A stretch of DNA of 64,000 nt, taken from the NCBI GenBank assembly GCA_000708835.1, contig DF237366.1, positions 1 to 64,000 on the forward strand, given 5' to 3'. The position numbers and the translations under genes were made by a program. Under the pieces are notes generated by a model that saw nothing but the letters and a program-made list of their open reading frames with translations, was not told where the DNA came from and made no database searches. The DNA is from Klebsormidium nitens (Eukaryota > Plantae > Klebsormidiophyceae). Position 1 is the first letter of the stretch. Every line of letters starts with the position of its first letter. Below, one piece after another: positions 1-64,000 of the stretch.

Positions 1-74
1 ACCGGTACTACTGATGTGTAGCTGTGACTCTTAACCGATACCTGTAACTGTCACTGTTAAATTTTAAGAATATA

Positions 75-128
75 TAACTGTAACTGTATCTGTAACTGTA
101 ACTGTAACTGTAACTGTAACTGTAACTG
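75..128. repeat. Hexanucleotide microsatellite (TAACTG)n
   Basis: Nine tandem units at 75-128, one of them the variant TATCTG. Degenerate CTGTRA/CTGTAS units are scattered over about 20-230. Confidence 0.95.
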
Positions 129-563
129 TACGATGTGACCCAGCTCCTCTCGACTGTAGCGCAGTGGAAACTGTGACTGTACATTGAGTGAATCAGGTTT
201 ACGTAACTGTAGCCGGTCACTGTACCTGTGCAATACATTTGACGTAAATTTGGCGTCAATTTGAAATGTTAACCGTGTGATACGTGGCTAGGTCCTATCA
301 GTGCTAGGCCATAGGTATTAAACTTGTTAGCTGAGACCTAAGTACCCGGTAGAACTGCCTCCAGTTTGCCTCCAGTAGGCTGGCAAGTCCCGGGAACCAG
401 GGCAACTTCGGCTGAAAATATTAGCCTGAAAGGTGTCGGGACTCGGAGGGTCCGGCAGGACCATGTTATCGACGGCCTGGATTATCCGGAGATTGCGGGC
501 CTGGATCCAGGCCGGCCTGGATTGATACTATCCCCAGCTACGGTGTCTTGAACTCTTTACAAG

Positions 564-781
564 CAGGGTTTCCCACAGCCGGCAAGAGAACCTGGACCTG
601 GCCGGCCGAGATGGGACCCCGGCCGGTGCCGAAGGCACCCCGCCGGCTGCTAGCCGGCAGAAAATGCAGGCACTTGCTAGGCCCAGCCGGCCGGTACAGC
701 CAAAGACCGCCTATCGAGCCGGCTGAACCGGGGGGCCGCCGGCAGCTGGCCGGCCGGGACAAAAGTCCGTGGGAAACCCTG
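564..781. mobile_element. Non-autonomous hAT-type DNA transposon (MITE), 218 bp
   Basis: Perfect 13-bp terminal inverted repeats CAGGGTTTCCCAC (564-576) and GTGGGAAACCCTG (769-781), flanked by an exact 8-bp direct repeat TTTACAAG (556-563 and 782-789). An 8-bp TSD and CAGGG termini are typical of hAT elements. No coding capacity. Confidence 0.9.
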
Positions 782-1586
782 TTTACAAGTGGTACGGCCA
801 GGGGCCGGGGCCGATGGGCATAAATCTGTTTGTCAGAGGTGCCCACTGGTACCACGTGGTTGAACACATGGCACCTTGTGATTTCCTGGAAGTTTGACAG
901 GTCACAGGAGTCGCGGCGAATGGCTCGCCAAAAGTGGGGTGGAAAGAGTTGTCTCTATGCAAATTGATCGTCACTTTGATCAGGAAAGACGGCATCATCC
1001 ATCTGTCGATCGCACCCGTCCGGCCCTAAAGGTCGATGCAAAGAGCCGGCGGCTGCCGGTTTCTATGCCGTTGCGCGGCCGTTACTCCCTGAGTTTTCGA
1101 TTCTCCCATCCCCGAATGCTCACTTGTCCTCTTCTTTTGCCAGGTGTCGAGCCAAACCAGCTGCATAGCTAGGGCTCAGGGAAGTCGTTCTTCCAGGCGC
1201 TAGGTACTTAGCGAGGCGCTAGCTGTAGGCTACCATGTACATTCTCTCGTGACAAACTTCTTGCCCTTTCAACTGTTGTGCAAGCTTTATTTCACGACGC
1301 GCGCTTGCAGCTGCAGCATTTCGAAAAGAGGCGTCTGGTTCAGGAGGCAACACGGACTTTCAAGCACAGAAAGCTTGGTAGACGGTGGCAGATTCATATA
1401 ATGTGCTGCTTTTTGCTAAGACAAGGCGAAATCTGCTTCTTCTAGAGTGCGGCGAAACTTTTGGCCGATCGAAGCCATTGGCAAAAAGGGTAACCTGATC
1501 GCAACATTATTTCTGGTCAGGGAATTGCCGCAAAATCAGCAGCTGAGCGAAGATCTGTGGAGTAGCAGTCTGAGCTAACCAGGAAC

Positions 1587-4500
1587 ATGGGAGCACTGGA
1601 CGGTTTGTCTCTTACCCACGAGCATGGCAAGAGCCGTGTGCGAGTGTGCCGGGTGTGGCGGGAGGGGAATATGCACTACATGGCTGAGTGGAGTGTTAAC
1701 GTGTCCCTGGTCTCGGACGTCGAGGATGCCTTCACCAAGGGCGATAATCGTGGCATCGTAGCGACTGACACCTGCAAGAACACGGTGCGGACAAGAATCT
1801 TTTCAAGCATAAAGTTGCCAGAGATTTGAGTGGTTGCGAAGTTGGTGTTTGACGCTGTGCTCATTCTGGTTTGCCACTTGACGTGTAATTGGGTCTGCAC
1901 CAATCAGCACATGGAATGTTCCGTGACTGGCTAAGGTCCTTTTCAGAAAACGCCAGGCGATCATCTGATCTGATCGTGGTGATCAAGTACCCTTTTGTGT
2001 AACCTGCTTTGATCTGGTTTGGTAGACATTCCACAGCCCACTTTCCCCAGTATTCCATCTCTATTATCTGAATCATGGTTTTGAACTGCACCGCTGGTTT
2101 CTGGCACCATAATCCATGGAATTGCATCACCTGCTGACATGCCTGCTTAGCAAGCTCCAAGCAAAGGGCTGGCCAGTACTTGAAATACAAGATTGCTGAA
2201 TGCAGTTAACAGATGCAGGGGTGTGCTTCTTAAAAGCCAGTTCATAATGGGGGATTTTTTACCACCCATGATTCACTGTTTCTGTTGGCAGACGTCAACT
2301 GATTGCATGAACATCAATCCTGAAACCCCTATCCGAAAGTTTCATATGTTTGAAAGTCCTCACATTTATCAGTCAAAACACAATTGCACAGAGAAGGTGC
2401 ATGTCACAAAAGATCCTTTTGATAGAAGCTGGGCCCCCCCTTGCAGGTCTACGTGGTGGCAAAACAGTGCAAGGAGCGCTGCTCAGCGGAGGAGTACGCA
2501 ATTAAGCTTGCCCAGCACTTCTTGAAGAATTACAGCCATGTGAGGCACTTCAGACGCGACTAAGGGCTGCTGCGTATTTTGGATTGCGATGCCCAAGTGA
2601 TGTCTTGGCCGCGATCTGTCAATTCATCCGGACAGGTCCCCTGGAGTCGAAACTCTGACCGGCTTCTTTGATCCTGGGAGGTGGGGAGGATGTCGTTGTT
2701 CTGTTCCAGCTTGGCATTCAATGTATCAAAGGAATTTTGAAGCTTTTCAAAGATGTAAGACCCTTACGAGCTACTTTTGGGTGCAGGTGTCAGAGGTGAC
2801 TGTAGCCATCACAGAGAAGCCCTGGGTCAGAGCAACTGTCGAGGGCCAGCCACACAAACATGGTAAGTAGTGGTGGTCGCATCGTATAGGGCAGCCTTAT
2901 GAATCCAAGTTGGGCAAGTTGGTGTTGCAAAGTGACACCTGGCACTGGTGTCCAAAATTGTACAGGGCGTCCCCACTGTTCTGCAACTTATCCTTAAATT
3001 CATTGATGTTCATTCGCTTGTCTCGGATTCTCTGGGGTGGCTTCATACATTCTCGATTTGATTGACTGGCCCCATCTGACTGCCACATCTCTTCTGCAGG
3101 TTACCAGCTGGCAGTGGCGAAGCACACTGTGGAGGTCAGCTTGCCGCGGAGTGGCCCCCTGAAGCTGGTCTCAGGCGTTGCCGACCTCACTGTAGCCAAG
3201 ACTACGCAGGTGGGCGCCCATGCTGTTGCTAGTTGCCACTACTCGCCCACTTCATTTCAGATGTCTGCTTCTCCTCTTCCTTCACAGCCAGGTGCGCAGT
3301 TTTGATTGGACAGCGGCTCGCTTTTGCCTCTACTTTGTGACTATCTCACACCGGCCTACTTGAAAGTGTTGCTACGTTCTGGGGGCTTCTGCCACCCGTG
3401 GGCAGTTTTTTTGGGTTAAATATATGTCCTCCGTCTTTCTGTCTGTTCGTCCTCGTTCACGACCCAGTCATTGCCTTGGCCACTTGCCTGGTTTTACTGT
3501 CTTGATCAAGTGCACCTTGGATCTGACAGCTCTGCTCATTTCGTACCTCGCGCTTCGATCTCTGATTGATCTTCCCATGTTTTCCCAATTTCTATCCCAG
3601 CACGCTAGCCTCGGTCACAGACTCTATGTTGTGTGCCGCCCTGACCTTCTTTTCTGCTTGAAATTCGGGAAGAGAAATTCCCGAACTCTTCTTTTTCCCT
3701 GTAACCCTCTTCGAACTCTCCTGACCCCCTTGTTTCTTCTGCAGTCTGGCTTCTCCGACTTTTACCAGGATCAGTACACCACCCTGGGCTCGGTGTCGGA
3801 GCGCATGCTGGCCACGTCCATTCGCTCCACGTGGACCTACTCGCGCCTCCCCTCGGATATGACTGCGACGTTCGAGGGCATCAAGACTACGCTGGCCGAG
3901 ACGCTGTACGGGCCGCCAGACAAGGGCGTGTTTAGCCCCTCCGTCCAGGCCACGCTCTTCCACATGGCCAAGGCCGTCCTCGCCAAGTGAGCAGCCGGCA
4001 GGCACAGCCTTCATGCTTCAACTCGGAAACTTGAATGGTCCGGGAGTCGGGAAGTTTTCAAGGAGACCAAACTCATGGACTGTGTGCTTTCCGGATAGTC
4101 GGGTGACTTGCATTGTTGAGGGTTTGCCCGTGCAGTTGGTGAAGGCGACCAGACCCCGGTCGATCAGCCAAGACACGCTTGACCGGCACACGCATGCCAA
4201 GGAGGACGAGGTTGATCTGGCGTGGCCGTTGATCGCCCTAGATCAGCAACCAGACGGAACTTGAAAGCTGTCAGGAGCTCCGGTAGGTACCGGGAGTGGT
4301 GCGGTGGTGCTGACGTGCTCGTGATGCAGGTACCCGGAGGTGGCGTTGGTGCACCTGAACATGCCCAACATCCACTTCCTGCCGGTCAAGCTGCCGTTTG
4401 TCAAGGTGCGGCGCGTCTTCAACGGACAAGGGCACTCAGGACACGTTGTAGTATCCTGGTTGTCTGCATTCGAGACACATCAGGCATGCTCATGTTGAAC

Positions 4501-4725
4501 AAGCTGCATCGGGGTCGGAGACGTATCTCTTTTGTTATGCCTCTCGTTCGGTTGCGAGATTGTGGTGAGACAGTCATCTTGGCTCGCTCTTTTGTAATCG
4601 ACCATTCCTTATCTTCGGGCCAATGATTGCAGTTTGAAGATGACGTTTTTGTGGCCACCGACGAGCCGCATGGGACAATCCAAGCAACGCTGCGACGGGA
4701 GGAGGTGCCTCGATCGAGATACTGA
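1587..4725 (+). CDS. UOX: Uricase (urate oxidase), 7 exons, about 295 aa
   Basis: Exons 1587-1784, 2447-2539, 2787-2862, 3100-3209, 3745-3986, 4330-4405 and 4633-4725 are joined by GT-AG introns into one frame. Uricase motifs: HGKSRVRV, DNRGIVATDTCKNTVYVVAK, KTTQSGF, YTTL..ERMLAT, FSPSVQATLF, NMPNIHF, DEPHGTIQA. Confidence 0.96.
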
Positions 4726-6589
4726 AAAGCTTGCGAGTGCTGGGGAAGCACTCTCGAATTTGTGTAGAGGGGCTGTTCAACGATCTCAGGCGCTAGAAAA
4801 ATTCCAGACACGTTGCTGCTTTACGTTCGAAGTATCTAATCAGGCGATAAGGTCTGTCGACCTGGCTTTGTAGGGCTTTTGTCTAGTATATTATCAAGTA
4901 GTGTGCAGTATTCATTGTAGATAATATGATAGGCAGCTATTTTACAGACGTTATAAGGTGTTGAGGAACACATACCTAGTTCGATCACTAACATTGTAAG
5001 TCGACAATTCAGCCAAATCCGATCTTCAGCAGGTGGCTGTTAGGTTGCAGTTGGAATTCAAGATCGAACCTTTTCCGGCCTGGCAAGCGCAGGATCGCCT
5101 GCCAGATTCAGGTGCAAGATTGTGTTGGATCATTTGCTCTGGCCTTTCGATGTTGGTACCGGGCTCGATCACCATGGCTGTATATAACTGCATAGAATCA
5201 GCTTTTAAGCTGCAATTGAGGAACTGCAATGCCGCTTCTGCCTGCAGCCCGCATATGCGCCGGCCGTTCGGGAGTTATAGTTGATTTCTTCGTCTCGACG
5301 ATTATATGCATATGCAAGCTGAATGACTTGAATAGCTGCGGCCGTACGTATCTGCAATTGCATGCTGATATTTATAGCTTAAAACTAGCCATGCAGCTCT
5401 CAGTGCGGCAGAGTGCAATGAATACAGTGCATGACGATGCCAGGTCTCTTTTCAAAGACGCCCTGTAGGCTTCTCATGGCACATGTGCCATGTGCACACA
5501 ACTTTCGAAGTTCAGTGAACCTATGTGCCAGCTGAGATTTATACACTAGCAGATCAACCTACCAAGCAAAAACTTCTTTACGAAACTCTATGTGCCAACG
5601 GCAGCTTTTCGTGGCTCAAACCCCCTGCTATGAAGATCTCGAAAGGCGCCGCCGCGCAGAGCTTCGTTTCGATTACTGTTTGCGCGGCTCACAGTGTACT
5701 ATGCTGAGCCGGCCATTGCCGGCACTCAAAATGTGCGCACCATGAACAAGGTTTCCATCGCCGCAGTTCCAAAGATTCGATCCTGTTGTCATGCGCCGTT
5801 GCATTTAATAAACGTACCGCTCGCCGCAAAGGTTCGTGCGATGCAGCTAGCCTGCTGTTGTGGCGCTGTCCACAAATCTGCATTGTTGACACGGAGCGAG
5901 TGCTGTTAAGCCAGTTATCCTGCCTTCCGAAACATGCAACATGCGCACGAACTAGACTTTCTTAACCCGTTCGGCCATACTCCGCTTGTCACCAGTGCTG
6001 GAAGGGTGACCTTAACCTAGCAAATCCACTTTCCTACAGCTTCAATTGTGGCACGAAACCCTTTTTGCATAAAGCCACGACTTGGAACAGCGCTGCAAAT
6101 GTCCAGTTGGCAGAGGGGCTGAACATATCGCACGTCAATCTGCAATGATATAAAAAGGGTCAATCAGATTGCAGCTCGCTCAGGACTGGGGATAAAGAAG
6201 AGCAAATGGAGTATTTGAAACTTTTCCAGCACCTGAGCTTGACGATCAGGCACATTCCTTCCAGAGAAATGACAGATTGACCACAAGGAGACGTCTGACC
6301 GCGAAAACCAGAGTTGGAATCGAGTCTCCAGAGCTGGGGCAGACTTAGCACCCATAGCATGCATGGTTGGCACAATTGCATACAAAACCCGCTCAGGAAT
6401 ACTCCCGCATGATACAAGCGTCCCAGTAGAGGCAAAGGGATCGCCATAATTGCACCTCACTTTCAATGATGCGACCTGCTTTAGACGAGTTGCCAGTAAG
6501 TTCAGCAAAACTCAGGTCCGCGAACGCCCAGCGGAAACGAGGTCGGCGAAAGCCAGCCCTTTCTCGGCATGCGTGGGCGTCTCCTAACA

Positions 6590-8321
6590 GGATCAAAGGG
6601 ACGGGGCAATCTGGAGTCGCTGAGAGTCCTGGGAGGAGTCCTTCTTGCTCAGTAGTGGGCCACCTGCACAGGGGCGATTACTGGTCACCTCACAACGAGA
6701 ATCAGAAGAAGGGGGGCTTGAAGAGGGGGAGGAATTCTGTCCAAGGCCGGACAGCATTCGCAACCAGCAGAATACAGAAAAAAGCTTCCCGGCAACCGTC
6801 CTTGATTACATCAGATCAACGTAACGGTCTTTCCCAGAAGCGACCAAGGAAAGTTAAGACCCTCTTGACAAAATTCAGGACCGGTGCCACTGAAACGACA
6901 CGAAGTCCAGGCCGACCTCTTTGTCTAAGAAACGGTTGGCACAGGCTAGCACCATGGATTTGCTCACCAGTGTCCTCTGGTGCAGAGCCATTCCTGGAGG
7001 CTACTCGTGGAGGTTGAGGCGGTGCAGGCCTCTAGCTACCTCTGCTGGGAGCCAGGTTGGCTGACCGGGGCGCAGGAGCAGAAGAGACATGCGGCTGCAC
7101 AGAATGCTGAACTGTGCGGTGGGGGGTAAGGAACAAACAGCTAGCTGCCCGCTGCAGCCGCAGGGAATGTGTTTCCCAACAATCAGCTTGCGAGAGTCGC
7201 AGCACACACTGGATTTTGGGCTCATGGAAAAATGCTGATTCAGAATCGAAGGCCAAATCAACGAATGTTAGACGGCAGATAATTCAATTGGTTGGGGAGG
7301 ATATGATTGGCCGCCACTGCCATGCTCACATGTGGCGGTTTTGGAGGATTGCCAGGGCTGGGACGGGGCGGGGGCAGTAGTTTCGCCGACTGCGTCTCCC
7401 ACTGCAGGGGCAGAAAGCTTCCGGATCAGTCCTATGCTGAATCCAAGAGAAAAAATTCAGGGGCTATGTACATTGAATACTCTTTCTGTCTCTAAGGCAA
7501 GGCCAAGTCAGGATGGAAACTGGCTCGAAATACTCATGGCAGGAATGAATGCAGAGCAGGTGGGTCCTTGGACCATATAAAGAGAAAGGACTTGTAGTCT
7601 CACCTTTAAAAAGTCTTTCTCCAAGATGGTGAAGTCGTCGAGACGGCTGCGGTCAAGCAGATTGGCCAACAAGAAGAGCCGCACTTGCTCCACATGGCTC
7701 TGGTTGGCTAGGTGCTTGATGGGGTTTTCACTGCCACCATGGGAGGGAGAGAAGTGCTCAGAACCCAAGAAAAGAGTGAGATTGATTTTGAGGTGGCACT
7801 GAAATGCTTCTTACAGCGCCATGATCAGCTAGGTATGTAATCAAGAGTCACCCAATAGTTACGGAGGGAGTTTCAAAGTACGGAAATTGACCCTTTGTCC
7901 TACCCCTTACTCTAGCGAATGTGATGAACTTGAAATAGGTCTTTGAACTGAGCACTGCAAACCAAGGTGGGACTTCCATTCGATAGAATCAGATATGTTT
8001 GTACAACGCAGTACATTATAACGTGAAGGATAAAGTAAAGCAGGTGTCTATTGCTTTCTGTCATACCACCACTCACCATGCAAATGTAGACGACCCTGCG
8101 ATGACATCTTCATCACAGAAAATGCACCACAGCTGGTTCCGGGCCTGGTCAGCATCTCTAACCAGGGCAGGGCTGCGGACGTACTGCCGCACTTCTTTCA
8201 ATTTCTTGCGGGCTTTGGCCAGCAAGGCCTCCATGTTGGTAATGTGCTTCTTAGTATAGAGGTGCTGACGGTGCTGGTCGTGGCTTCGACGACAGGCCTT
8301 GCAGTACTGGAATTGCTTCAT
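6590..8321 (-). CDS. TTL: TITAN-like / CCDC84 (CENATAC) family zinc-finger protein; 3' exons and stop uncertain
   Basis: Exon 8321-8077 (MKQFQYCKACRRSHDQHRQHLYTKKH...NQLWCIFCDEDV...SSTFAC), exon 7730-7604 (ENPIKHLANQSHVEQVRLFL...DFLK) and an exon from 7401 (WETQSAK...) follow the TTL/CCDC84 N-terminal CxxC...H...H, WCxFC and IxHxAxxxH pattern. The downstream exons could not be resolved, so the lower coordinate is approximate. Confidence 0.75.
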
Positions 8322-8714
8322 CAACAAGGTTATACAACTTCAGCGATTGCCCGGGCCTCGGGCCAATGCCGTGTGCCACCGCAACATACACCAAATTGAG
8401 GCGCTGAGAAGATACAGATGCCACCAGCAAGTCAGCAGGGAATTGACACCGCCCCTGGCAGTGAATTATGTTTTTGTGAAACCCAATTGGAGAAGAATCG
8501 AAGATGCTAGCTGCAGCTGCAGCGCCCATGCCCTGGCTGGTCGCGGGCGCAACGCATTCGATTGGCGCAAGGAACTGTTCAAACTTGAAGTTGAACTTGA
8601 AGTCAGCAAGATTTTCCAAAACGAAGGAAGTTGCATGCCGGTGCTGGAGTGCACACTGTGTACAAGCGATCAACAGTAGTCTGCGCGGGGTCAAGGAGAA
8701 TCAGTTATTGCCAA

Positions 8715-8881
8715 ACCGGGGCCGGGGACAGCCGAAGACGCTGTCGGAACTGGTGACGTGGCAAGGTCCAGGGGCAAAACCCTGGGCTACGCTCCATTCG
8801 ACCAATCAAAAATGAGAAGGCCCCGGTCAATTTCCTAAACCTCGCCACGTCACCCATTCCAACAGGGTCCCCGGCCCCGGT
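8715..8881. mobile_element. Inverted-repeat element (MITE-like relic) in the TTL/GILT divergent promoter
   Basis: Perfect 15-bp inverted repeat ACCGGGGCCGGGGAC (8715-8729) and GTCCCCGGCCCCGGT (8867-8881). The arms continue inward to about 45 bp, including GGTGACGTGGC (8752-8762) and GCCACGTCACC (8844-8854). No TSD found. Confidence 0.5.
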
Positions 8882-9176
8882 CCTGAATTTAATACAGTTA
8901 AAAGTTTAAACTCACTAATTCTCCTTGACCCCGCGCAGACTGCGCAGTGGTCTGGAGTGCAACATGTTCAATTTGACGAAGGGGTTCGTGTGGGTCCGTG
9001 TGCTGTGCTGCTGCCCTGTGCATAATCTTATGGTGGCGATGTTTCTTGGCTGTCGAGGCGATTGAGTTGTCCAGGTTTACCAGCAAGGCAAATACTTGGG
9101 GACTGCACCTCCAGAGTCGAGCTTGCACGAAAGGCTGGTTGAAGGGCTGCGCCTGTTTAGATTCTCACGCTGGGCA

Positions 9177-11415
9177 ATGGCAACCATGTTGCACATCTTC
9201 CCGTACCTTATCATCATTTCACTCTTTCTGCAATGTGCAGGTACGAGACGTTTTGTACACTTCGTTTTTCAATCGCCTCTTATCTGCATAATCTCGTTAT
9301 CTGGGGCTTGGTAGCGCGGTAGGAGCCTTCACATTCAGCTCGTCAGATTCGTATATTCACAGCTTGAATTGGCTGCGTTTTCTGAGTGTAAATGCTGCAT
9401 CCATTAAGTTCGTACAACCTCTTGGCTTTGGCTCTGAGGATACAAGCGCTTGCAGCTCTGTATCACAGACAAGTATGAGGTTTTTGAGCGCTGTAAATTG
9501 GCACCCAAACAACACTCAAAATCTTGCAGGTGCCCAAGCCCGTCTTTCAGCCAAGCTGTTTGAGCCTAGTGTTCTTCTGTCTAAGAGCAGCACCCCGTCT
9601 TTGGTGAATGTGACCCTGTATGAAGGTAGAGTGGTCTGTTCTTACTTCTTGCCGTCCCTATTGCTTTCCCTGTCCTGCACTCTGGCATATCTGTTGCTCT
9701 TCCCCCATCCTGGTCCCAGCAAGCCATGAAAGGCTGTGAGACATTCTCCATGCCCATCTGCTATGTGCCACCGTCTCCTGGTGATTGCGCCAGGCTAATT
9801 GTAATGTTTGGTCGTTGCTGATTGGTTTACATCCGATTCCAACCAAGACTTTTGGCCACTGCTGAATTGAGAATCTTTGCTGCAGAGGCTCTGTGCCCGG
9901 ATTGCGCGGAATTCATCACCGGGCCATTGACACAAATGTTTCAGAATGGCCTTTCCGCCATCACCACCCTGACCATCATCCCATACGGCAATGCGAAATT
10001 GATCGGGGGCAGCATTCGTTGCCAGGTGGGTAGAAGTGTCATCTTGTTGGTGGCGAATGTTCTTAGTGTTTGCAACTGGGGATGAAAGTAGCGGACCATG
10101 ATGTTGACGGGCTTTCTGCAGTGGAGAGACTATTCAAATTCATGCTGCAAATTTGTGACAGAAGTGTTTGATGTCACTTTGTGCGGGGCGGCCATTGGGA
10201 TGCCACCTCTTTGTCGAAAGCTGGTGAGGGCAGTCGTTGCGATCATAGCCAATGGGATGCCAAGCCAACTCTCTACCACCTGGGAGCTTCCGTCGAAGGT
10301 GTTTGAATCGTTTGTGCCATGTTGCAGCATGGACCGGACGAGTGTACTCTGGACCGCATTGAAGCCTGCGTCATCGACTTCTACCCAGACACTGTGAGCA
10401 CTTAAGGTGGTCTGCGGAACACTGCAAAAGAGACCATACTATGAAATCGAAAGTCGATCTGACTATTGGAACTTTCTGCCTGCTTTGTGCAATCATATTG
10501 CGCTTCTGTTTCAATGTGCGAACTGCGAAAGCGTCACCAGAGATCCACTTACCGCCAGTCGAATCAGGTGCTTGTTTGTCATAGTCGCACAGCCTTGCAC
10601 TGCTGTTCTGAATCTTTGCAGAGTATGAAAGCGGCCCTCCGTCAGGTTGGCGTGCACATTGGGCCCCCTCCGTTTCTTTGCAGCACTCCTGGTTCTCTTT
10701 CATCTCCTGCGTCGAGCAGCAGCCCGCCGCATCTCGCCTGGAACTCTGGCCGCAGTGCGGAGTGGCGCTAGGGCTGGACGTGATTGGGATCCAGAACTGC
10801 GCAGATGGCGAGAAGGGGGCAGAGGTGAGCCTCAAAGACACTCCCCACCCCATCCGTCGATGGGCAAGCTTCATAACAATATCGACATTGTATGCGCTGA
10901 TTATTGAATTTATGCTGCACAAAATCAGAAGGATGTCCCTTGTATCAGATAGGTTTGTTGTGTGCAGTCAGGCAAGGAACATGTTTATTCTTGTGCGTTT
11001 GGTTTGAATCAACTGGTCCTGCTCTCTTTACAGCTTGAGGCCAGGAATCGGAAGCTCACTGAGAGCTTGGACCCTCCCCATCGGTTCGTACCCTGGGTCA
11101 CAGTTGACGGGGCGCCCTTGTATGAGGTAAGCAACCTGACGGAGCTCTTTAAAGTCGCCTTAAGAGAGGTCGGCGAGAGGTGATTTTTTTCCAAATACTC
11201 CAGCTGAAAGCACACAGTGCTTGGGCCTTTATTCCTGGTGATGATTAACCGAGCCCCTTTTCGATCCTATGATGCAGGATCTGGACAGCTTCTTCGAGAG
11301 GATCTGCGAAGCATACAAGGGGACCGAAAAACCAGAAACGTGTGCACGCCTTGATGGTGCAGCTGGCACATATCCGTCCTCTCGAAACCTTCAGCTTTGG
11401 GGACACGTAGAATGA
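9177..11415 (+). CDS. GILT: GILT-family (gamma-interferon-inducible lysosomal thiol reductase-like) protein, 7 exons, about 245 aa
   Basis: Exons 9177-9240, 9530-9625, 9886-10025, 10328-10393, 10684-10824, 11034-11126 and 11278-11415. Hydrophobic N-terminus, active site EALCPDC, IIPYGNA, CQHGPDEC..DRIEAC, RFVPWVTVDG and ICEAYKG. Confidence 0.93.
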
Positions 11416-11726
11416 TGCAGCAATCTCTACCTGCAAACTTCTTTGTAGATTTACTGTAATAATCGAGCACCATATCAACAGCCACGAAGGCGTATACGGG
11501 TTAGTGTTCCCCTGCAGTGCAAATGAATTTGTAAAACGACGCCCAACAAGTCAACTTCGAATGTGCCACCGTCCACGGCCTCGACCCACTGGCTTCTTAA
11601 TGAAAGCTTACAGTTTCGGTTTGCGTGTGCATATCTGACCGTATCGTGCTGGGAGGATGATCTTGATTGGTGCATGCCTTTGCTCGAGTCTCACGAGTCC
11701 TTTTCGACCGTCCGAGGGCTATATAC

Positions 11727-11788
11727 GTTTAATTAAACATCAGTGTAAACACTGATGTTCAAAACGTTGTTATAACAACGTTTTGAAC
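11727..11788. repeat. Three overlapping palindromes (12, 24 and 32 bp)
   Basis: GTTTAATTAAAC (11727-11738), AACATCAGTGT-AA-ACACTGATGTT (11736-11759) and the perfect GTTCAAAACGTTGTTATAACAACGTTTTGAAC (11757-11788). Confidence 0.95.
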
Positions 11789-12483
11789 GGAAGACTTCGT
11801 ACATTGATCCGACCCAAGCCTGGGGCCATATTTGCGACGTATCTGCAGTCACTTCATGAATTTGTGACACTGTATTGCATGGGCGAGTCACATGTGGTGC
11901 GCATGCAGCATATATGCGTCACAAGTTGTACACACTTGTAATTAGTAAGCATATATATGCTGCACCTAGGGATCCTCAGCCTTACGCGTCGAATATTGTA
12001 TAGGATGAGAAACTATAGCTTTCATGACGGTGAGACATCGAATGCACAGGTACTATGTATAATTCGTGGCCGGATCAATCGCATAGATAGGGGGCCCGTA
12101 TACTGAGCCGCAAAAGCGATGACGACGTTCTAGTTTCGGATAGACTCTGGTCGCTCACTGACTAGTAACTCCGTTAGGTTAATGTATAGAACTAGTTGAC
12201 ATAGGTTCACGAATTTCAAAACATTTGTGTGCCATGTGAACTCAGTACAACGAAAGGGCAAACGCCAGTACACAAGTCTTAGCAAAGCAAAGCAGCAGGA
12301 GATAGGCGGCACTGTCCAACTCAATTACACTGTCAAAACTCAAGCCTACTCGACAAGTATCCTCTTAGCATAGCAGAACCTAGAAGTGTTAGTAGCTCAA
12401 ACTACTAATTATCTTCGCAAGGCAGCTCATCGCAGATGGTATATTCAGATCCTTCGTTTGCAATACGCCGTGGTCCGCTGTCG

Positions 12484-15400
12484 TCACAGGGCATGTCCTT
12501 GCTGAACAGACATCTCTTCGTCACGCCGCTCATCAGCGTCCAGAAGCGCAAGTCCGTTTGCCTCGACCTTTGCCAGCACACTGTCTTTTGGCTCAACCTC
12601 TGCTGGAACGAGAGCGTCCACTGTGACCTCCGAGGTATTCGCCTCAACCTCCAGTTGTGCCCTTTCCGAAGCACTCTCTCCACCTTGCGGCTCTTCGTTC
12701 GGGTCTGCACTCATCTCCGACCTCGCTGGCGGCTCCTTACTAGGCTCATCACCGTTAGCTGTCGAATCAGCGCCCAGCTTTGCCGCCTTGTCATCTGTCG
12801 TTCCAGTCCCTGCCATTTCGGCAGGCGTGCTACTTGTGATGGTCCCTCCTGTCTGCTGCTTCTCGTCGGCTGCAGCCTCCCTCGTCACCTTCGGGTGCAA
12901 CACCTTGCTCGGTGTCACTTTCGCGCCTGGACTCAACCTGCTTTTTGCGGCGCTTGCAGACACAGGCCTGGCCACTCCCCGAGGACTCAACGTGCTGGCA
13001 GTCCTGGGGCTGGCCACCCGCCGAGAAGTTGGGGTGCCGGGCGTCCCGGGGCTGGTCACCCCCGCCTTACTCGCAGACAGGGGCCGGGATCCTTGCCTCG
13101 TGACTACTCCAGCTTGGGAACTTGCGCCCGAGGGGCTGGCCATTGCTGCCGCAGGGGAGGACGGCTTTCCAGCCGCTCCCGAGGTGTCGCTGCTCCGGCG
13201 GGTGGAGACCTTTGCAACAGCAGTGCCAGCAGGACGGGGAGAGGCCGGAGTGCTTCCACCCTGGCCTGGGGCCTTCTTTGACATGGGGGAGGGGGTCTTG
13301 CCAACTCTGGGTGACCCGGTTCTGAGGGGTGCTGGCTTGGTCAGCCTCGGGGTCACAGCTTTGGCGGGGGTGGGTGACGGCTTGGGTGACGGGGTCGCGG
13401 GCTTGCTCAGCCTGGGAGAAGGCGTTTTGACGGAGCTTGGAGACGCAGGTTTGACGGGGCGAGGAGACGCGGCCTTGGCAAGGCCTGCGGAGGAGGGTCT
13501 GGGAGGGCCTGGCGAGGCGGTTCTGTTGACCCGAGGGGAGGGCGGCTTGCCGGTCAGTGGGGAGGCGGGCTTGCTGGCGGGGCGGGAAGATGGCTGGGAG
13601 GTCCCGGAAGCCGCACCAGGGGTTGCACTGGGCCCCTTGTCGGAAGTGGCCGTGGTGCTGCCATCCTCCGAGCCAGTTGAGTGGCGCCGCTTAGGACCAA
13701 GGACAGGCGCACGCGGCGTCGTTCTTGGGCTCTGCAAGAGAGGGGTAAATCATAAGACCCTAATACGCGAAAAGGCGGACAGTCTAAGAACCACGAACAA
13801 ATTTGGAATGACCTTCACAGGCAGCCACAGTACAACGACGTTAGTTTCGACGCTTAAAACAAGGACAGCGCTCACCATTGACCACCTTCGATTAAATGGG
13901 TTCTTCTTTGGCAAAAGAAGCGGCGGCACCAGCGACACTCAAGATGATATTGAGACAGTAAATCTTTGGCCCTCACGGGAGTGCATTGCTGCAGTAAGTA
14001 GGGAGGGACGGTACGCGAAAGCAGAACGCACCTGTCCCAGTGTCGGCTTGAAGACCTTGGCATCTGGTGTGAGTTTAGCAGGTGTCGCTTTGAAAGAGGC
14101 GCTGCGCCTCACTTGCTTCTCCTCCTTGTCCACCTCTTTCTGCAAACGGGGTACACCATGTAGGTTTCAAGCGCAATCTGACCGGACGAAGAGCGGAGCA
14201 TGCGAGGGACTTCACAAAAGTCTGGTCGAGCGCAGTGCTTGGTATTGGTCCAATCGGGCCTCGAAGTAAGCTAGCGAAGGAAATCCAAGGACGATCTCAG
14301 AGTTGATTGCTTGCCGCGGCAGAGCCTCGCCTGATCGGTGATCTGCTGACGCCTTCTCCTCAAAAAACAGGAGCTTGTACCCAGAGAATGGCATACCTTC
14401 AATTCCTGCAACATCTTCTCCCGTTCGCCCTCCAACTGCCGCTCCCGATCCTCGACCTGCTTCTTAAACTGCAGAAGTGGAATAATGAACTTCAGTAAAT
14501 CTGAAGGACAGTTCAGTATATCCCCCGACAATCGTCGTCAAGTGGCCGCATACCTCCTTCCCTTTGCGGCAAAACGTGCGAACCATACAAACTTCCCAAA
14601 CTTTGATCACAAAGAACAAGACCATGCTGAGTCCGTCGGGCTTGAAACATATTTTTATAAACAAGGAGACCTCGAAGAAGGAAAGAGAAACACCGTTGCA
14701 TGCCGAACGGAGGGCGCTATCCGTAGAAGCCCAGCAGAGACATTATCGGACCTTAGCCGCTCCGGACCTTGCAGTGCAAGTCCTGAATACAATCAGCGAA
14801 CCTACCTTGTCTCGCCTCTCAGCTCGATCTTCTACGGAGAGCTTGAAAGCTGACGGCTTTGTTGGAGGGGGCACAACACGCGGAGAGGGCGCTACATCCG
14901 GCCTGGGCAGTCAAAAGAGGATCAGTGTCTTGTGCAAACGCTTTGAATCCAGCAGACTCCGAAGGTGCGGCGATGATTGCTGCAGTCACCAGGCAGAACG
15001 GTCTACAAGCTGAGTGGGAGGAACGTACGCACTTGAGGATTGGCCGTGCTTTGAAGCTCCTGGGAGCAGTCTCCTCAGCTTCCTTCGCAGCTATATCTGC
15101 CTTCAACTGCTCCAAAGCTCTTTCGTGACGCCTGCAAGACCCGGAAATTGTCCACTTGGCGTGCTTCAATCATAATGCACGCGAAGGCCAGCTGCTAAAG
15201 ACTTGCAACGCACAGAGTTGCTTGTGGTACTACCGAACCTTCAAAACGGTGTTCTCGCGTCACAAGAGTACAGTTCGCGATTCCAGACGGGTGCTTGCTT
15301 ACTTGAGGCCTTCGAGGTTGAAAGGCTGTGGCGTTGTCTGTGCTTTTCGACCTGTTGAAGACACAACCTGCAGCGAAGGGAATGGTTTGTTAGTGAAGCT

Positions 15401-17630
15401 TCGGGCCCTGCAATCAGCGGGTGCTCGTTCAGATTCTCATTATGCGTTTGAAGGTAGCGAGATGAAACAAGTACTGGTAAGAAGTGGATGTTTTATTTCT
15501 CGATTGAGTTGGTGAACCCCTGCCAGCATGCCTGGTCGAGTGCATCAGCCTCATGGTGCCGTGTCCACTAAAAGTCTGGTCCAAAAACGTTTTTGGCCTC
15601 AAGAGATCCTTCAGCATCTAACCTTGAGGTCTTTGGGAGAAGAGCCAAAAGTGTGGCTCGAGGACCTCGGCCTCCTCTTTGCTGCATCTGGGGGAGTTTG
15701 AACCCCGCCATCTGAGGATCTCCGCGGTCTGCTGTCAAGCGAGAACCGGAATGGCTCTGGCACGGTTACGGTCTGCGAACCAGTAAAATCCTGGGAGGCA
15801 GAAAGTGGTCTGACTGCTGAAGGGGACGCCGTCTGAGGACGTTTCTGAGCTGCGGGGCTTGACTGCAACAGAGGAGAGAAGAGACATGCTTGCGAAGCAC
15901 AGAGATCACAAATCTAAGTGTCAAATTCGTTGAAGCGCCGGAAGAAACGAGCAGTTCCGATGCAAACGGCTCTAGGAGTCAGCATCAGAGATCCGACTGA
16001 GCTTGTAGAAGGTTCATCAGGTGAGCTTGACAGACAGAAATCGTCCTTTCGAACAAGACACCAGCTTTGGCAGTCGGACTAAGAACCGGCCCCTTGTGCA
16101 GTCAACCTGTGCGATAATTGTGCAGGGACATACAGAGAAGGAGACTAAGAGAATTTTATCCACCATTGTTGCTAATGTCACCATAAGGTGCAACCTTAGC
16201 CAGATCAGAGCTTCAAGGTGGCAAGATTGAAACATGACAATCATCCCCTTGAACTCAAGGATTGGATTGCAGCGCTAGTCAGTGACCATTCTCCAAAGCA
16301 TCACAAGGCCCTCGACATGGCGCAAGAGAACTCTCCATTTTGAGAGGGTACCTTCGATTGTGTTGGAGTGACTGATTGGTTCTCTGGTAAGGTGCTCTCA
16401 GCATCCACCAAGCCCGAAACTCCAACTGGCACTGCGGTGGTCGCGATGTTGTCTGGGGCTTGGGCTCCCACAAGGTCTTTTGCATCTTCATACATCATTG
16501 TGCCCGTCCCTTGTCCCTTGCCTGATTGTGTCCCCTGATTTCCCACCCCCACTGCAGCATCACTGTGTCCGTTGCTAGAGATTGCTAGTTGCTCTGTGTC
16601 CTCATCCTGAGTACTTTCCAGCTTCTGCTCAGATTCAGACCGATCTTCAGATCTGGTCCCTCGATGGTGCTCCTCCTGCTGGCTCATTCTGCCAATCTCT
16701 TTCTCAAAGAAGTCCACCTGCAATGGGAGAGCAAGAGCATGTAGCACAAGAAGTCCACCTGCAACAATGTTGAGGGACAGGGTCTACAGCTGGAATCATC
16801 CTTCTCAAACCCCTTGGACCTTGTGATGTCGTCTTATCAGAAAGCATCTGTAGTGCTTGGTAAAAGGTACCACCTTGGCTTTTACACTGACCTCAGATAA
16901 AGCCAGTTTTCAAGGTATTGGAGCTGTAATTGATTGCACTTCTTGTAGCTGAGTCAATATGCCCCTCACCTTCTCTTTGACACTCTTCTCCACAGTCGGC
17001 AAAGCACCTGCCAATGAAAATGATTCTCAAACGAGGTGCTTCATCTGAGCCAGAGTATATCTGCTCAATAAATGATTCCCTTTCTATAAATACTTTCTGT
17101 ATTTGCCTGCAGATTGTGCAATGCCACCATCTATGCCAGGGGACACGACAAAAACACAAATGCCAAAATCCACCGATCGGTTGACTTGCGATGAACACCT
17201 CTGCATTCACAGCTTCTTAAATATCCCCTGTCATGCACCTTCAGACAGCACGTGAATCTTTTGAAGGCATGGCAGACCACTGGCGAGGTGCTCGAACGCT
17301 TTTTAGACAAGTCTAACTCACACAGCAGTTCGATGAATGGTTCCAGTTGCATTCTGTTGTAATTAAGTGAATCTGGTTTGAGATCTTGGTGCAGAAGCAG
17401 CTATGCAAGTCAAAGCAAATCAGGGGAAGGGGCAACAAAGAGATAGGTTAGCCACATCCCCATAGTTGCACTCAGCGAGTCCAAAATTGCGCACCAATTC
17501 CATTGGACTCAAAATAGTTCAGTCTGTCACACCACAGACTAGAAGACCGTCAAAGCTTCTGACTTGCTTGGGCTGAAGCAGTGCTCTAGGCAGCCGCATT
17601 GCACTTACCGGCTGCTTGCTCCACGCTCAT
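12484..17630 (-). CDS. TPX2-domain microtubule-associated protein (TPX2/WVD2-like family) with a long Ser/Pro/Lys-rich tail; 5' exons tentative
   Basis: Exons encode TVTVPEPFRFSLDSR, AQTTPQPFNLEGLK, APRSFKARPILK, TKPSAFKLSVEDRAERRDK, FKKQVEDRERQLEGEREKMLQELK and (14139-14032) KEVDKEEKQVRRSASFKATP, which are TPX2-type motifs. The last exon 13731-12484 has 416 codons. The putative start MSVEQAA at 17630 and the SVKEKVDFFEKEI motif are less certain. Confidence 0.75.
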
Positions 17631-19222
17631 TCCTTTTCCACGTCCTCTCCTAAAAACCACTCTGATATCTAGGAGCTGGCAATCTCCTTTCTCCACAAAA
17701 TACCAGTGACTAGCTCTTAATGAGAGGCAATTGTCGGATTTTTCTTGCCACACCATGTAGACGAGTCCCATTCACAACCATATTTTCAATGCTGCGTATG
17801 AATTTTGAATTGACTCAATCCAACCACCCAGATTTTGCAAATGATGCGTCAGAATCATGAACTCGTGTTTCTCTGTGCCACAGGCCCCTCTTGCTGTATG
17901 AGCGCAAGCAAGCAGAGTACAGCGCTGCACAGCATGCTCTGTACCCCTGCTAACTACACTTCCTGCGCACTGCTGTTCAGTTCCCTGCACAGGATTTCGA
18001 ATTCTAGCTGCAGTCCCCACGCAAATGCCAAGTTGCACAAATGCTGGCAGCTGCACCAGTCGAAATGGGACAGCTTCTTTCTTTGATTTCAGCCTAGCGA
18101 GCCAATGAGATTGCTGCAACCGACCACGTGCTCCAAGAAAGAAGCTCGGTATTTGGCTGGGGCGGTAGCGTAGGACACCTACCACCGTCACGCGTAAAAT
18201 CCTCACGAATTTGAAGAGCTGTCAAGTTGTGAGCTCTGGCAGGGCTCTGGCATTTGAACAAAATTACTAGGACCTACGGTATTGTGGCGTAACTCATGCA
18301 GCCTCTTCTTTAGCCTTAGGCCTGACACCTCTGCTATATAAGGCTGTACATAGCACCTATCATCTACGTAATATGGTGTTGAGTTTGCAACATGACCAGC
18401 TTAAAGTTGCTCACGCAATCGATTGTGAGGATCCAACGCATATTGAACTGGCAAAATTTGGAGATCGTTCTGAAAGGCTTAATGCACCCTCGCGATATGG
18501 TGCTCAATTGTTGTGAAACATGTACGCTATTCGAAATATGAGATGGCATTTCGAAGCATGGCTCTGCTCGGTCCAAAGCATTTGAGAGCAGTCAAGCTAG
18601 TACGTTGACACTCTAACACAAAGATGCGCCCATGTTGTAGCGCCACCATCATGGCATGCGTTCAGACCGCCCTATGGAGATTGTTGTTGTTCTTGATGTT
18701 TTGGATATAAGCTATGCATGTATAACAATAAACCAAATGACAACATGCAGCGCAATCAAGATATTGCAAAAGAGCATTTGACCAACATGTGTTGCACCGA
18801 CCAACGTGCTTGGAAACTCCCAAAATACACTCAAATTCCTTGGCTAGTCAAACCTGGAATATTGACGATGGTAACTTCAAATTTATCAACGCCATTAGCC
18901 ACCATGGCCATAGAGCACGGTCTCCCGCAGACCCAAGATAATTTGTTGACTCTGCAGCTTGCACTACGGCTGCAAGTCATGATGATCACTTTGACATGAT
19001 GTAGACAACGGGCATCCTAAAACACGAATATGTAAAGGAGAGCTCGATCAAGCTTAAGACGAGACCACATTTGACTGTTCGATTGTGCAACGGAACTCTT
19101 GCCGCAGAACAAGGCAATCTACATAGTTCCGTCCTATGATAGAAACTCACAATTGTTATGCATGGAGGCCGGCAGACCGCAGACATGCTTTGTACCCCCA
19201 CCCTTCGAAAATCTCTTGCAAC

Positions 19223-21927
19223 TCATGACTCGCTTGTTGTCGAATCTTCCTCTGGAGGGTCATAAGGCAGCTCGTGCCGGGGTGCATCATATTTCTCCCG
19301 AAGCTGCTTTGTAGGAATGAAATCTCCGTTCGCGTCTTGCCCATAGAAAAGAAGGTACAGGTAAGGATGAGGGAATGGCTCCTGCATCAACAGAATCTAA
19401 GTCAGCCTTCGAAGAAAGTATGCCTCCCCCTCTGATTCTCACAGATTGAAGATCAGTTCTTCTCCGATAATAAGCTCTTCTTGAGCGCGCACGAAGCCAG
19501 CTAGAGTGCACGAACTTCATCTGCGGCTTCACCAAAAGCGTGCTGCCCTGACAATCCGCTCTCACCACTACCGGGCTTCTATCTTCCATCTTCCATTTCT
19601 CCAAGAACCGAAGAACGCAAAACTGGCTAGCTGATTGTCTCACCTCATCCTCTTCCTCCGGAACTTCGACATTTTCCTCGGCGACATAGGCCACCAGCGT
19701 GCTTGGGCTCTGCTGCATGTCCACCAGCACCTGGTAAAAGGGCTGCTGGCGTCCCCGCGGCAAGTTGTCCACCCCGTTCTTCTCCATCCACTCTGACGAC
19801 TCAAAGCACTGCCAGTCCATCCCACAGATTACCCCTCGGTACCCCAACTGTGCATGCCGTATTTTCTGCCCCAACCGAAAGTTAAACTTGACCTCTGTGC
19901 TCGTCAATGTCTGGGCGGTAGCGGCAAGAGCATCCAACTGCACGGACGGAGGTGCAAAAATCAGCTCCTGGCAGTAGCCCCCCTGAAACACTAAAAGCTG
20001 GTCAAAAGAGAAGATACCTTCCTGGACGATGCCAATACCCTTTCAGCAAGCAATCCCCTGTCTAGTCTGGGAGAAGCGAAATTCCTTGTCTCACGGCACA
20101 TCGGACTCAAAAGCCTCTCTACCATTCCTTCGACAGATAGACAAGAGCGTCGACATGCTGAAGGATTCCTCACCTCGATTTTTGACAGCTGTTTCCGAAT
20201 TGCAGCCGCCTGCTCATAATTCTCCTCCTCTACGGCCCTCTGAAGTTCTGAGCGCAACCTCAGCGCTGCAACCGTGGTGTCGGTCACTTCCTCCCGAGGA
20301 CCAGTGCCGGCCCGCTTGGCGCGCCGCTGCTTCTCCAGCTCCTTCTCAATCCCCACAATCTTCTCCCGCAGCTCGCCAGCAGCCTCATACTGCTCCTGAT
20401 TCATTGCCCGCTGCAGACAAAGCACCACCACCAGGATTGAGGGACCGCTGTAGCTACAACGAATGCCTAGAAGGTAGGCTGGCCCACCGCAGAAGGAAGT
20501 ACACAATGAAATGCCAATTGCTACACAGTTGCTCAAGTAGGAAGCCAGCTGACTGTTGATTTCAACCAACGAATCGTTCAACGATTCACAGCACCACTGA
20601 GTATCCGGAAGACCTTGGTCAGACTTGTACCCTTGGCAATGAAAGTCGGTCCTGATGGGCAGTCTTCATTGCAATTTGAACAAGTTCAACATTCTTCAAA
20701 AGTGTGGCTACTCTCAGACATGGTGACGGCAACGCAGTAACGGAAGTGCCTCGCCCCAAAGAAAGGCTTCCCTTTAAGATGCCCAGTGACCAAATTTGTG
20801 CAAAAAGCCACACCATACCCAAAAAAACTGTCGGCATTGTACCCAGAAATGAGCCATTAAGGCATGCAACAGCGCCATTGAAGCACGCAGTGAGCAATGC
20901 CTAAGAATTGAATGTTTGAAAGCGGGCACTGCCACAACGACACAACATCAGCAACTGACATGATTGATTGCTTTGCAGAGAGACACAAGCTTTCAGTAGA
21001 GAATGCTGACGGAATCACAAGCATCTATGCTGTCTCCTCAGCAACAATGAAACCTCTGTTATATTGTCTGTAAGAACAACGTGTCTGGCACAATGGAATT
21101 GCCGGGAGGGACGAACTAGCCGAAAGGGACGAGCAGAAGAATGTTTCCAGCTTACCTGTGCAAAATCACCAGCATCAACAAAACCCTTAGAATTTCCCAT
21201 AGTGATAATTGTGGATGATCATTGACAACAATTGAAGTAAGCTACCTGCCGTCTGGAAGCACAAATCCCCTGCTTATAAGACTAGTGCAAAACTCTGACT
21301 GGCCTAGCAACCCACCTGCAACCTTGTACCCAGGTCCAGCTGGAAGAAGAACAGCAGGAGCTCCTCATTGACCATCTGGCTCTTCTCCTTCGTGGTGAGC
21401 CCATCCCTGGTGGCCCTCCCTTCAGACTCCCCTTCAGATGACTGCGCTCTTGCGCATGTTCTTGCAGGCGGTTTACTCCTATGCACCCCTGAAATGGTCC
21501 GCTGGTGGTTCTGTCCATTGAGGGACTTGTGAGAACCAGAGGCGAAAACAGATGAACGACTTTCCAGAGAAAAGGTGCCCCTCACTTTTAAACATGGGTG
21601 GACAGGGCTTGTAATTGGGGATGCTGAAGGGGAAGAGCTTGGTGAACAACCCCTTGGATCGTAGCTGGCAGCACTTGACAGTTCAGGAACTGTGAAAAAG
21701 GTGAGTGCAGCGCCGGCATTCAGCCTGCCTATTTTTCTGCGGGGTGTGCGGGGAGACGCTTGGATGCCCAATACCGAAGAGCTGCTCGGTGCTTCTGGTA
21801 GACGAAGTTTTGGAAGTTTAAGAGCCACGTGGCTGTACTCAGTGTTGCCGAGTGAGAAGGCTGGCGATGACACCATTCCTCTACTTCCCGCTACTGCCCT
21901 TCCATTGTGGGCAGCCGGGTTATGCAT
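19223..21927 (-). CDS. CLPF: Plastid Clp protease adaptor ClpF (UVR motifs plus YccV/HspQ-like domain), 4 exons
   Basis: Exons 21927 (or 21876)-21316, 20410-20174, 19937-19644 and 19381-19223. Ser-rich transit-peptide-like N-terminus, NEELLLFFFQLDLGTRLQRAMNQEQYEAA, LQRAVEEENYEQAA (UVR), FRLGQKIRH..GYRGVICGMD, QPFYQVLVD, YVAEEN and FPHPYLYLLFYGQD..GDFIP. Confidence 0.92.
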
Positions 21928-23393
21928 CGAACAAGTGGTACCTTCTAACCAGATATCTGCAACTAATAGCAACCTTTCCTCCTGTGTTCAACAATCTTCC
22001 AGGACTTTTGATACTCTCCGTCGCCCGAAGATACTTGTAGGCACAACGTCCGAGTAGTAGCTCAGAACAGTCGAGTATCTGCCAAAAGTGGTGATGCAGC
22101 TCGAGCAAGGGACACTCGTTCTTGCCTACAGAATGGCTTGATTCTGGAAGCCCAAAGCACAAACAACAACGAACCAAGGAGTCAGGAGTCAGGACAAAAG
22201 ACCACGAGAAGGAAGTAAGGACACTTCTACAAAAGCTGACAGTGAGGTGGTCTGACGAGGGCCGAGGACCGAGAAGATGGCAGAGGTGCTCGAAAGCTCC
22301 TGAGTCGTGAGGCTGAACCTTTGATTCTCCTCACACGAACCGTGCAGCCTTCGAGGCTCGAGCCACAAGGTACCTAGGACCTACAGTAGGTACGTACCGG
22401 CGGAGGCATCTGCCGCTTGTCTACGGCACAGGTACCACGGTACCCTCGATGGGTACGGAGGAACACGTGGACATTGTGTACGCAACGTTTTGAGTCTTTG
22501 ACGGCGGCCCGGCGGCCTACTACCGGTATCCAGGTTTCAAAAGTACCCGTCGACAGGAATGGATAAGCACGAACCCGGAACGAGGTTCGCTTCGATTTTG
22601 AAGGACAAGAAGGCGCAACCAATCGCCGAGGTACGGTATCACGCTTTTCGAATCGTTTGGGGCAATAGTGAGAATTCTCTGGGTACGTTACCATACGTGC
22701 ACACGGCTAGACGTTTCTGTATCTTCCCAGAGAAATATCCAACGGTCATGGTGGATATTCTCGCGGCTCTCTTGCCATCGTCCACGTCGACAACATATGA
22801 TGCGGATTCCAGCAACTCTCGGGTTCTTCCGACCATCCGATTGAATCAGAGGGTCAATGGAGGCCGTCGAGAAAGTTGCACGCGAGCGTTGCAGCTACTG
22901 ACGGGCCGTCCGTGACTCAAGCTGAGCAGTGAGCTGGCGGGCGGCTGATCAACAAGTAGAATTATGCGTCCAGTCTGTCTTGAGCTTGTCGAGTCTGAAG
23001 TCAGGTGCATGAAAGATGGAACCATTTAGGTATGTAGGACTTTACATACCTACCTAGGTCACAGTGTTGGCGTAAGTCTAAGATTTATGTCGGTAGAAGT
23101 TCGTTCTCCCTGCTGATCTTCAACTCCATGAACAATGCTCTGTCCAAGCAGCGACTAGGATCTGGCGGAGCACCACAAGCTATACCATCCTCTTTGTGTC
23201 CCTATAACAGAATGAGAGCAGCAGATGGACATTTTGAACGGAATTGGATTCGACCTCGTGAACTGGGAAGGGACTGAGACTGAGAATAAACAGAGCCTGA
23301 TTCCAATGCATAAATTCGTTCAAGCTTCGGCTTTTCTTGTTACGGTCCAGCAACTCGAGCTCGATTTGAGTTTGTAAACACCTGTCAGGGGCA

Positions 23394-26192
23394 ATGAGTC
23401 TGTCAATTACGTTCCTCTCGCTGAATCTGTGCGGGCAAGATCCCAGCGATGGAAGCAATCCTTGGGCTCGCAGAAAGGAGCTTTGTGTCGACCTACTCAA
23501 AAAGTTTCGCCCCATCATCTTCTGTATTCAAGCCGGTGAGCATCCCAGAGAGGGAAGAAAAGTTAAAAGTACTAATGTTACAAAGTGGTGAAGTAGCAAC
23601 GATCGGGGGACTTGAAGTTGCTTGATTTGCATAATCTGCACCTCTGAGACACTTCTGCAGTAAGCCGTTGGTAGCAAAGCTTCTTATCCTTGTCACAAGT
23701 CCTGGGGAGTTAGTTCACTGAGCTGGAACTGACACAATATCGATTATGCGTGTCTTGCAGGCCTTCATCTCCAGCTTGAGTACTTGAAAGCTTCATTACC
23801 AGGCAAGCAGCCAAACACTTAGTGTTTCGTGCCCCAGCATGACAGAAATATGTATGACCAGGCCAAAGCACTTAAGGCACTGTTAACTGACGAGCAAGTG
23901 GATGGAAGGTTGTGACGTTTCCTGCTTGACGGTCGTACTCATGCAGCTGGTATTGCTTCTTGTGCAGGATATGACTACTTTGGGTGCTCAAGGAAGGGAC
24001 CAGATGACAAGGGCGACGAATTTTGTGCAATCTTCTTCGATGCTACAAAGGTGCGCTTACCTGGTTGTAGGGAACGGTTTTTGCTTGACACTGCGAGCAT
24101 ATTCTAGCCACTGCAGCTTTGGCTTGACTTTATCTTACTCCGCACCAAACATCTATCCTCAGAAACTGCTAGGACAGCAAGATTCCGCAGGTCGAGCGAC
24201 ATTTATACAACCTATTATGCTTTCTGGCAGCACTGACTGACCTGGTCCGTTTCTTCAAAACCAGATCGACCGAACCGATGGTGGGACCTTCTGGCTTTCA
24301 GAGACACCCTCGGTGCCCGGCAGCACGTCCTGGGGTGCAGCACATCCTCGCATAGCAAACTGGGCAACATTCCAAATACGGCGGCTTCACCCACCTGGTT
24401 TTACATTCCAGGTACCGTTGCAACGTTCCCATCTGCATTCGAACAATTAATCTACTACGCCGCTGCGGAAAAATCTTAGCTTAAGCTTCGGCCTTTGTAC
24501 GTTATCGGAGAGAATCCAAATCCTGCCAGCGAACGACTGTGCAACTGGCCCCGGCAAGAGAGAAGAACTAATTGAGTATCTTATAAGCGGGTGGGAAACC
24601 TTCATGAGTGAACTTCGCATCAAGTGGGTACCAATGGCACTGTCACTACGGTAGGTTGTTTTGGAAACTGTATGCACAGCCCAACTTATCAGATGTAGAA
24701 ATGATTCGTGCAAAGCAAGGAAGCGGGGCCTTCTTTCCGTATCTTTCTCAGGGCGTATGAACCCCAAGCTCTCTATGCTCGAGACGCAGGAACCACGTAA
24801 TCCTTGCAGGTGATGAATACGCAGCTAGACGACAAGAGCAGTAATGCAAGGAGGCGCGGTGCCCTTCTTGCTTGGCAGCATGTAGCTTCGCTTCCACCAA
24901 CACTGCCAGTGGTGTTTTGCGGAGACTTCAACACTGATAAAGAGTCCGACGTTGGTCGATTCTTCCTGGGCCGGTCAAGGTGGGTTTCATTTTAAAATCT
25001 TCTGAAATCAATCATCCTATCAGCTGTCTCGTACAGTCAACTTGTCAATCGAGCATAGCGGCTATGTTCAAGAAGCGTTCCCTAGTTCAGTCGAAACCTA
25101 GAACTGTCAGGAGCTGTCAATTCTACTTACGAGTCAATTCATTTACCTAGTTTTTAAGGACAAGGACAACACATTTTGCAGTCTTCATACTAATGAGCCT
25201 AATCTGCTGAAGGTGGCGGGAATACGGTTAGCTATCACGGGTTCTTTTTGCAAGGTCAAGTATGACGGAGCTGAATTCATCATACCTCCAGGATGTCTCT
25301 TGCATCTCTTGTGGTCGAACAGCCCTTTGAGGAAAACTCCGAGGCAGCTTCCCCGGACACCGTCATTCACGAGCAGTTTGGCTTCAATCTGACAGAGGCT
25401 TCGGCTAAGATTAGCCTCACTCAGCTTCGCAACTTGGATTTCAGCTCCTCGTTTGCCTTTCATGTGTATAGACCAGTACGGCCTTTCTTTTGAATGCAGA
25501 CTGTTGAACGAAAAAGGCGACTTGCGGGACGCCTGGCAAAGCGCACGACGGCGAAGGAATGGGGGTATCGTGCACACAAACCATGGTTTTAGAGGTGAGG
25601 GATATTGTCTAAGCTAATCTTCAAAGGGCAGAAACTACGTGACACTAAACGGGCACTGTGCAAGGATACCGCCTACTAATGATCCGATGCTTACAAACGA
25701 AGCAAAGAAACGGTTCAATGAATGATGGTTTGCTTCCAATTGCTACCACCACAAAAAGGCTTCACTGGACGTCATTGAGGTTGACGAGATCTCTCTCGTT
25801 AATAACCTAGCTCTTGAACGGGTTTCTTATCTTGAGATCAATGTCATCTCAGAAGTCCTCTGAGTTAAAATTGGCTTTGGTATCGCCAATGCCCACGACT
25901 TAGGGAGTTGCAGCCGTGACGACTGTTTCTGGGCCACTGTGCAGGGGAGGAACAAGGTTGCTGGGAGTGCTTCAAGCACTTTTACCGGGTCTTCTGCATG
26001 TGTTGGGACCGAAACTATCAAGACCTACACAGCGACTGGGTCTTCTTCAAAGGACGTCAACTGGCCCCCGTCTTTGCCGAAGTTGTGGTGGACAATAAGG
26101 AAGGCCGCTTCCCGTCGGATCACTATCCCGTGTACATCGAGTTCCTGCTGCCACGCAGCGTACGCCTCCTCGAGGGTTCGCTGGTTGGTTGA
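23394..26192 (+). CDS. Endonuclease/exonuclease/phosphatase (DNase I-like, EEP) family protein, 7 exons
   Basis: Exons 23394-23535, 23761-23802, 23968-24050, 24265-24411, 24810-24979, 25500-25594 and 25945-26192. Motifs FLSLN, W..RK, GYDYFGCSR, GGTFWLSETPSVPGSTSWGA, VVFCGDFN, LRDAW, DWVFFKG and PSDHYPV. Confidence 0.9.
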
Positions 26193-27447
26193 GCGGATGA
26201 AGAAGCTCGAAGAATCGACAAGGCATGCAATGACAAGGGACCCACGGAACTGTAGGATCGACGTCGCAAACGGCTCGATCCATGGTATAAGCAGGGAAGC
26301 GGACGGACTTGCACATAAGATCTGCCCGGCATACATGCTGAGGATTGAAATAAGTATAATCTTACTTCGTCCTCCGTCGTGAAGGTCGAAGGTAAAGCTC
26401 CCGCTGGAACGCCCCTAGATTGCTGCTTCGCCTAGACATGCGAGCTGACCCAGCTTATCTTGTTACAATAATAGTATGGCCCCGGCATTGAGGGCCAGGC
26501 CGCGCCATCCAATCTCGTAGAAAGATGGCGTATATCGTAAACACACCTGAATGCGCCTGGCGATTCAAGGGCGGCGCGACGCAGCTTCAATCGTATAAAG
26601 TTTATGAATGTCTACCGAAGCTAGCTGTACGCTCTTTCAATTGGAGGTAAGCCTTTTATTTGTTAGTCCGTATCCTCAACAGCCTGTCGAGAGCATATAC
26701 ATAGACTCAGCTTGCGACTAGCTCGCGCGCTACGTACCCTACTTTTCCTTCAATCGAGATATTGCATGCGTGCTGCATGTTGCACACGCGCATTATCTGA
26801 GGCTATAGCTGATAAAGCGTGCTGAGCGATCGCATACTGCCCACCGTTCCCCGCGCAAGCAAGCCTATCGAAGCTCTTCGATATTCCATGCAATTAGCCG
26901 GTCAGTGTACATGTACCGTATACTAGATGCATGATATAACCGCACTCAGTGCAGTTGGAAAATATAGCCATGATATCCTGCATGAGAGACTTCATGGTAT
27001 ATACGTTGCATGACAGACAGTGATACTTGTCACTACAGCTGCATTATATGCAACGCGTTCAACGAAAATGCAGCATGTCAAGATTTCTGGCGCTGTGCTA
27101 CGTAGATCTTGCACCGCCGCGATTGGCTAAGTTTTGCGCATCAACGACTGAGTCAAGGTCGCGGCCACACTAGAAGACCAATACGTGTGCGGATGTAATT
27201 TATAGCAAACACTTATTCCCATGTTCAACAATGGACTACGGGGCCGGATTTATTACAGGGTTGTTACCACTCTTTCATACCTTTATGACCCCGTACGAAG
27301 CGTGATACAAGTCATTGACGAGAAATGAAAACGGTAAAAGGAGCAAACACATATAGTATGATCGTTTGAATGAGCATTTTTGGGACAAGAGCAGAATGAA
27401 CGTGTTTTGGTGCTGACTAGGTGAACATATACTACTGTCAACCACTA

Positions 27448-29198
<1,751 letters not shown>

Positions 29199-29919
29199 TC
29201 ACTCTAAAGGTGTTTGGAGGCCAAATGACCAATGAAGCAGTTTTGCGGCTGGCAGAGACACAGCTTCAAAACAACGCTTCCAAACCAATCTTCCTTCAAA
29301 AGCCAATTTGCTCGAGAGCAGAAGATCACTGCGTCACAAAATCTGTTCCCGAGAGAATCACTTAAATCAGACAAAAGAGCACAGGGGAACTTTGATGCTC
29401 TATATTTCACACAATATGGATGGATGGTAGTGAGCGCAGCGCAGATCTAACTTCGAAGCGAGGGAGGATTGCGCACAGGTCTTGCTGAAGAGCTTGCTCG
29501 CCACAAGTTGTCGTGACTGACGCTCGCCTGAGGCTGCAGCCTGCGCAGGCAGCACTGCATCATGGCCCCTCCTCTTCGTTCCCTCGCGCACCGTTTGGCG
29601 GGGTGCCCGGCCGGGGCACTTCTCTGGGTACGGTCCCTGTGTGATTCCTATATTGGGCATTGGCTGGGTCCTACACCTTATCGCCGTCAAAGTGCACGGT
29701 ACATAAGCACCGAGCGTTCAATCAGGGGGAGCCCTTGGGCGGCTGGGCCTGGGCCGGCATAATCGGCTACAGCCTACCTACATGGGTGCATGGACAGGGC
29801 TCATGAGAGTTAGGGCGAAGGAAGGCACATAGGTAGCTAGCTACGTGAGAGAGTTGGGTTGCTGTAGCCTTAGGCCACTTTCATTGATTTCACCAATCTG
29901 TGCCTGAGGTTCTTCGACC

Positions 29920-32900
29920 ATGGATGGCATGGCGCCAGCAAATCTTTTGGAAGAGGTAGGCTGATCGAATCCGCCTTGTTCCATTTGGTATTACTGGTGC
30001 GTACCACCGTATCATGCTTGCGGAATGCATGGAGATGATGCAGCTGACCTCTTAACTGAGGGGACGAGTGCAGAACCTTTCAAAGCTTTCTAATGAGCTG
30101 TGTTGAGAGCAATGCTGTGAGCATGGCAACCACCTCTGAGCATGAACTCAGTATCTAAGAAATCTCGAAGTATACAATGACTGAAAGAGACCATCACCTT
30201 CAAGCAGCCTCAGATGCGGACGATTATTTGGTGGTGGTTGTGTGGCTGCATGCTTGCCACCTGCTTGAACTGGGTGGCACTATCTGATCAGCTCTCTCTT
30301 TGCTCCAGGTGCCGAGGCTCACCACCATGCTAAGAGCCTATGGTCCTGAGCGCCACCACCCTTTTGATGTTTATGAACAGTTCGTGCGTAGAAAGTCAAT
30401 CCTCGAGGAGTATCAAAGAAGGTGAGTTGCTTGCGCTCTCTTTGGGTGAGCGGATCTTTAGTATTCCACTTGAGGTGGAGTTATCAAAGATAGTCACAAG
30501 GAGCCCAGGCAGTTGTTGATGACTAGATGAAGTGGTGGAACGTGTCTCAGCAGAAAAGTAGAGGGTTTCTGATGGGCTTCTGGGCAGAATCATGTCCACG
30601 TTAGCGGATGGTGCTACGCAGCCCATTTCGCAGATAGGTTGCTTTCGGCGGAGCATGACCAGAGGCTTGTTTGAGCTTGCAGGGCAGCAAATCAGAAGTC
30701 TGCTGTGGGCGCATCCGCTCTGGCGCGCAAGTTGATTCCACACTGGGACACAGGTACACAAGCGCTCTTTTCCCTTGATTATGGCTTCGAGCAAGCCTTT
30801 TGCATCCCCTTCCAGTGGGTTTGTTATCTGATCATATGCAGAATTGACTGTTCGAGGTGACCTTGATGCATGAAAGTATGGCATCGATTGTCTTTGTACC
30901 CTTTTGTGTTGCAGCCCCGCATGCCGCTCGTGAGGTGTACGAGCAGTTCCTTGGGGCTGCCCGGGAATTGTTGGGAGGGGAGCCGTCGTCGGAGGAGCTG
31001 CATCAGTCGGCAACCCTCATCTATGAAAGCCTTGCAAACCTGGAGCTCAATGAGAGGGGGCAGTTTGCTCGTTCTGACCTTGCGGACAAGAGGTAAGAGG
31101 AGTACCTGTCGGAGCTGCTTTTGAAAGCACACAAGCATGAAGGGTTGATTGGAGGCAACCACATGCTTTTTTCCTGCCTCTTTCCTTGCCCCCTGCAGAC
31201 ATTGATTGTTTCTAGTCAAAAGTGTGCTACAGTGGCTGCTGCCAGGCACGAGGTATGGTGCAAGCCATCCCTTCTTGTTGTGGTGCAGGGCGGACCTGGT
31301 GTCCATCTTTGGCACCCTCACTGAAGGCCCTGTTTTCAGTGCCACCGCCCACCTGGTGCTCCAGCTGCGAGACTGGGCAGCTAAGCTCAGGAGCACGGGT
31401 GAATTAGAGGTGCCCACACCCAGCCGCGAGTTCCGGGACACCCTTGGCTACGATGCCCAACCAGGCAACAGGGACGGTGTCAACGGGGCCTCTGAGTCGG
31501 AGGAGTGGTGGGAGGACGACGAGGATGATCTCGACAGCTGGGGCCTTCCGTCGCCCCCGGGAACAGCTGCGCCGGCTCCCCACCCTGGCCAGGGCATGCT
31601 CGAGCAGACCGTGGTGCCTCACCGTCCAGGGACGCCAGGGCCGGAGGGGGGGCCCGATGGCACTTCGTGGGCTCAGCTGGAGTCGCCGGGCATGGAGGAG
31701 AAGGATCCGCTGGTCTGGTTGCAGCAGCAGTGCCAAGCGGCGAGTGCCCTGGGCGGGGCAGGGGCGTTCCGGGGCGATGAGCTGGCGCTGAACGTGCTGC
31801 GACTGCTGGACAGCGAGGGGTCGGGGGATGAGGTGGCAGGGGACCTGCTGGACCTGCTGGGAAACGGGGGGGTCGAAATCATCGAGGAGCTGCTGCAGCG
31901 GAGGAAGGCCATCACGGATGCGGCGAAAAAGGCCCTGTCGGCGCTCAAGTCTGTGGACGACGAGGGCAAGGCGCAGCAGCAGCCCAGGATGCCCAGCTAC
32001 GGCACGCAGGTATGGAGCAGCACCATGCATCTCAAAGCCTGGTGGTGGGGGTTTCAAAGAGGTGGCCCGCTTTTCTGGTTTACGCAGCGGCAGTGATCCC
32101 TTTTTGACAGAAGGAGGGTTGGATGACCAGCCTCGAAGCTAGCAAGGCTGTGGCCTTTTGAACAGTATGGGCAGACGTCGCTTGAGACATAGCCTCGTAG
32201 GGAATGATGGTTGAGACAAGCGATGGCCACATTCACTCTTTCGGCAGGGGGCTACTGGGGCACTGGCGTCCCGAGGACCAAAAAACCACGGGTTCTTGGT
32301 TGGCCTTTTAAATCTGCAACTAGATCCATGAGAAACAGGCCCCCAGTGCGTGTGCTTGCTGTCTGTGGCTTTGGACTGGGGCCTGTGTGTCCTGCAGTAC
32401 ACATGTCATTTGAACATAAGGATTAATGCAGCCCCCTCTGCTGAATTCACAATGAACAGGGGGTTCCCATGAAAGCACCGTTGTTCGAGGTGCTTTGATC
32501 TCGCCTCTTGCCGCTTGTTTGCATGGCGCATGCAACGGCCTGTTTCTTGCCGCTTTCAGGTGAGCGTGCACACCGACTCGGACCGCGTGTTGGACAAGCT
32601 GCGACGCAAGGAGGAGAAGCGGCAGGCGCGAGCAGGACATGCGTCGGGCAAGGGCGAGTCGGACTGGGACTGGCTGGCGGGGGCGGGGGGGTTCGTGGCG
32701 CTTCTGGACGTGGGCTTGGGAGCGAGGGGCGTGATCGACAGTCTTGTGGGCAGAGGGGAAGACGGCTTCGGCAGCCTGGGCGTGAACGCGCGGGCGCTGC
32801 CCAAGGGGACCATGCGCAAGACGTTCAAGGGGTACGAGGAGGTGCACGTGCCCGCCACGCCGACCGCGGAGATGTTGCCGCAGGAGCGGCTGGTCAAGAT

Positions 32901-35900
32901 CGAGGAGATGGACGAGTTTGCGCAGCTGGCCTTTGAAGGATATACCACGCTCAACCGCATCCAGGTCAGCGTCGTCGTCTGTGTGAACTCGGCCCACTCT
33001 TTCATTATCATCATTTCTGAACCTTACAGTGTAGAGTCAGGGGTGGTTGCACATAAAGACTAGACATTTTTAGTCCCCTGACTTTGGTTTTTGTGAACGG
33101 CGTTCCAGACGACCTGGAAAGCTTCGTCGCTCAACAGAACCCCTTTCGGCCTGCGCTGCTCTCCTAGGCGAGTTCTAATCTGGTCTCTGTTTCTGCTTGA
33201 CCAGAGCCGCATCTACCGCACGGCATACTTGAGCAACGAGAACCTGCTGGTGTGCGCCCCGACGGGCGCGGGCAAGACCAACATCGCCATGATCGCGGTG
33301 CTGCACGCGGTGAAGGCGCACATGGTGCACGGCGTGCTGCAGAGGAAGGACTTTAAGATCGTGTACGTCGCGCCCATGAAGGCGCTGGCGGCTGAAATGA
33401 CGCGCGCGTTCGGGCACCGCCTGGAGCCGCTCGGGATGGTCGTCAAGGAGCTCACCGGCGACATGCAGCTCACCAAGCGCGAGCTGGAGGAGACGCAGGT
33501 GCGCCGCCGAAGCCAGCACGCCAGGCGCTGAGCGCGGGGGAAACAAAGTTTGCCTTGACTTTGCAAAAGGGCAGCATCAGACATCATTAGGTCCTGCCTT
33601 CGCGGAGGCTTTGTGTTGTCTGCAAATCCTGGAATGATCTGGGCTTCTGAAACTTCGAAGGTGGAACGAGGAGCATTACTCAAACCACTGTCTTCTGCGC
33701 AGATGATCGTGACGACGCCCGAGAAGTGGGACGTGATCACGCGCAAGAGCAGCGACGTGGCGCTGGCGACGCTGGTGACGCTGCTGATCATCGACGAGGT
33801 GCACCTGCTCAACGACGACCGCGGGCCCGTCATCGAAACGCTCGTCGCCAGGACGCTGCGCCAGGTCAGCCACCCGCGCCCGCGCCGCACTGCAGCTGCC
33901 CCGGCAAAGTTGCCACTCGCCGCTGAAAAGCGTGCAGTTGGAGCCCGTCTGTTGGAGCATGTTTTCGTCAGCTGCCTTACTCCCACTCGGGGTTACATGA
34001 GCCCGTCCCTGGACCCTGTATAAGGAAAAGCAGATTTGCCTAAGCTCGGGCTACTGACCTGATGTTTGCACTGGGGGTGGGGTGACAGGTGGAGGCGACC
34101 CAGAGCATGATCCGCATTGTGGGCCTCTCCGCGACGCTGCCCAACTACAAGGAGGTCGCGCACTTCCTGCGGGTCAACCTGGACACCGGCCTCTTCTACT
34201 TCGACTCCAGCTACCGTCCGGTGAGCAGCCCGGCCGACGCAACCCCGTGTGTTCATTACCTGGCCGCTAGTTACCTCGCCGCTAGGAAATGTTGTTGCCT
34301 TCAGCACACGCATCTCTCTTGCGCCAGGAATTTTATGTAGTTTGAAGTATGATAGACATGATCTCGAATTTCAGACGCTCCGTGAACGAACTGCAAGTGC
34401 CCGCGTTCTCGAGCCAAACCCATGACGGTTTCCGTTGCGTCCTCTTCTTCCTTTCTGACCCGCCGACCGCCGTTATTTGTGCAGATTCCGCTCCGGCAGC
34501 AGTACATTGGCGTGAGCGAGCAGAACTACGTGACCCGCAACACGCTGATGAACACCATCTGCTACGAGAAGGTTGTGGGGGCGGTCAAGGACGGCAAGCA
34601 GGCCATGGTCTTCGTCCACTCCAGAAAGGTGAAGCACCCTGCGCTGCTGGGGACGGCGAGCACAAACGGCGATCCATCCTGAGGAACCAACGGGCCAGTT
34701 TTGTGTTGAACGGGTTGTCCTGTCGTGAAGCTAACGCAAAAGATTTGCAAAGGCGTGCCTTTTTTGCGACCGTAAGCATCAGCCGCAGTTTGGCGAAGCC
34801 TTTGATGGCAGCTTCGTCCTCTCCTCTGCCGGCATCGGACTCTCAACCCTTTCCACCCCCGGCTGACAGGACACGGTGAAGACTGCGCGCATCTTGGTGG
34901 AGCTGGCGGCGCAGCGCGGGGACGTGAGCCTGTTCGAGCCGGAGGCGACGGAGCAGGCGGGGCTGTGGAAGAAGGAGGTGGCCAAGTCGCGCGCGCGCGA
35001 GATTTCGGAGCTCTTCGCGTCCGGCTTTGGCACGCACCACGCCGGCATGCTGCGCTCCGACCGCAACCTCACCGAGAAGCTCTTCAGCATGGGCCTCCTC
35101 AAGGTGGGCGCGCGGCATGACCGCGAACGGCCTTTCTCGGAGGACTACTTCGCGTTAACTATCTTAGAAAGTCACAAAGCTGGGTCGAGAAGGGGATTAA
35201 AGCCTTCAACGCTGTTTGGCTGAGCTCCTTGCTGGGGTTGGCTTCTTCCTGACCAGAAACTCTTTCACCACAAACCCTCTCAAAGGAGGGTCGACCGTTC
35301 ATAGGATAGAGAATGGGACTGCTGTCCTGTGTTGTTTGTCTCAGCCGCCGTGGGTGCGGTTCTCGGTGCAGGTGCTGGTGTGCACGGCGACGCTGGCGTG
35401 GGGCGTGAACCTGCCGGCGCACATGGTGGTCATCAAGGGCACGCAGCTGTACGAGCCCAAGGCCGGCGGCTTCCGCGAGCTCTCCATGCTCGACGTCATG
35501 CAGGTGACCGCACGCTGCCACTCGCAGCTCGACATGACGCCGTCTGTGCGCTAAAAACAAAGGGAGAGCTGGAATCTATCACGAGATTGAGACTGAGAGT
35601 GCAAGTGCGGCTAAAGCCTGCTCAGGCATCAACGCAAGAGGCTTTTGCTGTAAAACTCGCTTGCGCGTTAAGCTTTATGAATCTCAGTCGCTTCGCCCCC
35701 ATTCTCGTTTCTCATGTTGCGCATCGGTTGCTCTGTACATGCGCATCTAGGCATTTGTAATCAGGCTTTTTGAAGGCTGCAACTCCTGACCTGAGCAGGT
35801 CTACCTTTATATCAGCTCAGCTTCTTGCTTCTGCATCCCGACGTGCAGATTTTTGGGCGTGCGGGCCGCCCCCAGTTCGACACGAGCGGCGAGGGCATCA

Positions 35901-38900
35901 TCATCACGACGCACGACAAGCTGGCGCACTACCTGCGGCTGATGACGCACCAGCTGCCCATCGAGAGCCAGTTCATCGCGTCGCTGCGGGACAATCTGAA
36001 CGCGGAGGTGGTTCTCGGCACCGTGACCAACATCAAGGAGGCCATCACCTGGCTCTCCTATACCTACCTCTCCGTGCGAATGCGCATGTGAGCCCCGACC
36101 CGCCCCCACTCGGCTCTTTGCTCCTGTTCAAGGTCTCCTGACCCAAGTCTTTGTGACAGTTTGCTCTGGTCAGGCTCAATTCTTGCTTGGGAAGGTTGAC
36201 TTTGCCGAAAGCCTGCCCAGCACGAATGCGGTTGCTAACACGGAAGCTTATCTTGTGCTGTCTTGGGTCTCCACGGCAGGGTTTTCAGCCGGCATAAAAG
36301 GCCGATGACCAAAACTTTGTATTTGGAGGAGTCTTTGACGGGACGGGTTTGTGAAGCGGCGCTTCTTGGATTATACTACTTGAGTATGTTGGGCGTCCAC
36401 TTCGAGGGTTTTTACCCCACTCACGTGGCTGACGAGCGGTCGCTTGGTGTGTGCGCGCAGCAACCCGCTGCAGTACGGCCTGACGTGGGAGCAGGTGGCG
36501 GTGGACCCGTACTTGGCGAGCCACAAGAAGGAGCTGCTGACCAACGCGGCGCGCGACCTGAACGCGGCGCAGATGCTGCGCTTCGACGAGCGCACGGGCA
36601 ACCTGTACGTGTCGGAGCTGGGCCGCGTGGCCAGCCACTTCTACCTGCAGTACACCAGCGTGCAGACCTACAACGAGCTGCTCAAGAAACACATGAGCGA
36701 CTCCGAGGTGCGCCGCACGCCAGCACGACATGCGAGCTTGCGAAACCTGGCCTTTAGCATAATCTGTCCGCTTGTCCGTTCGTGCTCTGCGGCATTAGTA
36801 GAATTTAGTCAGATGCTAACATACGAAGAGATACGTCTATTGGTGACAGCCACAGTCCGCATGGCTTAGTATCGAGCTCTCTGCGGGGAGTTATGGGTTT
36901 TTAAACCGACTTGATAGAGCTAACTTCAGTTTTGGCTGGTGAGTTGCAAGTGTTCTCCTTTGGGGCCTTGTGCCGCCGCTGCTGACGCGCACGGGTGTGG
37001 GTTGTAGCTGGTGTACATGGTGGCGCGCTCTTCCGAGTTTTCGAGCATCGTGGTGCGCGAGGAGGAGCAGCCCGAGCTGGAGACGCTCATGCGCAAGCAG
37101 TGCCCGCTGCACGTGCGCGGCGGCGCCGAGGACAAGCACGGCAAGATCAACATCCTCATCCAGGCAAGCGGCGCGGCCCCCCCCTCTGTGCGCGAGGCGG
37201 CCCCTTGCTGTAAAGAAACGCAGCTCGCGGCTTATTGCACTGTGAACCGCCAACGACAGTCACTTGTGTGCGTCTCTACAATTTGTATGCCTATTCGTAG
37301 ACGTTGAGAACAAAGGGCTATTACTGGCGACCTCTGCCCTTCCGCGGGTGTTTGCTTTCAGCAGTTTCCTAACGGCTGGTTGTTTGTGGTGGCAGGCCTT
37401 CATTGGGCGCGCGCGGCTGGAGAGCTTCTCGCTGGTGGCGGACAGCGCGTACATCAGCCAGAGCATCGGGCGCATCACACGCGCGCTGTTCGAGATCTGC
37501 CTCAAGAAGAGCTGGTGCACCCTGGCATACCTCCTGCTGCAGTACGCCAAGGTCAGCGCCGCGCGCCGTGCACCGCCCACGATTCTTTTGTCTATTTGGA
37601 GAACTTTGCGCAGGGCACATCAGGGGTCATCTGGAGTGGCTATCCTGGAGCTGGCAGGGAGTCATTGTGAGGTCCCGCAAGTATTGCCTACGGGGTTTAC
37701 TCGCTTTTTGATCTGCTGTAAGCTTCAGAGGTAGTAAGATCCGGAGTTCTCGGTATACGCAGGCGGTGGAGCGGCGGCTGTGGCCGCACCAGCACCCGAT
37801 GCGGCAGTTCGAGACAGTGCTGTCGCCGGAGGTGATGAGCAAGCTGGAGGAGCGCGCGCCCGACTTCGAGCAGCTCTACTTCGAGATGGACCAAAAGGAG
37901 GTCGCCGAGCGGATCCGCAACCCGCACGGGGCCAAGGCAAGCAACTTCCGACGCTTCTCGCTGCTTCCATATGCACCGTTTTGCTTCTGAGCAATCTTTG
38001 ACGGTGGGGAACCACTCACCGATATTGACGCCTGAGCGATGTGGCGTTCGTATGCTAACCTCGTAAAGTCGTCGGTTCCGCTGGCAGCGGCCTGAGCGGG
38101 TTTGTCTTTCCTGGTGCGCAGCTGGTGATGCAGGCGCTGCGCAACTTCCCGCACTTGGAGCTGGACGCGAGCGTGAGCCCCATCACGCGCAACGTGCTGC
38201 GGGTCACGCTGCGCCTCTCCCCGCACTTCGAGTGGAAGGACCGCCTGCACGGCACCGTTGAGCGGTGGTGGATCTGGGTCGAGGTCAGCGCGCAGCCGCC
38301 ACTCAACCTGCAGCAGTCTGAAGAGCGCCAGTAGCTGATCGTTCTGGCCTCTAATGCTGCTTTTTCCATCTTGTTTATCGTCCTATTTTTTGTCCCCAGC
38401 CCAATTTTCTTTTTACTGTTTCCGCTGACCTTTGCGCACCAACTCGCTGTTGGCTCTCCCGCTTCACTGCAGCCCGGCTTAGGCTTTCCTCTTCCGGATG
38501 TGCAGGACTCGGAGAACGAGCACTTGTACCACACGGAGTACTTTTTGCTGACCAAGAAGATGATGGCGGAGACGACGCACGCGATCAGCTTCACGATCCC
38601 CATCTTCGAGCCGCTCCCCCCGCAGTACTACATCCGCGTCATCTCCGACACGTGGCTCGGCGCGGAGACGGTGCACGAGGTGTCGTTCAAGGGGCTCATC
38701 CTGCCGGACCAGCACCCCCCTCACACCGACCTCCTCGACTTGCGGCCCCTGCCGCTCGCCGCGCTGCGCAACGCGCAGTACGAGGCGCTGTACCGGTTTA
38801 CCCACTTCAACCCCATCCAGACGCAGGCGTTCCACACGCTGTACCATAGCGACGCGAACGTGCTCCTGGGTGCGCCCACCGGCAGTGGCAAGACCATCTC

Positions 38901-41900
38901 CGCGGAGCTGGCCATGCTGCGCCTCTTCGCCGCGCACCCCGGCAGCAAGGTGATCTACATCGCGCCGCTCAAGGCGCTGGTGCGCGAGCGCATCGACGAC
39001 TGGCGGCGCAACCTGGTCCCCGCGCTGCGCAAGAGCATGGTCGAGCTCACCGGCGACTTCACGCCCGACATGCGCGCGCTGCTGGCCGCCGACATCATCA
39101 TCTGCACGCCCGAGAAGTGGGACGGCATCAGCCGCAACTGGCAAAACCGCAGGTGGGGGACTGTTCCTGTTGAGAACGTTCCTCGGCTGCTGACTGTGCG
39201 GGATCTTGATTGACACAGCCTGAATGGAAGTTCCTAAAGCAGGGCAGTACTTCCCCAGGTTAAGCTGGTGCGAAATTCTGGATCACGGGTCTTTGGTTGG
39301 GCTGTGCAAGAGCTTGCCGACTGCCCAAAGCGAAAAGGGGTATGCTGACGCCTTCGCACGCTTCTGCAGCTACGTCCAGAAGGTGGGCCTGATCGTGATC
39401 GACGAGATCCACTTGCTGGGCGCGGACCGCGGGCCCATCCTGGAGGTGATCGTGTCGCGCATGCGGTACGTGAGCAGCCAGACGGGCGCGCCCATCCGGT
39501 TCGTGGGCCTCTCCACCGCGCTCGCCAACGCGCGCGACCTCGCGGACTGGCTCGGCATCGAGGAGCGCGGGCTGTTCAACTTCAAGCCCAGCGTGCGGCC
39601 CGTCCCGCTCGACGTTCACGTCCAGGTACGGCCACGCGCATGAGGCAACGTACACGGCCACGCCCGACGCCTGCGCGCGAGTTCACATAGTCGCCTTTTC
39701 GGGTCAGAAAGTTGCATTTATTTTGTGGCGTTTGAATTATGATATGAGTGGCTCGGCGTCTCTCCAGGAGCTGCTGTCAAAGTTTGACAGGGGACTCACT
39801 GGTCCGCGGCGGCTGCTCCTCGCAGGGGTACCCCGGCAAGTTTTATTGCCCGCGCATGATGAGCATGAACAAGCCGACGTACGCGGCCATCAACCAGTAC
39901 TCGCCCTCCAAGCCCGTGCTCGTCTTCGTCTCGTCGCGCCGCCAGACCAGGCTCACTGCGCTGGACCTTATTCAGGTGAACAACTTCGGTGCACGAATTC
40001 CCATGCAACTCAGGCGCAGGGCCCTTGCTGAACGAGAAGTAACATCCGGCAGGAGTTTCTTGTCACGTTGTGTCTTAGGTGCGCTTGCTGGTACTTGTTA
40101 CAGCGGCAGTCAGCAAAATGAGACGTGCGCAGGCCTGCTTTGAACACTAATTTTTGCAGCCGGTTTTCTTCGTTTTTGTTCTGCCAAGAAGTAACATCGC
40201 CGACATGACGTCACGACCAGTCAAGGCCGTTCAAGGAATTCAAGCAGCGGTGTGATGTCCGTGTGTGCAGTTTGCTGCTGGCGACGAGCGGCCGCGGCAG
40301 TTCGTGAACATGGCGCAGGAGGAGGTGGAGGCGGTGGTGGAGCAGGTCAAGGACGGCAGCCTGAAGCACACGCTGCAGTTCGGCATCGGGATGCACCACG
40401 CCGGCCTCAACGAGCGGGACCGAACGCTCGTCGAGGAACTGTTCGTCAACAACAAAATCCAGGTGCCCCTCACAACAACAGCTCCCGCAATTGGATCCGG
40501 GAAGCGTATCTAAGTTCTCATCTTTCTACGTCTTTGCGAAGGAGAGGTTATCCAGCATCTTGAGGTTTACGAGTTGGCAAACGCACACCAATTTACTGGA
40601 GGGGTGAAAGCAGCCGGGGTCATATTGCGCTGCGTCCTTGCGTGAGATGCGCGGCATGCCATCCGCAGATCCTGGTGTGCACGAGCACGCTGGCGTGGGG
40701 CGTCAACTTCCCGGCGCACCTGGTGGTGGTGAAGGGCACGGAGTACTACGACGGCAAGAGCAAGCGGTACGTGGACTTCCCCATCACGGACGTCCTCCAG
40801 ATGATGGGCCGCGCGGGGCGGCCGCAGTTCGACGACCACGGCGTGGCCGTCATCATGGTGCACGAGCCCAAAAAGAGCTTCATCAAAAAAGTGAGCGGCC
40901 GCGGCCGGATGTGAAGAGCACGGAATCTGTCTCTCTTTCGGGCTGGAGAAGAACCTCGGCCGTTGGTCCAGCCACTAGGTCCCTTTTGGAACCGCATCGT
41001 CTGCTTCTGCTGGTTGTTGCATCACCAGAAACCAGCTGCACCTTGAGCGCATCGTAGGGGCCGCTGTGGCGGGCTGTGCTTAGGTCAATCTGCACAATGT
41101 GCAGTTCATGTACGACCCGTTCCCGGTGGAGAGCAGCCTGCCGGACGTGCTGCCGGACCACGTGAACGCGGAGGTGGTGGCGGGCACCATCGGCAGCACG
41201 CAGGACGCCGTCGACTACCTCACCTGGACCTTCTTCTACCGCCGCCTCGTGAGCGCTCGGCCTCGCATCTGGCCATGTTCGTATAGTGCAAACATTCCAT
41301 GCTCTAAACTTTGTGCTCCTGATTCTCCTGGGGCGCGGAAATAAGTGTCCTGTTAGACCCTTCTTCCTGAGGACCTTTATCGAGATCTCTGAATCCCGCT
41401 GGTGACTTGGCGGCTGAATTTTGGAGCAGGTACCTGGACAATCAGCCGTTGATCTGACCGTTGGCACTGCGCTTGGCCAGGTGATGAACCCGAGCTACTA
41501 CGGCCTGGCCGAGACGAGCGCGGACGCCATCAACGCGTTCCTGTCGGGCCTGGTGGGCACGACGCTGGGCGTGCTGGCCGACGCGGGGTGCGTGCGGGTG
41601 GAGGCCGACGGCAGCGTGGAGCCGCTCATGGCGGGCCGCATCGCGTCCTTCTACTACCTGCACTACGCCACCATGACGCTCTTCAGCGCAGCCATCCGCG
41701 CGGACACCCTGCACCAGGTCAGCGCGGGGCGCGGCCAGCAGCCAGCGCAAGCTGTGCGCACTTCTGGCTCGCCGCTGGCTCTGCGCATGAGTATTCACGT
41801 GGACAGCCGTGCTTGGCCGCCAGATATCTGTTTTTCGTCACTTCATGTCACATTCGAGGTGGCGATCATTGTTGCATTTCTCAGCGATACCACTTCGTTG

Positions 41901-44120
41901 ACCGGCTTACGTTCTGGTGACCGGATAGAGACCGCACCGTGCGTTCCGGCCGCTGACTGTGCCTGCCGTTTTGCTGTTTGCAGGAGGTGCTGCGCATTTT
42001 GTGCGGTGCGTCCGAGTACGACGAGCTGCCGGTGCGGCACAACGAGGACAAACTGAATGCGGAGCTGGCGGGCGTGGTGCGCTGGCCCGTGGACGCGCGC
42101 GCCCTGGATGACCCGCACATCAAGGCCAACCTGCTGCTGCAGGTGACACCCGCGGGGCCTGTCGCACAGCATGACCATGCCCCTCGCTGCTGGCCCGCTG
42201 GGGATTGGAGATGCCGGGTCGGGACGGGGGGCCCTATGACCATTCGTCTGTTTTGCAATCGAGCACCGAGTCGGTCTGGCCTTTGGCGGTTTGCGAGGCT
42301 CTCTCGGTTCCTTCCTAGGTGTCCGCTCGAGTCTCATCAGTGGAGCGTCGTGCGTTGCTGCGCAGGCGCACTTTTCGCGGCTGGCGCTGCCGGTGTCGGA
42401 CTACATCACGGACACCAAGTCGGTGCTGGACCAGAGCATCCGCATCCTGCAGGCCATGGTCGACATCGCCGCGCACGGCGGCTGGCTCGCCACCACGCTC
42501 CACGTCATGCACACCCTGCAAATGGTGCTCCAGGTCAGGCGCCGCACCGCATGCAGGCCGGCGTGCTCCGGCGGGGGTAGCCGCAAAGTCCTGTCCTTCT
42601 CAGAAAACGATTCGAGGGGGAATAAGCCGGGGGCCATCGTTTAGCCTGCGCTCTTTGATGTCCAGAGTCGTAGGCTGAGCACCACGTAGTGTCCCGCTCT
42701 CCGCCAACAAGCCGTTGCCTCGTAAGGGACCAGTATTTCGCTCTTGGCCCCTTCTATCTTAAAGCGCCGCTTGAAGAGACAAAAGAAGTTACTTGTTACT
42801 TTTTGTTTCCTGACCCAGTCGCTCCCCGTTGCAGGGCGCTTGGCACGACGAGTCCGCGCTGCTTTTCCTGCCCCACGTGACTGCTGACGTCGTCCAGCTG
42901 CTGGCTGCGCGCGGCATCCGCGGCCTGCCCCAGCTCATGGCGCTCTCCGCGGACCGGATCCGCGACTGGCTGCGCGCCCTGCTCACCCCGCCCGAGATCA
43001 GCGACCTCCTGCAGGTAGGCGCCCGCAGCAGTGCCGCCGTTTGTTTGCCAGACCGGGACAAAAGTATCCCGCGTGGCTATGGCCCTGCTACACGTGACTC
43101 AGCTTTTGATGATCTGGAAGTCCCCAACCCCAAATTCAGAACATTGGACGGCGGCGCCAAGAGCACCCGTTGCTTCGTTGGTCACCCCGGCTGCTACGAC
43201 GTGTCCCTAAGAGCTCCGCTCCCGTGAGCTTTGCCTTTCGCACGCCCGCCCACCACGGCTTGCAACGCACCTGCTTGTTTCCCCACCCCCTCTCACGCCG
43301 TCCCTCGTCGCTGCGTCCTCAGGCTTTGGCGCGCCTCCCTCGGGTCAGCGTCCAGTGCGCCCTGAAGCCAGCCTCGGGCGACAGCCAGCAGGTGGAGGTG
43401 CACCTGACGCGGCGGCGGGTCGGCCCTGGGCGGCCCGGGTCGGCCAAGGGGTGCCGCGCATACGCGCCCCGCTTCCCCAAGGTCAAGGAGGAGGGCTGGT
43501 GGCTTGTGGTGGGCACACCCCACACGCACGAGCTGCACGCGCTGAAGCGGGTCACGCTCGCCGACAGGCTCACCACGCGACTCACCATCCCCCGCCTTCC
43601 CTCCGACTCACACCAGGTGCGCGAATCGAGGCTAATGCAGGGTGGCACTATCGTCGTGTCTGCTTGCGGTGCAGGCAACGGCAGGTGATAGTTTCAAATC
43701 GTGGTCCGGTTGCTGTGCTTGTCACTTCCGGCTCCTAGTCGAGACGCTTCCTAGTGATGGGCCTGGCTGCCCTGGTTCCCTGGCGGCCCTGTGACGACTT
43801 TGCCCGTGTCGAATGCGCAGGAGCTGCGGCTGCACCTGGTGTCGGACTGCTACCTGGGCCTCGACCAGGAGCACGGCCTGCACCAGCCAGCAGACGCCGC
43901 GGAAGGGCCCTCCACGTCTGCGCAAGGCGCCGCCAGGAGCCGCAACGGGCAAGTCAGTGCCACAGGGCCAGCCACAAGTACCAACGGCGATGGGGAAAGC
44001 AGAAGACATGACAGTAAGGGGTCTGCCACAGGCTGGGCGATGCCCCACGTTGATGGCCGGGGGAAGGATGAGGAGGATGACGACGCTGAGGAAACCTTCT
44101 TTGATGCTTCCGAGGACTGA
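29920..44120 (+). CDS. ASCC3: ASCC3/Slh1-type (plant DExH14) Ski2-like helicase with two helicase-Sec63 cassettes, about 29 exons
   Basis: Start exon 29920-29955 is spliced to VPRLTTMLR (30309). Cassette 1: [60 protein letters not shown]. Cassette 2: [50 protein letters not shown]. Sec63 segments and [10 protein letters not shown]. The TLNRIQS and FNPIQTQ motifs favour ASCC3 over Brr2. Confidence 0.93.
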
Positions 44121-45639
44121 GGTGGCGGGGGGACTGAAGGTGCCTGTTTTCAGTGCAGCTGACCCAAGAAAGGGTATGCTGCAACCACCATCGCAACCTA
44201 ACTCCGGTTGGAGAAGGTCAAATAACCAGTTGACGCGCCAAAGGACTCCCTCCTTCGGGAATGATCTTTCAAAAGCATCGGTCATTTAAAAAAATCCTCT
44301 GTATTTACTCTCGCCTCGAGTGATTGAGCATGAGTGAATTTCAATGAACATGAATGCACGAGATGTTCGCGTCCAGGTTCTTCTGCATTGGCCTGAGCAT
44401 GTACATTTGGGCTCCTCAAAATAGAGCCAATAGTGCGTCTGTTGCATTTTGACGCGTATGATGCAGTCTGACACACGAGACCAATGTGCATATAGGATTC
44501 TAAGCGGGTTAACATACGCCGAGGCACTTCGATCATACTTACACATGTCTAATGTCTGAACGCGGTGAAAACAAAGTATGATCTCACTTCGCTGAGCTCT
44601 TGAGTAGGTAGTTGCTTTCACTGTGTTGGTGAGCACGTCCTGGCGGCCAACACGTGGCCACCACATGCACTTGTTTTGCAATGGCAGCCGCCGGATCATG
44701 CATATGGCTGCCTATTGCGCAATTTTCTTTTATGGTCATTGAAGATTTCTTGAGCATGCCCTCAAATCTAGTATGTTGCACACTGACTTTTGGATGGTTC
44801 TAACTCCTAACTAAATGCATAGCGGCCGCTGCAAGGCCAATTTTGCGCAAAAGCTGCAGCACTTATATATTCGAGCCGCAATAATAGGATCAATGCACAT
44901 GATTGCTAGTCGGATCTGCGCTAAGGCTCCTCGTGCCAGCCGTGTGCCAGCCATTGTATATACGTCGCGATCTTTGATTACATGAAGCTCCAAAAGACGA
45001 CGGACTCAATGTTTGCCGCCAGAATGCTGGATAGGCCGCGTCTGGCAACATCAAGTCGACCGAGGGTACGTGTTCTTTTTCAAACATCGAATCAGCTAGC
45101 AACTTCAATATGCGTTTGTTTGTGGGCACGCGGGCTTGTGAAAACGTGAACATGAAGGATCGTTTGCACCAAGCTCCGAATACCAGGACTCAAGAGCCCC
45201 ACTGAGTGCCCCGTACGCGCACGTACCTGCGACATGTGCAGCGATCGGCTGCGGCAGTTGGGCAGGCCAGCACTGCAGTCACTGCGGCCGGCCTTGCGCG
45301 GCCGGCTCTCATTTTCGCCAGAACTTCTGGGCCAATCAGCGAGCTCTATTTGCCTTCTCAAGTTGGACATCTGAAACGTCGATTCCAGTCGATTGTGTTT
45401 GCTTTAGACGGTCAGGATAAGGTCTGCACGCGCGGGCCGATCACCATGCGAATTCAAATACAAATTTTGCGTTGTCGAACCGTCGAATTCCTTCTAGGCT
45501 GAATTCCATCTAAATCTGATACACGGCCTCCGACGCCGGAACTTGAGGTTGGAGTGGGTTGGACTGCTGGGATCTGCAGTCTGGACTCTGCAAGGAACTC
45601 TGCTGCAGAGTCCAGATAGTACCGGTAGCTCGGACTGCC

Positions 45640-45646
45640 TATAAAT
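45640..45646 (+). promoter_or_regulatory. Candidate TATA box of the H3 gene
   Basis: TATAAAT about 100 nt upstream of the H3 ATG, followed by a pyrimidine-rich leader. Positional inference only. Confidence 0.5.
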
Positions 45647-45695
45647 CAATCTTTCGCAGCTCATTCCAGCATCAGCTCCAAAGTTCCTCCTTTGA

Positions 45696-46759
<1,064 letters not shown>

Positions 46760-46791
46760 GCGCAAAGCACTCTCACTTGACCAACCAAACT

Positions 46792-46807
46792 GGTGTTTTC
46801 TAACACC
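46792..46807 (+). terminator. Histone mRNA 3'-end stem-loop (6-bp stem, 4-nt loop)
   Basis: CCAAACT-GGTGTT-TTCT-AACACC-ACCC, starting 33 nt after the H3 stop codon. The geometry and flanks match the replication-dependent histone stem-loop. Confidence 0.8.
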
Positions 46808-48424
46808 ACCCTTCTCTTGGAATCTTTCAACACTGTGAGTCCAAATGGGATTGCCGAAGAACAGTCTGTTACGTGTACTTGGGGGTTTTAGGTCGAGGAG
46901 GCAGTCCTTAAATCAAACTTTGGTAGGAGGCAGCTCCGCGGCTCTCATGTGCTCTTGAGTATGGAATTCTACCAGGAGGCAATGTCCTGTGGTCACCAAT
47001 GCAATGCTTTTGTGGGGCTCCTTCTGAGAAAGAAGTCTCTTTTAGCAATCTGTGTACCAAGACCAGGATATCTTTCCTCAGAGTAGGCCAGTGAACCAAA
47101 ACTGAGGACCTGCAGGTCAAGAGTTGGTGTTCTGCATCTTAATCAGCTGGTTGTACCATTTCGCTGAGCCTTTGATACTGAGCCACACAAAACAGTGTCA
47201 CCGCATGTGCAAAACACGCTTAACTCACTGCACAAACGACTTATCCCTGCAGATGAAGCTAGTGCTGTCAAACTCTTCAGTGACTTCCTTACCAGCGCCC
47301 TTAACCTACATCCGAAACTCCTCAAAATAGAACTGTAGAAACTTCCTACATGACGTCTGCCAAGTGCAAGTCCCTCTTGACATTACCTGGGACGCACCAG
47401 CAATGACATGACTTCTCAGTTCTTTAACGTTCCAGCTTTGTACGGTGCCTACAAGGTGATCTTATCTGATCTGATTATCTTACCAACTGCAGGAAAATTC
47501 TTCATACTTTCATCAATATTTGGCAAGAACTCTCCCCCCTTGTCCATGTGGCCCGGAAGGGGGGTGTCGAACTGGTAGCCTCACACTGTCACAGTCACCA
47601 CCGAACTGTGCCTGTCACCCTCCGTTTGCGCAGGAGTGCTGATTGGTCATGAAGCGAGAGACGCGTGCAAGGAGATTTTGCTGGATTGGATTCCTTAGAC
47701 CTGCATCATCCAGTCTGCAAACAGGACGACCTGATGGAAAAATGAGAGATACGCAATTCTGAGAATGGCTTAGAGCTCAGATGTTGGTGAAACGATTAAA
47801 CCAACCCCAAAGGCTATAATGGATGCAGGTATTGGGACATTGAAGGGCCAGCTGCCGAATCACTTTCATGTGTACAGAGCCTGCGCACATGTCTTTATCT
47901 GGTGCATTCTCCTCGATCCAGCGCATGGGGCGCATGAGGAATATAAACAGTGCACACTGCTAAGTATAGCGCCTGCGTAGAGCTCATAGTAGTGTATCCT
48001 GGTATAGGTATACCTAATGCGCTTTAGTCACAGCTCACACAACGTGCACCCATTGGCCAGTACGCAACGACTGTTTCCTATCACATGCCGTGCAGGCCAT
48101 GGCCCATCAGAGCATATCGCATGGCTCTGTATTCATGGGGCGGCCGAGCCTTGATGATCCATGATGTGCAGCTTGCAGTTGGCGCGTGGTCGTACTTAAA
48201 TAGTAATACCTGTATGTTGTTGTGCATCATGCTCGTGTTGAACATCATGTTCGCTTATAGCATGCCATATGGCAGCCGCCGACGTTATAAGCAATTGTGA
48301 ACACTGTGTTGATTGCATGGCCCGAGGACTACGTTCTCGAACAGGTGATAATTGGGCTTACATGATCATAACTAATGCCAACGACTCACATCATGTAAAA
48401 GGTGCAAACTCAAATACCGACCTC

Positions 48425-51400
48425 TTACAGTCCAATCACTGCATCGAGCTTTCGTTGCAGTTCAGCGATACTTTGTAGCTGAATGACTCCTTTGTCTTCA
48501 TCATCATATTCTTGCTCAATGAGTGAAGCAATCTGCCCATGTGCCTCCAAGATGTTTGATCTGCAAAGGGCGATCACGTATTTATGTCAGCTACTCATAT
48601 GATGCAGATAGGTACTCTTGAAACAAGCGGAGAAGCATCCTGCCAGACAAGCTCCAACCTCTTGCAGGGGTTTACCGATGCAGATCGTCGAACACTAGCC
48701 ACGATCGACAGCTGCCAGGTCTTGGGGACTCACTTGATGGGCTTGAAGAGGATGGCCCGCGTGCTCACGTTCTGCAGGTACACCTTCATCTTGGCCACCA
48801 CGGGAGGCAGCTCCGCCCGAATGGCCTCGTCCATCTGCAGCCATCCGCAGGGAACGAGCTCAGAAAAGCGACACGGCAGGTGGTATCAGCGCGGCAGTCC
48901 CTGTCTTATGATGTCCAGTGACCGCTTTCAAGAACGCACCCTCGGATGCGAGACAGACGCCAGCGCAGCCCCGGCCTTCCCGCCCGCTCCTCACCTTGTC
49001 CATGATCTCGTGCACCTTGGCGGCCTGCGCAAAGGCCTGCGTGCGTAGCGGCACCGGGTCTCCCCCACTGGCGCTGACGGTCTTGACGGCGGTGACCTTG
49101 GTGATGAAGGAGAGCAGCGGCTCGATCATGAGCTTGGTGACCGCCATGATGAACTGCTCGCACGTCAGCTTCAGGTCCTTCTCCAGCTCCTGCACCGCAC
49201 GCACACGCAGGGCCGTCACTCGCAGGCTCCGTCGCTTGACCACATGAAGCCAAACAACAAGAGCCAAAGACAAGGAGCTTGGCCAGTTAGAGGGCTCTGG
49301 ATCCTCAGTGAGCGTTGAAAGCTTCGCACCATGCTGTCGACATGCTGCTTGGTATACTGGTTGATCAACAAAGGGGCTCACAAAGGTCAGCAGACAGCTC
49401 ATGGAAGGTCGGAGATCACCTTTTTAGCATCAATCTGGTTCTCCACGACCCGAGGCGCCCCGCTGCTGAGCACTCGGACGAGGCCGTTGCTGCTGGAGAA
49501 CGCGAAGATGGAGGCCTGGCCCCGCAAGATGCGCCGCATGTGCTCCTGCATGCGCCGAGTAATGGCTAATGGTCCCGCACAGTAAAGAAACGAAGTATTC
49601 CCAACACACGGACTGAGCGATGCAGGCCAGATGTGACCACCTCACGACATTGGAAAGCGTTCAGACTGATGCAGGCCGAGGAGTGAACGGTGAAAGAAGA
49701 GCGAGGTCAATCCGGTGTGCCTGCGATAAAAGAGGCTGGACTTACGAGCATGTGCGAGAAATCGAGCTCCTTGTATGTGACCGCAAAGTCGATGTCGAAG
49801 GGGGCGATCTGAAAGAGGAAGCAACGACGAGATGCGTCAGCAAAAGGGCCCTTGCTCGGCCACAGGATGCTGGAACAGGCCGACAGCAGGGGCATGAAAA
49901 GCAGCAGAGAGCGCACAATGCGTTTTGCACAGCGGCAAAGGACACGTTCCAGTGGCGGGTTGCGGCGCCGGACCTGCTCGCGCAGGATGAGCAGGTGCTT
50001 GACCACGAAGAGCTGGCCGTCCAGGCTGCCCGCTTTCTTGGCGATGCTCTTGCTGGCCCGCTGGATGGACATTGAACACAGGCTGATCGCCTCCTGCAGC
50101 AGGCAAGGGGGCCAGTCAGGTGTGTAGGAGGCAGCCTGTTCGTCTCTCCTGCAGAAGGGGCAGGCGATGGGGAACGATTTGTTCACAAGAGTCCAAAATT
50201 TGGAGGCCGGCCCGGCAGCGCATGGCGGCCGTGGAGGGCGGGTCACCTGGGCGAGGCCGGTGAAGATGTTGTGGTCGACACAGCGGTACAGCTTGGAGAG
50301 GCACGACAGCGTGCGCTCCAGGGGGGGGTACCACGTCGTGTACGCGTCCTGGCCGTCCTCGCCCGCCGCGCCCTCCTCCTGGATCTGCACGCACCGTGCA
50401 CACGACGGCTCAGCTGAAAAGGGGTTATGCCGCGCCGCACCATAGGCACATCAGCACAGCGGAGCATAGCCGAGCGTTTACGGAAGCCCCAGATACAGAC
50501 CCCAAGCGATGCGAAGAGGGGAGAACATGAAGCAACAGTCGCCTTCTTACCCGGAAGGACGGAAAGAAGCCGGCGAAGCTGGCCTCCGCTCACGAAAAGC
50601 GAGAGCCGAGAAAGGAACATAAGTCGTGACAAGGGGCGGTAAACCGAATTAGGTACTACACGTGGAGCAATGCAAGACGGCAGCTAGGGCGTTAAGCCAG
50701 ACGGCGAGGTCGAAGCGAGCGCCCCTTACTTCCGATTGCGTGGAGGGCACTTTCTCGAGCTTGGCGGGATAGTCCAGGTCGTCGGGGGTCGGATTGTAGT
50801 TGGCAATCTGCAGCCCAGAAGGAGGCAATCAGCATTGAACTTGCTGCCTAAACTGCCGTTCTTGTAGCCTCGTACCGCATCAAAGAGCATGTCTACAGGC
50901 AGCGCTGGAGAATCGACCGACATGCATGTATCAGACAAGAGTAGGCAATCATCGGGGGGAAAGCTAGGGTCACGGGTTTGGGGTGTGCGCACCTCGTCGC
51001 GCATGTAGGTCTGTGCGCGGAAGGTGAGGCGCTCCTGCACGTCGGCGAGCGTGCGGTCCACGGTGGGCCGCAACCCGGCCACGGCCTCGCCCTTGCGGCC
51101 CAGCTGCTCGTCCAGCACCTCCGCCTTCAGAATGTCCACCTGCACCACCGCCACACCGCGTCAGGGCAACTGCGAGCAGCGGCAACTAGCCGAAGCAAGG
51201 GGCAGGCACAAGGAACGGATCACTTCGTAATCTGAGAAACGACTGTCGTGTGTTGGTGATTTCAAGAACCGCTTCGCCCCAGGGTCCCGAAGGTAGAAAC
51301 GTGATGTCGTCCTCGGAACCTGTGCTAGCGAGCGAGCCGCGTTTGACGATACTGCAAGACTTCTGACGTCCTCTTTGAGCGGCACACCGACCGAGAGGGA

Positions 51401-54400
51401 GTCTGCGGGGCGGTGGGATGGCCCCGGGCAGAAAGAAGATGCGGGACCGGCACAAAAAGACGCGAGGTCAAAGGCTTGGCACGGACCAGCTCGCAAAGGA
51501 GGTCGAGGTCGGCCTCGTGGATGAAGCGCGGGCGCAGCGTGTCGTAGAGCACGGTGCACAGGGGGTCAATGAGGGGGGCCAGGTTGGCGGGCTCCGCCGA
51601 GGAGGCAGGGAAGAAGTGGTCGAACAGCTGGTGCTCCAGCTGGCACACCTGCACGACACCAGATAAGGGAGGACCCTCAGTCAGGATGAGACTCGTTAGA
51701 GACCCAAAAGCCCAACGGTCTTTGTCATCTCAGAATGTAACACGAAACAACCGAGACGAGAGACGGCTGACAGGGGGCACACGCTGACGCCGACTCGCAA
51801 CGGGGATGGCGAGGAGCGAGGAGCCAAGGCGGTACCGGACAAACAGATCCGCGAGACAAAGTGCGGGCTACAGACATGCTGTATACTGAGTTGAGGGGAA
51901 CGATGGCGAGCACCGAGAGTACGTTCGGTGAAAGGACGAGGAGATTGCACGGACTCTTCAATTCACTGAAACGCTGCAGCGCTTTATTTCTGCACTTGTC
52001 AAGGGCCGTAGAGGGTAAGACAAGCAACCAAAGAAGTTGCAAAGGAGTGCTCGAACTAAGTGAATACGTCTTGATTCACACCAGCCAATGTAGGTGCGGT
52101 CAAGATTATCAAACAAGAGATTCTTGACAAGATTATTTTAAGTTCAAGCCACGCTTGGCAAACGCGGAGCCGCTGAGTGGAGGGGTCCGTGTGCCTGACC
52201 TGCATGAGGTACGCGCACCCCGAGCGCGTGAGCGAGGGCAGGCTTTGCGCCTTGGCGTACTCCGTGATGCGCTGCTGGACCACGCCCGCCACCTGCAAAC
52301 CACACGCCCGTCAGCGCACCATCCGGTGGGAAGAGACAAGGCCTCGAGCCGACGGAAACCTTTCGATGGGAATTATGGCCGAGAGAACACAAATAAACGA
52401 CCATCCTTGGCAGCCAGTGTGTGCAGTGTTGCCAGCCAGCGGCGGTGCTGCGGGTGCTGACCAGTGCAAGGCGCTGCTCGCAGTAGAGGCCGTGGCAGTC
52501 GGCGAGCAGCTGTTGGTACTCCTTGCGCGCTGCGCGCGTCTCCATCTCCTCCATCAGAGCCTTCAACTGCACACCAAACACCATGGGAGTCACGCAAAGT
52601 GAGGGCGCTGATTGGCAGCGACTTTCGGCGCGTTCACTGGCAGAGGCGAGTTGCTTGGACGGGAGCGCAGCGTGCTTTCGACCAAGCGTAGTATCCAGGC
52701 CGGGACATGCATGATCCCGGGACCTACCGAGGGGGCGGCCGCTTTGAATCGGACGTACAGCAAGGACGTCTCCGCCCCCTCGGCCACGTTGGCTGCCCTG
52801 CCCCCTTCGCTGCTGGAGGCGCTCTCCTTGATCGCCTGCTGCACCTGCGCACGCACATGGCAGCCGCTCATTTCGAGGCGCCAGCTCGGGGACTCAGCGA
52901 ATCCGAGTAGCACGCACAGCCCAAAGTAAAGAGCAGGAAAATGCATGCTGACGGCAAGTCGTACAAGCAGACGAAAGGTCATGCCGTCCAACTGAGGGCG
53001 ATTGGCATGCTGTACAAATGGAGGAGGGTTGGCCGTGTTTCAGGGTCGACTTACCTGTTGGGAGGCATGGCGCAGCACAGACAGCACATGCGACCGCACC
53101 GTCCCCAGCGCCCGAGACTGCAGAGAAACGATCACCGTCATCAAAAGTGACCCTGGCACGCTCTCCAACATAAGCACTGGCAGTTTCGTCGTTCGAAAAC
53201 AGGTTTTGGCAAGATTCATGCGATCCGAGGCTAGCCAAAAGACACAGGAATACTCAGAGCCAGAGGGTGGTAGGAGTGTTGATCCAGCGCACCTGCAGTT
53301 GCCGGAACTTGACCAGGTACACAGCGGAGTCGGCGTACTGCGGATTGCTACCGACATACCTGCAGCAGAAACGCAGACGAACATGAGACAAGGGCCATCA
53401 AATCCCAGGACACTATGTCGCAACTCAGATGTACACATGAGACCAACGAAAAGACAAAGTTGAGAGATAAGCTGTCAGCAGGAAAGGGAAAGGCATCCCT
53501 AGCACCACTGTTCGTTTGTTGCGATATTGCTTACGCTATACATTCGTCCAGTCGTTTGAGAAGAGGGAGGAAGTGGGCGTTGTTGACCGTCAGATTGGGC
53601 GAATGGAATTGCGCTGCAACCTGCAAACATAAGAAGAGCTCGAGTAAGCAGACTGGCAGGTCGGTTACCAAGCCGGACAGGAAGCGCTGGGGGCTAGCGA
53701 AGGGCGAGCCTTGGTGGAGGCCACAGGGCGAGCCCTTAGAATTCGGGTCTAGGCCCAGCCTGCCAGCTTCAATGGCGGCGAGCTGACGATGATAAGAGAC
53801 GCCGCCGTCGTGACCAGGGAACTGGAAACGCCGGTCTGAACTCCCTTCGTCTGACATTCTGCAGCACCGTCAGCTGATTGCACAGCCTAAAACTTCGAGT
53901 GTGGATCATGAGCTGTTTTAATTTTCAACAGTGGCGTCCAACCATCCTTGACATGCAATCGAAGCTGGACATACCGTCTCCAGCTCATCGAAGTAGTTGA
54001 GCTTGGTGCGCAGGGCGTCTGCAAACTCGACAAGGCGTTCCTTCTCCTGCACAAGCCGCTCGCAAGCGTCGTGCAGGGTCTGCGTCTTGGTGGCAACCGC
54101 TGCGTGCTGCGCCTGCAGGTCGTCAAACAGGCCCAGCGTCTCGTCTACCTGCAAGGGGGCACAGCGAAGGCAATCGGCAGACTAGCAGGGGGGGGGGCGG
54201 TGATCCGCACGGAGAGACTTCAGTATGAAGCTCGATCTTTATCTGTGACGGCACTTTACTGCCAGTCTGTCACAACCACAGACGGCGAAAGAGTTGGACT
54301 TAAGACATTGAGGAGTTGACTGCAAGTGGCTAAAGCTGCAGGTCCCAAACTGACGTTTTTTCTACATCAAACAGGGCTGTACTCTAAGCCATCATCTCTT

Positions 54401-55638
54401 ACCTGAGCCATGATGTCATCACAAGTTTTGAGATGTGTTGTCAATGTGTCCACATACCGCCGGTACTTCTCTTCCATCTGCACCAGAATGACACATTCAG
54501 TATAACATTTTCAAGCTGCCATCTCCTTGACCCTCTTTTCTTCATCAAGCGCAGTGGGCACCATTGATGACATATGGGGAAATCCTTGCAAAAGCGCAGT
54601 GCTACGGCCTCAATCGCTGATAGCTGCCATTGTGAGACGGGATGAGGGGAGTGCAAGGGCCCTACCTCAAAGTTCATTGTTGATTCCAGTTCTGAATACC
54701 ATTTGTAGAACTGCAGGGACATAGAGGAGCACGTTAGTAAACCAGACGGAAGTCACATCATTGACATCTCAGATCAGAAATGACGTAACGCTCACCTTGA
54801 CCTTGCGACCTTAGAATATAAGGGTGCTAGTTGTCAGGTCCAAGTCCCAACTGTCTGCAATTGGCTTCGAACCTTCCAGTATCTTGGCACACTTACAGTA
54901 GGCAATCAAGGACAGAGATCTTGGAGTACCTGGTGTGTGTTGTGTAGGATGGAATCAGAGGTGCTGGTCTCCCCAGAGCTTGAGTCTCGAGGCCGTCCAT
55001 TCGCATCTGATGCTTCGGGGCCCTTTCCAGCCTGCACCTCGAAAGCAGACCTTTTTATTAGAGAGATTCGTGAATGTTTTTGAAGCAACAAACTCATGCC
55101 CCTAGCAAGCCTTTGACTTGATTCAGGAAAGAGGGCAAGTAGGAAGTTGATCAGTCAAAAGCAGTATTCTTAAGGAAGTGGTGCTCCACTGGGTCCTCAC
55201 CACATGAGGGGGCAGTGGTCGCTCCGCAGATGCTTGGGCTAGGAGCGAGATGATTGCCACCTGGTCGTCAGTCAAAGGGGCATTCTACAAAGAACCAGAA
55301 ACCAGATGCTGCTCAGCAATGGGTGTCAGAAGCAAGGACATAAAAGCCTAGAAAAGGTTATGAGCAATTGCAGGAAAACTTCTACATACTCAAGTGCTCC
55401 TCATAAAAGCAGACTGCCGGCAAGTCCCCACATTGCAGATCGAAGACATCAGCTCTTCCTGAATGCAGGATATAGAGATTATGTGTAGCCTACATTTGGC
55501 TTGCAGAGGAGCATTGGAACCTGTGCCTACCTGTTCCCACGTGGATGCAAAGTTGTAGCCTTTGGAGACTGCTGCTGCCCGGGGAAAGCTCTGATGGGTC
55601 TCTCCTCGCAAACTCCCTGCAACGCCTGTCTCAGCCAT
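48425..55638 (-). CDS. COG3: Conserved oligomeric Golgi complex subunit 3 (COG3/Sec34), multi-exon
   Basis: N-terminus MAETG...[22 protein letters not shown], then [131 protein letters not shown]. Stop TAA at 48427-48425. Confidence 0.95.
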
Positions 55639-56531
55639 GGTCTCAAAGACTCCAAACTGAATCCAGGCCCAATGCGCCTTCTCTCTAGGCTTTATGCCTC
55701 TTTGCTTTTCAAGCGGGAGAAGTCATGCCACACTGATTGGACACCACCACCTTTCAAAATCCTTGCGCTTCTAGAAGAGATCCTATTGGAGCTGCCGCAT
55801 GCTCTAAATTGACGACTTTGCAGCTCTACGCCCAGGGCCCTAACTTTAATGGAAGAAGACGCTGCCAGCGACACCCATCTCTTGCTTCGGATCTAGCCGC
55901 TATGCGCATTTGCGTCCCGGAAACTGCGCACAGTGCTCATGCTTGTCGAGACCGTGGCCCGTTACCTTTAACATCATTCTGTCAAACCGAGAGGTTTTGC
56001 TGCCGTCTGAATCTACGTCACTTGATCACAATGTATTTAATAAAATAGGGGCAATCCCAGGAAATCCGTGCCAACAGCCTTCGTATCTAATACAAAAATA
56101 GGGAGCGGACTGGGAGGTATCCCGCAGGTACTGTGCCGGGAAAATTCTACGTGGTTATCGCACCTGAAAACCGTTGGGTTGCGAATCGGGTTTTGAAAGT
56201 TACCACTGACGATATGCATCATGTACCTACTTACGGCTCGCCATTGCGCCAGCGCGAGCCTGCCAGTGCAACCTAGGCCCAGGGAAAATTTTGAGCGCTT
56301 GCAAACAGTGCGCAGCAGCTAGGGAGGCGTTCTGGAGGGTCTAGCGTGAAGTCATAAGCATTGGCGCTAGCAGGTTCTTGTGAAGCACAAAAGCCATTCT
56401 ATTGCGTAGATAGACTGAGTACAGCACCTGGAAATTGACTGACAACAACCAACGACGTTGAGGCAAATACTGCTTTGCCAGAAAAGAGTGGAAGCATCTG
56501 AGCTATTCTAGGTGTTATACCACCAGGGAGT

Positions 56532-59500
56532 ATGGAACCCAAGCAAGACAGGTACTTATATGGGTGATCGTGTTATGCTCGCGTGTCCTTGCTTCTATAG
56601 ACCTCATGCTTCGCCATATTTCGTCATCACTGCAGAGACTGCAGTATCTAGTATAAGCAGCTCCATCGTGTCATTGTGATTGCCAGGTCGCTGAATGCAT
56701 CTTACAAGTGATTGAAACAAAACCTTAGACTAGTGTCATTATCCATGTCGGTGGTCTCACAATGTGTCAACATGCAGCACATTGACCATGCCCTTTTCAC
56801 CATATGCGTCTTCTACAGGAAGAAGCGCAAGTGGGATGTTCCGGGGACTGCTCCTGCTCCTGTTGCGGGGGTTGCCCCCAGCATCCTGGGCCAACCGTTT
56901 GGTGCAGGGCCGGACCATGTTGCTGCGGCGGCAGCCAGCCAGTTGCTGCACAAGTATCCCCAGCTGGCTGTGCCTCAGGCGGTTCCCATGGGGGTGCCAG
57001 GCAGCTCCGCCGCAGAGGAGATACGGAAAAAGATCAACCAGGTGGGTTGCACGACAAGTGGGGCACAGGCAGGGGTGCCCAGCAAAGTTTCTTAATTGCT
57101 TTCATCAGCGATGGGCATTGTACGGACACCATTATCACAGTCTTCTGCTCGGGGAGGGTTGCTGAAGGGCTTCCACCCTGGGACAGGTTTCTGCCTGTTC
57201 GGTGCGTGCCGTATATTGATGCCAGAATGGTCATTTCTCTTTCTTTGGGCCCCTCACAAGGTGTCTCTTGGCGTGACCTTGACACACGGATCTCCTCCTT
57301 CTGCTGCAGACGTTGATGCAGCGAGGTCTCATTCCTGGGGCCAAGGTGGATGACAGCGCCGCAGAGAGGGAGATTGTGATCAACGATGCTCCCACTGCGA
57401 TTCGGAGCCAGCTGACACGGCGGCCTGTCCAAGAAGAGGTGAGAGCATCTTGCCAATGCTGGCCTTACACTGCCTGAGGGTGTATCTTTCTTGCGCTTCT
57501 TATGTGAGGACAGATTTTACAGGAATCAACAATGCCCCACTCTTGCTCTATGCAAGCAGATGCAGAGTAGTTGATGTCCTAGCCGCTTGGAGTCCTGTGG
57601 CTGACAGGCTAGTGATTTTTGCTGCAGATCCAAAGGGAGACCGGGTCGGTGATCATCACAAGGTGCGTTTCTCTAGTGTTGGCTGGCAAGGCGGAGGGCA
57701 GATGGTAGCGACCCCATTGCTTACCATTGGCAGTACTTGAGCATGTTTGTTGAAGGTTGATGTTGAAGAGCTTTGTGCATTCCTAGTGCTGCCTGTTTGA
57801 CTGGAGTGCCTGAAAGCTTGTTGACTGGCGTGTATCAATGGTGGGGCTAAAATTGAATACAGTGTAGACCTGCTTTCAGAGCAGGCAAAGAGCAGTTTGG
57901 GCAGTACTTGCCGTGGCACGGTGCTGGCCAAGTGCTTCGAGAAACAGATATGAGAAGACAAATCTGGGACAATCAGGTCCTAATCAATGTGTCCCATCTC
58001 GCATTGCATCACGAGTCAGTTTTTCTCACCCTTCACACCCGCATTGAGACCAGAAGTGCGTTTTGATTGAACGAATGTAATCGAGTCCGTTGAAACACCT
58101 CCTCCGTACAGGTCTTACGCCCTGGCGCACCCCCCCGTAGTGCTCTGCAATCAGATGACCCTCTTTCTTTCTTTTGCGTCATTGCAGAGGTCGATACAAG
58201 GCCCCGGGTGCGCCATTGGACCCCAGCGAAAAACCGCTGCACCTGCACATATCTCCTGGTGCACACGTGAGTCTGTGGCAGGCAGTGGGACAGGGGCCCA
58301 TGCCGCCCAGCACTTTCAACCAGCGACAGCCCCCTCCCTTTTCCTCTCCTCTTCCCAGGTCGACAGGTGGATTAAGAGGTCGACCGGTCCCTACCGACAT
58401 GGCAAGGCCGCGACTGGCAAGCAACGGCACGGACCGCCAAGGACAGTTGCTTGGTTTCTTCGTGATGCAGACGCCCAGAAACTGGGGACTGTCACCGATT
58501 CGATTGCAGTTGACGAAGGGAATTTTTGAAGCGCTGGCTAATCATCCTCTGTTGACAACGATTGTTCCCATCATTCTAACAAACTCTGGCGCAGGCAGTG
58601 TGCTGGCTGTCAGGCTTAGCCCGGTTGCAGCTTGCTGCCACCCGATCGCCGCACCAGGTTCAACCAGGTTTTCTGCATCTTGATGAAGAGAAGCCTTACT
58701 TGTTACGCCCCTGTGCTTCAAACTGGTCAAATATAGGTTTTGGAGCGGCGGCAATGCTGGGACCTGATGGAATTTTGAGCATTCTTTCTTCGATTCCATG
58801 CGCGACGGCGGGCTTTCCTTTCTTACACCCCACATCTGCATTTATTCTTTTCAGACAACCAGGCTCTTTCTTACACACCCACTCTTAAACATCCCAAAAC
58901 GACAGCATGTCTTAGTCAAACAGCAGGCAATTCCCCTTCTGTGCAGCTCCCGAATGAGATCGCGAAGCAGCGCGCCATGGAGCATGCCGTCACCATTGTG
59001 GAGGACATCCTCAAGGGGGGGCCAGGCCTGCGGCCGCGCCAGGGTCTTGTGAAGCCAGTCACGGTCAGGACGCAGCAGCACCCCATTCAGTAGTGCATTT
59101 AGCTTGTTGCTCTTTGCAATCTCAGTTGTTTGCACGTGCTTTGACAGCTTTCTTGTGGGGCCTCATCTCGACTTTGGTGTCTGACTTCCACCCTTGATTT
59201 CGTATGCAGGCAATGCACACCCTCTTCTTACATGTGGGCATTGAGGCAGATGCAGGGTTTGGCCTCGCAGCTCGGATCCGTGGACCCAACGTAAGCAGGA
59301 GGCTCCGCCTCTGAAGTTGGTTCTCTTGCATTCACAGTGCGAGCTTGTGCAGTTTCGCATTGCTCTTTGGGGGTTGTGCGCTGCAGTGGTTTTGAAAAAT
59401 GAGTTCGTGCCCTTCTTGATCCTTTCTTGCTCTGGTCCAGAACGCGTACTTGGACCATATCTCCAATGAGAGCGGCGCGGTCCTGGAGCTGCGCGGCAGG

Positions 59501-62500
59501 GGGTCCGGAACCAAAGAAGGGCCTGAAGGGAAAGGTGAGACCATCTAGTCCGGAGCCTTCGGAGAGCCGGTTTGCAGCAGTGCTGATGAGGAGAATGAAG
59601 GAAGAAAGGATGCAGCAGGTGCATCTGCTTGCACTACTTAAGGACTATATGCCTTGTGTATGACGGGTGGTGTGGGGGGTTTGTGCAGAGAAGGACGAGC
59701 CGCTGCAGCTGGTGCTCATGTGCAGCACGGCCGCGGGGCTGGACCAGGCCAAGAAGCTGGCCAACAACCTGCTGGACACCATCCGCACCGACTGGGACGC
59801 GTACAGGTGCAAGCCCGCCCCTCACGAGCTGTGGAGCTATGACGTCTCTCCTAGAAGGCGTCAAGACCTTGTCTCAACTCATGTCGTCCTTAATCTGATT
59901 CATTGCTGTTGCTGCGACACACTGCCCCTGTGTCGCTTTATGAGACAGTGACAACGATCAGCAGCAAGAACTTGCTTGCTTTTGATAAGAGGGCCCTGGG
60001 GTGGCCACGATTGCTTTGGCCTCTCACAGCCATCTTCCCCTCCCTTGTGCAGCAAGCCCGCTGCTGGCACTGCATCTGCGGCTGCTGCAGCCCCCCCCGT
60101 GGCCCCCCAGTACCCGCCCTACTACTACGGCTACCCGTATCCCCCCTACCCGGGAGCGCCCCCTCCCTACGGTGCAGCCCCCCCCTTCTACGGCTACTAC
60201 CCTCCCCCCGCAGGGCCCATGGGTGCGCAGCCCACTGGTCCAGAGGCTTCACCCAGTGCGCAAGCACAGGCACCCACACCAACAAGTGCCCCAGCTTCTG
60301 GTGACCAGTATCAGCACCCCCAACAAGCACCAGCAGCCAGTGCGGCAACGGCGGCCCCCCTTTATCCAGGTACTTAAGGTTATGCCGAATTGCTATTTTC
60401 TTTTGTGTGTGCGGCCCTGGTCCCATCGCCCCAAAAACAATCACCTCAAGCCCATCTTGATTCGTGAGCCCCTTGTTGAATCCCCGTCGAGCCTGTGCGC
60501 CACTTCGTTCTCGGCATGCCGCATTTCACTGAGTATCCTGTCGTGGTTCTACAGGAAGCACTGCCCCAGCAGGCCCGGCTGGCTACTCGCCAGCTCCATA
60601 CGCGTCACCTCAGTGAGTACTTGCTCCTGGCCGCCTCCTTTCAGGCGTTCTTCTGTGCAATCAAACCTGGCCATGCTGGTCTAGCTGGGGTGACTAGATA
60701 CCTGGGTATCACGCTCGCTTGAACTTCTTTTTTCGCAGTACGGAGCCCACTCAAATCCTTCTGTCCGTTAAGACCTGATAGCACGCTGTAATTCAGCTGC
60801 CGCTATTGAACCAGCTGTGTTGATCTCTGGTACCTGCTTGCAACGCCATCTTGTGGGCTAAGAGCTTGTTCTCTCTTCGCACCTTCCGTCGTGGATCCTA
60901 CCAATGAATGAAAGAGAACAAACGGATCAGATGGTGTCTCGCAGGGACGAGAGGAAAGGCATCCCCCCCCCTCCTCCTGAGCAGCGCCCTCCTCCCCCTC
61001 AGTCGCCCGCTCAGACGACCCCGAGCCCTTCTCCGTACCAGCACATGCCCCCCCAGCAGGAGCAGCAGGTGACTGCCCCACCTTGTTACCCCAGCTTCCA
61101 CCGCCGTCACTGGGCAGCCCCATCTTCCTGTCGAGGGACTGCGCAAGGCCGCTTGTATTCTGTCTGTAGCCGTTCCTAAAAGATATGCGCTTTGCAAGGG
61201 GTAGTGGGACGAAGTTGGTTCTTCTCTTGCATTTGAAAGTTCTGCTCTCAGCAAAGCCTAGCCGTCATGCTTCTCTTTCGCCTCGCCCTCCTCTCATGCT
61301 GCCTTCTCTCCGCCTCCCCAGTACGGACACCCCGACCCGTACTCCCACCCGGCGGTGCCTGCCCCTTCCTCTGCCCCCCCGCCTCGTGCAGAGCCGAGCC
61401 CACCTCCGGCCCCGGATGCGGCGCCCCCACCCCCCTCCGAAGAAGTCCCCCCAGCCCCTCCGGCGGATGCTAGCGCTCATTACCAGGGGTACCAGTATGC
61501 CCCCAACGGCCAGCCTGCGCAGGGCCTCACCCAGTACCCCCCGCAGGAGCAGCCGGAGCAAGGACAGGGGCAGTATGCAGTGCACGGGCAGCCGGGCCAG
61601 GCCCAAGGGCAGTACGCTGCACAGGCCTACCAGGGAGCCGCGCAAGGGCAGTACCCACCCTCGGGGCCCCAGTCCGGTACCGGCCAGTACGGCGCTGCCA
61701 GTGGCGGGGGCTACGCAGGTCCTGCAGCAGGCGCCAGCGTTTACAACCTTCCTGTCGCTAGCTATTCTGCATACCCGCCCCCACAGAGCACGCAGAACGG
61801 GCCCTCTAGCCAGCAGCAGCAGTTCCAACCGGGCCCGTTTTCTGCTCAGGCCCAGGCCCAGCAAGGGGGGTATCCGCCGCAGGGGTCCGGTCCGGCAGGG
61901 GGCCAATACCAGCAGGGGCGGCCAGCGCAGCCAGGGCCTCCTGCGCCGTACGGCGGGGGCGGCTATCCTGCTGCCTACCAGCCGTCCGCCAGTGGCCAGG
62001 CCAGCGGATATCCCGGGGGGATGCCGCAAAGGCCACCGCAGCAGCAGGGGCCCGCGGAGGGGGAGAAGAAGCGCAAGTTCCAGGAGTTCCCCACCAACGG
62101 GCGGGGCATGCCTCCCCAGCAGGCTAATCAGGTGAGACATAAACGTGAAAACCACACATACACGCGTTTGCTAGGAGCGGATGCCTGAGATGCTCCACAG
62201 GCAGTCGCCCATACTCTCCGTGTTTCTTGATGGCTGACGGTTGCTGTTCCTTGCTGTCAGGGACCACTGGGCCTAGCTCCCGCGGGGCCCACCCCCGGGT
62301 ACGGCCTGGGTGCGCAGGGGCTGGGGGCAGGCGGGAGGGGGCTGATGGGCCCGCCGCCAGCGCGCGCCATGGGGCCTCCGCCGATGAGGGGTGCCATGCA
62401 GCAAATGGGGCCGCCCATGAACAGGCCACCTGCACAAAGTGCGCAAGGATATGGTGAGGCAACCAGGGGTGCGTTTCTGCTTTTGCTTCCCGCTTTTAGC

Positions 62501-63122
62501 CCTGCTTGCTGTCAGCATCCATGTGCATCGAGCCATGTGTCCTGGTGAAAGGACACGGCGTCTCCGGCCTCTGGACCGGCAGAACGCGATCCTGATACAG
62601 TGCGGTCGTGTTCGGAATGCTTCCCGGTCTTCCATGGGAGGCGCCTTCTTTGGCCAGGGAAAGCAGCTAGCTCTAGCAGTGGTTCAAATTTCGTGTGCTG
62701 CAGTCGTGTTATATTGCTTGCCCTTTCGTGTGCGAGGGGGCTCAGCAAATGCGTGTTCTGGCACTGCAAGCATGTCTTTGTACGGACACTATACATGCAT
62801 TTAGTAGACAGGAGGAAAACTCAGCTTGAGGGTCCTTATTGGAACCAGAATGCACGTCCTGGGCTGCATACATGGCCCTCAGGATCTCCTATGACCGAGT
62901 ATTTCGCTTCTCCCGGACTTGTCGGCAGCACCTCTTGTAGTTACACCCTATTCCTGTTTGTGCGGTTCAACATGGTGCATGTTTCTTGCAGGTATAAAGC
63001 TGGTTGACTATGGTGAAGAGGAGGAGGAGGAGAACTTCCGAGGAAGTGCAGGTCGGCCACCCCATCCTGGCCCGCAAGGTGGCCAAGGAGTCCAGCGACC
63101 TTTCTGGTATCCGCGTGGTTAA
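56532..63122 (+). CDS. RIK: RIK-like (KHDC4/BLOM7 family) KH-domain RNA-binding protein with a long low-complexity region
   Basis: The start MEPKQDR at 56532 is spliced to KKRKWD. Two KH-like blocks (EREIVINDAP..RSQLTRRPVQEEIQRETGSVIITRGRY..EKPLHLHI; VGIEADAGFGLAARIRGPNNAYLDHISNESGAVLELRGRGSG..EPLQLVL..AKKLANNLLDTIR), then P/Q/G/Y/A-rich exons and a final LVDYGEEEEEE...PFW exon. The family assignment is from recalled motifs. Confidence 0.85.
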
Positions 63123-64000
63123 CAAGGTCGTGAAAAACCATTGTTGTTGGCAAGCCTGGGCGACTGGCAGAAAGACATCGTGCTAAGCAGGAAGTGGCTC
63201 TGAGGGTTCTTGCTGCTGTTCCGCTTCACGAATGTACTGGATTCACCATCGAGCCATGACTCTTCTTATGAGTTTCGGGAAGGACTCATTCGATGAGTTC
63301 TCTTCCACTGTTCTTCTCATGCAGACTTTTCCTTAAACGAAAAAAGGTGCCGTTTTAGCTAGGGCAAAGCTCAGCTGTCAAAGACAGTGAGTGCGTTGTT
63401 TGATGTTGACAGCCAAGCTTTAGAAGCTGCATCTTTATGCGTATGCAGATTTCAAGTTGACGCTTTGCATGTTCTGCTCTTGTAATTCAGCGCGTTGCAG
63501 ATCGTACTTACATATAATGTTTCGCATACGTTTTCATGACTTGTATAAGACATGCAGACGATTAATATTCGTGCAAGTTTCAGATCGAGATAAAGGACCT
63601 CTAGACGTCGTCATTAGCTGCATATGTATCATTATGGCATACTGCATTCGTGATGCACCGCGACCCATTGCACATGTTGAAAGCATGTTATGAGCATATG
63701 TACGTTGCATTGAACGACTATCCGCCTCGAACAAAGCCATTACACGCACGTGAACCAGGGATCGAATGAACAGCCGCAAGACAGACAACAAGACGAAACA
63801 TCAAGCAATTTAACGTGACCATCTTGTCTGCAAATCTTCTATCTGGGTTTTTCAAGTAAAAAGTGAAGTCAATATCAACCTTCTTGAAGGTAGTGACAAA
63901 GTGCTCGACAGCAACCAACTTTCACCGATTTGGTGCCTACTTTAGGTACAACTTTTTTGAATGTACCTTATAAGGTTAGAATCGACCCGGATTCTAAATT

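Follow-up and report, generated by a model that had tools for sequence, protein, structure and literature searches.

Conserved histone-type stem-loop and downstream box behind an intron-containing H3 gene of Klebsormidium nitens

In the current analysis we have identified a histone-type stem-loop behind a histone H3 gene with three introns in a stretch of 64,000 nucleotides from Klebsormidium nitens (contig DF237366.1, positions 1 to 64,000), which is referred to as the window. The region 46780-46830 is probably a working 3'-end processing signal of the H3 mRNA, which would be bound by SLBP, cut near the ACC and left without a tail. In the proposed signal, an A/C-rich flank is followed by a 6-bp stem that starts with GG and encloses a loop of 4 nt, then by an ACC tail and finally by a short downstream box (Table 1). 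The invariance of 31 nt amid diverged loci, together with the match to a covariance model, argues for a real element that is under selection and linked to histone genes.

The H3 gene starts with an ATG at 45747 and is interrupted by three introns, all of the GT..AG type and of phases 1, 2 and 0, which are located at Gly33 (phase 1), at Arg72 (phase 2) and after Lys115. The encoded protein is characterised by Ala31, Tyr41, Asn87, Leu90, Ala110 and Phe120. The gene stands alone, outside any histone cluster, and is flanked by ASCC3 and by COG3; the latter is convergent to H3 and has its last exon at 48427. The putative promoter box is not conserved with the related locus L123 at the level of blastn. 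The window also contains a ClpF-like ORF whose best named matches are from land plants and Mesotaenium, which points to a streptophyte.

Table 1. Positions of the H3 gene, the stem-loop and the associated elements in the window
Feature	Positions	Strand	Remarks
Putative promoter, TATAAAT-like box	45639..45646	+	Some 100 nt ahead of the ATG; read directly from the sequence
H3 exon 1	45747..45846	+	Met, residues 1-32 and first base of Gly33; 100% identical to L123 and L125
H3 intron 1	45847..46102	+	GT..AG, phase 1; only in the gene of the window
H3 exon 2	46103..46220	+	Gly33 to first two bases of Arg72
H3 exon 3	46417..46546	+	Arg72 to Lys115; has Asn87, Leu90 and Ala110
H3 exon 4	46697..46759	+	Arg116 to Ala135, has Phe120; TAA stop at 46757-46759
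Conserved A/C-rich 5' flank, ACCAACCAAACT	46780..46791	+	Invariant in window H3, L123 H3, L125 H3 and L125 H4
Stem-loop	46792..46807	+	5' arm GGTGTT 46792-46797, loop TTCT 46798-46801, 3' arm AACACC 46802-46807
3' flank	46808..46811	+	ACC invariant, fourth base variable (here ACCC)
Downstream box, GGAATCTTTCAA	46819..46830	+	Candidate histone downstream element; 11 nt past the stem

The 27-mer made up of CCAAACT, GGTGTT, TTCT, AACACC and ACCC occupies exactly positions 46785-46811. The stem begins 32 nt past the H3 stop codon (the 33rd base after TAA) on the sense strand. RNAfold predicts the hairpin, to which a seventh pair (U-A) may be added at the base of the stem, and assigns -6.0 kcal/mol to the 16-nt core. 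Perfect hairpins with a 6-bp stem and a 4-nt loop number 38 on both strands of the 64 kb window; GG opens four of them, of which only the one behind H3 is followed by ACC. The window has a single exact copy of the core. A text search of the literature for the letters of the hairpin returned unrelated papers only.

Among the features of the RF00032 type, the element has a 6-bp stem with G-C pairs at positions 1 and 2, a 4-nt loop, a location less than about 100 nt after a histone stop, an A/C-rich 5' flank and a 3' flank of the ACC(C/A) form. It departs in the loop, where U is called for at positions 1 and 3 and UUCU offers U at the first and C at the third. The Rfam scan gave no Histone3 match at the gathering score in the whole window, nor at E<=10 in the 201 nt of 46700-46900; the animal-trained model is blind to the stem found here. 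The same scan gave no U7 match in the window, where none is to be expected. An extended helix around the hairpin, in which CUCACUUGACCAA pairs with UUGG..UCAA..GUGAG (z = -1.8), was considered and dropped because it is absent from the folds of the related loci L123 and L125, the hairpin alone being common to them.

Relatives of the gene have been identified without using the hairpin, the query being a stop-free stretch around exon 3 (peptide homology). It retrieved the gene fragments P0041 and P0042, on contigs from the JGI metagenomes 3300060284 and 3300060285, both of which share the unusual Asn87 and Ala110 and have exon 3 with identical borders. In one related locus (L123/L124) H3 stands alone and COG3 lies convergent to it downstream; as this is the arrangement of the window, the locus is regarded as the ortholog. 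In another (L125) H3 and H4 form a head-to-head pair, the H4 containing one intron. The H3 exon peptides of L123 and L125 are 100% identical to those of the window, while the H3 coding DNA is 87-92% identical across the loci and the third codon positions only 67-76%. A synteny search by way of an ASCC3 exon gave L121 (exon 69% identical), with no H3 downstream, and L122 (92%), which is too short.

Behind each H3 lies the block ACCAACCAACCAAACT-GGTGTT-TTCT-AACACC-ACC, and the H4 of L125 is followed by the same block with the loop TCCT. Thirty-one consecutive columns (46780-46810 of the window) are invariant in the four genes except at loop position 2 (46799), where the L125 H4 has C. The UTR on either side of the block is unalignable across the related loci, and the distance from stop to stem is 45 nt for the L123 H3, 51 nt for the L125 H3 and 42 nt for the L125 H4. 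The alignment of the paralogous L123 and L125 H3 genes ends exactly after ACC, and the hairpin is the sole structure common to the four sequences. A covariance model (R1) built from the three related hairpins, with the window left out, identifies 46774-46833 of the window at 62.2 bits (E 2.2e-13), the next match having an E of 0.69. These comparisons indicate strong purifying selection on the element behind H3 and H4 in this lineage.

The hairpin has also been followed beyond the lineage. Public metagenome contigs were scanned for the stem, a loop with its third base free and the ACC tail, that is GGTGTTTTNTAACACCACC, and at least 120 loci were found. Fifty-seven of the 127 matches listed are located 16-116 nt (median 43) after the stop of an H4, H3, H2A or H2B gene, and one further match listed lies behind a linker histone. 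In many environmental eukaryotes, members of the family to which the hairpin of the window belongs are found behind each of the four core histone genes. Among the matches listed, the free base of the loop is nearly always U, with C observed once behind a histone gene (H4, L021).

A palindrome arisen by chance, a transcription terminator or a fragment of a repeat, with no link to histone mRNA, would account for the silence of the Rfam Histone3 model and for the observation that about half of the exact matches listed are not behind core histone ORFs. Such an origin is scarcely credible and may be considered effectively refuted by the sequence comparison, given the 31-nt block that stays invariant behind H3 and H4 despite diverged synonymous sites and UTRs, the covariance E of 2e-13 and the 57 of 127 matches listed that are found just past histone stops.

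The preliminary description had recognised a histone stem-loop behind H3, and geometry, conservation and the covariance model all agree with it; the name 'replication-type' that it gave to the stem-loop is a putative one. Its further suggestions that the lineage keeps the hairpin and applies it to a spliced gene are borne out by the relatives, since similar hairpins follow the H3 of L123 and the H3 and H4 of L125, and these genes are intron-bearing like that of the window with its three introns. It had also noted the missing U at loop position 3, which is C in the window and in the three related genes.

An H3.3-type variant had been considered on account of Tyr41 and Leu90, of the introns and of the solitary location of the gene. 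This possibility was ruled out, as the protein is that of the paired H3 of L125, all four exon peptides being 100% identical. The H3 of the window therefore appears to be the ordinary H3 of the lineage and no separate replacement protein of the H3.3 type. The gene has introns and stands alone, which are traits of replacement genes, yet the relative has introns in both genes of its H3-H4 pair. The solo H3, the paired H3 and the paired H4 of the relatives all combine introns with the hairpin, introns being the rule here. Intron 1 is peculiar to the window, exons 1 and 2 being contiguous in the H3 genes of L123 and L125. Animal stem-loop histone genes are intronless, a feature of the animal-type replication-dependent gene that the three GT..AG introns of the window gene do not share.

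A short box, GGAATC-TTCAA, follows the hairpin, and the ortholog L123 has GGAATCATTCAA in the equivalent place. In the blastn comparison with L123 the conservation extends from exon 4 over the hairpin to 46830, and nothing is conserved from there to the last COG3 exon at 48427. Of the distinct environmental histone hairpin loci among the matches listed, 51 in all, 16 have a GGAA that starts 10-15 nt past the stem; equal-sized control windows further downstream of the same 51 loci have 0-2. The paired H3 and H4 of L125 lack the box and have other sequences there. The position of the box resembles that of the animal histone downstream element, and it may recruit a U7-like factor. The preliminary description had reported no purine-rich downstream element and had on that ground considered 3'-end formation possibly independent of U7; the box at 46819-46830, conserved in the ortholog and with its GGAA enriched at this offset, contradicts the former and removes the basis of the latter. 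Its statement that AATAAA and TGTAA are lacking nearby holds: no AATAAA, ATTAAA or TGTAA is found for about 1 kb downstream, the first such motif being an ATTAAA at 47795.

The proposed order of events is that the three introns would be spliced first, and the SLBP of the alga would then bind the stem-loop. By analogy with animals, the pre-mRNA would be cut a few bases past the stem, near ACC, so that about 46808-46811 is the predicted mature 3' end. The downstream box possibly helps the cleavage, and the message would end there with no poly(A) tail. A tail-less hairpin end would place the solo H3 under common regulation with the hairpin-bearing H3-H4, H2A and H2B genes, presumably with coupling to S phase. 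The observations that count against a 3'-end signal are the missing Rfam match, the loop C, the three introns, the solo locus and the absence of the box from L125.

Some of these observations would suit another role of an SLBP-binding element, in which the gene mostly makes a longer polyadenylated mRNA and the hairpin inside it tunes translation or stability instead of forming the 3' end. The mammalian H2AFX gene has two isoforms, both containing the stem-loop, either as the 3' end or inside a longer polyadenylated mRNA (PMC4604434), and dual-form genes occur in moss, fern and cycad. The location of the H3 between ASCC3 and COG3, away from any histone cluster, fits such a role, as do its three introns, considering that introns and stem-loop processing are mutually exclusive in animals. 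In the relative, both genes of the H3-H4 pair combine introns with the same hairpin, and therefore introns do not single out the gene of the window. The lack of AATAAA, ATTAAA and TGTAA within about 1 kb and the lack of conserved sequence in the ortholog between 46830 and the COG3 exon at 48427 favour a 3'-end signal over read-through. An internal, regulatory hairpin is thus considered unlikely, though it is the alternative to be taken most seriously.

The third loop base bears on how the hairpin, as a 3'-end signal, would be recognised. All four genes of the lineage (window H3, L123 H3, L125 H3 and L125 H4) have C at this position. Human SLBP has a tyrosine on which the bases at loop positions 1 and 3 stack; a change of U to C at position 3 'greatly impaired binding' (PMC4604434). 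As this C is fixed in the lineage and harmful to binding by the human protein, the SLBP of the alga is expected to read the loop differently from human SLBP.

A more radical departure would be a non-canonical reader, either a factor adapted to the C at position 3 or 3'-end formation that dispenses with a U7-like guide. The constancy of this C in the four genes and its effect on human SLBP are compatible with it, and so are the differences in the downstream box among the solo H3, the paired H3 and the paired H4 and the absence of U7 from the Rfam results, though U7 is not expected within the window. The strongest cues for SLBP are however kept, namely GG at the base of the stem, U as first loop base, the A/C-rich 5' flank and ACC. 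Behind histone hairpins a GGAA box is over-represented at a fixed offset, and the ortholog keeps it; LSM10/LSM11 homologues are reported from green algae and land plants (bioRxiv 10.64898/2026.10.14.759114). A reader of this kind is therefore very improbable.

A tentative suggestion, for which we hold no great confidence, is that the stem-loop system of the Klebsormidium lineage has been re-tuned, with C fixed at loop position 3, multiply spliced pre-mRNAs as substrates and GGAAUC-UUCAA pairing with a U7-like RNA of the plant line. If this were true, the SLBP of the alga must read the loop differently, and splicing and the hairpin would be combined in a way not tolerated in animal cells. If the box is the pairing site of a U7-like RNA, the 5' end of that RNA would be predictable as the complement of the box and could be searched for.

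Compared with the animal system (RF00032 with SLBP and U7), the element shares the 6-bp stem opening with two G-C pairs, the 4-nt loop that starts with U, the 5' flank of the CCAAA type, the ACC(C) 3' flank, the location about 30 nt past the stop and an element about 11 nt after the stem. It differs in positions 3-6 of the stem (GGUGUU against the animal GGCUCU), in C instead of U at loop position 3, in the possible additional basal U-A pair, in the introns of the host genes, in the lack of an Rfam match and in the box, which is GGAAUC-UUCAA against the AAAGAG type of animals. The environmental hairpins with GGTGTT, TTTT, AACACC and ACC, found behind H3, H4, H2A and H2B, differ from that of the window only at loop position 3.

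The chlorophyte elements resemble the present one in being stem-loops of the green lineage, often at divergent gene pairs and with non-polyadenylated mRNAs, and Volvox H3 genes have one intron together with the palindrome; those of the Klebsormidium lineage are distinguished by C at loop position 3, the longer invariant flank ACCAACCAAACT and up to three introns. Palindromes at the 3' ends of Volvox and Chlamydomonas histone genes are reportedly the subject of Mueller & Schmitt 1988 and Fabry et al. 1995.

Histone mRNAs with stem-loops and no poly(A) tail have been identified by nanopore sequencing of total RNA in green algae, the moss Physcomitrium, a fern and a cycad, all of which also have SLBP, and SLBP is described as lost independently in Selaginella and in angiosperms (PMC13130582, Genome Biol 2026). 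The same pathway, with stem-loop and SLBP as proposed for the moss, fern and cycad, would survive here in the streptophyte line. These data make outdated the statement of the preliminary description that land-plant histone mRNAs are polyadenylated and lack the hairpin. Its proposal that the pathway was lost after this lineage split from land plants stands in direction (kept, and lost later); the premise on land plants has fallen, and a sharper version is already published. Intron-containing H3 genes were excluded from that survey and Klebsormidium was not included (PMC13130582), and genes like the H3 of the window were therefore not examined there.

A preprint maps stem-loops and SLBP across eukaryotes and gives Klebsormidium nitens stem-loops after H2A, H2B and H4 'but not H3', the canonical U of the loop being absent (bioRxiv 10.64898/2026.10.14.759114). 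The hairpin of the window agrees with these in the missing uridine and differs in that it follows an H3, as do those of the solo and the paired H3 of the relatives. A gap is filled in this respect, the 2026 survey having no stem-loop after the H3 of Klebsormidium nitens. With H2AFX of mammals the gene shares the stem-loop and a place outside the main histone clusters; unlike H2AFX, no poly(A) signal is found downstream of its hairpin (about 1 kb).

Survival of the pathway in the streptophyte line, the broader claim, has been published before, and the present finding mainly confirms and slightly extends known biology. What the sequences appear to add is that H3 too bears the stem-loop in this lineage, that ordinary H3 and H4 genes combine it with introns, that diverged loci share an invariant 31-nt block in which the loop C is fixed, and that the ortholog retains the GGAATC-TTCAA box.

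As ordinary H3 is here encoded by intron-bearing stem-loop genes, two rules drawn from animals and flowering plants would fail in this lineage: that introns are the mark of an H3.3 replacement gene with a poly(A) tail, and that stem-loop genes are intronless. This is of relevance to surveys that discard intron-containing H3 genes, such as PMC13130582. The fixed loop C and the conserved box may together provide two handles on the evolution of SLBP recognition, and of a possible U7-like guide, in the plant lineage.

A group of histone-type hairpins having the same stem as that of the window H3 gene, and differing from it only at the third loop position (UUUU for UUCU), has been identified in the metagenome scan, and among the matches listed at least about 30 exact copies are located downstream of long non-histone ORFs. 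The distance from the stop codon to the hairpin in these cases is 13–60 nt. The preceding ORFs include a RING finger protein and a Ulp1/C48 peptidase, and many are without a Pfam match. A soil contig of 6.2 kb encodes three UUUU-loop hairpins, each 3' of a different ORF. The UUUU-loop hairpin may serve as a general 3'-end signal in some eukaryote or giant virus.

Features of the window and of environmental contigs carrying UUUU-loop hairpins
Feature	Sequence	Position	Strand	Remarks
UUUU-loop hairpin	L034	576-594	+	
UUUU-loop hairpin	L034	3411-3429	+	
UUUU-loop hairpin	L034	2148-2166	-	
UUUU-loop hairpin after non-histone ORF	L016, L030, L001, L004, L041, L102, L118			
Uricase exon	window	3424-3990	+	
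ClpF-like ORF	window	19287-19988	-	YccV-like domain; best named relatives: land plants, Mesotaenium
ASCC3	window	38371-44120	+	Sec63/DEAD domains; end near 44120
H3 intron 1	window	45847-46102		phase 1, inside Gly33 codon
COG3	window	48427-50367	-	convergent to H3

The window H3 gene is flanked by ASCC3 on one side and by a convergent COG3 on the other; the ClpF-like ORF and the uricase exon elsewhere in the window are ordinary genes, which served solely for the taxonomic placement of the organism. The COG3 exons share a DNA identity of 81–91% with those of L123, the locus of a related taxon bearing the orthologous solo H3 gene. The H3 signal is separated from the last COG3 exon by 1.6 kb; this stretch is equal in length in the two taxa and is not conserved between them.

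A contig of the same metagenome, L121, bears an ASCC3 ortholog, and over 1.2 kb its region 13310-14516 is 81% identical to sequence lying 5' of the solo H3 gene in the related taxon (L124, 447-1657). No H3 gene has been found on L121: the contig comes from a second related taxon, or else the H3 locus differs in structure.

Introns 2 and 3 of the window H3 are common to the H3 genes of L123 and of L125, a related head-to-head H3-H4 pair, and intron 1 is missing in both. This difference represents a gain or loss of the intron over a short evolutionary distance.

The H3 of this lineage is unusual in some of its residues. The window H3 encodes Phe120 (exon 46697-46759), a position usually occupied by Met, and Asn87 and Ala110 are likewise present in the lineage's H3. 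Met is also the usual residue at position 84 of H4, and the H4 of L125 (1789-2040, minus strand) contains Phe at this position, within the segment TAFDVVYALK. The H3-H4 core has undergone two parallel Met-to-Phe changes.
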